From NCBI RefSeq assembly GCF_963506605.1, contig NC_083288.1, positions 42,222,001 through 42,286,000 of the forward strand: 64,000 nt of DNA, written 5' to 3'. Each line of letters opens with the position of its first letter. The stretch's first letter is position 1. Of the stretch, positions 1-64,000 are shown in pieces. Position numbers and translations under genes: made by a program. A model generated the notes under the pieces. The model was not told where the DNA came from and did no database searches. It saw only the letters and a list, made by a program, of their open reading frames with translations. The stretch is from Zootoca vivipara. Its lineage: Eukaryota.

Positions 1-408
1 CCGAGACCTACATTGGCTCCCAGTACGTTTCCAAGCACAATTCAACGTGTTGGTGCTGACCTTTAAAGCCCTAAATGGCTACGGTCCAGTATACCTGAAG
101 GAGCGTCTCCACCCCCATCGTTCTGCCCGGACACTGAGATCCAGTGCCAAGGGCCTTCTGCCAGTTCCCTCACTGCGAGAAGCAAAGCCTACAGGGAACC
201 AGGCAGAGGGCCTTCTCAGTAGTGGCACCCGCCCTGTGGAACACCCTCCCATCAGAGGTCAGAGAGATAAACAACTACCTGACATTTAGAAAATACCTAA
301 AGGCAGCCCTGTTTAGGGAAGTTTTAATCTGTGATATTTGATGTATTTTAATGTTTGTTGGAAGCCGCCCAGAGTGGCAGGGCAAGCCCAGCCAGATGGG
401 CGGGGTAT
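1..408 (+). mobile_element. L2-clade LINE, 3' end (RT C-terminal remnant plus 3'UTR)
   Basis: LHWLPV..QFNVLVLTFKALNG and RAFSVVAPALWNTLP motifs split over frames; ends GGGCGGGGTATAAAT followed by a (TTA)n tail; same family as 21748-22606. Confidence 0.85.
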
Positions 409-410
409 AA

Positions 411-457
<47 letters not shown>
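409..457. repeat. (TTA)n microsatellite, L2 tail
   Basis: About 16 perfect TTA units. Confidence 0.95.
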
Positions 458-458
<1 letters not shown>

Positions 459-571
459 GTCACGGTGCCTGGAGAAGGCTACTTCAGAGTAACGACTCTA
501 CACAGCTCTGCATTTTATGGTTTTATTGGTGCTGAGTATTTACAGTGCTAATGGCAGTGCTATTTACAAAG
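458..571 (-). repeat. Inverted copy of LTR 3' end (114 bp)
   Basis: Exact reverse complement of 3503-3616, starting at the LTR terminus (TGTCAC). Confidence 0.95.
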
Positions 572-1064
572 CATGTGAAGGATGTCAGGGAGGTGTTGCA
601 GCGCCTGAAGGAGAACCACCTGTATATGAAGCTGGAGAAGTGCAAGTTTCACACCAGGGAGGTGGACTTCCTGGGCTACAAGCTATCAGACAAGGGGCTA
701 GCGATGGACAAGGACAAGGTGCAGGCCCAACAAAGATGCCCAACGCCTACTAGGCTTCGCCAACTTCTACAGGAAGTTCATCAAGAACTTCTCTCGCGTT
801 ACGGCTCCCATCACTGACTGCCTGAGAGGCAAGCAGAAGTTCAGGTGGACACCAGAGGCGCAAGCAGCGTTCGAAAGCCTCAAGAGGGTGTTCGCTTCGG
901 ACCAGAACCTGTTCCACGTGGTGCAGGATGCGCCCCTACGCGTTGAGACCGATGCTTCAGACAGAGCTTTGGGCGCCATTTTGCTGCAACTGGATGCCAA
1001 CAGAGAGTGAAGACCCTGTGCCTTCTTCTCCAGAAAGCTGACCCAGCCAGAGCGCAACTACACG
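570..1064 (+). pseudogene. pol: Gypsy pol: RT C-terminal half and RNase H N-terminal part, disrupted
   Basis: HVKDVREVLQRL..KLEKCKF..VDFLGY; small deletion/frameshift near 728; LLGFANFYRKFI..ETDASD; in-frame TGA at 1008-1010 where Trp is expected. Confidence 0.9.
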
Positions 1065-3257
1065 GTGTTTGATAAGGAACTTCTCGCGATCCACGCTCCG
1101 TTCCAGCATTGGAGACACTTCCTGGCGGGCGCTAAGCATCCCATTCAGGTGTGCACGGACCACAAGAACTTGGAGTTCTGGAGAACAGCCAGGGTGCTCA
1201 ACCAGCGGCAGATACGGTGGGCAGAGTTCTTCTCGCACTTCAACTTCTCCATCCACTACATACCGGGGGAGCAGAACGTCAGGGCGGATGCCCTATCCCG
1301 CAAGCCAGAGTACATGGAGGAGGAGTTGCCACCAGCACCCCGTCACATTTTCCCCCCATCAGCATGGTCCTGCGGAGCAGCAGTGGTGAGCGAGGCAGAA
1401 CTCACAGCACTGACGGCAGCAGATGAGTTCGCCACCCGCATCTTCAGAGAGCTGCGAGGGGGGAGGGAGCAGGCAAGAGACTTTGAGGAAAGGAGGGGGT
1501 TGCTTTTTTACAGGGGAGCCCTGTACCTGCCCACCAACCAGCTCAGAGGTAAGGTCCTCAAGCAGATGCACGACAACCCGGCGGCGGGTCATTTTGGAAG
1601 GGACAAAACCACTCACCTAGTCATGAGACACTTCTGGTGGCCAGGGGTGCGGGAGGATGTTCGGGACTATGTAAGGGGCTGTGACACCTGCCAGCGAGCA
1701 AAGGTGGTCAGAGCACCACCAGCAGGATTGCTGGAGCCATTAGCCACACCGCACAGGCCGTGGGAAGTAGTGTCCATGCACTTCATCACCGACCTGCCGT
1801 CGTCCAGGGGCAAGACCACAGTGTTGGTGGTGGTGGACCTCATGTCCAAAATGTGCCATTTTATACCGTGTGCCAGGGCGGTCTCTGCAGAAGAGACAGC
1901 CAAACTGTTTGTTGACCACGTATTCAGACTGCATGGATTACCTTTAAGAGTTATTTCGGATAGAGGCCGCCAATTTGTTTCCAGGTTCTGGCGGCGGCTC
2001 ATGAACCTCCTGCAGGTGGAGGTCAGCTTGTCGACGGCTCGGCACCCGCAGACCAATGGACAGGCGGAGCGGGTCAACGCCATTCTGCAGCAGTACCTGA
2101 GATGTTACGTCAGCCAGAGGCAAACGGACTGGGTGGATCGCCTGCCACTGGCAGAATTTGCCTACAACAATGCGGTGCACGTCTCCACAGGGGTGTCGCC
2201 CTTTAAGGCCAACTACGGGCGCGACCTCAGATCTTTCCCGGAGAGGGAGGGGGAGGAGGAGGAGGAGGGCCCACAGGCAGAGGATTGGGCAGAGGAACTG
2301 GAGACGGTGCACCAGCAGCTCAGAGAGCACTTGGAGAGGGCCAAGGAAGCGTACAAGAAGGGAGCAGATCGTCACAGGCGACCGGGGGAGGTCATCAGGG
2401 TGGGGGACAAGGTTTGGTTGTCCTCGGAGGGCCTGCCCACCAGAGGGAGGTGCAAAAAGCTGGCACCCAGAAGGTTGGGCCCCTTCACGGTCACGCAGCA
2501 GGTAAACCCGGTGGCATTCAGGCTGGCACTGCCAGAGGACATGAGGGTACACCCAGTGTTTCATAGATCACTGCTGTCTCCGTACAGGGAAAGTGGCAGG
2601 TTCCGAGACAGCGCACAGACCCCCGAGGGAGGGGTGGAGGGTGGAGGCAGGGAGCCACTCAATGAAGCAACGGCCATCCTTGATTCACGAAGGGGGGTGG
2701 GGGGCCTGGAGTACCTCATGGCATGGGAGGACGCCCCGCCATCCCAAAATGAGTGGATCCAAGCCACTCAGATACAGGAGGAATTCTTAGTGGAAGAATT
2801 CCACGCCCTCTTCCCACACAGGCCCAAGCCCTGGCACATGGAACGGGAATGGGAGGAGGAGGAAACACAGGAGGGGGAAAGCAGTTCACCATGGAGATGG
2901 GAAGCAGAGTTTGAGGACACGGAGGAGGAGATATGGGCAGTTCCGAGGTCCACTCAGTCTGAGGACGAGGTGGACTGGCAGCAGATTTTCACCCCCACCA
3001 GTTCTGAGGCCACGGACTTTTTGGGATTTCCCTCTTCACAGGAGGAAGGAGGGAGACAGAGGGACTGGGGGGAGGTGTTCACACCAACCGGATCGGACAG
3101 CACGGAGTTTCTAGGTTTTCAGTCACCACTGACACCCGAGCAGCCTCTAGGGAGGGGAGAAGGGGGGCCTGGGGGGGGAATGGATGTGAGGGGCAAGGAA
3201 TATCACGAAGCTGTAGCCTCCCCTCCTGAGTTCCAGCCCAGACCCGAGCGAGGCTGA
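1065..3257 (+). CDS. pol: Gypsy pol: RNase H C-terminus, integrase, chromodomain and acidic tail (open frame, not independently initiated)
   Basis: TDHKNL, ADALSR; HHCC (H..GH..CDTC); DDE core with first Asp changed to His (VSMHFIT), ISDRG, ERVN; GPF motif; chromodomain ILDSR..EYLMAW..NEW; frame runs 73 nt into the LTR. Confidence 0.9.
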   Translation: MFDKELLAIHAPFQHWRHFLAGAKHPIQVCTDHKNLEFWRTARVLNQRQIRWAEFFSHFNFSIHYIPGEQNVRADALSRKPEYMEEELPPAPRHIFPPSAWSCGAAVVSEAELTALTAADEFATRIFRELRGGREQARDFEERRGLLFYRGALYLPTNQLRGKVLKQMHDNPAAGHFGRDKTTHLVMRHFWWPGVREDVRDYVRGCDTCQRAKVVRAPPAGLLEPLATPHRPWEVVSMHFITDLPSSRGKTTVLVVVDLMSKMCHFIPCARAVSAEETAKLFVDHVFRLHGLPLRVISDRGRQFVSRFWRRLMNLLQVEVSLSTARHPQTNGQAERVNAILQQYLRCYVSQRQTDWVDRLPLAEFAYNNAVHVSTGVSPFKANYGRDLRSFPEREGEEEEEGPQAEDWAEELETVHQQLREHLERAKEAYKKGADRHRRPGEVIRVGDKVWLSSEGLPTRGRCKKLAPRRLGPFTVTQQVNPVAFRLALPEDMRVHPVFHRSLLSPYRESGRFRDSAQTPEGGVEGGGREPLNEATAILDSRRGVGGLEYLMAWEDAPPSQNEWIQATQIQEEFLVEEFHALFPHRPKPWHMEREWEEEETQEGESSSPWRWEAEFEDTEEEIWAVPRSTQSEDEVDWQQIFTPTSSEATDFLGFPSSQEEGGRQRDWGEVFTPTGSDSTEFLGFQSPLTPEQPLGRGEGGPGGGMDVRGKEYHEAVASPPEFQPRPERG
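3139..3184 (+). other. Polypurine tract upstream of LTR
   Basis: G/A-rich stretch GGGAGGGGAGAAGGGGGG..GGGGGGGGAATGGA immediately before TGTGAG. Confidence 0.75.
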
Positions 3258-3616
3258 AAAGAAGGAAAGCTCCAGCTCAAGTGGGGAAACAGGAAGTGGG
3301 TTCCAAGGCTCTGGCAGGGAAAGAGAGCCATCGTCCCAGGTGGGACAGGAAGGGGAAAGGAAGGGGGGCAGGCCAGTCCCCCCAACTCCGGAACTTCGCA
3401 AAAGGCGTCGGGGGAAGAGGATGGGTCTCCCCAAGTTATTATGTTGGTGCAAAACGCGCCAAAAGCCACTGGGAGGTTCTGATTCAAGCTAAACAGATGG
3501 ATCTTTGTAAATAGCACTGCCATTAGCACTGTAAATACTCAGCACCAATAAAACCATAAAATGCAGAGCTGTGTAGAGTCGTTACTCTGAAGTAGCCTTC
3601 TCCAGGCACCGTGACA
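3185..3616 (+). repeat. Gypsy LTR (about 432 bp, TGT...ACA)
   Basis: Follows the PPT; AATAAA at about 3546; ends CGTGACA; 3' boundary confirmed by the inverted copy at 458; gag ATG 41 nt downstream. Confidence 0.85.
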
Positions 3617-3618
3617 GC

Positions 3619-3629
3619 AACCTCCCAGT
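3619..3629 (+). promoter_or_regulatory. Self-priming primer-binding site (Tf1 type)
   Basis: AACCTCCCAGT is the exact 11-nt reverse complement of ACTGGGAGGTT at 3468-3478 in the LTR; no tRNA-type TGG PBS. Confidence 0.8.
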
Positions 3630-3656
3630 CTTTCTGGCTACTTTGGAGCGGCAGCG

Positions 3657-5108
3657 ATGAGTGCGCAAGAAGCTGAGCAGTGGAGGCTGGAAGCCGAGGC
3701 CACAGCACAGGAATTGCGGAACGTACAGACCCTGGCAACGCAGGCACACCAGCAATTACTTGCAGCTCAGGAAGAAGCACAAGCAACGCGGGAGGAGCTG
3801 AACAAACTGGCAGAGCAGGTGAGAGCGAAAGATGAGACTGAGAAGCAACTCAGGGTGATGGTGGCGGAATTACAGAAAAAGCTTGATGAGGAAAAGGCTG
3901 CAAGAGGTGGGGGGGTGCCCCAGCCCCAGCTAGTCCAAGTGAGGAGGGGACAGACCCTAGTCACCAAGTTTAGCGGCGACCCGAGAGAGTACCTAGGCTT
4001 TGAGACGGAAATAAATTATGCGCTGGAACTGCATGCGGCAGAGTTCCCAGATGACGCGCACAGAGTCTCCTTCATCATAGAGTATTTGATGGGGGCTGCC
4101 AGAGAATGGGTCAGACCGCTCATCGCGCAAAAAAATAATTGCATAAAGAATGCAAAACTCTTCTTAGAAGCGTTAAAAATCATGTATGCTAGTGATTCGG
4201 AGATGGAAGCCACAAAAGAGCAGCTGCACAACTTAACACAAGGGAAATCGACAGTTCGAGACTATTGGGCGAGATTCACCATGCTAGTGCACAAACTGGG
4301 GTGGGATTTGCACAGTGAGCCAGTGAAATCAGCCTTCTACCTGGGGTTGCACTCAGACGTTAAGGATGAACTAGCGAGAGGTCCGAAACTGCGGACAATG
4401 GAAGAGTTAAGCAAAGCGGTGCTAGTGGTGGGGGTGAGACAGGAATCCAGATGGAATGACAAACAAACGACACGCGCAGCAAAGCCTTGGTTCCCACGCT
4501 CCCAGGACAGACCACATTACCAAACCCCACCCCAGGGCCCACCCCTAGTCACGCCCAGACCGAGCTCAGAGCCGGAACCGATGGAGATCGGTGGAGCGCG
4601 CGCGCGGGCTTTTCAAACCCCGGCGGCGCCAAGACGCAAGGAGGGAAGAGGCGGGAATTGCTTTCTCTGCAACTCCCCCCAGCATCGCGTCAGAGACTGC
4701 CCTCATCGCAGGGAGTGGCAAGGAAAGGCGGGAACGGTTGTGCCTTCCCCCACTGAAGCAGCACCACAGCAGGGAAACGAGACAGCCTGGCTGCAGGAGA
4801 CAAGGGGCAGCAGCCAGGCACAGTTAGCACAAACCGGCCCCAACCCGCCCACCCGCACAGCGAGGAGCAGCGACAGCCCCCCCCCCCAGAGCAGGGGTGG
4901 TTCTAGAAGTGACGCTAACGCTCCCAAATGGCTATCCCCTGACGGTACTCGCGTAATTGACAGTGGTGCCTCGGCTAACTTCTTCTCAAGAAACTTTGCA
5001 GAAGCACACCAGATCCAACTTCTGCAGCTGGATTTCCCCCTGCACGTCTCCACCATAGACGGCAGGGAGTTGCTGGGGGGGGGCATCACCCACCAGACCC
5101 CCCCATGA
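3657..5108 (+). CDS. gag: Gypsy gag (coiled coil, capsid, CCHC knuckle), joined to the protease by indels
   Basis: KFSGDP..F, LTQG..TVRDY..F, PEPMEIG, CFLCNSPQHRVRDC; IDSGASANF protease site in the last part. Confidence 0.9.
   Translation: MSAQEAEQWRLEAEATAQELRNVQTLATQAHQQLLAAQEEAQATREELNKLAEQVRAKDETEKQLRVMVAELQKKLDEEKAARGGGVPQPQLVQVRRGQTLVTKFSGDPREYLGFETEINYALELHAAEFPDDAHRVSFIIEYLMGAAREWVRPLIAQKNNCIKNAKLFLEALKIMYASDSEMEATKEQLHNLTQGKSTVRDYWARFTMLVHKLGWDLHSEPVKSAFYLGLHSDVKDELARGPKLRTMEELSKAVLVVGVRQESRWNDKQTTRAAKPWFPRSQDRPHYQTPPQGPPLVTPRPSSEPEPMEIGGARARAFQTPAAPRRKEGRGGNCFLCNSPQHRVRDCPHRREWQGKAGTVVPSPTEAAPQQGNETAWLQETRGSSQAQLAQTGPNPPTRTARSSDSPPPQSRGGSRSDANAPKWLSPDGTRVIDSGASANFFSRNFAEAHQIQLLQLDFPLHVSTIDGRELLGGGITHQTPP
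4772..4819 (+). promoter_or_regulatory. -1 programmed ribosomal frameshift signal
   Basis: G GGA AAC slippery heptamer in gag frame (4772-4778), 6-nt spacer, 10-bp stem GCCTGGCTGC (4785-4794) / GCAGCCAGGC (4810-4819). Confidence 0.85.
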
Positions 5109-5961
5109 GAATGGCGGTGGGACGACACTCAGAGACACTGGCATTCAACGTCACCACCATTTCCGACCCCCCCATCGTCTTGGGCATGAGCTGGCTGGCG
5201 CGCCATGACCCCTCCATCAGTTGGCACCAGAGATGCATCACGTTTGGATCGGACTTTTGTCTGGAACATTGCATGCAGCGCCAACCAGGGGAGGGGCCTC
5301 CCATCGCCACAGTGGCCACCATGCACATCAAAGGGGGTGAGGCAATACCCAAACCGTACTGGGACCTACAGGAGGTCTTCAGCGAAGCGGAGTCCGACCA
5401 CCTACCCCCACACAGGTCCTTTGACTGTCAGATCAACCTGGTGCCAGGGGCCACGCTACCCCCAGCCAAGCTGTACTCCATGTCAGATCAGGAACTGGAG
5501 GATCTGAGGGAGTTCATCGACAAGAACCTCAAGCGGGGATTCATCAGAGAAAGCAAGGCAGCGGGGGGCAGCCCGGTCTTCTGGGTGGACAAGAAGGACA
5601 CGCAACAGCGCCGTCTGGTGGTGGATTTTAGACGGCTCAATTCCATGACGGAACCGGTGGCTTTCCCAATGCCCAGAGTGGATGATCTGCTGACAGCGGC
5701 ACGCAGGGGCAAGATCTTCACCAAGCTCGACCTGAGGGGGGCGTACAACTTGATCAGAATCCGGGAAGGCGATGAGTGGAAGACCACGATGTTCACGCCG
5801 CTGGGCTCTTTTGAATATCTGGTGATGCCCTTCGGTTTGCAAGGGGACTCAGCATGCTTCCAGGCCTTCATGCACCACGTCCTGGGGTCCCTCCTCTTCA
5901 AGAAATGCCTGGTCTTCCTGGATGACATCCTTATATACTCCAATGACCCCGAGCAGCATGT
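5105..5961 (+). pseudogene. pol: Gypsy pol: protease C-terminus and RT N-terminal half, broken after FLDDILIYS
   Basis: IVLGMSWL, LPPHR, RLVVDFRRLN, LDLRGAYNLIRI, MPFGL, FLDD; continues at 570. Confidence 0.9.
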
Positions 5962-6177
5962 CTGGGCTGGAACTCAGGAGGGGAGGCTACAGCTTCGCGA
6001 TATCCCTTGCCCTTCACATCCATTCCCCCCCAGCCCCCCTTCTCCCCTCCCTAGAGGCTGCTCGGGTGTCAGTGGTGACTGAAAACCTAGAAACTCCGTG
6101 CTGTCCGATCCGGTTGGTGTGAACACCTCCCCCCAGTCCCTCTGTCTCCCTCCTTCCTCCTGTGAAGAGGGAAATCC
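5960..6177 (-). repeat. Inverted copy of integrase tail, PPT and LTR 5' end
   Basis: Reverse complement of 3024-3243 with 3 substitutions and 2 one-base indels. Confidence 0.9.
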
Positions 6178-6403
6178 TGGTGCCCCTGTAAGTGGAAATG
6201 GAAACTTCTGTTAAAGTTTAATTTAGTTTAGCTTAGTTTTGCAATTCCACTGAAACTTGCCAGATTTCAGCTGATAATTATCTCCCCTGTAATTACCCAA
6301 AAGACAGTAACTAACACTTCCACTTATCACACTCCTCACTCCCTAAGAACTTGCATTAGACACTACCAAATCTAATGAGAAAGTCTTGTCAATGATAGTA
6401 TAA

Positions 6404-6935
6404 ATGAGCGTTCCCCATTGCCATGCAGAGGAGCAGTGGGAGGCACTAGCTGGAAATCCCCCAAGGGAAGAAGGCTCAGGGCCAGGGAATTGGTGGTGGG
6501 GCGGTGATGAGGGGTCAGAGGGAGAAGAGGGAGCAGACTGGGGGGAAGAGGTGTCAGAAGGTAAAGAGGTAACAGGGTTTCGTGAGCTGGAAGAGGCTGA
6601 GACAAAGAGCAGACCAGACTCAGGGGCTGAGGAGGGAAGCCAAGAGGCAGTGGTGAGGCAAGCTGCTGAAGAAGCCAGGGAGTCTCCCCCTCCTGCTGCA
6701 ACCAGCTCCCCTCCCGCCCACCCCAGTTTCCTAGAACACAGAGAGAAATGATCAGAGCAGAGCAGAGATTGGTTGTGTGCAGATGCAATCCGCAACTGTT
6801 TGGAAATAAACCCTGGAGAAGAGGGGACTTGGATAGTTGTGGGAAGGCAGGAACCATTGGTCCCTGCCACATTGGGGCAAGACCTACTGGGAAGAGTTGC
6901 TGTGGTCACTAGGCCTGAGCTGCTTTTTGTAACAC
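6404..6935 (+). mobile_element. Probable LTR remnant of a second Gypsy-like family
   Basis: Purine-rich island with an acidic Trp-rich 115-aa ORF, AATAAA near 6805, ends TGTAACA; boundaries uncertain. Confidence 0.4.
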
Positions 6936-7304
6936 TGTTCTTTGTTGCCTGACTTAAGTTTGTTTCTGACTCCTAACACCCAGATGTGGTGCCCTCCAAA
7001 TATTCTGGACTACATCCATCACTCGTCAATAAGGGACGGTGGAAACTAAAGTACAAAACATCTGGAGAGTGTTATGAGAAGGCTGGTATAAATATGCAAT
7101 AACAACTGGTGTTAGGGAGTAAAAGCCGGCAAGGATTCACTAGTATGATCAGGTGGTGTTTATTTTAAAAAAGCAAAAAACAAAAACTCTGGGTTTCACA
7201 CATATGGGCAGACTAAATGGCATATTTGTTCTGGCAGGTTATTTTCTTAGAGGCTCTAATGATACTGCTATGGTTAGAAATAGGGGGGTTTTGGTGTGGA
7301 GATA

Positions 7305-10300
7305 ATGGTCATGATGGTGGTGTTACTGATCTTGAAATTGATGCTACTTCCTTGTGTAGTATGCAAGACTCACATTGCTAAATGCCATGTCCACAATCCA
7401 CACACTCCATTGCACCTGTATCACCAGGAAGGTAACCTCATCATTGGGACTATTGCATCTCATGGCATCCTCAACTACAATTCAATAGCCTTCACCCAGG
7501 AACCCCCACCAATATTACTTGAAGACCTTAAGTAAGGACTTAGTATTTTCAATATTGCATTTTGATTCCTTCTTTTCTCCCTTTTATACCATGGAAAATA
7601 AGTGGGATGATCACGTGTAGCGATACCTGCAAAGTTGTGCTGTCATCTGCAAATAATTTTCCATATCCCTCTAATTGGATTGGTTGTCTCCTTGGTCCCC
7701 CCCCCTTTCTTTTTAAGTAGAGCACATAAGAGGACTCAGATTCCTTTTAAGGAAATTCCAAGCAGATATTTGGAGGGCTGGTCCATCACAAAGATCCATT
7801 GCCTCTAGTACTCAAAAATGCTCTTATCCTTCATGGGTTTGTCTAATATAAATTAAGTAAGTTTTTGGCTATGACTATATCCCATGACACATAGTTATAA
7901 CGTGAGCCTTATGATGTAGTACAGGGGTCAGCAAGGTTTTACCTGCCTGGGCCAGTCAAGTCCCACAGAGATCTCTTTGTGGGCCGGATCACGTGTGCGC
8001 ATGCAATTTTGGTGTCTGGGCATGTGCAAACACGATTTCTGGTGCCACGGAAACGAGTCCCCACGCCACACTGGTTTAGCACAGCACGCAGGGACTCGCC
8101 GAGCAGGCGGCTCGGTTCAGGGGTGGCTCGTGGGCCGCTTAAATTGCCCCCATGGGCCGCAGGTTGCTGACCTCTGATGTAGTACAACATTTTTTTCCCC
8201 TCTGAATGTTCCACCTTTCAGCTCCATTGGATTGACCCTAGGTGTGGTATTACGAGAGAGGGAGAAATAGGTCTGTCCAATTTCTCCATATTGTACCTTA
8301 TCTTGGGATCCTCTATCATGCCATCCCTCTGATTTCATTATCTTCTACAACTTTGTTAAATTAATAGTGTTTTCATTACTCTTTTAAGAGTCTTTTAATT
8401 TTTATTGGTAAACTGCTATAGTGTGGAATAATAATTTTATGAATATAAATTTATGTCTCTCTGTGTTAAATAGCACCTCCAAAGGATTTCGAATCATATA
8501 GCATCTTTTAGTAAAACCAACTCTAAATAACTACCTTGCCAAGAAAGTATAAGATGTGTCTGTTTTTCACCTATCTAATCTTTGTGTTGACCAAAAGGAT
8601 TGCCTAGTATTCTTATATAAATACTATAATGAAGAGGATGATATAGAACATACTGGTAGTTGTGAAAGATTTAGGTAGTGTGACATATCCTTCTGATACA
8701 AAATGCAACTCTTTTTCTAGTGCAGTGCCTAAGAATTACCAGCACATCCTGGCCTTGCAATTTGCAGTGAAGGAGATCAACGGAAACCCTCAGCTCTTAC
8801 CCAATGTCACTTTAGGCTTCCACATCTATGACAGCTATTTCAATGCCAAATGGACTTATCATGCTACAATGTTGCTGATATCATCATTGGAGACATTTGT
8901 CCCCAACTACATCTGTGACATGAAGAAAAACCTTTTAGCCATCATTGGGGGGCTGGACTCCCAAACTTCTCTTCAAGTGGCAACAGTCTTGGATATCTAT
9001 AAAGTTCCACAGGTAGGATATTTCTCACTCTCTGTCCTGTATGGAAATTTACCATATCAATGTTGGATTATGTAGTTTCGAGAGAAAAAATGTGTACATC
9101 CCAAGTAACCAGAAAGACATATCTCAATCTCAGAAATAATTCAGTAATGAACAAGTAATGTGTGGTCCGTCTCACTTCATACTGTTATGAGTTTGGAGTG
9201 GTAGTGTCCAGACTCCCTTAAATCTCTGAATTCAGTAAAGGGTTAGAAATCAAGCAAACTATTAACTCCCTGAATCCAGTAAGTGTTGGAAATAACACAG
9301 GCCATCTTCTGCATCCCATAATAGCCGAGTCATTAACCTAACAAAAGGTAGGCAGTTGGGCCATCAGGTGATTCTGTGTCTGTCAGCTACATTGGGTGAA
9401 GCCTCTCCCTAAGATAAAAAGGCCAGTGGTATTTTTTGGTATTGCGATTGGTAGTGTTGTGACCTAACAAAGCTGAGGCACTCTGCAGTAAGTAGTCAGA
9501 GAGCATGGCTGCTTGCAGTTTTCGATCCAAGGCTGCTGCACCTATGGGAGAAGCAGGAGACCCTCTTGGAGTGTAGTGCTATAGACCCCTTCACCGTAGG
9601 CTCGGATTGTATATATGTGTATATAAACCATATATCATAAAGACATCTCAGTGTCCACCTCATTCCAAAAAGGAAACACGAATCCCACGTAAGCACGTGG
9701 ACCCCTTAAATCTCACACCACTCAAACATCGGGGAGGTGTGTAACAATACTTTTGCCTGAACACATGTAAACATGGAGGGTGAGGGGGAAATGGTAGGCA
9801 CAGCAGCAAAACAAATAACTTTCATTGGTTTTCAATGTTTCTGGTGGTAGCTGCCATCCCCTCCCTCCCTTCTTGGCACTATCCCCTGCCTCTTCATTTG
9901 AGGCATTTTGAATGTGGTGGAGCTATAGAAAATTGCCGCCTACCCCTTAAATTAAACAGTTGTGGGATTGGGATAAAATATGAGAGAATTTTGGGAACTT
10001 CTCGTCTCCTGATAACTTTTGCCTCTGCTGCAAGATATATATGCATTATCTTCCTATAGTTAAGGTTCTAAAGAGGGGGCATTTTGATCCAAATGGTGTC
10101 CAGTGTGGTTGCAGTTCTTTCCTAAACAATGACTCTATTGGAAGTTCTTAAAAATGCCATTGTTCCCTCTGTCCATTCCATGAAAACCTAGCAGTTATAT
10201 ACATTATAGCATTGTTGTAAGGACTGTTGATATAACATGTTTCAAGTGCACTAAGTAATTAAAACTGGTCCATTTAAATGGCCATTGTATATGCCACTTT

Positions 10301-11412
10301 CTTCCATCCCCATATTTCTCTTTAGCTCGTATATGGCTCTGCACCGCTGAGGAATGATAAAACCCCAGGATTTTCATTCTATCAGATGGTCCCCAAGGAA
10401 GGCCTCCAGTATCAGGGAATTCTCTACTTCCTTCTGCATTTCAGGTGGACATGGGTTGGGACCCTTACCTTCAACGATGAATATGGAGATAGATTTATAC
10501 AAACTGTGGTTCCACTTTTCTCCCAGTGGGGTATCTGTTTTGCCTTCACAGAGAGAACTCAGAAAATCAGTTTTGTCTCAGAATATAATGATTTGTTTAA
10601 CAAGGGGGCAAAAATTCATGATAATATAATGAATAGCAAAGCAAATGCAGTTGTTGTCCATGGGGAATCGTATGCTATGACATTTTTCAGATGGTTGCCA
10701 TACCTATCAGAAGGAGAGCAAATGTCAAGTAAACCAAAGGGTAAGGTGTGGATTATGACTGCCCAGATGGAGCTCACTTCATTTCCCTATCAAAGGACTT
10801 GGGACACAGAAATACTCCATGGGGTTCTCTCATTCACAACTCATTCTAACGATCCACCAGGATTTCAGCAATTTCTTGAGAGCAAAAATCCTTCTAACTC
10901 AAGAGGAGATGGCTTTATTGTGGAGTTCTGGCAGCACGCATTTGGTTGTGTATTCAGAAATCACGTTGCTGGCAACGTGGAGGGAGATAACTGCACTGGA
11001 GAAGAGAAGCTGGAGAATCTTCCTGGTCCTTTCTTTGAAATGAGCATGACCAGCCACAGCTACAACATCTACAATGCTGCCTATGCTGTGGCTCAAGCTT
11101 TCCATGTCATGTCTACATCCCGAGTCAAACATAGACCAATGGTAACCAGCGGAGGACTGAAGCTTCAGCATCAACATTTGTGGCAGGTAATGAGCCGAAC
11201 ATCTCCATTTAACTGTTTGCCTCTTCACTGTGTACCACTGAAGAAGGAACCCTTGAAAACTGAATAAATACCAGAAGCCCACAATTGGTATTCATTTTCT
11301 GATCAGGGCAACTTTAGAGTATAAATGCAATAGCACCTTTGGCTGGATGGACAATATTAAGATCAAAATATGTTAGAGCTTGGGAGTTTCTGGAAACAGT
11401 TGTGTCTAATAA

Positions 11413-11452
<40 letters not shown>

Positions 11453-13189
11453 AACAGTTTATGTCTAATAAAAAATAGAATAGACCTATTTCCCCTTGCT
11501 AAATTGACCTTGTGAAGCAACCTAACTTTTAAAAAAATGAGGATAAGGAAAAATTGGATGGAAGCATACATATTGACTTTGCATCAACTGACCGATGAGG
11601 AAGCTTCTATAGCAAAGGTGTCAATGGACCTTATAGTATGAGTTACACAGGCAGCGACCATTTTGTGTGCATTCATTTGGCACATGAACCCTGACTTGCA
11701 GGTCATTTTGGACCTGAAAAAGGGTGGAACAGGAAGAGGAATGGGGTGGAGCAGGGAAGAACAGTGGAAGACTGGGACTTATGTGTGCTCTGCTGACACA
11801 CACAATGATCCAGAGCACATTCCCCCACACAAAGAGGGAACTGCCTGTACAACAGAAAATAATATTTATAATTTATTGGACTCACTAACATTTGTAAAAT
11901 GTTTATCTAAGACTTCATGTTGTTGGAGATGTAGTAAGGGTAATTCTTCTTTAAAACACATGTTTTTACAATGTTGTATACTTACTAAGTTTTGGAAGAA
12001 AGTAGTGGGTTATATAAATATGACTGTGAAGGAAAGTTTAAAAATTTCAGAGGAAAATGTTCTTTTGAATTACATATTCATCATATAGAATTTGACAACT
12101 AGACAACATAAATACATTCTTTGTGTCCTTACTATGGCCAAAAGACTGACACTGCTGCAGTGGAAAGATAAACGTCTGGCTCTTTTTAATTAATGGATTG
12201 AAGATATGACTACATTTACAACAGATTACTTAAAGACATAGGCATGGACAAATATAATGATATTTGGAACATATTTGTACAAAATATAGTAGGTTAAAAA
12301 TAAACATATATGTATTTGGATAATAATAATACCCATGTATTAGATAAGTATGTATAGAATTGTAATTATTAACTCTTATAATGATATAATGAAATATATA
12401 TATATATATATTGCAAAATCTTTATGCATTTTTTGAAAACAGCTTTGACAAATTTCCCCAAGCAGTTTACCATATGTATATAATATAAGTTCCTTTCACA
12501 GATGTATAGATTTTATGGACACTTCCCCCTAATATATGCATTTATATACACATTGTTCGATTTGAGAACTGCACTGCAAAATTCAGAGACGTATGGATTT
12601 GAAAGCATAATTGTATTTCAGTTCACATATTTGTTCAAAAAGTCTGAATTGAGTATTAAAATGCAGACAAAATTGTATTTCGCCTCCATCACTACTCCTT
12701 GGAATTCTAAGAAAAGTTTGTTTTATTCCTTGCAGATACTGTGCAACAGGCATACCCAAACTGCGGCCCTCCAGATGTTTTGGCCTACAACTCCCATGAT
12801 CCCTAGCTAAGAGGACCAGTGGTCAGGGAAGATGGGAATTGTAGTCCAAAACATCTGGAGGACCGAAGTTTGGGGATGCCTGCTGTATAACATTGTCCTC
12901 TTTGTGTGTGTGTGTTCTCTGTACTCCTCCCTAACAAGAGAGTCTCTCAGCATTCTGAGGCTGCTAAATGCTCTCAGTCCTCATTGGGATGTCTGGGGGC
13001 TTGTGCCCTCCTCAGGGTTTCTTTCCCCAAAGTCTTACTTTGCACCTCTGTAAACTTTGAGGTTCCTCCAAGCCTGTTCATGCCTCCCTCTTACATTAAA
13101 TGATCATGTTGTTTTGGTAAAAGACTGAATAAAATTTACCTCTGAACTTGGCATATAGAAGGAATGATACAGAAACCCACCACACACAG

Positions 13190-13242
<53 letters not shown>

Positions 13243-15536
13243 CCATGAAATCCACAGAGCCACCACTTTCATTAACTTTCCAATGGTTTACAGTTGTCTG
13301 TTAATTTCTGAAACAGACTGCCATGATTCTTGAAAATCTGCAATTGAAAATAAACTTCAAAAGGTGAGAAGAAAGAAAATTGCTTCCATCCAGAATGGAT
13401 ATTTAAAGAGTTCAACCTGAAAGATGCAAGACTTCATTATCCCTTCCTGAATTTCAGCCTTTATTAAATTCTTGCCATTTTCTTTTCAATATAGCTCCAC
13501 CGTTTCCTGAGGGGTATCTCGTTTAACAATAGTGCTGGGGACATGGTTTCCTTTGACCAGAATGGGGAAATAGCAGCCGGATTTGATGTCAACAACTGGG
13601 TTGTTTTTTCAAACCAATCCTTTAAAAGAGTGAAAGTTGGGAATATGGACCCCCAGGCTCCTCCAGACCAAGCATTCACTATCAACGAGAATGCCATAAC
13701 ATGGCATAACTGGTTTAACCAGGTAGGATGTAACTGTCAGCTATTCGTTAAGATTCCAATTTTGAATGTGTATAATCATAGCTGCCAAGTCTCCCGTTTT
13801 TCGCGGGAAACCCCCGTATTTAAACCCGTTTCCCGCTGTTGTAAAATGTTGTAAAAGGTGTTTTTTTAAAAAAGTTTTTTTTAGTTTTTTTTAAAATCAG
13901 TACAAACACCAAACTAAAAAGACATGTACCGGTACAACAACAAACCATAATAACACAAATTTAGGGAAGTTTAGGGAAGCTTATAATGTTTAATAGACTT
14001 AACAGTCCAGGGGTACTTTACCTTTTTACCTTTACCTATTTTGTGATATTGATTCGAGCATATACCAGTAATTTCAGGTTTGCACTATTAGATTGTCCCT
14101 ATCAGCCTAGAACAACAAACCCACTTATACCAAAATGAACTTTAGTTGTTGGGAAAGGGATGGAGAAGTGCATGGGAAAATGGGCTGAATGAATAATGGG
14201 AAGACAATCACGTATAAGCAAAGCAGAAAGAATGCTTAACAAACAGGTCATCTGAGGGGTTTTTTATGTAGTAAAACACAAAACCTACTAAAAGTACTGA
14301 GTTTTGTTCTTCCTTTATTATTCTGTATTATTCTGAGAATTATATATTTTTTCCTCTTTCACTTCAAATTAGACACAGCCTAACTCTGTATGTACTGATA
14401 GTTGCCTTCCTGGTTCTAGCAAGAAAGTGAAACAAGGAGAGCCATTTTGCTGCTATGACTGCACACCTTGTCCACAAGGGAAGATTTCAGACGAGGAGGG
14501 TAAGAAATATATGGTACAGATTTATATCTGGTTCCCTGAAACTGAGAGCAAGATATGTTGAAAGAAGGAAACAAGAGTTAGTTTGGTGATGAGATTAATA
14601 CATTGAGAATAATACAAAATATTTTCTTTCTCAGACATGAATGACTGTTATGAGTGTGAAGATGAAAAGTATCCAAACAAACATAAGACTATATGTATTC
14701 CCAAGCGTGCAACTTTCTTGTCCTATGAAGAACCTTTGGGAATCAGTTTAGCCTCTTTTGCTTTTTCCTTTGCTTTCATTACAGCACTGGTGCTGGAAAT
14801 ATTTGTGAAGCACAGGGACACTCCCATTGTGAAAGCCAACAACCGGGACCTCACCTACACTCTGCTCATCTCCCTTTTGCTTTGCTTCCTTTCTGCATTA
14901 CTGTTCATTGGACATCCTGACAAGGTGTCGTGTCTCCTCCGACAAACTGCTTTTGGCATCATCTTCTCAGTGGCCGTTTCTTGTGTCCTGGCAAAAACCA
15001 TCACTGTGGTTCTGGCTTTCATGGCCACAAAACCAGGATCCAGAATGAGGAAGTGGGTGGGGAAAGGACTGGCAAACTCTATTGTCCTCTCCTGCTCCCT
15101 TATCCAGGTAGTCATCTGCACTCTATGGCTGATGATCTCTCCTCCATTCCCTAATGCTGACATGAAGTCAGTGGCTGAAGAAATTGTACTGGAGTGCAAT
15201 GAAGGATCTGTCATGATGTTTTACTGTGTTTTGGGTTACATGGGCTTTCTAGCTCTTGTGAGTTTCACTGTGGCTTTCCTCGCCAGAAGATTGCCTGATA
15301 GTTTTAACGAAACCAAGTTTATCACATTCAGCATGTTGCTCTTTTGTAGTGTTTGGCTTTCCTTTGTCCCAACCTACTTGAGCACAAAGGGAAAATACAT
15401 GGTCTCTGTGGAGATCTTCTCTATCTTAGCCTCCAGTGCTGGGTTGTTGGGTTGCATCTTTTCTCCCAAATGTTACATTATTTTGTTGAGACCTGAACTG
15501 AATGATAGGGATCTGTTAATTAGAAGGAAGTCTTGA
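7305..15536 (+). CDS. Vmn2r: Vomeronasal type-2 receptor gene 1 (intact, about 878 aa)
   Basis: Exons 7305-7531, 8721-9012, 10326-11186, 13495-13722, 14373-14499, 14635-15536, all GT-AG with consistent phase; signal peptide, VFT ([15 protein letters not shown]), cysteine-rich domain (CCYDC..C), 7TM (KANNRDL, FITFSML, PKCYIIL). Confidence 0.93.
7922..8176. mobile_element. hAT-type MITE
   Basis: TIRs CAGGGGTCAGCAA / TTGCTGACCTCTG; perfect 8-bp TSD ATGTAGTA. Confidence 0.85.
9183..9746 (+). mobile_element. Solo LTR
   Basis: TGTTA...TAACA termini; 4-bp TSD ATAC; related to 21029-21557. Confidence 0.75.
11410..11453. repeat. (AAAT)n microsatellite
   Basis: Direct inspection. Confidence 0.9.
11855..12300 (+). 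mobile_element. Degenerate L1-clade ORF2 3' fragment
   Basis: CWRC..HMFLQC..FWKKV zinc-knuckle region; similar to 43500-43850. Confidence 0.65.
12747..12882. mobile_element. hAT-type MITE (136 bp, near-palindromic)
   Basis: CAGGCAT...ATGCCTG TIRs; imperfect 8-bp TSD CTGTGCAA/CTGTATAA; near-identical to 22615-22750. Confidence 0.8.
13179..13241. repeat. Compound (AC)/(AG)/(ACAG)n microsatellite
   Basis: Direct inspection. Confidence 0.85.
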
Positions 15537-17886
15537 AGAATGCACCATATTATCTATTTTCTATATTGTATAGGATGGGAATCTGTGTCCAACCGTCACA
15601 TTGTCTAAATGAGGAATCTGGGGGGGGGGTGTCATTGTATGAGACCACACCCGCTGATCAAATTTGCTGATCATGTTGGAACAGCAAGAAAAGGAACTGA
15701 GGAGGGATTATCAATGAAAAACAGAGGAAGATCTGGGGAGCCAATTAGAAAGAGACACCTAAAGTGAGTTGGAGATAGGGTTAGAGGAGTCCAGCACAAC
15801 TATCACTGTTTGAAGTTCAAGGTCAGGATACTTGAATGAACTCCACAATAACACCTTCATGCATGGAAGTAGGATCGCTCTTGGAGAGCGCTGGGGTCAC
15901 ATTATAATACATCTAATGAAATAAAATTCCTATACAGGGATTTGCTACCTTCAAATATTACTGCTTCTAATTGTATAAAATTATCCATCATACATGAACA
16001 GCTCATATTCTGCTATTATTGTGTATTTTAGTATTTTATATATTATTATGAATTTAGGCTGGGATGGGGAGAAGTAGGCTGCACATGAGATCCTTATAAC
16101 TCCTGGGTTATAAGCCTGATTTTGAGTGGAGAGATTGCAGTAAGCTTTATTTTACTTTGTCTTAAAACAGCAGTGTTTGATGTCTGTTTAAATCCACCTT
16201 TAGGGGTGTTAATGCTATGACCCCCTCCATCATAGGCTCAGGTCGTATATATGTGCAAATAAACCATATATCTTTAAAAGCCACAGTTTGTGCTGTGCCT
16301 CATTCAAAAAAAGAAAAGAAAAGACAAAGCGTGGCTGAGAGCCTGAAGCCCCGGGAATCTCACACCACTTAGAGATTTGGGTGGAGTGCAAGAATAAGTT
16401 TGTCTGCCCTTAAATTATATTCCCATTTGTAAAGCACAAAGAAAGGGAAAGGGAAAAATAAAAATGTATTTCTGGCACAAATGTTAAAATTTTGGCAAGG
16501 AAAGTAAGATGCAGGAATAACAAGAGATAATATTGAGCACTGCAGACGAATTACAAATGTCTTTCCCTGTTGGCGGAGACATTACAAATGCCTCATTTTA
16601 GTTTCTCCAGCATAAAATTTGGTGCTTTTCTCCCATCCGTTGGCAAGACATGGAGACCAACTCATGCAATTGTTGTTCTTTCATGTGAACTTTGAATGCA
16701 ATGTAAGTAGTCCAACGCTCCCCCTCTCTGTAGGTTTCTTCTTTCCAGGTCAGAATTTCCAGAGGCCAGTGCTGTGGTCAAACATGTTCATTTCCTCCCT
16801 CTCTTGAGACCAAAGGGCTGTTTTTCCAGTATTTTTTCCTCCTTGTTTATTATTGTAAGCCAAAATCGTATGCAGCTAAGAGGATATGAAAACACAATTG
16901 CACAATTGACTATCTTCCCTTTAATTATCAAAAGAACTGTAATTAAAGTTCCCCCTTGTCTAACCACCTCATGGACTTGCACAGTACATTATCCAAGCTA
17001 ATGAGAAAGTCTGTGAAAGGTACTATAATTGAGCCTTTCAAAGCCTGGTGCCCTTGGACTGTATTGGATCACAAACCCATCAAGTGCAGTCAGCTTTGAA
17101 TGCTGTGAATTGTAGTCCAAAACATCAGAGGGATACAAGGTTGGAGGAGCCTGATAAAAATATATCACCTCTAGCAATCACAGCTAGACTTGGGAATCAA
17201 GCATCCATCAGTGTCATCACTATCCCCCCCCCCCTCGTTTTCACAGTCTGGATTTCAGATATATGAGCAGACTAAAAGGCCAACTAGGTCAGACTACTTC
17301 AGTCTCATAAGCTGTAATAGTACTGGGGACATGGGGGGAAAGGGGCCAAGGATGGCAGCATTGTTGCTTTTGCTTCTGATTCTACTTCCTCGTGCAATAT
17401 GCAAAACTCCCATTGTTAAATGTCACATCCATGATCCACACACTCCACTTCATCAGTATCATCAGAAAGGAGACCTCATCCTTGGTGGCTTAGCCTCTCA
17501 CAGCATCATCGTCTCCAGTTCAATAGCCTTCAGCGAAAAACCGCCACCAACGTTGCTTGAAGAGCTAAAGTAAGAACTGGATAATTTCTCTTTTTCATTT
17601 TGATTCCTTCTTTGGACAATGGAGCAATCAGTTTTAGAGAAGGGATGGCTAAACTGTGGTCCTGCAATGGTTGTTCGACTCCATCAGTTGCAGCCATCAA
17701 TTTCCATCAATAATAATTAGAGGCATTAAAATTTTATATCAAGGATATTTTAAAGTCTCTGTTCCCTTAACATAGAATTTCCCTCTATATTCCTTTTCTA
17801 CCATTGTAGGCAAGAAGGAGGATCACTTGTAGTGATAGCTGTTCAAGATAATTCAAATAATTACAGTAAGAAATAATACTAATGAG

Positions 17887-18038
17887 CAATGCTTTTTTCC
17901 GTAAAACATGTTTAGGGGTACCCTCATTGCTACTCATATTGAAATACTGCCCCTAAATGAGACCAAACTTAGATTCACAAAATGTTGTGGGGGTATGTGT
18001 ACCCCTGTGTGTGTCCCCCCCCCCAAAAAAAAGCACTG
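17887..18038. mobile_element. hAT-type MITE
   Basis: CAATGCTTTTTT...AAAAAAGCACTG TIRs; perfect 8-bp TSD CTAATGAG. Confidence 0.8.
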
Positions 18039-19949
18039 CTAATGAGGATGATGTAGAACTGAGTTGTGATAACTTTGCAAAGAGTTACATGCCTTTGTAA
18101 CTCTTTTTAGTGTGGTGCCAAAGAATTACCAGCACATCCTACCCTTGCAATTTGCAGTGAAGGAGATCAACGAAAACCCTCAGCTCTTACCCAATGTCAC
18201 TTTAGGCTTCCGCATCTATGACAGCTATTTCAATGCCAAATGGACCTCTCATGCCACAATGTTACTCATATCCACTCTGAAAACATTTGTCCCCAACTAC
18301 ATCTGTGACATCAAGAAAGGCTTGATAGCCATCATTGGGGGACTGGACCCCCAAACTTCCCTTCATGTGGCAACAATCTTGGATATATATAAGGTTCCAC
18401 AGGTGAGGGGTGTGTGTGTGTGTGTGTGTGTCCAGTAATGGGAACTTAACACATCCGGATTTGGATAAATAAATGTGCACATTTCAAATAATCCGGTGGG
18501 CCATGGTAATTATTGGAAGATCCAAGCTGAAAAATAAAGTCTTGATAGATAAATTATTGCTGTGGATGTCTCTCTTGGCCTAGTCATTACCTGATATATG
18601 ATAACAGCTGATTGGCAGGTGAGTGTCACTTGGCTTAGCAAAAATAGAATGGGCAGCCCAAATGGCAAGGATTGGAAAGCCCAATTGCAAATTGCCCCAA
18701 AGTTGTTCATAATACACAAATCTAATATTTAAAAGTTTTGTTGCTTCTGTCTCTTTCCCCTCCTACCACAACTATGGTTAGCTCATATATGGCCCTGCTC
18801 CAATGATGAATAATAAAAACCCCAGGCCTTTTCTTCTACCAGATGGCACCCAAGGAAACCCGCCAGTATAAGGGGATCCTGTCTTTGCTTCTGCATTTCA
18901 GGTGGATATGGATTGGGATCCTTACTTTCTCTGATGAGAATGCAGAAAGATTTGTGGTTCCCCTATTTTCCCAGAGTGGCATCTGTTTTGCCTTCATAGA
19001 AAGAAGTGACAAACTTACTTATGTCACTGAAATTAACAATTTGTTTAATCAATTAGCAAAAATACATGACAAAGTAATTGATAGCAAAGCTAATGTAGTC
19101 TTGTTTTATGGAGAATCATACACTCTGGAATATTTTAGATGGTTGCCTTACCTATCAGAACTGGAACAAAGTTCAAATAAGCCAAAAGGTAAAGTGTGGA
19201 TTATGACAGCCCAGGTGGAGCTCACTTCTTTTGTCTATCAACGGACCTGGGATACAGAAATACTCCATGGGGTTCTCTCATTCACAACTCACTCGAATGA
19301 TCCACCAGGATTTTGTCAATTTGTCCAGAGCAAAACCCCTTCCAGTCCAAAAGGAGATGGGTTTATTTTGGACTTCTGGCAACAGGCATTTGGCTGTGTG
19401 TTTCCAAATCGAGTTGTTGGCAGTGTGAGGGGAGATATTTGCACTGGGCAAGAGAAGCTGGAAAATCTGCCTGGTCCTTACTTTGAAATGAGAATGACCA
19501 GCCACAGCTATAACATCTACAATGCTGTTTATGCTGTGGCCCATGCTTTACATGCCATGTTTACATCCCGAGTCAAACAGAGACCAGTAATGATCAGTGG
19601 AGGAATGAAGTTTCAGAATCAACCACTGTGGCAGGTAATGGGCTGAACACCCTTCCTGAAAGAGGTTCAAAACATGTTCTGTTTGCCGTTTCGATCTATC
19701 CCTTTGGTAACTGTCACTTTCCCTTTGGTAACTGTCACTTTTCCTATGCAACCACAGCAGGGGCAGCAATGAGGGTGCAGCAATGCTCTTGAAACCAAGT
19801 TGAAACTTAAAGGAAGTGAATACAGAAGTAAAATTTGTGTGGAAAATAAGACGGATATATGTAAATTACATAGGATATGATTGGAATATCTTTTCTTTTC
19901 TTTTTTTCTTTCTTTTTCTTTTTATATTTCATCATTTGAATGTGAATAA

Positions 19950-20131
19950 TTTTGTCTTGCGAATCACTGTTTCCCATAGGAATGCATTGAAATTTAATTA
20001 ATGCGTTCCTATGGGCAAAAAAAGAAATTTCAATGCATTCCTATGGGAAACCGCGATTCGCAAGACGAATTTTTCGCAAAACAAAGTGACTCGCGGAACA
20101 AATTAAATTCGTCTTACGTGGCACCACTGTA
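19950..20131. mobile_element. Tc1/mariner (Tigger-like) non-autonomous element end
   Basis: Ends GGCACCACTG-TA; internal inverted repeats CCCATAGGAATGCATT / AATGCATTCCTATGGG. Confidence 0.55.
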
Positions 20132-20417
20132 CCAACCTCTTAGATGACCATGGGGCTGATTCCCCATTTATCTCTGAAGTTGGAGTATCAAAGGAATAAT
20201 ATATCACATAGCATAGCATATAAAGTCTATAGAGAGCAAAGTGATATATTTTAGACAACGAAATGAACAGAGCACCCACTTTCTGTTAATAAAGTTTTTA
20301 TGTCTGTGTGTGCATTTGCTGCTGTAGATCTTTAAAATCTGTTATTTTTCCATTACAAATGTACATTTCAAAATGTAACTTCAAAATGTGAGAAAGGCTT
20401 GGCTTTAATAATATATA

Positions 20418-20452
<35 letters not shown>

Positions 20453-21028
20453 CTTTCCTCCAAGGTGGATATTTGGAAACCTGCCATGAATATGATTATC
20501 CTGATTGTCCCTTGCTGAATTGAAGCCTTTTCTATACTTTCTCTTTCCTTTTCGATCTAGCTCCATCATTTTCTGAGGGGTATCTCATTTAACAACAGCG
20601 CTGGGGATAAGGTTTCCTTGGACCAGAATAGGGAGATACTAGCTGGATTTGATATTACCAATTGGATCGTTTCCTCCAACCAATCCTTTCAGAGAGTGAA
20701 GGTAGGCAGGGTGGATTCCCTGGCTCCTCCACAGCAAGCATTGACCATCAATGAGGGAGCCATAAAATGGCACATTTGGTTTAACCAGGTACAATGCAAC
20801 CATCAGCCCTTTGTAACGCTGAAGACTTTAACATAACATACAAAGATAATTTCATTGTACATTGTTTAGCCTTCATAAAATTGAATTAAAGATAGCACAA
20901 ATTGTGAATTAGTGTTATAAGCTTCATGTACAGCCTCTGTACTAGTTCCTGTTACATTGAAAATGAATATATGAATTGACAATTTGAAGATGTGAATTCT
21001 AAATAGATTTTGATGATATTGAATATAT

Positions 21029-21557
21029 TGTTATGAGTTTGGCTGTTCAGTCTGGATTCAACCCTGGTCCCCCTTCCAATCCTTGTATCCTACATCAGTG
21101 AGGGGAGAGCGCATAAAGGGTAGCTTGCTGAACTGGTTCCTTTGTAAAGGTAATGGCTTTGACTGGCCAGTTAAGTACTTCGATTTAGCATAACCAAAAA
21201 TGATGTTGTGTTCAATGGAAAAAATGGTTGGGCCTCTCTCCCACCTCCCACTCCTAGCTGCTGCAGAGGTGTAAGTGTGTTTGAGGTGGAAGAAGACCAG
21301 AAGCTGAAGACACAGATACATGCTTCCTCTATGCTGGACTTTGAAGTTCTGTAGGAAACCAAAATGGAATGCAAGATTTTGGGGGTGTCAGTACTGTGAG
21401 CCCCTCTCACCTGTGCTCAAGTTGTATATGTGTTTAAATTAAGCTATATATGCTAAAGACTCTGTGGTCTCCACTGACCTTCATTAAAGGAAATCAAACC
21501 CCTGGATAAACCACCCCAGATTTTCTCACTGCTCAGAGTCTGGTGTGGTGTATGACA
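21029..21557 (+). mobile_element. Solo LTR
   Basis: TGTTAT...ATGACA termini; 4-bp TSD ATAT; truncated copies at the paralogous intron sites near 38348, 51027 and 62616. Confidence 0.75.
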
Positions 21558-21747
21558 ATATAAAGTCAAACTGCACCCAAAGGGCAAACCAAGATAGTAT
21601 CTGAAATATGTGGGCTGCCACACATCTGTGCCTATATTCCAAATTTATGACAATTATTTGATAAGGAAGAAACATGAAGTGACATCAACTTTTACATAAG
21701 CCCCGTAAAAAGAGCCTAATCTATATAACCTCTGGTAGTTATATTCC

Positions 21748-22606
21748 TAATAATAATAATAATAATAATAATTTATTTATTTATTTATACCCCGCCCATC
21801 TGGCTGGGTTTCCCCAGCCACTCTGGGCGGCTTCAAACAGAAAAATAAAACACAATAATCTATTAAACATTAAAAAGCCTCCCTGAACAGGGCTGCCTTC
21901 AGATGTCTTCTAAAAGTCTGGTAGTTGTTTTCCTCTTTGACATCTGTTGGGAGGGCATTCCACAGGGCAGGCGCCACCACCGAGAAGGCCCTCTGCCTAG
22001 TTCCCTGCAACTTGGCTTCTCCCACCGAGGGAACCGCCAGAAGGCGCTCGGTGCTGGACCTCAGTGTCTGGGCAGAATGATGGAAGTGGAGACGCTCCTT
22101 CAGGTATATTGGACCGAGGCCATTTAGGGCTTTAAAGGTCAGCACCAACACGTTGAATTGTGCTCGGAAACATACTGGGAGCCAATGTAGATCTTTCAAG
22201 ACCGGTGTTAAGTGGTCTCGGCGGCCGCTCCCAGTCACCAGTCTAGCTGCCGCATTCTGGATTAGTTGTAGTTTCCGAGTCAACTTCAAAGGTAGCCCCA
22301 CGTAGAGCGCATTGCAGTAGTCCAAGTGGGAGATAACTAGAGCATGCACCACTCTGGCTAGACAGTCTGCAGGCAGGTAGGGTCTCAGCCTGCGTACCAG
22401 ATGGAGCTGATAGACAGCTGCCCTGGACACAGAATTGACCTGCGCCTTCATGGACAGCTGTGAGTCCAAAATGACTCCCAAGCTGCACACCTGGTCCTTC
22501 AGGGGCAGTTACCCCATTCAGGACCAGGGAACCCTCCACACCTGCCCGCCTCCTGTCCCCCACGAACAGTACTTCTGTCTTGTCAGGGTTCAACCTCAAT
22601 CTGTTA
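21748..22606 (-). mobile_element. L2-clade LINE, 5'-truncated, with (TTA)/(TAAA) tail
   Basis: ORFs LNPDKTE, LGVILDS..LDYCNALY..LQLIQNAAARL..LHWLPV; simple-repeat tail at 21748-21788. Confidence 0.9.
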
Positions 22607-22614
22607 GCCTAGAC

Positions 22615-22750
22615 CAGGCATCCCCAAACTGCGGCCCTCCAGATGTTTTGGTCTACAACTCCCATGATCCCTAGCTAAGAGGACCAGTGGTCAGGGATGG
22701 TGGGAATTGTAGTCTAAAACATCTGGAGGGCTGAAGTTTGGGGATGCCTG
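22615..22750. mobile_element. hAT-type MITE
   Basis: CAGGCATCCCCAAACT TIRs; perfect 8-bp TSD GCCTAGAC. Confidence 0.88.
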
Positions 22751-25700
22751 GCCTAGACAAACATATTAGATATTAAGGTCTTTGGTGTTTAAAATATTCT
22801 GTATAATGTCATCAACAAGTAAGTCCTTAGCCCTCTCTGTACCTTGGTACGCCCGGCAGTTACTAAGTATAATTCCCCAGGGCATCTGAATGCTCCACCT
22901 TCGATTCAGATATTAAGCCCACAATTGAATAGCTCAGTGGAGAGTTAGCTGCCACCACCTACAGGATAAAGGACAGTGGCTCTCTAATGTGGCTTTGCTA
23001 AGAGGCCCAAGGCAAGAATGTTGTTTCAGGGTTTTAGAATAACAGGTGTATAACTCTGAGGCTTAATTTGCATTAAATGACACCACCACAAGCCCTTAAT
23101 GTCACTGTAGCAGAAAGAGGTATGCATACCTAATCGGAGCCTTGACTATAGAGGATATTAAAAACATTACTATCCACAACAGTAACTGCAAAAAACAACA
23201 ACTTATTAGAGTTTGCACATTGAGTCAATGGGAATTGTCAGAAAATGAGTCCAGATGGAATTGAAACAACCTATTAAGTGAATTGCTGAAATGAATGTTG
23301 TTGTTCTGCAAATCCATTTTAAGGAAGAGCTTAACTTCCCCTTTTAGCTTTTATTTGAGTCCACTTATTTTATACATTTCTTTTTCATTTGTGTAATAGA
23401 CACAGCCTAAATCTTTATGTACTGAGAGCTGCCACCCTGGTTTTTGCATAAAAGTGAAGGAGGGGGAAGCATTTTGCTGCTACGATTGCATCCCTTGTCC
23501 GGAAGGGAAGATTTCAGACAAGGATGGTAAGAGATTTACTGTATATGTTTATAGTTAGTTGCCTCTAATCGAGAATCATGCATTCACCAAGGTTCCTTTT
23601 TACAGCTTATAAAAATATTGAGGAATCTAGCTGAAGAGGGACCTAATGAAAGTGTATGTGTTTGTGTGATAATTTATTATTGTGAATGTTCATTGCTGTT
23701 AATAAGAAAAACTCCTATACCAAGATCCACGAGGTTGAAGGCGATTAGTGTAAAGTGGATTTTCAGATGAGCCAGGAGGTTTCTGTAACAGCTGGAAATA
23801 TGCCACCACATCTCCTTAATCCAGGCTGAGCTGAGTGTGTGAGCCGGGGGGGGGGGCATTACTAATAATACGATGCATGAAGGATCTTCAGCTTGGACAC
23901 ATGATATGGAAACCCAGCCTAAATTAAGCCAATGAAGAGGGTGGTGTAACTACAACAGTATTTTAAAAGCTTGTTTTCCCTCTGACAGACTTTGGATAAG
24001 TATGACATATCAAAATCCAGAAAACAGTTGAAAGGTTCTGATTAGGGCATCTAACGTCAAAAACTACAAAGGCTAATTTACACTAATACTCCTTAATTAG
24101 GGAGTAAGTAAGTGTGAACAACTAGAACAGTGTCAGGAAAATTTCAGTTGACGTCAGGCCGGAAATCAGGAAGTGCTCTATGGCCCTCCCTCTGGCATTT
24201 TGCCTCAATCAGTATTCAACATCCGATAGGTGAGAAGGGCACGGTTCCATCATTTGTAATCTCTATTGTTTGGAACTCCTTGTACGCTTTTAAAATCATT
24301 TTAATTATGTATTTAGAAGTAGTGGCATATTGGTCATATTTTTGGGATTAAGAATTAGGTTTTTCTTTCTCAGACATGAATGACTGCTATGAATGTGAAG
24401 ATGAAAAGTATCCAAACAAACATAGGAATATATGTATTCCCAAGAGTGCAACTTTCTTGTCCTTTGAAGAACCTCTGGGCCTCAGCTTAGCTTGTTCGGC
24501 TCTTTTCTTTGCTTTTATTACAGCACTGGTACTAGAAATATTTGTTAAGCACAGAGACACTCCCGTTGTGAAAGCCAACAACCGGGACCTCACCTACGCT
24601 CTGCTCATCTCCCTCTTGCTTTGCTTCCTTTCTGCATTACTGTTCATCGGATATCCTGACAAGGTGACATGTCTCCTCCGACAAACTGTTTTTGGCATTA
24701 TCTTCTCAGTGGCCGTTTCTTGTGTTCTGGCAAAAACCATCACTGTGGTTCTGGCTTTCATAGCCACAAAACCAGGATCCAGAATGAGGAAGTGGGTGGG
24801 GAAAGGACTGGCAAACTCTATTGTCCTCTCCTGCTCCCTTATCCAGGCAGTCATCTGCACTGTGTGGCTGGTGATCTCTCCTCCATTCCCTTATGCTGAC
24901 ATGAAGTCAGTGGCTGAAGAAATTGTACTGGAGTGCAATGAGGGGACAGTGACCTTCTTTTACTGTGTCTTGGGCTACATGGGCTTCCTAGCTTTGGTCA
25001 GTTTCACTGTGGCTTTCCTTGCCCGGAAATTACCGGACAGTTTCAACGAAGCCAAGTTCATCACTTTCAGCATGTTGGTCTTTTGCAGTGTTTGGTTATC
25101 CTTTGTTCCTGCCTACATGAGCTCAAAGGGGAAATACATGGTGGCTGTGGAGATCTTCTCTATCTTAGCCTCCAGTGCTGGGTTGCTGGGTTGCATCTTT
25201 TCCCCAAAATGTTACACTATTTTGCTAAGGCCTGAGCTGAACAATAGGGAGCACCTAATAAGAAGAAAATACTGAAGAAATCAAAGTTTTGTTTCATTGG
25301 CTATAATATTTAGTTCAGGGATTTGTATGTATCTCTGGAAAGAAGCACCCACAATCCTCTTCAGGCTACCACCTCACAGGATTTAACCCTCCTCTGCTCT
25401 CAGTCAAAAAGTGGGAAGGAGATGGTGTTCATTCTTTCCCTGTCCGCTCCCAACTTTAATCAGAATATTTAAAATACCAATTAAATATTAGTCCTGCCCC
25501 CAATTGCCCCGAGGATGAATACAGGGCAGCGCAGTTGTACCCTCAGGCAGCCCAATCCAGGACCCTAGATTTCACCCCCAGATCAGGTAGGATGTGAGAT
25601 CCCCACTTCACATTTCTATTTCCTGCAAATCTCCACTACTTGCCCTCTTTCAACACTCTGATGCCCCCATATTCAGCAATTCCAGACCTAATTGAACTTT

Positions 25701-26030
25701 TCTTCTGCTGACTATGAACTCTGCATTTGTTATCATTAGGTCATGGCAGTGTATTATTCTGCCCTTAGGCTCTTTCGCACAACTATTCGGCAGTAGAGAT
25801 GAACAATTTTACACTGTCTAATCCCATCTTATTTTTCTGCATGTGGCTGTGTTAATGTACATCCTGCCCCATTGTAGTGGAACACACAATATGGTTGCCA
25901 CCTGTACACATAATTGCAACCGGCAATGACTTCTTCTGGCAGGCACTCATGAAGGCCTCGTGGGTTGGTTGCTGATATGCGTGCTTTGCTGGTAAGTTGA
26001 CAGAATACCAACATAAGTGACATAAGAGGC

Positions 26031-26165
26031 CAAGCTTTTTTTCAGCCAGAACTCACTGGAACTCAGTTCTGGCACCACTCAGGTGGGCGCCATTGCCATT
26101 AGAAGAGACCAAAGCAGGCGTTCATGCTGAGTTCTGGAAACGTTTCTTCTAGAAATATAGCACTG
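26031..26165. mobile_element. Degenerate hAT-type MITE
   Basis: CAAGCTTTTTT...ATAGCACTG ends; paralogous copy near 55577-55670. Confidence 0.5.
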
Positions 26166-26223
26166 AGAAGGGGCATTCGGATGGATCCTTGGTTGCAATG
26201 GGCAGGAAGAAGGGACCACTCCT

Positions 26224-28956
26224 TTTTTTATAATATTTTTATTAGAGTTTTCAAAAATACAACAATAATACAAAACAAAGAAAAAAGAGGGGGGAAAGGA
26301 AAAGAAAAGAGAAAGAAAAAACAAGTACATATAAGAATACATATTGTTTTGTCTATTCACATTGTATATTGGGACCTCCTCGGGTTCCCTTCCCCTGTGG
26401 TTCTTTAGCTCGTTTATACTTAGCAAATTCTATACCATTTTGATCACCTTGTATAATCCTATTTTTTTCCTTTCACCTAACATATTCATAAATTCCACAG
26501 TTTATTTACAACTTAATTTCTGATCTTAATATGTCACTTTAGCATATTTTTTAAAATACAACTTAAAATCTTTCCATTCTTCTTCCATCGCTTCCTCTCC
26601 CCGGTTGCGGATTCTTCCTGTCATCTCAGCCAGTTCCATAAACTCCATCATCTTCATCTGCCAGTCATCAATCGTTGGTAATACTTGTGATTTCCAGTTC
26701 TTAGCAATCAGAAGTCTTGCCGCAGTTGTAGCATACATTAAAAAGGGGACATTTTTCTTAGGAATCTCTTTTCCGACAATGCCCACTAGAAATGCTTCTG
26801 GTTTCTTAACAAATGTGTTTTTCAACACTTTCTTGAGTTCGTTATCAATCTTGTTCCAGAAGTCACTTACTAGTGGACACGTCCACCACATGTGGTAAAA
26901 GGAACCTTCTTCTTTCTTACATCTCCAACATTTATTATCATGGTTATGGTAAATCTTTGCTAGTTTTACTGGTGTAAGATACCACCTATACATCATTTTC
27001 ATTATATTTTCTCTTAATAAACTACACGCAGTAAACTTAATGTTCTCTTGCCATAATTTTTCCCATTCCTCAATCATAATATTATGTCCAACATCCTTTG
27101 CCCACAAAATCATAACATTTTTTGTTTGTTCATCTTTCGTATGCCACTCAAGCAGCAGTTTGTACATTCTGGAAAGTATTTTCATCTTAGGTTCTAACAA
27201 TTCTGTTTCCAACTTTGACCTCTCTGTTTGAAAACCAAGTAATCTATCCATTTTAAAAGCTTCATTTATCTGATGGTATTGGAGCCAATCATCTAGTTTA
27301 CATTTCAACCCCTCATATGTCTTTAACTTAAATTGGTCTCCTTCTTCAATCAACAAATCTCTATATTTTGGCCAACTGGTTTCCATATTTAGTCTTTTAC
27401 GAACCTTGGCCTCCAACGGTGAAATCCATTTAGGTGTTTTTCTTTCTAACAAATCTTTGTACCTGGACCAGACATTATACAATGATTTTCTAATTATATG
27501 GCTTTTGAAGCCTCTGTGAGAGTTTACTTTATCATACCATAGATATGCATGCCAACCATAAACATTATCATAACCTTCTAGATCCAATATATCCGTATTC
27601 TCCAACAAAAACCAATCTTTCATCCAGCAAAAGGCAGCTGCTTCATAGTAAATTCTAAAATCAGACAGGGAAAAGCCTCCTCTTTGTTTATCATCAGTAA
27701 TTACCGGTACCTTATATTTAATTATTGGCTTTTCCCCCTGCCATATAAATTTCGATATCACCTTTTGCCATTCTTTAAAACTTTCCATCTTATCAATTAT
27801 TGGCAGTGATTGAAACAGAAATAACATCTTTGGCAATACATTCATCTTAACAGTTGCTATATGACCCAACAAAGACAGTTTCAAATTCGTCCAGGTTTCT
27901 AAATCATTCTTAACTTCATTCCACAATTTAACATAATTGTCCTTAAACAGATTCAAATTCTTTGACGTCATATTAACACCAAGGTATTTCACTTTCTTAA
28001 CAAAAGATAAACCAGTAGCTTCTTGTAATTTTTCTCTTTCCTTACTATCCAAATTTTTATCTAGCACTTTGGTTTTTGACTTATTCAATTTAAAACCTGC
28101 TACCCTTCCGAATTCATAAATTGTTTCCAGAGCCCGTGGAACACTGGACTCTGGATCTTGTAAAGTCAACACAAGGTCATCTGCAAAGGCTTTAAGTTTA
28201 TATTGTTTCTTCCCTACAGTCACACTTTTTATTTCCTCATCTTTCCTGATCATGTCGAGTAAGACTTCCAGGACTGATATAAAAAGTAGGGGGGAGAGGG
28301 GACACCCTTGTCTTGTACCTTTTTCAATTCTAATTTCTTCTGAAACCATATTATTTACAATAATCTTAGCTTTTTGCTCGGAATAGATCGCATTTACTCC
28401 ATTCAGAAAACTTTGGCCCATCTCCATTTTTTCTAAATTCATTTTCAAAAACAACCAAGAAATATTATCAAAGGCCTTCTCTGCATCAATAAACATTAAT
28501 ATGGCTTTTTTATTTATCTTCTGCTCCAACATCTCCAAAATGTCCACCACATTCCTGATATTGTCCTTCATGTTTCTTCCCGGTAGAAAGCCGGCTTGGT
28601 CGTGATGGATAAAGTCTTTAAGAACCTTTTTCAATCTAGAGGCCAGAGTATTAGCAAATATTTTGTAGTCCACATTCAACAAGGAGATTGGGCGGTAGTT
28701 CTTAACTTGTGTTCTATCCGTGTCTGGCTTAGGTATCAGCGTAATATAGGCCTCTTTCCAAGACTCAGGGGCCTCTCCTCCTTTCAAAATTTCATTGCAT
28801 AAATCCTTTAAGGGTTGAACTAACCAGTCCTTCATTGTTCTATAATATGTAGCAGTAAGTCCGTCCGGTCCTGGTGTCTTACCCAGTTGCATTTGTAATA
28901 TTGCTTGTTCCACTTGTGTTGAAATTTGTTGAGAAAGTAGGGATCTCTTGTCTTCC
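26224..28956 (-). mobile_element. L1-clade LINE, 5'-truncated, young
   Basis: 17-bp TSD AAGAAGGG(A/C)CCACTCCT at 26207-26223 and 28957-28973; poly(T) at left end; empty site in paralogous spacer near 44817-44840. Confidence 0.92.
26526..28956 (-). CDS. L1 ORF2 fragment (RT and C-terminal zinc knuckle), about 810 uninterrupted codons, no endonuclease
   Basis: KTPGPDG, YRPISLLNVDYKI, DAEKAFD, GTRQGCPLSP, FADD, KYLG, CWRC..HMWWTC. Confidence 0.88.
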
Positions 28957-29021
28957 AAGAAGGGCCCACTCCTAGTGATCATGTGGGGTTCCCCAGGAAT
29001 GGTTCACAACCTGGGGGATTT

Positions 29022-29734
29022 TGTTGGATTTTTTGAATAGTCAAGTTACTTTAGAGCCGGTCTAATGTAAATACTGTCTGTTTAAGAGAAACAGGTGCCG
29101 GTGTTTCTGTTAATTGCTCACAGGCGTGGGCTCTGCTCCTTGTATATAAGGCTCTGCCAGAAAGCCTTCTGTATCTCTTAGTTAGATCTTTCAGTTTGAT
29201 TCATCTCTTAGTAGATCACTCTCTCAGTTGTTCTCAGTTTAAGAGATTCCCAGTTGAATCTTACTAAGAGAGCCTCTCAGTTTAAGAGATTCCTTAGTTG
29301 AATCTTAGTATGAGAGTTGCTTAGTTATAATGCTAGTTTGCTGTTAATTCTTGGGTAGTTTAATGGGAGTTTTGTGGGAGTTTGTGGGAGGTTTGGAATG
29401 TGGGTAGATAAAGTTGCTAAGAGAGAAAGCATTTATCTTTAGTTTAAAGTCTTTTTTGAGTCAGTTTGTTTTTCAGTTAAAGAAACCCAACCGTTTGTAT
29501 TTTCTTCTGTATGCTTTTACAAGCGTACAGCTAGTAAGCGGTTTCATATGAGGGAGATAATTCCCTACGCTCTTGGTGGTGTTTTCTTAGCCAGGTCGAC
29601 TTCTGACTGTGTATATTCTGCGTGAAGCGTACTTTAAAGGGCCACTGGAAACTGGGATATATGATTTAGGTTAAGCAAGTTTCAATACCCAGTTTTCTCC
29701 AATATTATACTTATTATATATATTTTATCCAAAA
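29022..29734. mobile_element. Solo LTR (about 713 bp)
   Basis: TGTTGGAT...ATCCAAAA (degenerate ATCCAACA) termini; 5-bp TSD GATTT/GATTC; TATATAAG near 29143; absent from the paralogous spacer near 44880. Confidence 0.65.
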
Positions 29735-30153
29735 GATTCCGTAACTAGGGGTTATGTTTCACCACTTTCTTTTCCACATTGAAGGAACTTTTATCTCTTC
29801 ATATTAAGGAGTATGAATGAATTAGAATATTAAAATAAAAATGCACCAAAGAAAGTATTACATTGCATTGATTATAACGTAGTGCCTGAATTCTCATTTC
29901 CTCATACCCATCTGTAATAAAAGTTTGCTTTTGAAATTGTCTGTGTTGTGAATCTCTCGGTTTTGAACTGTTTAGGCACATTTTCAGGGCACCATGTGTT
30001 TGAGTCTCAAAACAGATCCACCTCTCATATGTGCATGTTTTTAGAGGTTCATGGGTAAATTATGTGTGCATGCATCTCCCAACACTTCCTGGGCATCTGC
30101 ATAATAGCATAGCCAGAACTCTCCTCCCCCCTTCCATATTGGTACATCTGGAC

Positions 30154-30216
30154 TACATTATTTTGCTGTGACCTGTACTGAATGATAGGGGTCTGTTAAT
30201 TAGAAGGAGGTCTTGA
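30154..30216 (+). pseudogene. 63-bp relic of a gene-1-type last exon (C-terminal codons and stop)
   Basis: Aligns to 15474-15536 and continues into the gene 1 3' flank. Confidence 0.8.
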
Positions 30217-30672
30217 AAAATGCACAAGAGTATTTCTTTTCTTCAGTGTATAGGCTGGGAATTTCTGTTCATCCATCACAGTCACATTGACTAAATGAGG
30301 AATTCAGGGGTGGGGTGTCATTGTATAAGACCAAATTTGCTGATCAAGTTGGAACAGCAAGACAAGAAACTGAGCATGAGATTATCAATGAAAAACAGAA
30401 AGATCTGGGGAGCCTAATAGAATGAGACACCTCAAGTGAGTTGTAGATAGGGAAAGAGGAGTCTAGCACACATATCACTGTTTGATTCAGAAGGTCAGGA
30501 GACACCAATGAACTCCACATTTACACCATTATGAATAGAAGTAAAATCCCACTTGGAGAGCATTGAGGTCATATTATAGTACATCTAATGAAATAAAATT
30601 CCTATACGGGGATCTGCTACCTTCAAATATTACTCCTTCTAATGCTATACAATCATTCATTGGATATGAACA

Positions 30673-30794
30673 GAAGTGTGCATGCACACGAAAGCTCATA
30701 TCAAAATAAAAACTTAGTTGGTCTTTAAGGTGCTACTGAAGGAATTTTTTTATTTTACTTCGACCCAGACCAACACGGCTACCTACCTGTAACC
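30673..30794 (+). mobile_element. Penelope-like element terminal-repeat fragment
   Basis: GTGTGCATGCACACGAAAGCTCA..TTAGTTGGTCTTTAAGGTGCTAC, shared with 35878-36046 and 52681-53120. Confidence 0.7.
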
Positions 30795-31027
30795 AGCTTA
30801 TATTTTGCTATTTCTTGTTTTTGCTGTTGTGTATTTTAGCTTTTAATATTGTATCATTTTATATACTTTTATGAATTTGGACTGGGACAAGGGAACGTAG
30901 GCTGCATGTAAGATCCTTCCATCCCCTGGACCCAGCAAGTATTAAAATATAATATGTAAACTATAAACTAGGGTACCTTCCTGTGTAGAGGTGATTGCCT
31001 GGGAGATGGGCCATTAGGGGAACAAAG

Positions 31028-31638
31028 GAAATATTGTGGAAAGAGAATTTGGGATTCATGGCATGTGAAGTGATAAAAGAAAATTTTCTCAAGATGTCCC
31101 ACAGATGGTATATGACTCCTTACAAACTATCTAAAATGCATAGAGAAAAAAAAAGTGTTGGAGGTGCAAACAAGTAGAGGGCACACTGCTGCATATGTGG
31201 TGGACTTGAGATAAAATTAAGAGTTTGGGGGATATGGTTTATGGAGAGCTGAAGAAAATATTCAAATCAACTTTTTAAAAAACCAGAAGCCTTTTTACTG
31301 GGAATATTAGAGCCAGATATTGCAAAGGAAAATAAGAGAAAAATTTTTAATGTGATAGTAGCAGCAAGAATTCTAATTGCCAAAAATTGGAAAAATGAAA
31401 CAATCCCAACAAAAAAGAATGGCAATAGAGAAGAGGAATTGAGAAAGAAACAGTTTATTAAGTATACACCTGGACCCGCATTGAGGGGGAAGGAAGTCAA
31501 ATAGAAATGAATAAGAATTGAAATAGGGATGTCTGTGTAATTTGTTCTATATGTGTACTTATGTCTTCCTGTATGCTTGTTTTCTGAGTGATGTCTGTGT
31601 TGGCGTTCGTATAATAAGTTAATAAAAGCATTTTAAAA
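31028..31638 (+). mobile_element. L1 3' fragment (degenerate)
   Basis: KENFLKMSHRWYMTP..CWRC..HMWWT..KPEAFLLG; AATAAA tail; degenerate TSD AGG(G/A)GAACAAA; empty site near 56395. Confidence 0.8.
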
Positions 31639-33021
31639 AGGAGAACAAAAGAAAGGGGGTCTATGTGAGAGAGGAAATGGTTACGGCCCCTCCCTCAATT
31701 GGTTTGAAGGACGAAGTCTAGGTTTAGAGTTGGAAGTTTGCAGTGATGTGACATGGAAATAAAGCAGAAAGCTGGAGAAAGACTCACAGAGCAACGTGTG
31801 GTGTCGGTTTCAACCAAAGCCTAAAGCTAAGAGAAAAATTAGACCCTTTTGGGGTGTTAATGCTGTAAACTCCTCCATCGTAGGCTCAGGTCATATATAT
31901 GTGTAAATAAACCACATATCCTAAAAATGCCAGTTTCTGTTGTGCCTCATTCCAAAAGGAAACACAAAGGCTGGGTAAGCACATGAAGATTCAGGAATCC
32001 CACACCACTTAGAGACTGGGGTGGTGGACAAGAATAAGCATGTCAGCCATTAAATTGTATTCCCATTTGTAAAGCACAAAGAAAGGGAAGGGGAAAAACA
32101 ATGACATATTTCTGGCACAACTGTTTAAATTTTGGCATGGAAAGATGTGACAAAATGAGATAAGGAAAGTGAGATGCTATAATAACAAAGGTTATATTGA
32201 GCACTGCCCACAAATTAGAAATGTCTTTCCGTGTTGATAGACACCAATGCCTCATTTTTGTTTTCCCAGCAAAAAGTTGGTGCTTTTCTCCCATCTGTTG
32301 GCAAGACAAAGAGACCAACTACTGCAATTATTTCTCTTTCATGTGAACTTTGAATGCAAGGTAAGTAGTGGAAGGCTCCCCCACTCTGGAGGTTTCTTCT
32401 TTCCAAGTCAGAATTTTAAGGGGTCATGGCTAATATCGGATATGTTCCTTTCCACCCTCTCTTGAGACCAAAGGGTTGTATTTCCAGCATTGTTTTCTTT
32501 TTGTTCATTATTGCAAGCCAAAATGTCATGCAGCAAAGGGAAAATGAAAACTTCTGTTCAGAAAAACACACAAATGACTATCTTCCCTTTAATTATCAAA
32601 AGAACTGTAATTAATGTTCCCACTGGTCAAACCACCTCATGGACTTGCACAGTACACTATTGAAGTTAATGAGAAAGTATGTGAAGGGTACAATAATTGA
32701 GGCTTTCAAAGTCTGGTGGCCTTGGACTGTTTTGGATCAAAACCCCATCTCCTGCAGCCAGCTTTGAATGCTGTGAATTGTGGTTGAAAACATCTGAAGG
32801 ATACCAGGTTGGAGGAGCCTGATAAAAAATATATTACCTCCAGCAATCACAGCTAGACTTAGAAATCAGAAACCAGAAAGGATCCATCAGTGTCATAATT
32901 ATTATTCCCCCCCCCCGACATATGAGCAGACTAAAAGGCCAATTAGGTCAGACTACTTCAGTCACAAAAGCTGTAATAGTCATAGGGGCATCTTAGTGTA
33001 TAGAGAAAAGTTGTACCAAGG

Positions 33022-33239
33022 ATGGTGGGATTATTGGTCTTGCTACTGATTCTACTTCCTAATGCAATATGCAAACCTCCTGTTGTTAAATGCCACATCC
33101 ATGATCCACACACTCCACTTCATCAGTATCATCAGGAAGGAGACCTCATCCTTGGTGGCATAGCCTCTCACAGCATCATCGTCTCCAGTTCAATAGCCTT
33201 CAGCGAAAACCCCCCACCAACGTTGCTTGAAGAGCTAAA
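33022..33239 (+). CDS. Orphan or alternative V2R exon 1 (signal peptide exon) with its own upstream region
   Basis: [23 protein letters not shown]; 218 bp, intact GTAAG donor, same phase as other first exons; no exon 2 before the next exon 1. Confidence 0.8.
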
Positions 33240-34038
33240 GTAAGGTATCATAGGAAGACATGTAATATATTTTTTAGGAAGACATGTAATATATCAGTTT
33301 TGCTTCAGGGTCCCAAGAGAATGAAACGATGGTGGTATTGTTGGTCTTGCTGCTGTTTCTACTTCCAATATGCTCCATGCAATATGCTCCAAACAAAAAT
33401 AAAAATAGAAAGATAAAGCTGGAGAATTGAATGAGAAAGGAGGGGGAAATCAGAAAGTTAAATAAATGCATCCGTGTTTTCCTTATTTCAAAACTCTTGT
33501 GCTTGATAGAAGCACGCAGGTTGATACAAACCTCCTGTTCTCAGTTGGTGGTGAAGGAAGAAGAAGAAGCATCTACTTTTTAAAGTCGTGAAATAAAAAA
33601 TGTGTACAGGCCGGATGGATAATAGAATGGCCAGAAATCTCCCTCCCTCCCTTCCATGCTGGTACATTGGGACTACATTATTTTCCCCCTTGTCTAACCA
33701 CCTCATGGACTTGCACAGTACACGATCAAAGCTAATGAGAAAGTCTGTTAAAGGTACTATAATTGAGCCTTTCGAAGACTGGTGCCCTTGGGCAGTTTTG
33801 GATCACAACCCCATTACTTGGAGCCAGCTCTGAACAATGTCATAAAAGTTTATTACCACCAGCAATCACAGCTGGACTTAGGAATCAGAAACCAGCAGTC
33901 ATCCATCAACATCACCACTATTTTTTCTCTCCAGTTTTCGCAGTCTGTATTTCAGACATTAGATCAGACTATTTCACTCTCAAAGGCTGTGATAGTACTA
34001 GGGGGATTTTAAGAGTATAGAGGAAAATTGTACCAAGG

Positions 34039-37000
34039 ATGGTGGCATTGTTGGTCTTGCTGCTGTTTCTGCTTCCTCATGCAATATGCAAACCTCACAT
34101 TGTTAAGTGTCATGTCCATGATCCACACACTCCACTTCATCAGTGTCATCAGGAAGGAGACCTCATCCTTGGTGGCATAGCCTCTCACAGCATCATCCTC
34201 TCCATTTCAACACACTTCACTGAAAAACCCCTACCAACTTTGTTTGAAGGGCTAAAGTAAGAACTGGATATTTGCACTGCTGCATTTCTATTCCATCTTT
34301 GGACACTGGAACCATCAGTTTCAGGAAACCATGGGTAATCTGTGGCCCTGGACTCCATCAGTTCCCATCAACAGTGTCAATCAATAATAATGGTCATTGT
34401 AGTACCACTTTCCCCACTAAATCAAACATCAAAAGAAGATTCCACCTAAACATTAGGAAGAACTTCCTGACAGTAAGAGCTGTTCGGCAGTGGAATTTGC
34501 TACCAAGGAGTGTGGTGGAGTCTCCTTCTTTGGAGATCCTTAAGCAGAGGCTTGACAGACATATGTCAAGAATGCTTTGATGGTGTTTCCTGCTTGGCAG
34601 GGGGTTGGACTGGATGGCCCTTGTGGTCTCTTCCAACTCTACGATTCTATGATTCTATGATTCAGGTATCATATGAAGACATGTAATTTTGTTGACAGGT
34701 ATCATATGAAGACATGTAATTTTGCATCAGTTTTGCTTCAGGACCCCAAGAGAATGAAATTAGGGCAGGATTTCTACACAGATTATGAAACCAGCTGTAA
34801 AAAGGTAGACCATGGACATTTTAAAGTCTGCATTCCCCTCCCATAGAATTTCACCTCCATCCTTTTTCTACCACTGTAGGGAAGGAGGAGGATCACTTGT
34901 AGTGATACCTGTTCAAGAGTTTCCTCCACTGTGAAAATAGTTAAATAAATGAAGGAATAAATAATACTAATGAGGATGGTGTAGAACTGAGTTGTGATAA
35001 ATTTACAAAGTGTTACATGCCATTCTGATAAAAATCAAAACTCTCTTTTCAGTGTGGTGCCAAAGAATTACCAGCACATCCTGGCCTTGCAATTTGCAGT
35101 GAAGGAGATCAACGAAAACCCTCAGCTCTTACCCAATGTCACTTTAGGCTTCCGCATCTATGACAGCTATTTCAATGCCAAATGGACCTCTCATGCCACA
35201 ATGTTACTCATATGCACTCTGGAAACATTTGTCCCCAACTACATCTGTGACATCAAGAAAAACTTGATTGCCGTAATTGGGGGACTGGACTCCCAAACTT
35301 CCCTTCATGTGGCAACAATCTTGGATAAATATAAGATTCCACAGGTGAGATATATCAAGTTATGGTAACTTAACTCATCAAGATATATTTGGATATATGC
35401 CGTTCTTTTTTTCTGGGGGGAATAAAGCGGTACACATACCCCTAAATATTTTGTGAATGTTTGTACTTTTGTCCATTTTCTGTATTTATTGTTCCCGATT
35501 TGAACTATAAAATGGTGATTTTCTTGAGTCAAAATGAGAGTACCATACCCATAAACTTTTTTTAAAAAAAAGCACTGGATATATAAATGTGCACATTTCA
35601 AATAACCATGCTAATAGCAAATCCAAGCTGAGAAATAAAGTCCTGATAGCAAATAAGTTATGCCTTCAGATGTCCCGTTTGGCCTTGCCATTGCCTGAGA
35701 TATGATAACAGCTGATTGGCAGGTGAGTGTCACTTGGCTTAGCAAAAATAGCATGCATAGGCCAAATGGTGAGGATTGGAAAGCTGTCAGGGTTGAGACA
35801 GACGAGGAGGAGTGGTGGCTAGCTCCCCCTGACAGTTGCCCCAATGTTGCTCTTAATACACAAATATAATATATAAAATAGAAAAAAATTCCTTCAGTAG
35901 CACCTTAAAGACCAACTAAGTTTTTGTTTTGGTATGAGCTTTCGTGTGCATGCACACTTCTTCAAGTGGACACTTCTGTTTCTAGTGTATCTGAATTTTT
36001 TTCTATTTTGCTTCGACTCAGACCAACACGACTACCTACCTGTAACTATAATATATAAAAGTTATTGCTGCTTCTGTCTCTTTCTCCTCCAACCACAACT
36101 ATGTTTAGCTTATTTATGGCCCTGCTCCAATGATGAATGATAAAACCCCAGGCCTTTTCTTCTACCAGATGGCGCCCAAAGAAACCCGCCAGTATAAGGG
36201 GATCCTGTCTTTGCTTCTGCATTTCAGGTGGATATGGATTGGGATCCTTACTTTCTATGATGAGAATGCAGAAAGATTTGTGCAAACGGTGGTTCCCCTT
36301 TTTTCCCAGAGTGGCATCTGTTTTGCCTTCATAGAAAGAAGTCACAAACCTACTTATGTCACAGAAATTAACGATATGTTTAAATTGGGGGCCAAAATAC
36401 ATGACAAGATAAATGATAGCAAAGCCAATGTAGTGTTGGCTTATGGAGAATCATATGGTCTGGCATTTTTTAGATGGTTGCCTTACCTATCAGAACTGGA
36501 ACAAAGTTCAAATAAGCCAAAAGGTAAAGTGTGGATTATGACAGCCCAGGTGGAACTCACTTCTTTTGTCTATCAACGGACTTGGGATACAGAAATACTC
36601 CATGGGGTTCTCTCATTCACAACTCACTCGAATGATCCACCAGGATTTCGTCAGTTTGTCCAGAGCAAAACCCCTTCCAGCCCAAAAGGTGATGGCTTTA
36701 TTTTGGACTTCTGGCAACAGGCATTTGACTGTGTGTTTCCAAATCGAGTTGTTGGCAGTGTGAGGGGGGATATTTGCACTGGGCAAGAGAAGCTGGAGAA
36801 TCTTCCTGGTCCTTTCTTTGAAATGACTATGACCAGCCACAGCTACAACATCTACAATGCTGTCTATGCTGTGGCCCATGCTTTACATGCCATGTCTATA
36901 TCCCGAGTGAAACACAGACCGGTAATGATCAATGGAGGAATGAAGTTGCACAAACAACCACTGTGGCAGGTAATGGGCTGAGCACCCTTCCTGAAAGAGG

Positions 37001-37707
37001 TTCAAAAGCCTTTGGTTTTATCCCTTTGGTAAAAGTCACTTTTCCTATGCAACACCAGCAGGGGTCACCAATGTGGGTGCAGCAATGCTCCTGAAATCTT
37101 CCGCAGGTGCCCCCAAACTACTTCCTCTATTCACTGCCCTTTGGCCATGAGATAGTTGCTTTATCTCTCTTGAAATGCACATAAAGCCCAATGGGAACTT
37201 CTCCACTTGCTTTTCTAGCTTCAAATTCAGCCTACTAGACTTCCCTTCCTATTGACATCAGACAGAACCCTTCATTGTATTCATTTATGCACCAGTTTAA
37301 AACATATTTGTTTAGGCAAGCCACATGGATCATGACATATTTTAATCTCTTTTCATTTTACTGCTAATTTTAAGTATTTTAAATTATTATTATTTTAAAA
37401 CTGTTTGAACTTAAAGTAGAAATACTGAAAGAGAACAAATTCAGCAATTCATATGAACCTCTTAGAGGAGCATGGGGCTGAATACCCATTTACCTCTGAA
37501 GTTGGCATATAAATGGAAAAATATATCACATAGCATAGCATATAAAGTCTATAGAGAACAAAGTGATATATTTTAGACAACAAAACGAACAGAGCATACA
37601 CTTTTTGTTAATAAAGTTTTTTTATGGCTGTGCATGGAATTCCTGCAGGAGATCTTAAGAATCTGTATTTGAAATGAACTTCCAAATGTGCGAAAGTCTT
37701 GGCTTAA

Positions 37708-37760
<53 letters not shown>

Positions 37761-40700
37761 AGATGAAAAGAAAACTGCTTTCCTCCAAGGTGGATATTAG
37801 GAAAACTGACGTGAAAGTGAACATCATGATTCTCTCTTGCTAAATGGAAGCCTTTTCTATACTTTCTCTTTCCTTTTCAATCTAGCTCCATCATTTTCTG
37901 AGGAGTATCTCATTTAACAACAGCGCTGGGGACAAGATTTCCTTGGACCAGAATGGGGAGATACAAGCTGGATTTGATATTACCAATTGGATCATTTCCT
38001 CCAACCAATCCTTTCAGAGAGTGAAGGTTGGAGGGGTGGATTCCCTGGCTCCTCCTCAGCAAGCATTGACCATCAATGACGGAGCCATAAAATGGCACCA
38101 TTGGTTTAACCAGGTAGGATGCAACCATCAGCCCTTTGTAACACTGAAGACTTTAACATAACAAAAAAGATTATTGCATTGTACATTGCTCAGCCTTTAT
38201 AACATTGGAATAAAGGTAGAGCAAGCTATGAATAAATGTTACAAGCTAAATGTACAGTCTCTGGTTCCTGTTACACTGAAAGTGAATATGTTAACTGACA
38301 ACTTGAAGAAGTGAACCCTAAATAGATTTTGATGATATCAAATGTATTGTTATAAGTTTGGAGGATCATTCTGGTTGAAACCCTGGTTCACATTACAATT
38401 CTGGGCTCCTGCATCAGTGAGGGGAGAATGAATAAAGGGAAGTTTGCTGAACTAGTTCCTTTGTCAAGGTAATGGCTTTGACTGGCTGGTTAAGACCTAG
38501 GGATTGCAGGTATAAATATTTCAGTTTTAAAAGGGTCCATATGTCAATTTTCAGCACTTTCAAAACTGTGGCTCCTTTTACAAAATTATGTATAAAGTAG
38601 ACCTCACAAGGCAGATTATGCATACCATGTTACAATGTTTTAGAATGAGCCCTAACACTTTACATTGTGGGTGTCCTTTGGGGCATCGCGCGTGGTGCTA
38701 CAGTTCCCAGGGAACTTACTGGCAAACAGGGACTGGCCTGCATCTCAGTGTTGACTTTTGAAGGTTCACGCCCAGCCTCAGTAGTCAAGTTTCATTGCTG
38801 GGAGGTGGGGCCAGTCCTATATATATAAGGGGGTGGAGCCAACAGTATCCAGGCAGTTGGCCCAGGAGCTTCACCCACCCAATCCTCCCTTATTTTAATG
38901 TTTTATTGTTTGCTGGTTAACTTTTTCTTCCTGTTTAGTGAGCGCTGCTTTGGTCTAAGGCTGGTTGCTGTTGAAGGACTGGGAAGAATTTTTCCTGCAT
39001 TGGCAGGTTTTGTCTTCCCCGTAGCAATTCATCACAACTTTTGCAGTTATGGCCTTGGGTGGAATCCTTTCGTCTTTTCCCCCCTATATTGGGGGGCGGT
39101 GATTCCAGGGTCCCCCTCTTAAAGGGGTTATATATATATGGGTGTCACTGCCCATACACTGAAAGGTCGCAAGAGAACTACCCTGCGCATGGGGATATGG
39201 GCTTGGCTGCCTGCTACGCTTATGTCTCACAGAGCACCCCAATATCCCATTTACCCTGATGAGCCCCAGTTCTCCCGGCTGGGGGGCTGGGAGGAATACA
39301 TGCTCAAGGCCTAAGTCAAGGTCTTCCTACATTTGGAAGTTGAATAAAGTTGTGGCCTAATTTTAATTCCATATAACGTTGTCAGAGTCTTTATTCCTTC
39401 CTTATGATCCCTTGACTAAACGACATGGCTAAACGACTAAACAACAACATTATCCCTGGGGGCTGGGGCTGTCGCTGCCTGGTCACGCAATAGCAAGTGT
39501 ATAACTCTGAGGCTTTCTTAGTAATAAGCGACACCACCACAACCCTTAACGTCACTTTGGCAAAAAGAGGTATGCATACCTAGTCCGAGCCCTGACTATT
39601 GTTGTTGTTGTTTTTGTTTAGTCGTTTAGTCGTGTCCGACTCTTTGTGACCCCATGGACCATAGCACGCCAGGCACTCCTGTCTTCCACTGCCTCCCGCA
39701 GTTTGGTCAAACTCATGTTCGTAGCTTCGAGAACACTGTCCAACCATCTCATCCTCTGTCGTCCCCTTCTCCTTGTGCCCTCCATCTTTCCCAGCATTAG
39801 GGTCTTTTCCAGGGAGTCTTCTCTTCTCATGAGGTGGCCAAAGTATTGGAGCCTCAGCTTCACGATCTGTCCTTCCAGTGAGCACTCAGGGCTGATTTCC
39901 TTCAGAATGGATAGGTTTGATCTTCTTGCAGTCCATGGGACTCTCAAGAGTCTCCTCCAGCACCATAATTCAAAAGCATCAATTCTTCAGCGATGAGCCT
40001 TCTTTATGGTCCAGCTCTCACTTCTATACATTACTACGGGGGAAACCATAGCTTTAACTATACGGACCTTTGTCGGCAAGGTGATGTTTCTGCTTTTTAA
40101 GATGCTGTCTAGGTTTGTTATTGCTTTTCTCCCAAGAAGCAGGTGTCTTTTAATTTCGTGACTGCTGTCACCATCTGCAGTGATCAAGGAGCCCAAGAAC
40201 GTAAAATCTCTCACTGCATCCATTTCTTCCCCTTCTATTCGCGAGGAGGTGACAGGACCAGTGGCCATGATCTTGGTTTTTTTGATGTTGAGCTTCAGAC
40301 CATATTTTGCGCTCTCCTCTTTCACCCTCATTAAAAGGTTCTTTAATTCCTCCTCACTTTCTGCTATCAAGGTTGTGTCATCTGCATACCTGAGGTTGTT
40401 GATATTTCTTCCAGCAATCTTAATTCCGGTTTGGGATTCATATTGCCCTGACTATAGAGGATATTAAAAACATTACTATCCACAACAGTAATGGCAAAAA
40501 AACAACAATTTAGTGGAGTTTGCACATTGAGTCAATGGAAAATGCCAGAAAATGAGTCCAAATGGAATTGAAACAGGCTATTAAGTGAATTTCTGAAACG
40601 ATTGTTGTTGTTCTGTTGCAAATCCCTTTTAAGAAAGAGCTTAATTCCCCCTTTTAGCTTTTCTTTGAGTCCACTTTTTTTATACATCTCTCTCTTTCAT

Positions 40701-42669
40701 TTGTGTATTAGACACAGCCTGACTCTGTATGTACTGAGAGCTGCCGCCCTGGTTTTTGCAGGAAGGTGAAGGAGGGGGAAGCATTTTGCTGCTACGATTG
40801 CATCCCATGTCCAGAAGGAAAGATTTCAGACCAGGAGGGTAAGAAATTTACTGCCTATATTTATAGCTTGTTTCCTCTAATCAAGAACATGCATATGAAA
40901 TAATGCATTCACCAAGATTTCTTTTGACAGTTCATGAAATATTGAGAAATCTTGCTGAAGAGGGACATAATGAAAGTTATTCCGGGGAGCCGGTCGCTCC
41001 CCAAGTTCATCGTCAACTGAGGGGCTCTTCTGCGCATGCGCAAAGTGCTGATAGAACGGAAAAAGTATAAAGTAGATTTTCAGATGAGCCAGGAGGTTTT
41101 GTAACAGCTGGAAATATGCTGAGGTTGAGACTGGCGTGGGGGGGGGGGTACTTAGGATACAATACATGAATTCTATTCAGTTTGGTCACATGACTTGGAA
41201 ACCCAACCTAAATTAAGCTAATGAAAAGGGTGGTGTAATCAAAACACTATTTTGAAAGCTTGTTTTCTCTCTGGTTAGCTTTGGCTAGATCGAACAGTGG
41301 CAGCCCTAATCCTCAATGCATTTTGCATCTGGTGCACTTTATCTTGTCTTAATTTATGCCAGGATTGCATTACATCATCATCTTGGCATAGTATTTGTCC
41401 TTATCTGTGAAATCATCTTCTACAGCAGTCCTTGAAATCAGGTTTGACACTTTGGATACAGTTGCCTGAATCCCAGTTACTTTCACATATGTAGATCAGG
41501 AAGTGTATCTGTGCCCCCCCCCTGAATTTGATGCAATCAGTATTCAACATCTGATAGGTGAGAAGGGCATGGTTTCATCATTTTCAATGTCAATTGTTTT
41601 GAACTCCTTGTACGCTTTTTAAATCATTTTAATAATGTATTCACAAGATCATACTTTAATTTTTGAAAACACGTCCAAAATGTGGAAAGCAACAAACAAT
41701 AGAGGAAGCATAGTGGCATGTTGGCCATATTTTTGGGATTAAGAACCATGTCTTTCTTTCTCAGACATGAATGACTGCTATGAATGTGAAGATGAAAAGT
41801 ATCCAAACATACATAAGAATATATGTATTGCCAAGCATACAACTTTCTTGTCCTTTGAAGAACCTCTGGGCCTCAGCTTAGCCTGTTCTGCTATTTCCTT
41901 TGTTTTCATTACAGCACTGGTGCTGGAAATATTTGTGAAGCACAGGGACACTCCCATTGTGAAAGCCAACAACCGGGACCTCACCTACTCACTGCTCATC
42001 TCCCTCTTGCTTTGCTTCCTTTCTGCATTACTGTTCATCGGATATCCTGACAAGGTGACGTGTCTCCTCCGACAAACTGCTTTTGGCATCATCTTCTCAG
42101 TGGCCGTTTCTTGTGTTCTGGCAAAAACCATCACTGTGGTTCTGGCTTTCATGGCCACAAAACCAGGATCCAGAATGAGGAAGTGGGTGGGGAAAGGACT
42201 GGCAAACTCTATTGTCCTCTCCTGCTCCCTTATCCAAGCAGTCATCTGCATTGTGTGGCTGGTGATCTCTCCTCCATTCCCTAATGCTGACATGAAGTCA
42301 GTGGCTGAAGAAATTGTACTGGAGTGCAATGAGGGGACAGTGACCTTCTTTTACTGTGTCTTGGGCTACATGGGCTTCTTAGCTTTGGTCAGTTTCACTG
42401 TGGCTTTCCTTGCCCGGAAATTACCTGACAGTTTCAACGAAGCCAAGTTCATCACTTTCAGCATGTTGGTCTTTTGCAGTGTTTGGTTATCCTTTGTTCC
42501 TGCCTACCTGAGCTCAAAGGGGAAATACATGGTGGCTGTGGAGATCTTCTCTATCTTAGCTTCCAGTGCTGGGTTGTTGGGTTGCATCTTTTCCCCAAAA
42601 TGTTATATTATTTTGCTGAGGTCTGAGCTGAACACTAGGGAACACTTAATAAGAAGAAACTCAACATAA
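34039..42669 (+). CDS. Vmn2r: Vomeronasal type-2 receptor gene 3 (intact, about 876 aa, TE-derived last codons)
   Basis: Exons 34039-34256, 35053-35344, 36109-36969, 37886-38113, 40712-40838, 41765-42669; GT-AG, lengths 218/292/861/228/127/905. Confidence 0.92.
34430..34663 (+). mobile_element. CR1 LINE 3' fragment
   Basis: [29 protein letters not shown] motif and (GATTCTAT)n tail. Confidence 0.9.
35400..35577. mobile_element. hAT-type MITE (family of 17887-18038, opposite orientation)
   Basis: Ends AAAAAAAGCACTG; 8-bp TSD GATATATG/GATATATA. Confidence 0.7.
35878..36046 (-). mobile_element. Penelope-like element terminal-repeat fragments
   Basis: Reverse complement of the 30673 motif joined to a forward piece CAGACCAACACG.CTACCTACCTGTAAC. 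Confidence 0.7.
37711..37757. repeat. (TA)n microsatellite
   Basis: About 23 units. Confidence 0.95.
38648..39490 (+). mobile_element. Insertion resembling DIRS/Ngaro tyrosine-recombinase retroelement terminal repeats
   Basis: Absent from the paralogous intron near 51335; GC-richer, with TATATAAGGGGG, AATAAAGTTGTGGCC, ends GGTCACGCAA; no clear long TSD. Confidence 0.5.
39600..40444 (-). mobile_element. RTE-BovB LINE, 5'-truncated
   Basis: [56 protein letters not shown]; (CAA)n tail; 11-bp TSD GCCCTGACTAT (39589-39599 / 40445-40455). Confidence 0.93.
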
Positions 42670-43962
42670 TACCTAGACTAGTTTATATCTTAAGAGGAAT
42701 TCCAATTCACATATCGAGCTAATACTTTCTCAAAATCAAATCTTTGTTTAGATAATGTCTTTGGGGTCTTCAGTTCCAAGAATATCTATGCAAAAAATGG
42801 AAATGCATGTAAAATGAGGAGGATTGGGGATCCGAGTCTTAGAAATGTATCACCAAGCATATTTACTGTCAGGTTCACAATTCTGGAGACCCATAACTGA
42901 AAACAACTGTCCAAATTGGGCTGCTTTGGAATATTCCTTTCTAGCACCTCTAGAAAAATGGACAGGACATTAATACTCAATATGTTATTGAAACAATAAC
43001 ATCAGTTCTAACAAAATGGCACCACATGTCCCAAAAATATAAATTTTACCCTTTCTCCCACAACAAAATGACTTTGTGGGGAAACTCGTCTTTAAAAATC
43101 AGGAAAGAAATGGTCATATGGAAGAGGTAGCTGAATTTGGGTATATTAACATTAGACCAGCTGATGAGGATGAATTTTATACATATTCAATCTTAAGGGA
43201 CAAATAAAGGTTGCCTAGAAATGTTCAATGGAAATATCTCCAGATAAAACACTTGCCACCCGCCATCTACCAACAAGCAGCTTTTACAACCTCAGAGACC
43301 CCAGAGATATTGAAGCTGTTGGTTGATTCTTACGCAACAAAAAAATGGCCATTGACATACATAAATCTTTGTTACTAGCAAACCAATTTGATATACAGGT
43401 ATTGAGGGAGTATTGGAATAAGGAATAAGAGATCTCAATTTCGACCACACAGTGGGGAAACTGTTTTATCTGCTATAACTAGGGTGTCTCTGGACCTTAA
43501 ATTGAGGCTCATACAACAAGAAATAATATTTAGAATATACTGGATCCCATTATGGTTGTTTTGAAAAGGTGCTATTTAAAGGATCTAACTGTTGGAGATG
43601 CAATAGGGATAATCATATATTGAAAGATTTTTGGCAGAAAGTAACTGAAACTATCAACAGAACTGTATGCATTTACATTTACAGAGCAAAATATCTTCTT
43701 GAATTATATACCAAGTACATGGAATAATACGAGTGGACTCTCCATGCCCTTACCACAGCAAAAAGATTGATACTGATGAATTGGAAAAATAAAAGTGTGG
43801 CTCTATAATCTATGATTGGATTGAAGACTTATATAACCTAAAGCATATGAACAAATTTTCTCTTTCTTTTTCTCTCTTTTCTTTATGGCTCACCATGCTT
43901 AGTGCACATATAATTATGAACTTTTTGAACTTTAAATAAAGATGTTTAAAGGGGGGGTAGCC
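42660..43962 (+). mobile_element. Degenerate L1-clade fragment inserted in the last codons of V2R gene 3
   Basis: 9-bp TSD AAGAAGAAA (42651-42659 / 43963-43971); LWGN, CWRC..FWQKV remnants; AATAAA near 43935. Confidence 0.75.
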
Positions 43963-45208
43963 AAGAAGAAAATGCCGAAGAAATCAGAAGTCTGTATCAT
44001 TGGCTATAATATTTAGTTCAGAGATTTGTATGCATCCCTGAAAAGAAGCACCCAGAATCCTCTTTGGGCAACCACCTCACAGGATTTAACCCTCTTCTGC
44101 TGTTAGTTGGAAAGTGGGAAGGAGATGGTGTGTCTCCTTTCCCTGCCTGCTTCCAACGTTAATCAGAATTCTTAAAACACCAATTTGCCTTGCCCCCAAA
44201 TTGCTCTGAGCATAGATACAAGACAGGGCAGTTGTTCCCTTCGCCAGCCCAATCCAGGGCCACAGATTCCACACAGAGATCAGGTTGGCTGTGCAGATGC
44301 CAACTGAGCATATTTTTACCTGCAAATCTCCACTACTTGCCCTCTTTCAACATACTGAGTTCACCATATTCAACAATACCAGGTCTGCTGTACCTTTTCC
44401 TCTGCTCACTGTGAAGTCTGCGATTGTTGTTCTTCGGCCTCGGCACTGTACTATTCTACCCTGATGCTATTTCCCACAGCTTTACCATGTCTAATCCCAT
44501 CTTATTTTTTTGCATGTGGCTGTGTTAATGTATATCCTGCCCCATTCTAGTGGAGATTTTTTTTAAGGACAAGTTTCTGGAAATCTTTTAAAAACTGCAC
44601 ATAAAAACAGTCAAAAGAGATAACACACTGAGTACTATAAGGTTTATGAAGGACCTGCTCTATCTTTTTTTCCACTTGCTTTCTTCAAAACTGTAAATTT
44701 GACAGGTGATCTGGGTAAAAATGTTTTGCCATCACTCTCAAACCAAGGAAGACGCAAGATATCATTTTAAGTTGGGGGAAGGGACATTTGGCTGGATCCT
44801 TGGTGGCAATGGGTAGGAAGAAAGGCCCACTTCTAGTGATCCCATGGGGTTTCCCCGCGAGTGGTTCAAACCATAGGAGCTTCTGTAACTAAGGGTTATG
44901 TTTCACCACTTTGAATGAACTCTTATCTCTTGAGATTATGGAGTGTGAATGAATTAGAATATTAGATTTAAAATACACCCATGAAAGCATTACATTGCAT
45001 TGATTATAACATAGTGGCTGAAACCTCATTACCCACCACCCTACTGTAATAAAAGGTAGCTTTTGAAATTGTCTGTGTTGTGAATTTCTGAGTTTAGAAC
45101 TGTTTAGGCGCATTTTAAGGGCACCATGTGTTTACTCACAAAACAGAGCCACCTCTCATACATGCATCTTTATAGAGGTTCAAGGCTAAATTATGTGTGC
45201 ATGCATCT

Positions 45209-45298
45209 CATAGCTGTCAAGTTTCCCCCTTTTTTAAGGGAAATTCCCTTATGCTGAATAGGCTTCCTCACGAGAAAGGGGAAAACTTGACAGCTATG
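45209..45298. mobile_element. 90-bp hAT-type MITE
   Basis: CATAGCTGTCAAGTTT / AAACTTGACAGCTATG TIRs; perfect 8-bp TSD ATGCATCT. Confidence 0.88.
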
Positions 45299-45405
45299 AT
45301 GCATCTCCCAACACTTCCTGGGCATCTGAATAAAAGCATACCCAGAATTCTTCTTGTTATTAACTGAGTATCCACTCCCTCCCTTCCATATTGGTACATC
45401 TGGAC

Positions 45406-45468
45406 TACATTATTTTGTTGAGACCTGAACTGAACAATAGGGATCGTTTAATTAGAAGGAAGTCTTGA
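45406..45468 (+). pseudogene. Second 63-bp relic of a gene-1-type last exon
   Basis: Aligns to 15474-15536; same left junction as 30154. Confidence 0.8.
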
Positions 45469-46834
45469 AGAATGCACTAGTTTCTCTTTTCTATATTGTA
45501 TAGGCTAGACATTTGCGCCCATCCATGACACTGTCACATTGTCTAAATGAGGAGCCGGGGGGGGGGGTGTCATTGTATGATACCAAACTCATTGATCAAG
45601 TTTGCTGATGAAGCTGCAACAGCAAGATAAGGAACTGGGCACGAGGTTATCAATGAGAAACAAAGCAAGATCTGGAGAGCCAATTAGAAAGGGATACTCA
45701 AAGTGAGTTGGAGATAGGGAAAGAGGAGTCCAGCGCATCTGTCACTTTTGATTCCAATGAACTCCACATTTACCCCTTCATGCATGGTAGTAGGATCCCT
45801 CTTGGAGAGCTTTAGAGTCACATTACAGTACATCTAATGAAATAAAATTACTATGCATCTACCTTCAAATATTACTCTTCAAATTACTACCTTCAAATAT
45901 TACTCTTTCTAATGATATAAAAATCATTTATTGTACTTGAACAGCTCATATTCTGCCATTTCTTGTTCTTGCTGTTGTGTATTTGAGTGGAAGGACAAAG
46001 CCTGGGTTTAGAGTTGAGAGTTTGCAGTGATGTGACCTAGAAAGCAGTAAGCATTCTTTTTATTTTATTTTAAAACAGAAATGTTTGATGTCTGTTTGAA
46101 TCCGAAGGCTACAGCTATGAGAAAAAACTAGACCCTTTTAGGGGTATTAATGCTGTGACTACCTCCATCGTAGGCTCAGGTCATATAATATTGTAACATT
46201 TACAACATTTATTAGTATTATACCTTTCCAGGTCAGAATTTCAAGAGGCCAGTGCGATCATCAAACAGATTCATTTCCTCCCTCTCTTGAGACCAAAGGC
46301 TTCTATTTTCAGTATTTTTCCCCATCTTGTTTATTACTGTAAACCAAAACCATATGCAGCTAAGAGGAAATGAAAACTTCTGTTCAGAAAAACACACAAG
46401 TGACTATCTTCCCTTTAATTATCCAAATAACTATAATTAATGTTCCCATTTACCAAACCACCTCATGGACTTGCACAGTACTAATGAGAAAGTCTGTGAA
46501 AGGTATTATAACAGAGCCTTTCAAAGTATGGTGCCCTTCGACTGTTCTGGAACACAACCCAACACCTGCAGTCTGTTGTGAATGCTGTGACTAGTGGTGC
46601 AAAACATCTGAATGTTGGAGGTTGGAGAAGTCTTAAAAAAAAATTAAATCCAGCAATCACAGCTAGACTTAGGAATCAGAAACCTGTCATCACTATTTTT
46701 TTTTCATCTGTTTTCAGAGTCTGGATTTCAGACATATGAGCAGAGTAAAGGGTCAATCAGGCCAGACTACTTCAGTCTCGAAGGCTGTAAAAGTACAAGG
46801 AGGATATTAGTGTATAGCGGAAAATGTACCAAAG

Positions 46835-49800
46835 ATGGTGGAATTATTGGTCTTGCTGCTGATTCTATTTCCTAATGCAATATGCAAACCTCCCATTGTT
46901 AAATGCCACATCCATGATCCACACACTCCACTTCATCAGTATCATCAGGAAGGAGACCTCATCCTTGGTGGCATAGCCTCTCACAGCATCATCGTCTCCA
47001 GTTCAATAGTCTTCAGTGAAAAACCCCCACCAACATTGCTTGAAGAGCTAAAGTAAGACCTGTATAATTTCACTTCTACATTTTGATTCCCACTTTGGAC
47101 ACTGCAGAAATGAATTTTAGAGGAGGGGTGGATAAACTGTGGCCGTGCGGTGGTTGTTTGACTCCTTCAGTTGCATTAATAATAATGGACATGGTTGGAC
47201 AGCAACACCTGGAGGGCCACAGTTCTGCACCCTTGTCCTAGAGGCAGAACTACTGTTTGGGTCGAAGGAGATGTGATGTGGGAGAAATGTGGTCAGGAGG
47301 ATCTCCACTAGTTTAAAGAAATTGTTTCCACTTTCCACACTGAGTTAAACATTCAGGTATCATATGAAGACTGTAATTTTGTTGTAGAAATGATTGCATC
47401 ACTTTTGCTTCAGGGCCCCAAGAGAGTGAAATAAGGACAGTACTTCTACAGAGATGATAAAGCCAGCATTAAAAATGTACATCATGGATATTTTAAAATC
47501 TGGGGTCCCCTCCCATAGAATTTTCCCCTACATTCCTTTTCTACCATTGTAGGCAAGACTGGGGATCAATTGTAGTGATACATGTTCAGGAGCTCCCTCT
47601 CCCTGCAAAAACAAAAACCTTAAATAATTGCAGTAATAAATAATACTAATTAGGATGATGTAGAACTGAGCAGTGAGAAAATTTACAAAGTGTTACATGC
47701 CCTCCTGATAGAAAACAAAACTCTCTTTTTAGTGTGGTACCTAAGAACTACCAGCATATCCTGGCCTTGCAATTTGCAGTGAAGGAGATCAATGAAAACC
47801 CTCAGCTCTTACCCAATGTCACTTTAGGCTTCTGCATCTATGACAGTTATTTCAATGCCAAATGGACCTCTCATGCCACAATGTTACTCATATCCCCATT
47901 TGCCCCCAACTACATCTGTGACACCAATAAAAACTTGATAGCCATCATTGGAGGACTGGACCCCCAAACTTCCCTTCATGTGGCAACAATCTTGGATATC
48001 TATAAGTTTCCACAGGTGAGATACGTATCTCTTTGTCATCTTGTGGGAATTTAACACATCTAGATATATTTGGATTAATAAATGTGGACATTTCAAATAA
48101 TCATGTGGGCCATGCTAATGGCAGATCCAAACTAAGAAATAAACCCTAGATAGCACGCAAGTTATTGTTGTGGGTGTCTCTTTTGGATAGTCATTACCTG
48201 ATATATGATAACAGCTGATTGGCAGGTGACTGTCACTTGGCTTAGCAAAAATAGCATGGGCAGCCCAACTGGCGAGGATTGAAAGGCCCAATTAGAAATT
48301 GCCCCACTGATGCTTGTAATACAAAAATATAATATCTATAAAAGTTATTGTTGCTTCTGTCTCTTTCTCCTCCTACCAAAACTATGTTTAGCTCATATAT
48401 GGCCCTGCTCCAGTGATGAATGATAAAACCCCAGGCCTTTTCTTCTACCAGATGGCGCCCAAAGAAACCCGCCAGTATAAGGGGATCCTGTCTTTGCTTC
48501 TGCATTTCAGATGGATATGGATTGGGATCCTTACCTTCTCTGATGAGAATGCAGAAAGATTTGTGCAAACGGTGGTTCCCCTTTTTTCCCAGAGTGGCAT
48601 CTGTTTTGCTTTCATAGAAAGAAGTCACAAACCTACTTATATTACTGAAATTTTCAGTTTGTTTCAAATGGGGGTAAAAATATATGAAAAAATACATAAT
48701 AGCAAAGCCAATGTGATTTTGTTTTATGGAGAATCAAATTCTTTGGCATATTTTAGATGGTTTCCTTACCAATCAGAACTGGAACAAAGTTCAAATATGC
48801 CAAAAGGTAAAGTGTGGATTATGACAGCTCAGGTGGAGCTCACTTCTTTTGTCTATCAACGGACTTGGGATACAGAAATACTCCATGGGGTTCTCTCATT
48901 CACAACTCACTCAAATGATCCACCAGGATTTCGTCAATTTGTCCAGAGCAAAAACCCTTCCAGCCCAAAAGGTGATGGCTTTATTTTGGACTTCTGGCAA
49001 CAGGCATTTGGCTGTGTATTTCCAAATCAAGTTGTTGGCAGCGTAAAGGGGGATATTTGCACTGGGCAAGAGGAGCTGGAGAGTCTTCCTGGTCCTTTTT
49101 TTGAAATGAGAATGACCAGCCACAGCTACAACATCTACAATGCTGTTTATGCTGTGGCCCATGCTTTACATGCCATGTCTACATCCCATGTCAAACACAG
49201 ACCAGTAATGATCAATGGAGGAATGAAGTTCCACAAACAACCACTGTGGCAGGTACTGGGCTGAACACCCTTCCTGAAAGAGGTTCAAAACATGTTCTGT
49301 TTGCCTTCTCTATCTTTCTGTTAGGTTAACTGTCATTTTTCCTAAGCAACCACGGCAGGTGTCACCAATGTAGGTGCAGCAATGCTCCTGAATTCTTCCC
49401 CAAGTGCCCCCAAACCACTTCCTCAATTCAATGCCCTTTGGCCATGTGATAGTTGCTATATATCTCTTGAAATGCACATAGTGACAAATAGGAACTTCTC
49501 CACATGTTTTTCTTAGTTCAAATACAGCCTACTAGAATTCCCTGCCTATTGACATCAGACAAACACCTTCACTGTATACATTTAGGCACCTGTATTTGTT
49601 CAGGCAAACCTGCCCAGTCACATGGGTGTTGACATTATTTAATCTTTCATTTTACTTCTAGTTTTTTTTAATTTTAAATGTTTTAAATTACTTCTTTTAA
49701 AATGTTGGAACTTAAACTAGAAATACTGGAAGGGAGCAAAAGAAAATGAATTCTATCCACGCACATAGCTGCCAAGTTTTCGCTTTTCTCGCGAGGAAGC

Positions 49801-52800
49801 CTATTCAGCATAAGGGAAAATCCCTGTAAAAAAGGGATAACTTGGCAGCTATGTCCACGCATGATATAGGCAACTTCTAGACTTTGCCTTTATCAATATT
49901 CCTTCTTCAACCCGTTCCTTCAACTATTCATTCCAACCTCTTAGATGAGCATGGGGCTGATTCCCCATTTATCTCTGAAGTTGGAGTATCAAAGAAATAA
50001 TATATCACATAGCATAGATATAGAGTCTATACATTTTATATTTTTGTCATTTCATGACAAAATGAACAGAGCACCCACTTTCTGTTAATAAAGCTTCATA
50101 TGGCTGTGTGTGAATTTGCTGTAGTAGATCTTAATTTAATTTAAAATGAACTTCCAAATGAGACTTAATATATATATATAACAATGAAAAGAAAACTGCT
50201 TTCCTCCAAGGTGGATATTAGAAAAACTGACATGAAAGTGAACATCATGATTGTCTCTTGCTAAATTGAAGCCTTTTCTATACTTTCTCTTTCCTTTTCA
50301 ATCTAGCTTCATCATTTTCTGAGGGGTATCTCATTTAACAACAGCGCTGGGGACAAGATTTCCTTGGACCAGAATGGGGAGATACTAGCTGGATTCGATA
50401 TTACCAATTGGATTGTTTCCGCCAACCAATCCTTTCAGAAAGTGAAAGTTGGAGGGGTGGATTCCCTGGCTCCTCCACAGCAAGCGTTGACCATCAATGA
50501 GGGAGCCATAAAATGGCACAATTGGTTTAACCAGGTAGGATGTTAAGATTAGCCTTTTAAAAAAATGTGAACACTTTAACATAACGTACAAAGATAATTT
50601 CCTTGTTGATTATTCAGCCTTTGTGAAGAAGAGTTTGGATTTGATATCCCGCTTCATCACTACCCGAAGGAGTCTCAAAGCGGCTAACATTCTCCTTTCC
50701 CTTCCTCCCCCACAACAAACACTCTGTGAGGTGAGTGAGGCTGAGAGACTTCAAAGAAGTGTGTCTACCCCAAGGTCACCCGGCAGCTGCATGTGGAGGA
50801 GCGGAGATGCGAACCTGTTTCACCAGATTACGAGTCTACCGTTCTTAACCACTCCACCACACTGGCTCTCACTGAAATTGGATTATAGATGGCACAACCT
50901 ATGAATTATGGTTATAAGCTTCATGCACAGCCTCTATATTGGTTGCAATTACACTGAAAGTAAATATGTTAACTGACAACTTGAAGAAGTGAATACTAAA
51001 CAGATTTTGATAATATTGAATATATTGTTATGAATTTGGAGGATCAGTTTGGATGAAACCCTGGTTCACATTACAATTCTGGGCTCCTGCATCAGTGAGG
51101 GGAGAATAAATAAAGGGAAGTTTGCTGAACTGGTTCCTTTGTCAAGGTAATGGCTTTGACAGGCTAGTTAAGACCTATGGATTGCAGGTATAAATATTTC
51201 AGTTTAAAAATGGTCCATATGTCAATGTTCAGCACTTTATAAACTGTGGCTCTTTTTACAAAATTGGTTTAAAGTTTTTTTCACATTTGTAGACCTCACA
51301 AGGCAGATAATGCATGCCATGTTTCAATGTTTTAGAACAGCATGTGTATAACTTTGAGGCTTAATTTGTGGTAAGGGACACCACCACAACCCTTAATGTC
51401 ACAGTGGCAGAAAGAACCCTGACTATAGAGGATATTAAAAACTTTACTGTCTACATCAGTAACTGCAAAAAACAACAATTTATTTGAGTTTGCAGATGGA
51501 GTCACTCGGAAATGTCAGAAAATGAGTCAAAACGGAATTGAAACAAGCTATTAAGTGAATTGAGGAAATGCTTAACTTCCCCTTTTAGCTTTTCTTTGAG
51601 TCCACTTATTTTATACATCTCTTTCTTTCATTTGTATTCTAGACACAGCCTATCTCTGTATGTACTGAGAGCTGCCGGCCTGGTTTTTGCAGGAAAGTGA
51701 AGGAGGGGGAAGCATTTTGCTGCTACGATTGCATCCCATGTCCAGAAGGGAAGATTTCAGACCAGGAGGGTAAGAAATTTACTGCCTATATTTGTAGCTT
51801 GTTGCCTCTAATTGAGAACATGCATATGGAATCATGCATTCACCAAGATTCCTTTTGACAGTTCATGAAATATTGAGAAATCTTTCAGAAAAGGGACACA
51901 GTGAAAGTGTGGGGGTGGGGTGAGTGATAATTTGTGATTGTTGGTGTTGAATGCTGTTATTAAGGAAGAATCCTATAGAATGATCCACCAGGTTGAACAG
52001 GATTAGTATAAAATGGATTTTCAGATGAGCCAGGAGGATTCTGTAACAACTGGGAGTATGTCATCATATCTCCCCCATCCAGGCTTACAAATAATATATT
52101 TTTCCTTAAAATGATTTTTGAATGTGCATTTACTTTCAGGTAACATGTTTAAACATGTATTTTGATGCCCTTAAACTTCAGAGAATTGTGCCATAATGTT
52201 TAGAGAAGTGTGAAATGCTTAAATCCAGAAAACAGTTGAAAGGTGTTGATGAAGTCTTCAAATGTAAAAATTTGCAAAGTCTCAAGTACACAATTACTCC
52301 TTAATTAAGGAGTAAGTAAATATGAGCAGGTGGTGCTGTGGGTTACACCACAGAGCCTAGGGCTTGCCGATCAGAAGGTTGGCGGTTCAAATCCCCGCGA
52401 CGGGGTGAGCTCCCGTTGCTTGGTCCCTGCTCCTGCCAACCTAGCAGTTCGAAAGCACATCAAACTGCAAGGTAAACGGTGTTTCCATGTGCTGCTCTGG
52501 TTCGCCAGAAGCGGCTTAGTCATGCTGGCCATGTGACCCAAAAGCTGTACGCCGACTCCCTCGGCCAATAACGCAAGATGAGCGCCGCAACCCCAGAGTC
52601 GGTCACGACTGGACCTAATGGTCAGGGGTCCTTTACCTTTAAATATGAGCAACTTGAGCAGTGACAGGAAAATCTGAACAAAATAAAATAAAAAATTCCT
52701 TCCAGTAGCACCTTAGAGACCAACTAAGTTTGTAATTGTTATGAGCTTTTGTGTGCATGCACACTTCTTCAGATACACTGAAAGAGAAGTCACCAGATCC

Positions 52801-54234
52801 CTACATAAAGTAGCTGTCTTATTACAAAAGAATTTCAGAAATAGACTGGAAAGAGAAGTTGCTGAACTGCAATTTATCACCAAATTTAAAACAATGGAGA
52901 AACCTGGTTTAAATAAAAACATTGGATTCTTATCTCATTATACCCATTGCTTTTCCTGTGGAACCAATTTGCATTCATAAACAGTCGTAAAATCTTCCTG
53001 CAAGACCAAATGCAGTCATAAACAGTCCAGTTTCCCACCACCTTTTTGAGTGCTGCCCCTCCCCACCATCTCACTATATGTGGGGATCTGGTGACTTCTG
53101 TTTCAGTGACTTCTATTTCTGGTGACTTCTGTTTCTTTGTGGCCCTCCCTCTTGCATTTTGCCTCAATCAGTATTCTACATCAGATAGGTGAGAAGGACT
53201 TGGTTCCATCATTTTAGTCTTTATTTTTTAAAACTCCTTGTAAACTTTTTAAATCATTCATTTTAATTATGTATTTACAAGCAGTCACATATTGGTCATA
53301 TTTTTGGGATTAAGAACCATGTTTTTCTTTCTCAGACATGAATGACTGCTATGAATGTGAAGATGAAAAGTATCCAAACAAACATAAGACTATATGTATT
53401 CCAAAGCGTGCAACTTTCTTGTCCTTTGAAGAACCTTTAGGCCTCAGCTTAGCCTGTTCTGCTATTTCCTTTGCTTTCATTACAGCACTGGTACTAGAAA
53501 TATTTGTGAAGCACAGGGACACTCCCGTTGTGAAAGCCAACAACCGGGACCTCACCTACGCTCTGCTCATCTCCCTCTTGCTTTGCTTCCTTTCTGCGTT
53601 ACTGTTCATTGGATATCCTGACAAGGTGACGTGTCTCCTCCGACAAACTGCTTTTGGCATCATCTTCTCAGTGGCCGTTTCTTGTGTTCTGGCAAAAACC
53701 ATCACTGTGGTTCTGGCTTTCATGGCCACAAAACCAGGATCCAGGATGAGGAGGTGGGTGGGGAAAGGACTGGCAAACTCTATTGTCCTCTCCTGCTTCC
53801 TTATCCAGGCAGTCATCTGCACTCTATGGCTGGTGAACTCTCCTCCATACCCTAATGCTGACATGAAATCAATGGCTGAAGAAATTGTACTGGAGTGCAA
53901 TGAGGGGACAGTGACCTTCTTTTACTGTGTCTTGGGCTACATGGGCTTCCTAGCTTTGGTCAGTTTCACTGTGGCTTTCCTTGCCCGGAAATTACCTGAC
54001 AGTTTCAACGAAGCCAAGTTCATCACTTTCAGCATGTTGGTCTTTTGCAGTGTTTGGTTATCCTTTGTTCCTGCCTACATGAGCTCAAAGGGGAAATACA
54101 TGGTGGCTGTGGAGATCTTCTCTATCTTAGCCTCCAGTGCTGGGTTGTTGGGTTGCATATTTTCCCCAAAATGTTACATTATTTTGCTAAGGCCTGAGCT
54201 GAACAATAGGGAGCACGTAATAAGAAGAAAATAA
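46835..54234 (+). CDS. Vmn2r: Vomeronasal type-2 receptor gene 4 (intact, about 871 aa)
   Basis: Exons 46835-47052, 47733-48015 (9-bp in-frame deletion), 48392-49252, 50307-50534, 51643-51769, 53336-54234. Confidence 0.92.
49764..49853. mobile_element. 90-bp hAT-type MITE (family of 45209)
   Basis: CATAGCTGCCAAGTT TIRs; perfect 8-bp TSD TCCACGCA. Confidence 0.88.
50625..50871 (-). mobile_element. tRNA-derived SINE
   Basis: Minus-strand head GAGAGCCAGTGTGGTGGAGTGGTTAAG (A box) ..GGTTCGCATCTCC (B box); absent from paralogous introns. Confidence 0.8.
52329..52639 (+). mobile_element. Sauria SINE
   Basis: GGTGGTGCTGTGGGTT..GGCGGTTCAAATCCC head; (ACCTTT)n tail; 12-bp TSD TAAATATGAGCA. Confidence 0.88.
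52681..53120 (+). mobile_element. Penelope-like element 3' end with inverted terminal-repeat piece
   Basis: GIY-YIG C-terminal-like peptide [37 protein letters not shown] preceded by the inverted repeat motif. Confidence 0.8.
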
Positions 54235-56208
54235 TGAACAAATCAAAGCTCTGTGTCTCTGTATATAATATTTAGTTCAGAGACTTGTATGTATCCCTGA
54301 AAACAAGACCCAGAAACCTCCTCTATCTCCTATTTTCAGCTATTCCAAATCCACTGTCTCTTTTCCTCTCCTCACTGGGAAGTCTGCATTTGTTATTCTT
54401 ATACGTTGGCACTGTGCTATTCTGCCCTCATACTCTTTCCCACACCTTTTCAGTAGCAGAGATGTCTAATACAATCTTTTTCCCCTGCATTTGGATGCGT
54501 TAATGTACATCCTGCCCCACTCTGATGGAGGTTCTTAAAGATACGTCTGTGGAAATCCTATAAAAACTGAACATAAAAACAGTCACAAAATATAAGCACT
54601 GAGTACTGAAAGGTTTATGAAGGACATGTTCTGTCTCTCCCCTCCCCCTGCTTTCTTCAATACTTTAAATCTGACAGATAATCTGGATAAAAATGTTTTG
54701 CCATCACATCCACACCAAGGAAGACTCAGGACACTACTTTAAGTTGGGGGAAAGGCTATATTCATTAAATATAACATTAAGGAAAGCTTATTATAATGAT
54801 TTGCCCTTAGCAGCCGAGATAAACAATTACCACGACCACAGGACCACATCAAAGAAAGTGAAAGAGCTAAATAAATTCCCAGCTAATTTAAAGGGAAATA
54901 AATATGTCAAACACTCAATACGTGTTTGAGATTTCAATCATTTTGGGTTGGGCTGGATTCCTCTGGTTTTTTGTCCAATGATGACCTCTGCTTCTTGGCA
55001 ATATGCTCAAATAGCAAATAATAATAAAAAGAGAAGAAACAAAAGATAAAGCTGGAGAATTGCGTGAGGAAGGAGGGGAGAATGGGAAGCTCTTTGGGGG
55101 TTGATTCCCATCCCCCTCAATGCCAGATGGCTTCATTCTTGCTCTTGCTTGTTTTACTCTTCAGGTTGCTTGCCTCTCTGTAGTCAGAGTCTGGATAAAT
55201 GCTTCTGTGTTGTTGCATTTTCAAACCTTTTTTTAGTGGTGAAATTATAAATGTGTACAGGTCAGATGGAGTACCAGCAATTCTCCAGTGGTGTGGAGTA
55301 TGTGTCATTACATGAATTAGTAGTCTCACCTGTTCAACCTCTGTTCCACAACCTTTCAGGGCCAAAAATGATGTGTGTATCGGCTGTCACAGGTCCATCA
55401 GGAACACGCAAAATGCTCGCCGTCTGTACACTTAATTACAATCAGGAATGACTTGGGCTGGGACGGAATCATAAAGGCCTCGTGGGTTGATTGTTGATGT
55501 GCTAGGTTTGGTAGTAAGTTGGCAGGGTACCAAATAAGAGACTGATACCAACTTATCACATTGACAGAAGAGGCTGGGCTTTCTTTCAGCCAGACCTCAG
55601 TTCTGCCACCTCTCAGGTGGTGGCATTCAGGCAGAGTTCCGTCACCTCTGTTTCTTGAAAAGTAGCACCGAAAAGGGGCACTGGGCTGTGTCCTTGGTGG
55701 CACATCATTTTATGAACAACTGAACTGAACAATTGGGGTAGGAATTGAGCACTAGGTTATCAATGAGAAAACGAGACAGATCTTTTGAGCCAATAGGAAT
55801 GAAAAACCTCAAGTGAGTTGGAAACAGGGAAAGAGGCGGTCAGCACATATTTCACTGTAGATTCAGAAGGTCAGGAGACTCCAATGAACTCCACATTAAC
55901 ACCTTCATTCATGTAAGTAGGATTCTCCTTGGAGAATTTTGGGATCATAATATATCTAATGAAATAAAATTCCTATGTAGGGATTCTCCTACCTTGAAAT
56001 ATTACTTTTTTCTAATGGTATACAATCATTCATTGTACATAAACAGCTCATATTCTGCTATTTCTTCTCCTTGCTGTTGAGTATTGTAGCTTTAAATATT
56101 ATATCATTTTATATAGAGTTTAGAATTTGGCTAGGAAAGAGGAAAGTGGGCTGCATATCAGATCTTTCTAACCCTTGGATTCAGCAAATGTTAATATATG
56201 GGCTAATC

Positions 56209-56346
56209 CAGTGTTTCCCAACCAGTGTGCCACCAGATGTTTTGGGACTACAACTCCCATCATCCCTAGCTAGCAAGACCAGTGGTCAGGAATGATGGGA
56301 GTTGTAGTCCCAAAACATCTGGAGGCACACTGGTTGGGAAACACTG
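56209..56346. mobile_element. hAT-type MITE (near-perfect palindrome)
   Basis: CAGTGTTTCCCAACCAGTGTGCC TIRs; perfect 8-bp TSD GGCTAATC. Confidence 0.9.
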
Positions 56347-57746
56347 GGCTAATCTACCTTCCTGTGTTGTGGTGATTGCCTGGGTGATGGGCCATTAGGA
56401 GAACAAGGGAAAGGGGGCTCTATATGAGACACAAAATAGTTGGGGCTACTCCCTCAATTGGTTGGAAGGACCATGCCTGGGTTTAGAGTTCAAAGTTTGC
56501 ACTGATGCGACCTAGAAATAAAGCAGCAAGCTGGAGAAAGAGTCAGAGAGCAAAGTTTGAATGTCTGTTTGAATTCAAGGCTACAGCTAAGAGGAAAAAA
56601 TCTAAAGACATTAGGGGTGTTACTACTGTGAACTCTCCCCCCCCCCATCATAGGCTCAGGAAGTATATAATGTGTAAATGAACCATATATCCTAAAAATG
56701 CCAAACTCTCTGCTGTGTCTCATTCCAAAAGGAAACGCAAAGCCTGGCTGAGTGCCTGAAGACCCGGGAATCTAACACCACTTAGAAACTGAGGTGGTGG
56801 GCAATAATCAGTATGTCTGCATTTAAATTATATTCCTATTTGTAAAGCACAAAGAAAGGGAAAGGGGAGAACAATAATGTATTTGTGTCACAACTGTTTA
56901 AATTTTGGCAAGGAAAAAAGTGACAAAAGGGGATAAGAAAAGGGAGATGCAAGAATAACAAGAAGTAAAATTGAGCATTGGCAATGAATTAAAAATTTGT
57001 TCTGTGTTGGAGAACACATTATTCCTGCTTCATTTTTTTTCCTCCACCATAAAAACTGGTGCTTTTCTCCCATCTATCAGCAAGACAAGTTGACCAACTA
57101 ATGTGATTGCTCTACTTTCTGTGAACTTTGAATCAATGTAAGTAGCTTAAACCCCCCCTCCCATTGCATAGGATTCTTCTTTCCAGATCAGAATTTCAAG
57201 AGGCCAGTGTTATGATCAAACATGCTCATTTCCTCACTCTCTTGAGACCCTAGGGTTGCAATTCCTGTATTTCTTCTTCTTCTTCAAAATCTTATGCAGC
57301 TAAGAGGAAATAAAAAACTCCTGCTAAGAAAGACACACAAGTGACTATCTTCCCTATAATTATCAAAAGAACTATAATTAATGTTCCCACTGTTCGAACC
57401 ACCTCATGGCCTTGCACAGTACACTATCAAAGCTAATTAGAAAGTCTGTGAAAGGTACTATAACTGAGGCTTTCAAAGTCTGGTGCCCTTCAACTGTTTT
57501 GGTTCATAACCCCAACACCTGCAGCTTGCTTTGACTGCTGTGAATTATGGTTGAAAGCATCTGAAGGATACAAGGTTGGAGGAGCCTGATAAAAATATAT
57601 TACCTCCAGCAATCACAGCTAGACTTAGGAATCAGAGACCAGCAAGGATCCATCAATGTCATCGTTATTTTTTCCCCAGTTTTCACAGTCTACTTCCGTC
57701 TCAAAAGCTGTAATAGAACTAGGGACATCTTAGTGCATAGGGGAAA

Positions 57747-60700
57747 ATGGTACCAAGGATGCTGCCATTATTGGTCTTGCTGCTGATTCTACTTCCTAAT
57801 GCAATATGCAAACCTTCCATTGTTAAATGCCACATCCATGATCCACACACTCCACTTCATCAGTATCATCAGGAAGGAGACCTCATCCTTGGTGGCTTAG
57901 CCTCTCACAGCATCATCATCTCCATTTCAATAGCCTTCACTGAAAACCCCCCACCAACATTGCTGGAAGAGCTACAGTAAGAACTGGATGATTTCACTTA
58001 TGCATTTTGATTCCTTCTTTGACACTGGAGTAATCAGTTTTAGAGGAGGGGTGGATAAACTGTGGCCATGCAGTGGTTGTTCGACTCCATCAGTTGCACT
58101 CATAATAATGGACAATGTTGGACAGCAGCATCTGGAGGGGCACAGTTCTGCACCCTTTTCCTAGAGGCAGAATTACTGTTTGGGTCAAAAGAGATGTGAT
58201 GTGGGAGAAATGTGGTCAGGAGGATCTCCAATAGTTTGAAGAAAATGTTGCCACTTTCCCCACTGAGTTAAACATTCAGGTATCATATGAAGACATGTTA
58301 TATTGCTGTGGAAATAACTGCATCAATTTTGCTTCAGGGCCCCAAGAGAGTGAAATAAGGGCAGGGCTTCTTCACAGATTAGGAAGCCAGCATTAAACAT
58401 GTACATCAGGGACAATTGAATGTCTGTGTTCCCTTCCCATAGAATTTCCCCCTACATCTCCTTTCTACCATTGTAGGCGATGAAGTGGATCAATTGAAGT
58501 GATAGCTGTTCAATAGTTACCTTCCCAGCAAAAAAAGTTAAAGAAATTCAGTAATAAATAAAACTAATGAGAATGATGTAGAACTGTTTTGTGATCAATT
58601 TACATGGCCTTCTATTGGTATATGAAACTCTCTTTTTAGAGCGGTGCCTAAGAATTACCAGCACATCTTGGCCTACATCTCTTTTCTACCATTGTAGGTG
58701 ATGAAGTGGATCAATTGAAGTGATAGCTGTTCAATAGTTTTCTCCCCTGCAACAAAACGTTAAATAAATGCAGGAATAAATAATACTAATGAGGATGATG
58801 TAGAATAGAGCTGTGATAAATTTACAAAGTGTTACATGGCCTTCTGCTAGTATATGAAACTCTCTTTTTAGAGCGGTGCCTAAGAATTATCAGCACATCC
58901 TGGCCTTGCAATTTGCAGTGAAGGAGATCAACGAAAACCCTCAGCTCTTACCCAATGTCACTTTAGGCTTCCGCATCTATGACAGCTATTTCAATGCCAA
59001 ATGGACCTCTCATGCCACAATGTTGCTCATATCCACTCTGGAAACATTTGTCCCCAACTACATCTGTGACATCAAGAAAAACTTGATAGCCATCATTGGG
59101 GGACTGGACTCCCAAATTTCCCTTCAAGTGGCAACAATCTTGGATATCTATAAGGTTCCACAGGTGAGAGAGAGATATCTTTGATATGTCATGAGAGCTC
59201 TACACAACCAGATAAAGGTAAAGGTAAGGGGGCCCCTGACCCTTAGGTCCAGTCGTGACCGACTCTGGGGTTGCACGCTCATCTCGCATTATTGGCTGAG
59301 GGAGCCGGCGTATAGCTTCCAGGTCATGTGGCCAGCATGACGAAGCCGCTTCTGGCAAACCAGAGCAGCGCATGGAAATGCTGTTTACCTTCCCACTGTA
59401 GCGGTACCTATTTATCTACCTGCATTTTGACGTGCTTTCGAACTTCTAGGTTGGCAGGATACACAACCAGATAGGTTTGGATAAATAAATGTGCAGATTT
59501 CATATAATCAGGTGGGCCATACTAAGGACAGATCCAAGATAAGAAACAGTCTTGATAGCACATATATTTTTTGCTTCAGATATCCCTTTTGGCCTAGTCA
59601 TTACCTGATTTATAATAACAGCAGATTGGCAGGTGAGTGTCTCTTGGCTTAGCAAAAATAGCATGCACAGGCCAAATGGTGAGGATTGGAAGGCCCAATT
59701 CGAAGTTGCCCCAATGTTGCTCTTAATACACAAATCTAATATATTAAAGTTATTGCTGCTTCTGTCTCTTTCTCCTCCTACCAAAACTATGTTTAGCTCA
59801 TATATGGCCCTGCTCCAGTGATGAATGATAAAACCCCAGGCCTTTTCTTCTACCAGATGGTGCCCAAAGAAACCCGCCAGTATAAGGGGATCCTGTCTTT
59901 GCTTCTGCATTTCAGGTGGATATGGATTGGGATCCTTACCTTCTATGATGAGAATGCAGAAAGATTTGTGCAAACTGTGGTTCCCATTTTTTCGGAGAGC
60001 GGCATCTGTTTTGCCTTCATAGAAAGAAGTCAGAAATATACATATGTCACAGAAATTAACAATATGTTTAAACTGGGGGCAAAAATACATGACAAAATAA
60101 ATGATAGCAAAGCTAATGTAGTGTTGGCTTATGGAGAATCATACGCTCTGGCATTTTTTCGATGGTTGCCTTACCTATCAGAACTGGAACAAAGTTCAAA
60201 GACTACAAAAGGTAAAGTGTGGATTATGACAGCCCAGGTGGAGCTCACTTCTTTTGTCTTTCAACGGACTTGGGATACAGAAATACTCCATGGGGTTCTC
60301 TCATTCACAACTCACTCGAATGATCCACCAGGATTTCGACAATTTGTCCAGAGCAAAACCCCTTCCAGCCCTAAAGGAGATGGCTTCATTTTGGACTTCT
60401 GGCAACAGGCATTTGGCTGTGTGTTTCCAAATCGAGTTGTTGGCAGTGTGACAGGAGATATTTGCACTGGGCAAGAGAATCTGGAAAATATTCCTGGTCC
60501 TTTCTTTGAAATGTCTATGACCAGCCACAGCTACAACATCTACAATGCTGTCTATGCTGTGGCCCATGCTTTACATGCCATGTCTATTTCCCGAGTCAAA
60601 GACAGACCAGTAATGATCAATGGAGGGATGAAGTTTCAGAACCAACATCTGTGGCAGGTAATGGGCTGAACACTGTTCCTGAATTAGCTTCAGAAGCCTT

Positions 60701-62465
60701 TGGTTTTATACCCTTGTTAATTGTCACTTTTTCTATGCAACCACAGCAGGGGTCAGCAATGTGGATGCAGAAATGCTCTTGAAATCTTTCATAGGAGCCA
60801 CCAAAGCCACCTCTTCAATTCACTGCCCTTTGGTGATGAGATAGTCGCTTTATCTATATTCAAATGCACATAGTGACAAATGGGAACATCTCCACATGCT
60901 TTTCTCGGTTCAAATTCAGCCTACTCGGTTCAAATTCAGCCTAAACCTTCACTATATTCATTTACACACCTGCTTAAAACCTATTTGTTTAGGAAAGCCT
61001 ACCCAGTTACATGGGTGTTGACGTATTTTAATCTCCTTTCATTTCTTGAGAATTTTAATTACTTTAAAAGTTTCCTTCAACTATTCATACCCTCTTAGAT
61101 GAGCACGGGGCTGATTTCCCATTTACCTCTGAAATTGGAGTATCAAAGGAATAATATATCATATTTTGTAGCATAGCATATAAAGTCTATAGAGAGCAAA
61201 GTGATATATTTTAGACAACAAAATGAACAGAGCATCCACTTTCTGTTAATAAAGTTTTTCAAGACTGTGTGTTGATTTCCTGTGGGAGATCTTAAGAATC
61301 TGTAATTTGAAATGAACTTCCAAATGTGAGAAAGTCTTGGCTTAAATCTCATATATATAAAAATAGAGGGAAAGAAAGCTGCTTTCCTCCAATGTGGATA
61401 TTTGGAAACCTGCCATGAAAGTAAAAGTCATGATTGTCCCTTGCTGAATTAAAACCTTTTCTCTACTTTTTCTTTTTTTTTCAATATAGCTCCATCATTT
61501 TCTGAGGGGTATCTCATTTAACAACAGCGCAGGGGATAAGATTTCCTTGGACCAGAATGGGGAGATACTAGCTGGATTTGATATTAACAATTGGATAATT
61601 TCCTCCAACCAATCCTTTCAGAGAGTGAAGGTAGGAGGGGTGGATTCCCTGGCTCCTCCACAGCAAGCCTTGACCATCAATGAAGGAGCCATAAAATGGC
61701 ACCATTGGTTTAACCAGGTAGGATGCAACCATCAGCTATTTGTCATTTTGAACATTTTGAAATAACATGCAAATATAATTTCATTGTACATTTTTCAGCC
61801 TTATAAAATTGGTTTAAAGATAGCACAAGCTATGAATTAATGTTATAAGCTAAATTCACAGTTTCTATACTGATTCCAGGTACACTCAAAGTGAATATGT
61901 TAAGTGGCAACTTGAAGAAGTATATTACAGAGCATACAGAGTCAGAGCTCTTATTATAGAGGATACCAAAATTACCACTAAACACAACAGTAACTGCAAA
62001 AAACAACAATTTATTGGAGTTTGCACATTGAGTCACTGGGAAATGTCAAAAAGGAGTCCAAATGTAATTGAAATAAGCTGTTTAGTGAATTTCTGAAATG
62101 AATGTTGTTCTATTGCAAATCCCTTTTAAGAAAGAGCTTAATCCCCCTTTTAGCTATTCTTTGAGTCCACTTATTTTATATATCTCTTTCATACGTGTAT
62201 TAGACAGCGCCTAACTCTGTATGCACTGAGAGCTGCCACCCTGGTTTTTGCAGGAAGGTGAAGGAGGGGGAAGCATTTTGCTGCTACGATTGCATCCCAT
62301 GTCCAGAGGGGAAGATTTCAGACCAGGAGGGTAAGAAATTTAGTGTATATATTTATAGCTTGTTTCCTCTGATCAAGAACATGCATATGAAATCTTGCAT
62401 TCACCAAGATTTCTTTTGACAGTTCATGAAATATTGAGAAATCCTGCTGAAGAGGGACATAATGA

Positions 62466-62522
<57 letters not shown>

Positions 62523-63697
62523 TGTAAATGGTTCCAGTTGCATTCAAAGTGAATATGTTAACTGACAACTTGAAGAAGTGAATCCTAAACGGATTTTGAC
62601 GATATTGAATAAATTGTTATGAGTTTGGAGGAACATTCTGGATAAATCCCTGGTTAACACTGCAATTCTGGGAATCCAGCCAGATGATTGTTCGGAAGTC
62701 CTTGTATGCTTTTTTATTCATTTTAATTATGTATTTGCAAGCAGTGGCATGTCGCTCATATTTTTGGGATTAAGAACCATGTCTTTCTTTCTCAGACATG
62801 AATGACTGCTATGAATGTGAAGATGAAAAGTATCCAAACAAACATAAGAATATATGTATTGCCAAGCATACAACTTTCTTGTCCTTTGAAGAACCTCTGG
62901 GCCTCAGCTTAGCCTGTTCGGCTCTTTCCTTTGCTCTCATTACAGCACTGGTGCTGGAAATATTTGTGAAGCACAGGGACACTCCTGTTGTGAAAGCCAA
63001 CAACCGGGACCTCACCTACGCTCTGCTCATCTCCCTCTTGCTTTGCTTCCTTTCTGCGTTACTCTTCATTGGACATCCTGACAACGTGACGTGTCTCCTC
63101 CGACAAACTGTTTTTGGCATCATCTTCTCAGTGGCTGTTTCTTGTGTTCTGGCAAAAACCATCACTGTGGTTCTGGCTTTCATGGCCACAAAACCAGGAT
63201 CCAGGATGAGGAGGTGGGTAGGGAAAGGACTGGCAAACTCTATTGTCCTCTCCTGCTCCCTTATCCAAGTAGTCATCTGCACTCTATGGCTGGTGATCTC
63301 TCCTCCATTCCCTAATGCTGACATGAAGTCAGTGGCTGAAGAAATTGTACTGGAGTGCAATGAGGGGATGGTGACCTTCTTTTACTGTGTCTTGGGCTAC
63401 ATGGGCTTCCTAGCTTTGGTCAGTTTCACTGTGGCTTTCCTTGCCCGAAAATTACCTGACAGTTTCAACGAAGCCAAGTTCATCACTTTCAGCATGTTGG
63501 TCTTTTGCAGTGTTTGGTTATCCTTTGTTCCTGCCTACATGAGCTCAAAGGGGAAATACATGGTGGCTGTGGAGATCTTCTCTATCTTAGCCTCCAGTGC
63601 TGGGTTGTTGGGTTGCATCTTTTCCCCAAAATGTTACATTATTTTGCTGAGGCCTGAGCTGAACAGTAGGGAAAACCTAATAAGAAGAAAATGCTGA
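57747..63697 (+). CDS. Vmn2r: Vomeronasal type-2 receptor gene 5 (intact, about 875-879 aa)
   Basis: Exons 57747/57759-57976, 58872-59163, 59797-60657, 61490-61717, 62204-62330, 62796-63697. Confidence 0.92.
58451..58906 (+). repeat. Tandem duplication (about 221/232 bp) of the intron 1-exon 2 boundary
   Basis: CCTACATCTC..TTTTTAG|AGCGGTGCCTAAGAATTA..GGCCT occurs twice; CCT microhomology at the junction (58672). Confidence 0.88.
59215..59459 (-). mobile_element. Sauria SINE, 5'-truncated
   Basis: (AAAGGT)n tail at left; reverse complement of the 52329 element; 14-bp TSD TACACAACCAGATA. Confidence 0.88.
62466..62518. repeat. (GT)n(GA)n microsatellite
   Basis: Direct inspection. Confidence 0.9.
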
Positions 63698-64000
63698 AGA
63701 AATCAAAGTTTTGTTTCATTGGCTATAATATTTAGTTCAGGGATTTGTATGTATCTCTGGAGAGAAGCACCCAGAAACCTCAACCATATTCAGCTATTCC
63801 AGATCCACTGTATCTTTTCCTCTGCTCACTGGGAAGTTTGCATTTGTTATTTTTATATGTCGGCACTGTACTATTCTGCCCTCAGTAGCAGAGATGAAAA
63901 ATTTTACCCTCTCTAATCCAATCTTATTTTTCTGCTTGAGCTGTGTTAATATACATCCTGCCCCACTCTAATGGGGTTTTTAAAGATAAGTCTGTGGAAA

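Follow-up and report, generated by a model that had tools for sequence, protein, structure and literature searches.

The window, that is, the whole stretch of 64,000 nucleotides that was analysed (G000:C13:42222001-42286000, from an assembly of 1.44 Gb in 48 contigs), contains a tandem cluster of genes in which Pfam finds an ANF_receptor domain and which we take to encode V2R-type receptors. Between two of these genes lies a rearranged retrotransposon. To its left, positions 1..457 (+ strand) are the 3′ end of a LINE-like repeat, presumably an L2, with an (ATT)n tail; this repeat, which extends further upstream and has an inverted counterpart at 21748-22194 with 85% identity, was the target DNA at the outer left junction. 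The chromosomal flank of the element is single-copy in the assembly, and no empty site for the locus was found, the paralogous units (V2R, on our assumption) aligning only from about position 6275 onwards. The permuted copy has no host function and, dead and intergenic, probably has no effect on the host.

The sequence at 458..6177 is a dead, circularly permuted Ty3/gypsy retrotransposon with a probable chromodomain (chromodomain-bearing LTR elements of this kind are the chromoviruses), enclosed on either side by inverted pieces of its LTR. The positions of the Pfam domains bear out the order RT-3′/RH/IN - LTR - gag - PR - RT-5′ that had been proposed in an earlier note on this DNA: the C-terminal part of RT, RNase H, integrase, SH3 and a weakly matched chromodomain fall at 536-3254, and gag, protease and the N-terminal part of RT at 3615-6079. 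The first half of the block, 570..3184 (+), comprises the 3′ part of RT, RNase H, integrase, SH3, a chromodomain-like region and the polypurine tract (PPT), with matches to PF00078, PF17919, PF17917, PF17921, PF00665, PF24626 and PF00385; it is disrupted by a net loss of 26 nt near 727 and by a stop near 1008, and the chromodomain match is weak (PF00385, E 3.4e-05, 24.1 bits, under the cut-off of 25.1). There follows a complete central LTR at 3185..3616 (+; 432 nt, TG...CA), with the PPT before it and the primer-binding region after it, which is 97-98% identical to the other 39 of the 40 family LTRs scored and which carries, at 3212..3216 (+), the first copy of a private marker, a net 4-nt insertion missing in 10 sisters. 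The second half, 3617..5961 (+), holds the leader, gag (ATG at 3657), protease and the 5′ part of RT (PF03732, PF19259, PF08284 and PF00078), with small frameshifting indels.

Of the two flanks, the left one, 458..571 (− strand), is an inverted piece of the LTR (bases 319-432) whose outer edge is the exact U5 end (CA), abutting ATAAT; it is the reverse complement of 3503-3616 and, as had been claimed, matches the central LTR without a single difference (0 of 114 nt). The right flank begins at 5960..6018 (−) with inverted LTR bases 1-59, including the second copy of the private marker at 5987-5991, and runs on at 6019..6177 (−) into an inverted PPT and integrase tail, a copy of 3024-3184 that has no LTR end and no target duplication. 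The five differences previously counted between this flank (5960-6177) and the reverse complement of 3024-3243 resolve into three substitutions and two gap letters. LTR bases 60-318 (259 nt) are missing from both flanks, and the inner junctions, with 2-nt overlaps (AG and GT), lie at LTR bases 319 and 59 rather than at exact CA ends; the missing middle and the overlaps agree with the earlier description. In all, the LTR is present in three copies or pieces and the two halves are co-oriented, the whole being joined to unique chromosomal DNA, with an exact LTR end in a plausible target at 458 and an aberrant end with extra element DNA at 6177; no outer target duplication was found around it (458 / 6177). 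ATAAT was also used as a 5-bp target by the family at a solo LTR (L033), which refutes the notion that the left end lies outside any integrase target.

Intact copies of the family have the order gag, protease, RT, RNase H, integrase, and the window element is, apart from its permutation, colinear with 10 intact sisters. Intact sisters share with Ty3/gypsy chromodomain elements the common domain set, the PPT, TG...CA LTRs and a 5-bp target duplication, the last two being present in all 10; of the 14 solo LTRs among 18 loci, 13 likewise show the 5-bp duplication. Set against such elements, the window copy is permuted and broken, and is no normal substrate for transposition.

Where the permutation interrupts RT, the heptamer AGCATGT stands at both edges of the block, at 570..576 and 5955..5961 (both +), and the first two letters of the former and the last two of the latter also fit the LTR. 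All 10 intact sisters have the heptamer a single time at this RT site, and in each of four runs 5954 is connected to 570, through seven shared letters, by reads or contigs of the family; no RT base was therefore lost at the break, as the earlier note had held. The duplication is 3-7 nt long, a range that includes the 5 nt of the family. The claim that the block is exactly unit-length holds at the break and fails overall, because the block measures 5385 nt against 5399-5423 nt in 10 sisters and carries the stop and frameshifts; the shortfall comes mainly from the net 26-nt loss near 727, which was found in none of the 10. Three ideas about the choice of this site were discarded. An insertion hot spot was rejected, the one pattern match having a sequence that is not that of the family RT site, and a cryptic CA/TG cleavage site in RT resembling an LTR junction was set aside because it would leave no duplication. 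Support from target preference for an integrase cut in RT, strong on 10 duplications and uninformative on 23, was dropped; 43% of the 7-mers in the block fit that preference as well as the duplicated bases do.

The right flank carries the private 4-nt insertion of the central LTR, and the motif of this insertion has two matches in the whole assembly, both at this locus; the flanks therefore evidently derive from the same donor as the block, and not from a random sister. A substitution in the PPT is also common to the right flank and the centre, and is absent from the nine sisters aligned there (the flank alignment took in nine of the 10, one having dropped out), and the left flank shares a sub-lineage allele with four of 28 other loci. 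Minority alleles are held in common with sister L010 in both halves of the block (26 and 11 sites), as for one molecule, and private changes are similar in number (nine in 2345 nt of the 5′ half, 19 in 2615 nt of the other), so that these counts give no sign of two donors. Flank and centre differ by three substitutions in 332 nt, compared with 0-4 in 428 nt between the 5′ and 3′ LTRs of sisters. Judged from these sequence differences, the split between flanks and block appears to be about as old as the LTR pairs of ordinary copies.

Each inner junction has one match in the assembly, with up to one mismatch allowed, which agrees with the proposal that the junctions are one-off and led us to reject a propagating rearranged subfamily. 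The genome search that the earlier note had suggested did yield one more permuted copy, at G000:C5:28320504-28326322. The signature surveyed was an LTR with the PPT before it and the primer site after it, sought by motif searches and spacing, and 35 loci were aligned; the motifs were exact, so that copies changed in either motif were missed, and two tandem dimers were detected by spacing only, among the first 100 of 210 matches. The 35 internal-LTR loci comprised 20 ordinary copies, nine tandem arrays, four loci that either run on beyond one LTR or are truncated tandems, and two permuted copies. Both permuted copies lie between inverted LTR pieces, and none of the 35 loci held a permuted unit in unrelated DNA. 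The permuted class is rare: the family has at least 1767 LTR-primer-site motifs, and two permuted loci were found.

The second permuted copy (hereafter C5) belongs to another subfamily. It reads GTAAC, an inverted LTR (with an internal deletion, 9-nt overlap), GCCTG, the 3′ part of integrase and an LTR, and then gag to the 5′ part of integrase, GCCTG, an inverted LTR (with a different internal deletion) and GTAAC. In the assembly sequence, the LTR ends are exact at all four LTR junctions; GCCTG is a 5-bp duplication at the internal break, single in four of four related copies, and GTAAC is a 5-bp genomic target duplication. All three LTR copies at C5 carry one narrow haplotype, and no strictly private marker common to its centre and flanks was found. 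Integrase attack on element DNA yields this arrangement, in which an internal site is duplicated (here over 5 bp) and has an LTR end attached on either side, the two ends being on opposite strands; this is established for retroviral and retrotransposon autointegration, according to the accessible parts of PMC2644782, PMC3148978 and PMC7197481. The exact LTR ends and 5-bp duplications of C5 consequently point to integrase cutting the DNA of its own element, and not to a random cut followed by end-joining. The link between C5 and the window copy is one of layout, with n = 2.

For the window copy, we consider it probable, if by no means assured, that opposite-strand autointegration was followed by an exchange between LTRs and then by insertion into the chromosome, the variant routes given below included. 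Integrase would have inserted the cDNA ends into opposite strands of its own RT gene, and the internal site, cut with a 5-bp stagger, would have been duplicated without loss (exactly at C5, and over 3-7 nt in the window). Both target gaps would then have primed repair synthesis, displacing the old LTR strands, which could pair with each other through their complementarity; this pairing would leave the 3′ half, the LTR and the 5′ half co-oriented and flanked at both ends by an inverted copy of the LTR. The additional exchange between LTRs must be assumed because a plain inversion circle has its halves in opposite orientation. Stalling of the exchange at the LTR boundaries would create new CA ends, and short-homology jumps during synthesis may have shortened the flanking LTRs, taking out internal stretches at C5 and those next to the break in the window; in the window, the same loss would follow if cDNA 3′ ends left unfinished at LTR bases 319 and 59 had been used.

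Finally, the outer U5 end of the window element would have been inserted at ATAAT by integrase, and the other end, having run 161 nt past the LTR into the PPT and integrase tail, would have been joined by host repair; at C5, integrase would have used both outer ends, giving the 5-bp target duplication. Two variants would be indistinguishable from this route in sequence: a sibling one-LTR circle might have been the molecule attacked, or a circular isomer might have entered by recombination with an LTR of its lineage already in the chromosome, and the outer duplication of C5 would follow from this too. We put forward more tentatively the specific proposal that strand exchange between the LTRs of an autointegrant gave integrase-competent ends, by which an inside-out element was inserted in the germline, completely at C5 and at one end in the window.

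The window copy alone leaves the mechanism undecided between the routes. Its inner junctions lie off the CA ends required by integrase, which is evidence against autointegration, and the presence of 2-nt overlaps at both of them favours end-joining or template switching; for blunt joins, overlaps of at least 2 nt at both junctions have a chance of 0.026. The best reading of the window copy is as a damaged version in which the inner LTR ends were lost.

The first mechanism named in the earlier note, capture of a circle, deserves the most attention among the alternatives, although we regard it as unlikely. A free one-LTR circle would have been opened in RT, leaving a short overhang, and joined by microhomology into a broken 3′ LTR of another copy from the same donor, this host copy being mostly lost or never inserted. 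For the window copy taken alone this is possible, given inner junctions off the LTR ends with 2-nt overlaps (p about 0.026), and it makes the outer U5 end and the integrase tail natural. In the available portions of bioRxiv 2022.09.25.509424, some gypsy-like elements yield mainly one-LTR circles and HMS-Beagle circles are abundant, and permuted reinsertion of circles is described in those of PMC7188851 and bioRxiv 10.64898/2026.09.03.749254. Yet the circle and its host would have to share a marker that is unique to this locus in the assembly, a duplication and not a loss is required at the opening, and more than 5 kb of the host copy must have disappeared; moreover, capture leaves C5, with the same layout, exact LTR ends and 5-bp duplications, unexplained. 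What survives of the original model is the staggered cut in RT and the unit closed through one LTR; an arbitrary sister as recipient is contradicted by the private marker, and C5 speaks against end-joining.

Less probable again is that a single integrated copy was rearranged in place, whether through template switching at replication or through multiple breaks. The path would leave the 3′ LTR at base 319, copy the opposite strand from RT onwards, cross from LTR to LTR by homology, halt at its starting point and resume at LTR base 59; formally, the layout equals two neighbouring inversions whose LTR overlap has collapsed. Such a path accounts for the shared private marker, for the 2-nt overlaps and for the natural state of both flanks. 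Breaks in the mouse germline show local reinsertion in inverted orientation, with microhomology, according to the accessible part of bioRxiv 2020.06.23.168138, and the nine tandem arrays among the 35 internal-LTR loci indicate that LTR-to-LTR exchange is common in the family. It needs, however, four switches, an end within 7 nt of the start and loss of the rest of the element, and the exact LTR-end junctions with 5-bp duplication at C5 are impossible to obtain this way.

We hold, with high probability, that the observation in the window is real. The junction at 6177/6178 is bridged by a 378-nt contig of run X5 with no differences (67 letters on the element side), and a contig of run X1, from a different study, crosses it with 30 letters, one short of the bridging rule; neither contig breaks at 6178, which suggests that the X5 and X1 samples hold no empty allele. 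A further X5 contig, of 60 nt and depth 37, carries two private alleles of the block. Runs X9 and X10 were sampled at about 6%, which gives too little depth where the sequence is single-copy. A misassembly, or an artefact of chimeric reads, within these near-identical repeats, for which it may be said that no read or contig among the records listed bridges 570 or 5961 and that the family has so many LTR-primer-site motifs, is very improbable, because the window has no N, X5 contigs bridge 6177 and carry private alleles of the block, a unique marker is common to flank and centre, which nevertheless differ at five places, and exact 7-nt and 5-nt duplications would be unlike collapsed repeats.

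The two loci were compared with known products. Inversion-type autointegration circles of HIV-1 (PMC2644782, PMC3148978) and of Arabidopsis SISYPHUS/ATCOPIA52 (PMC7197481) have, in the parts of these papers available to us, LTR ends joined internally to opposite strands, and the present layout resembles theirs in its inverted LTRs and duplicated internal site (exactly 5 bp at C5, 3-7 nt in the window). The circles described there are extrachromosomal and non-productive, with two LTRs and inverted halves, whereas here the DNA is chromosomal, with three LTR copies or pieces and co-oriented halves, and the window copy is without inner LTR ends. With neither exact inner ends nor a two-LTR circle, the window copy looks like a derivative and not a canonical autointegrant. 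One-ended aberrant retroviral integration (HIV-1 and ASLV; PMC5041404) produces one normal end and another extended by copied element DNA, and like the window copy it lacks a short target duplication; in the accessible part of that paper it is induced by drugs or mutant ends, and a circularly permuted genome is not described. Permuted insertions mediated by eccDNA, as far as PMC7188851 and bioRxiv 10.64898/2026.09.03.749254 are accessible, show a cyclic block shift and short junction homology, as in the window, but they place chromosomal segments into unrelated DNA, whereas here a retrotransposon lies between its own inverted LTRs at both loci. Truncated and chimeric insertions are also on record (PMC10462705, as available).

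A chromosomal permuted LTR element between inverted LTRs was not found in the accessible literature searched, which took in few subscription papers and covered PMC7197481 and PMC5041404 apart from their supplements. Autointegration is treated as a non-productive end of retroviral or retrotransposon DNA in the available parts of PMC2644782, PMC3148978 and PMC7197481; if the preferred reading is true, two chromosomal copies with the layout of a rescued autointegrant would mean that autointegration products can be inherited. It would then be possible to count such fossils wherever a genome has young LTR families, by an assembly signature of a central PPT-LTR-primer site, inverted outer LTRs and a short duplication at the internal break. 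Standard LTR finders are likely to misread loci of this kind.

A second permuted copy of the family lies on another contig (G000:C5:28320504-28326322, made up of L075:4800-6601 and L076:1-4628), and it belongs to a different subfamily from the copy in the window. It is flanked by inverted LTRs, both of which carry internal deletions; the LTR ends are exact, and one 5-bp duplication is found inside the structure and a 5-bp target duplication outside it. This locus is the cleanest case of the permuted-copy class.

Other copies depart from the simple element in different ways. Nine tandem arrays, dimers and trimers with common LTRs, were found (L035-L038, L067/L068, L073/L074, L089/L090, L120-L125 and L015/L016), bounded by outer 5-bp duplications, one of the arrays being a trimer of a derivative with an internal deletion. 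Additional element sequence is present at one end of the copies at L071/L072, L065/L066, L105/L106 and L116/L117, as leader beyond the 3' LTR (approximately 108, 723 and 14 nt) or as approximately 1.3 kb of integrase ahead of the 5' LTR; these extensions are overshoot ends or truncated tandems. An ordinary nested insertion is seen at L088/L112 (G000:C13:1786424-1798051), where one copy has entered the integrase gene of another in the same orientation, with a 5-bp duplication.

Directly before the 5' LTR, five copies (L013, L039/L040, L041/L042, L043/L044 and L053) carry the PPT-like letters (T)GGA, although four of the five were chosen by a motif that requires those left letters. In the same copies the duplication is limited to the first two target bases, and AT opens the right flank in all five. 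Taken together, the letters and the two-base duplication suggest that a primer remnant has been kept and stands in for part of the target duplication.

The subfamily represented by L045-L064, approximately 85% identical to that of the window copy, is very young; of the 19 pairs of 5' and 3' LTRs, 15 show 100% identity. Six insertions on six contigs (L077, L087, L095, L101, L103 and L107) have in common a flank starting with the primer-site-like GCAAC, and represent a duplicated locus or a repeated target. In each of the pairs L005/L006 and L018/L019 the two loci share an insertion flank, and one of them holds a truncated copy or has only a solo LTR left; these pairs are segmental duplicates.

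Within the window copy, all five differences between flank and centre fall within approximately 40 nt around the PPT/LTR boundary (3168-3205 versus 5998-6035), and the three substitutions are all G/A. The reverse transcriptase has a net loss of 26 nt at 720-735, 157 nt from the left junction, which could belong to the rearrangement event or be separate from it. The loss resembles a deletion in which a few letters, copied from adjacent sequence, were inserted.

Elsewhere in the window, approximately 570 nt at 6413-6987, where read depth is high, are missing from the upstream regions of paralogous receptor genes; this segment is likely to be a further repeat and could be a solo LTR. Positions 7290-64000 hold a tandem cluster of about five ANF_receptor genes, which we take to be V2R-like, spaced roughly 10 kb apart.
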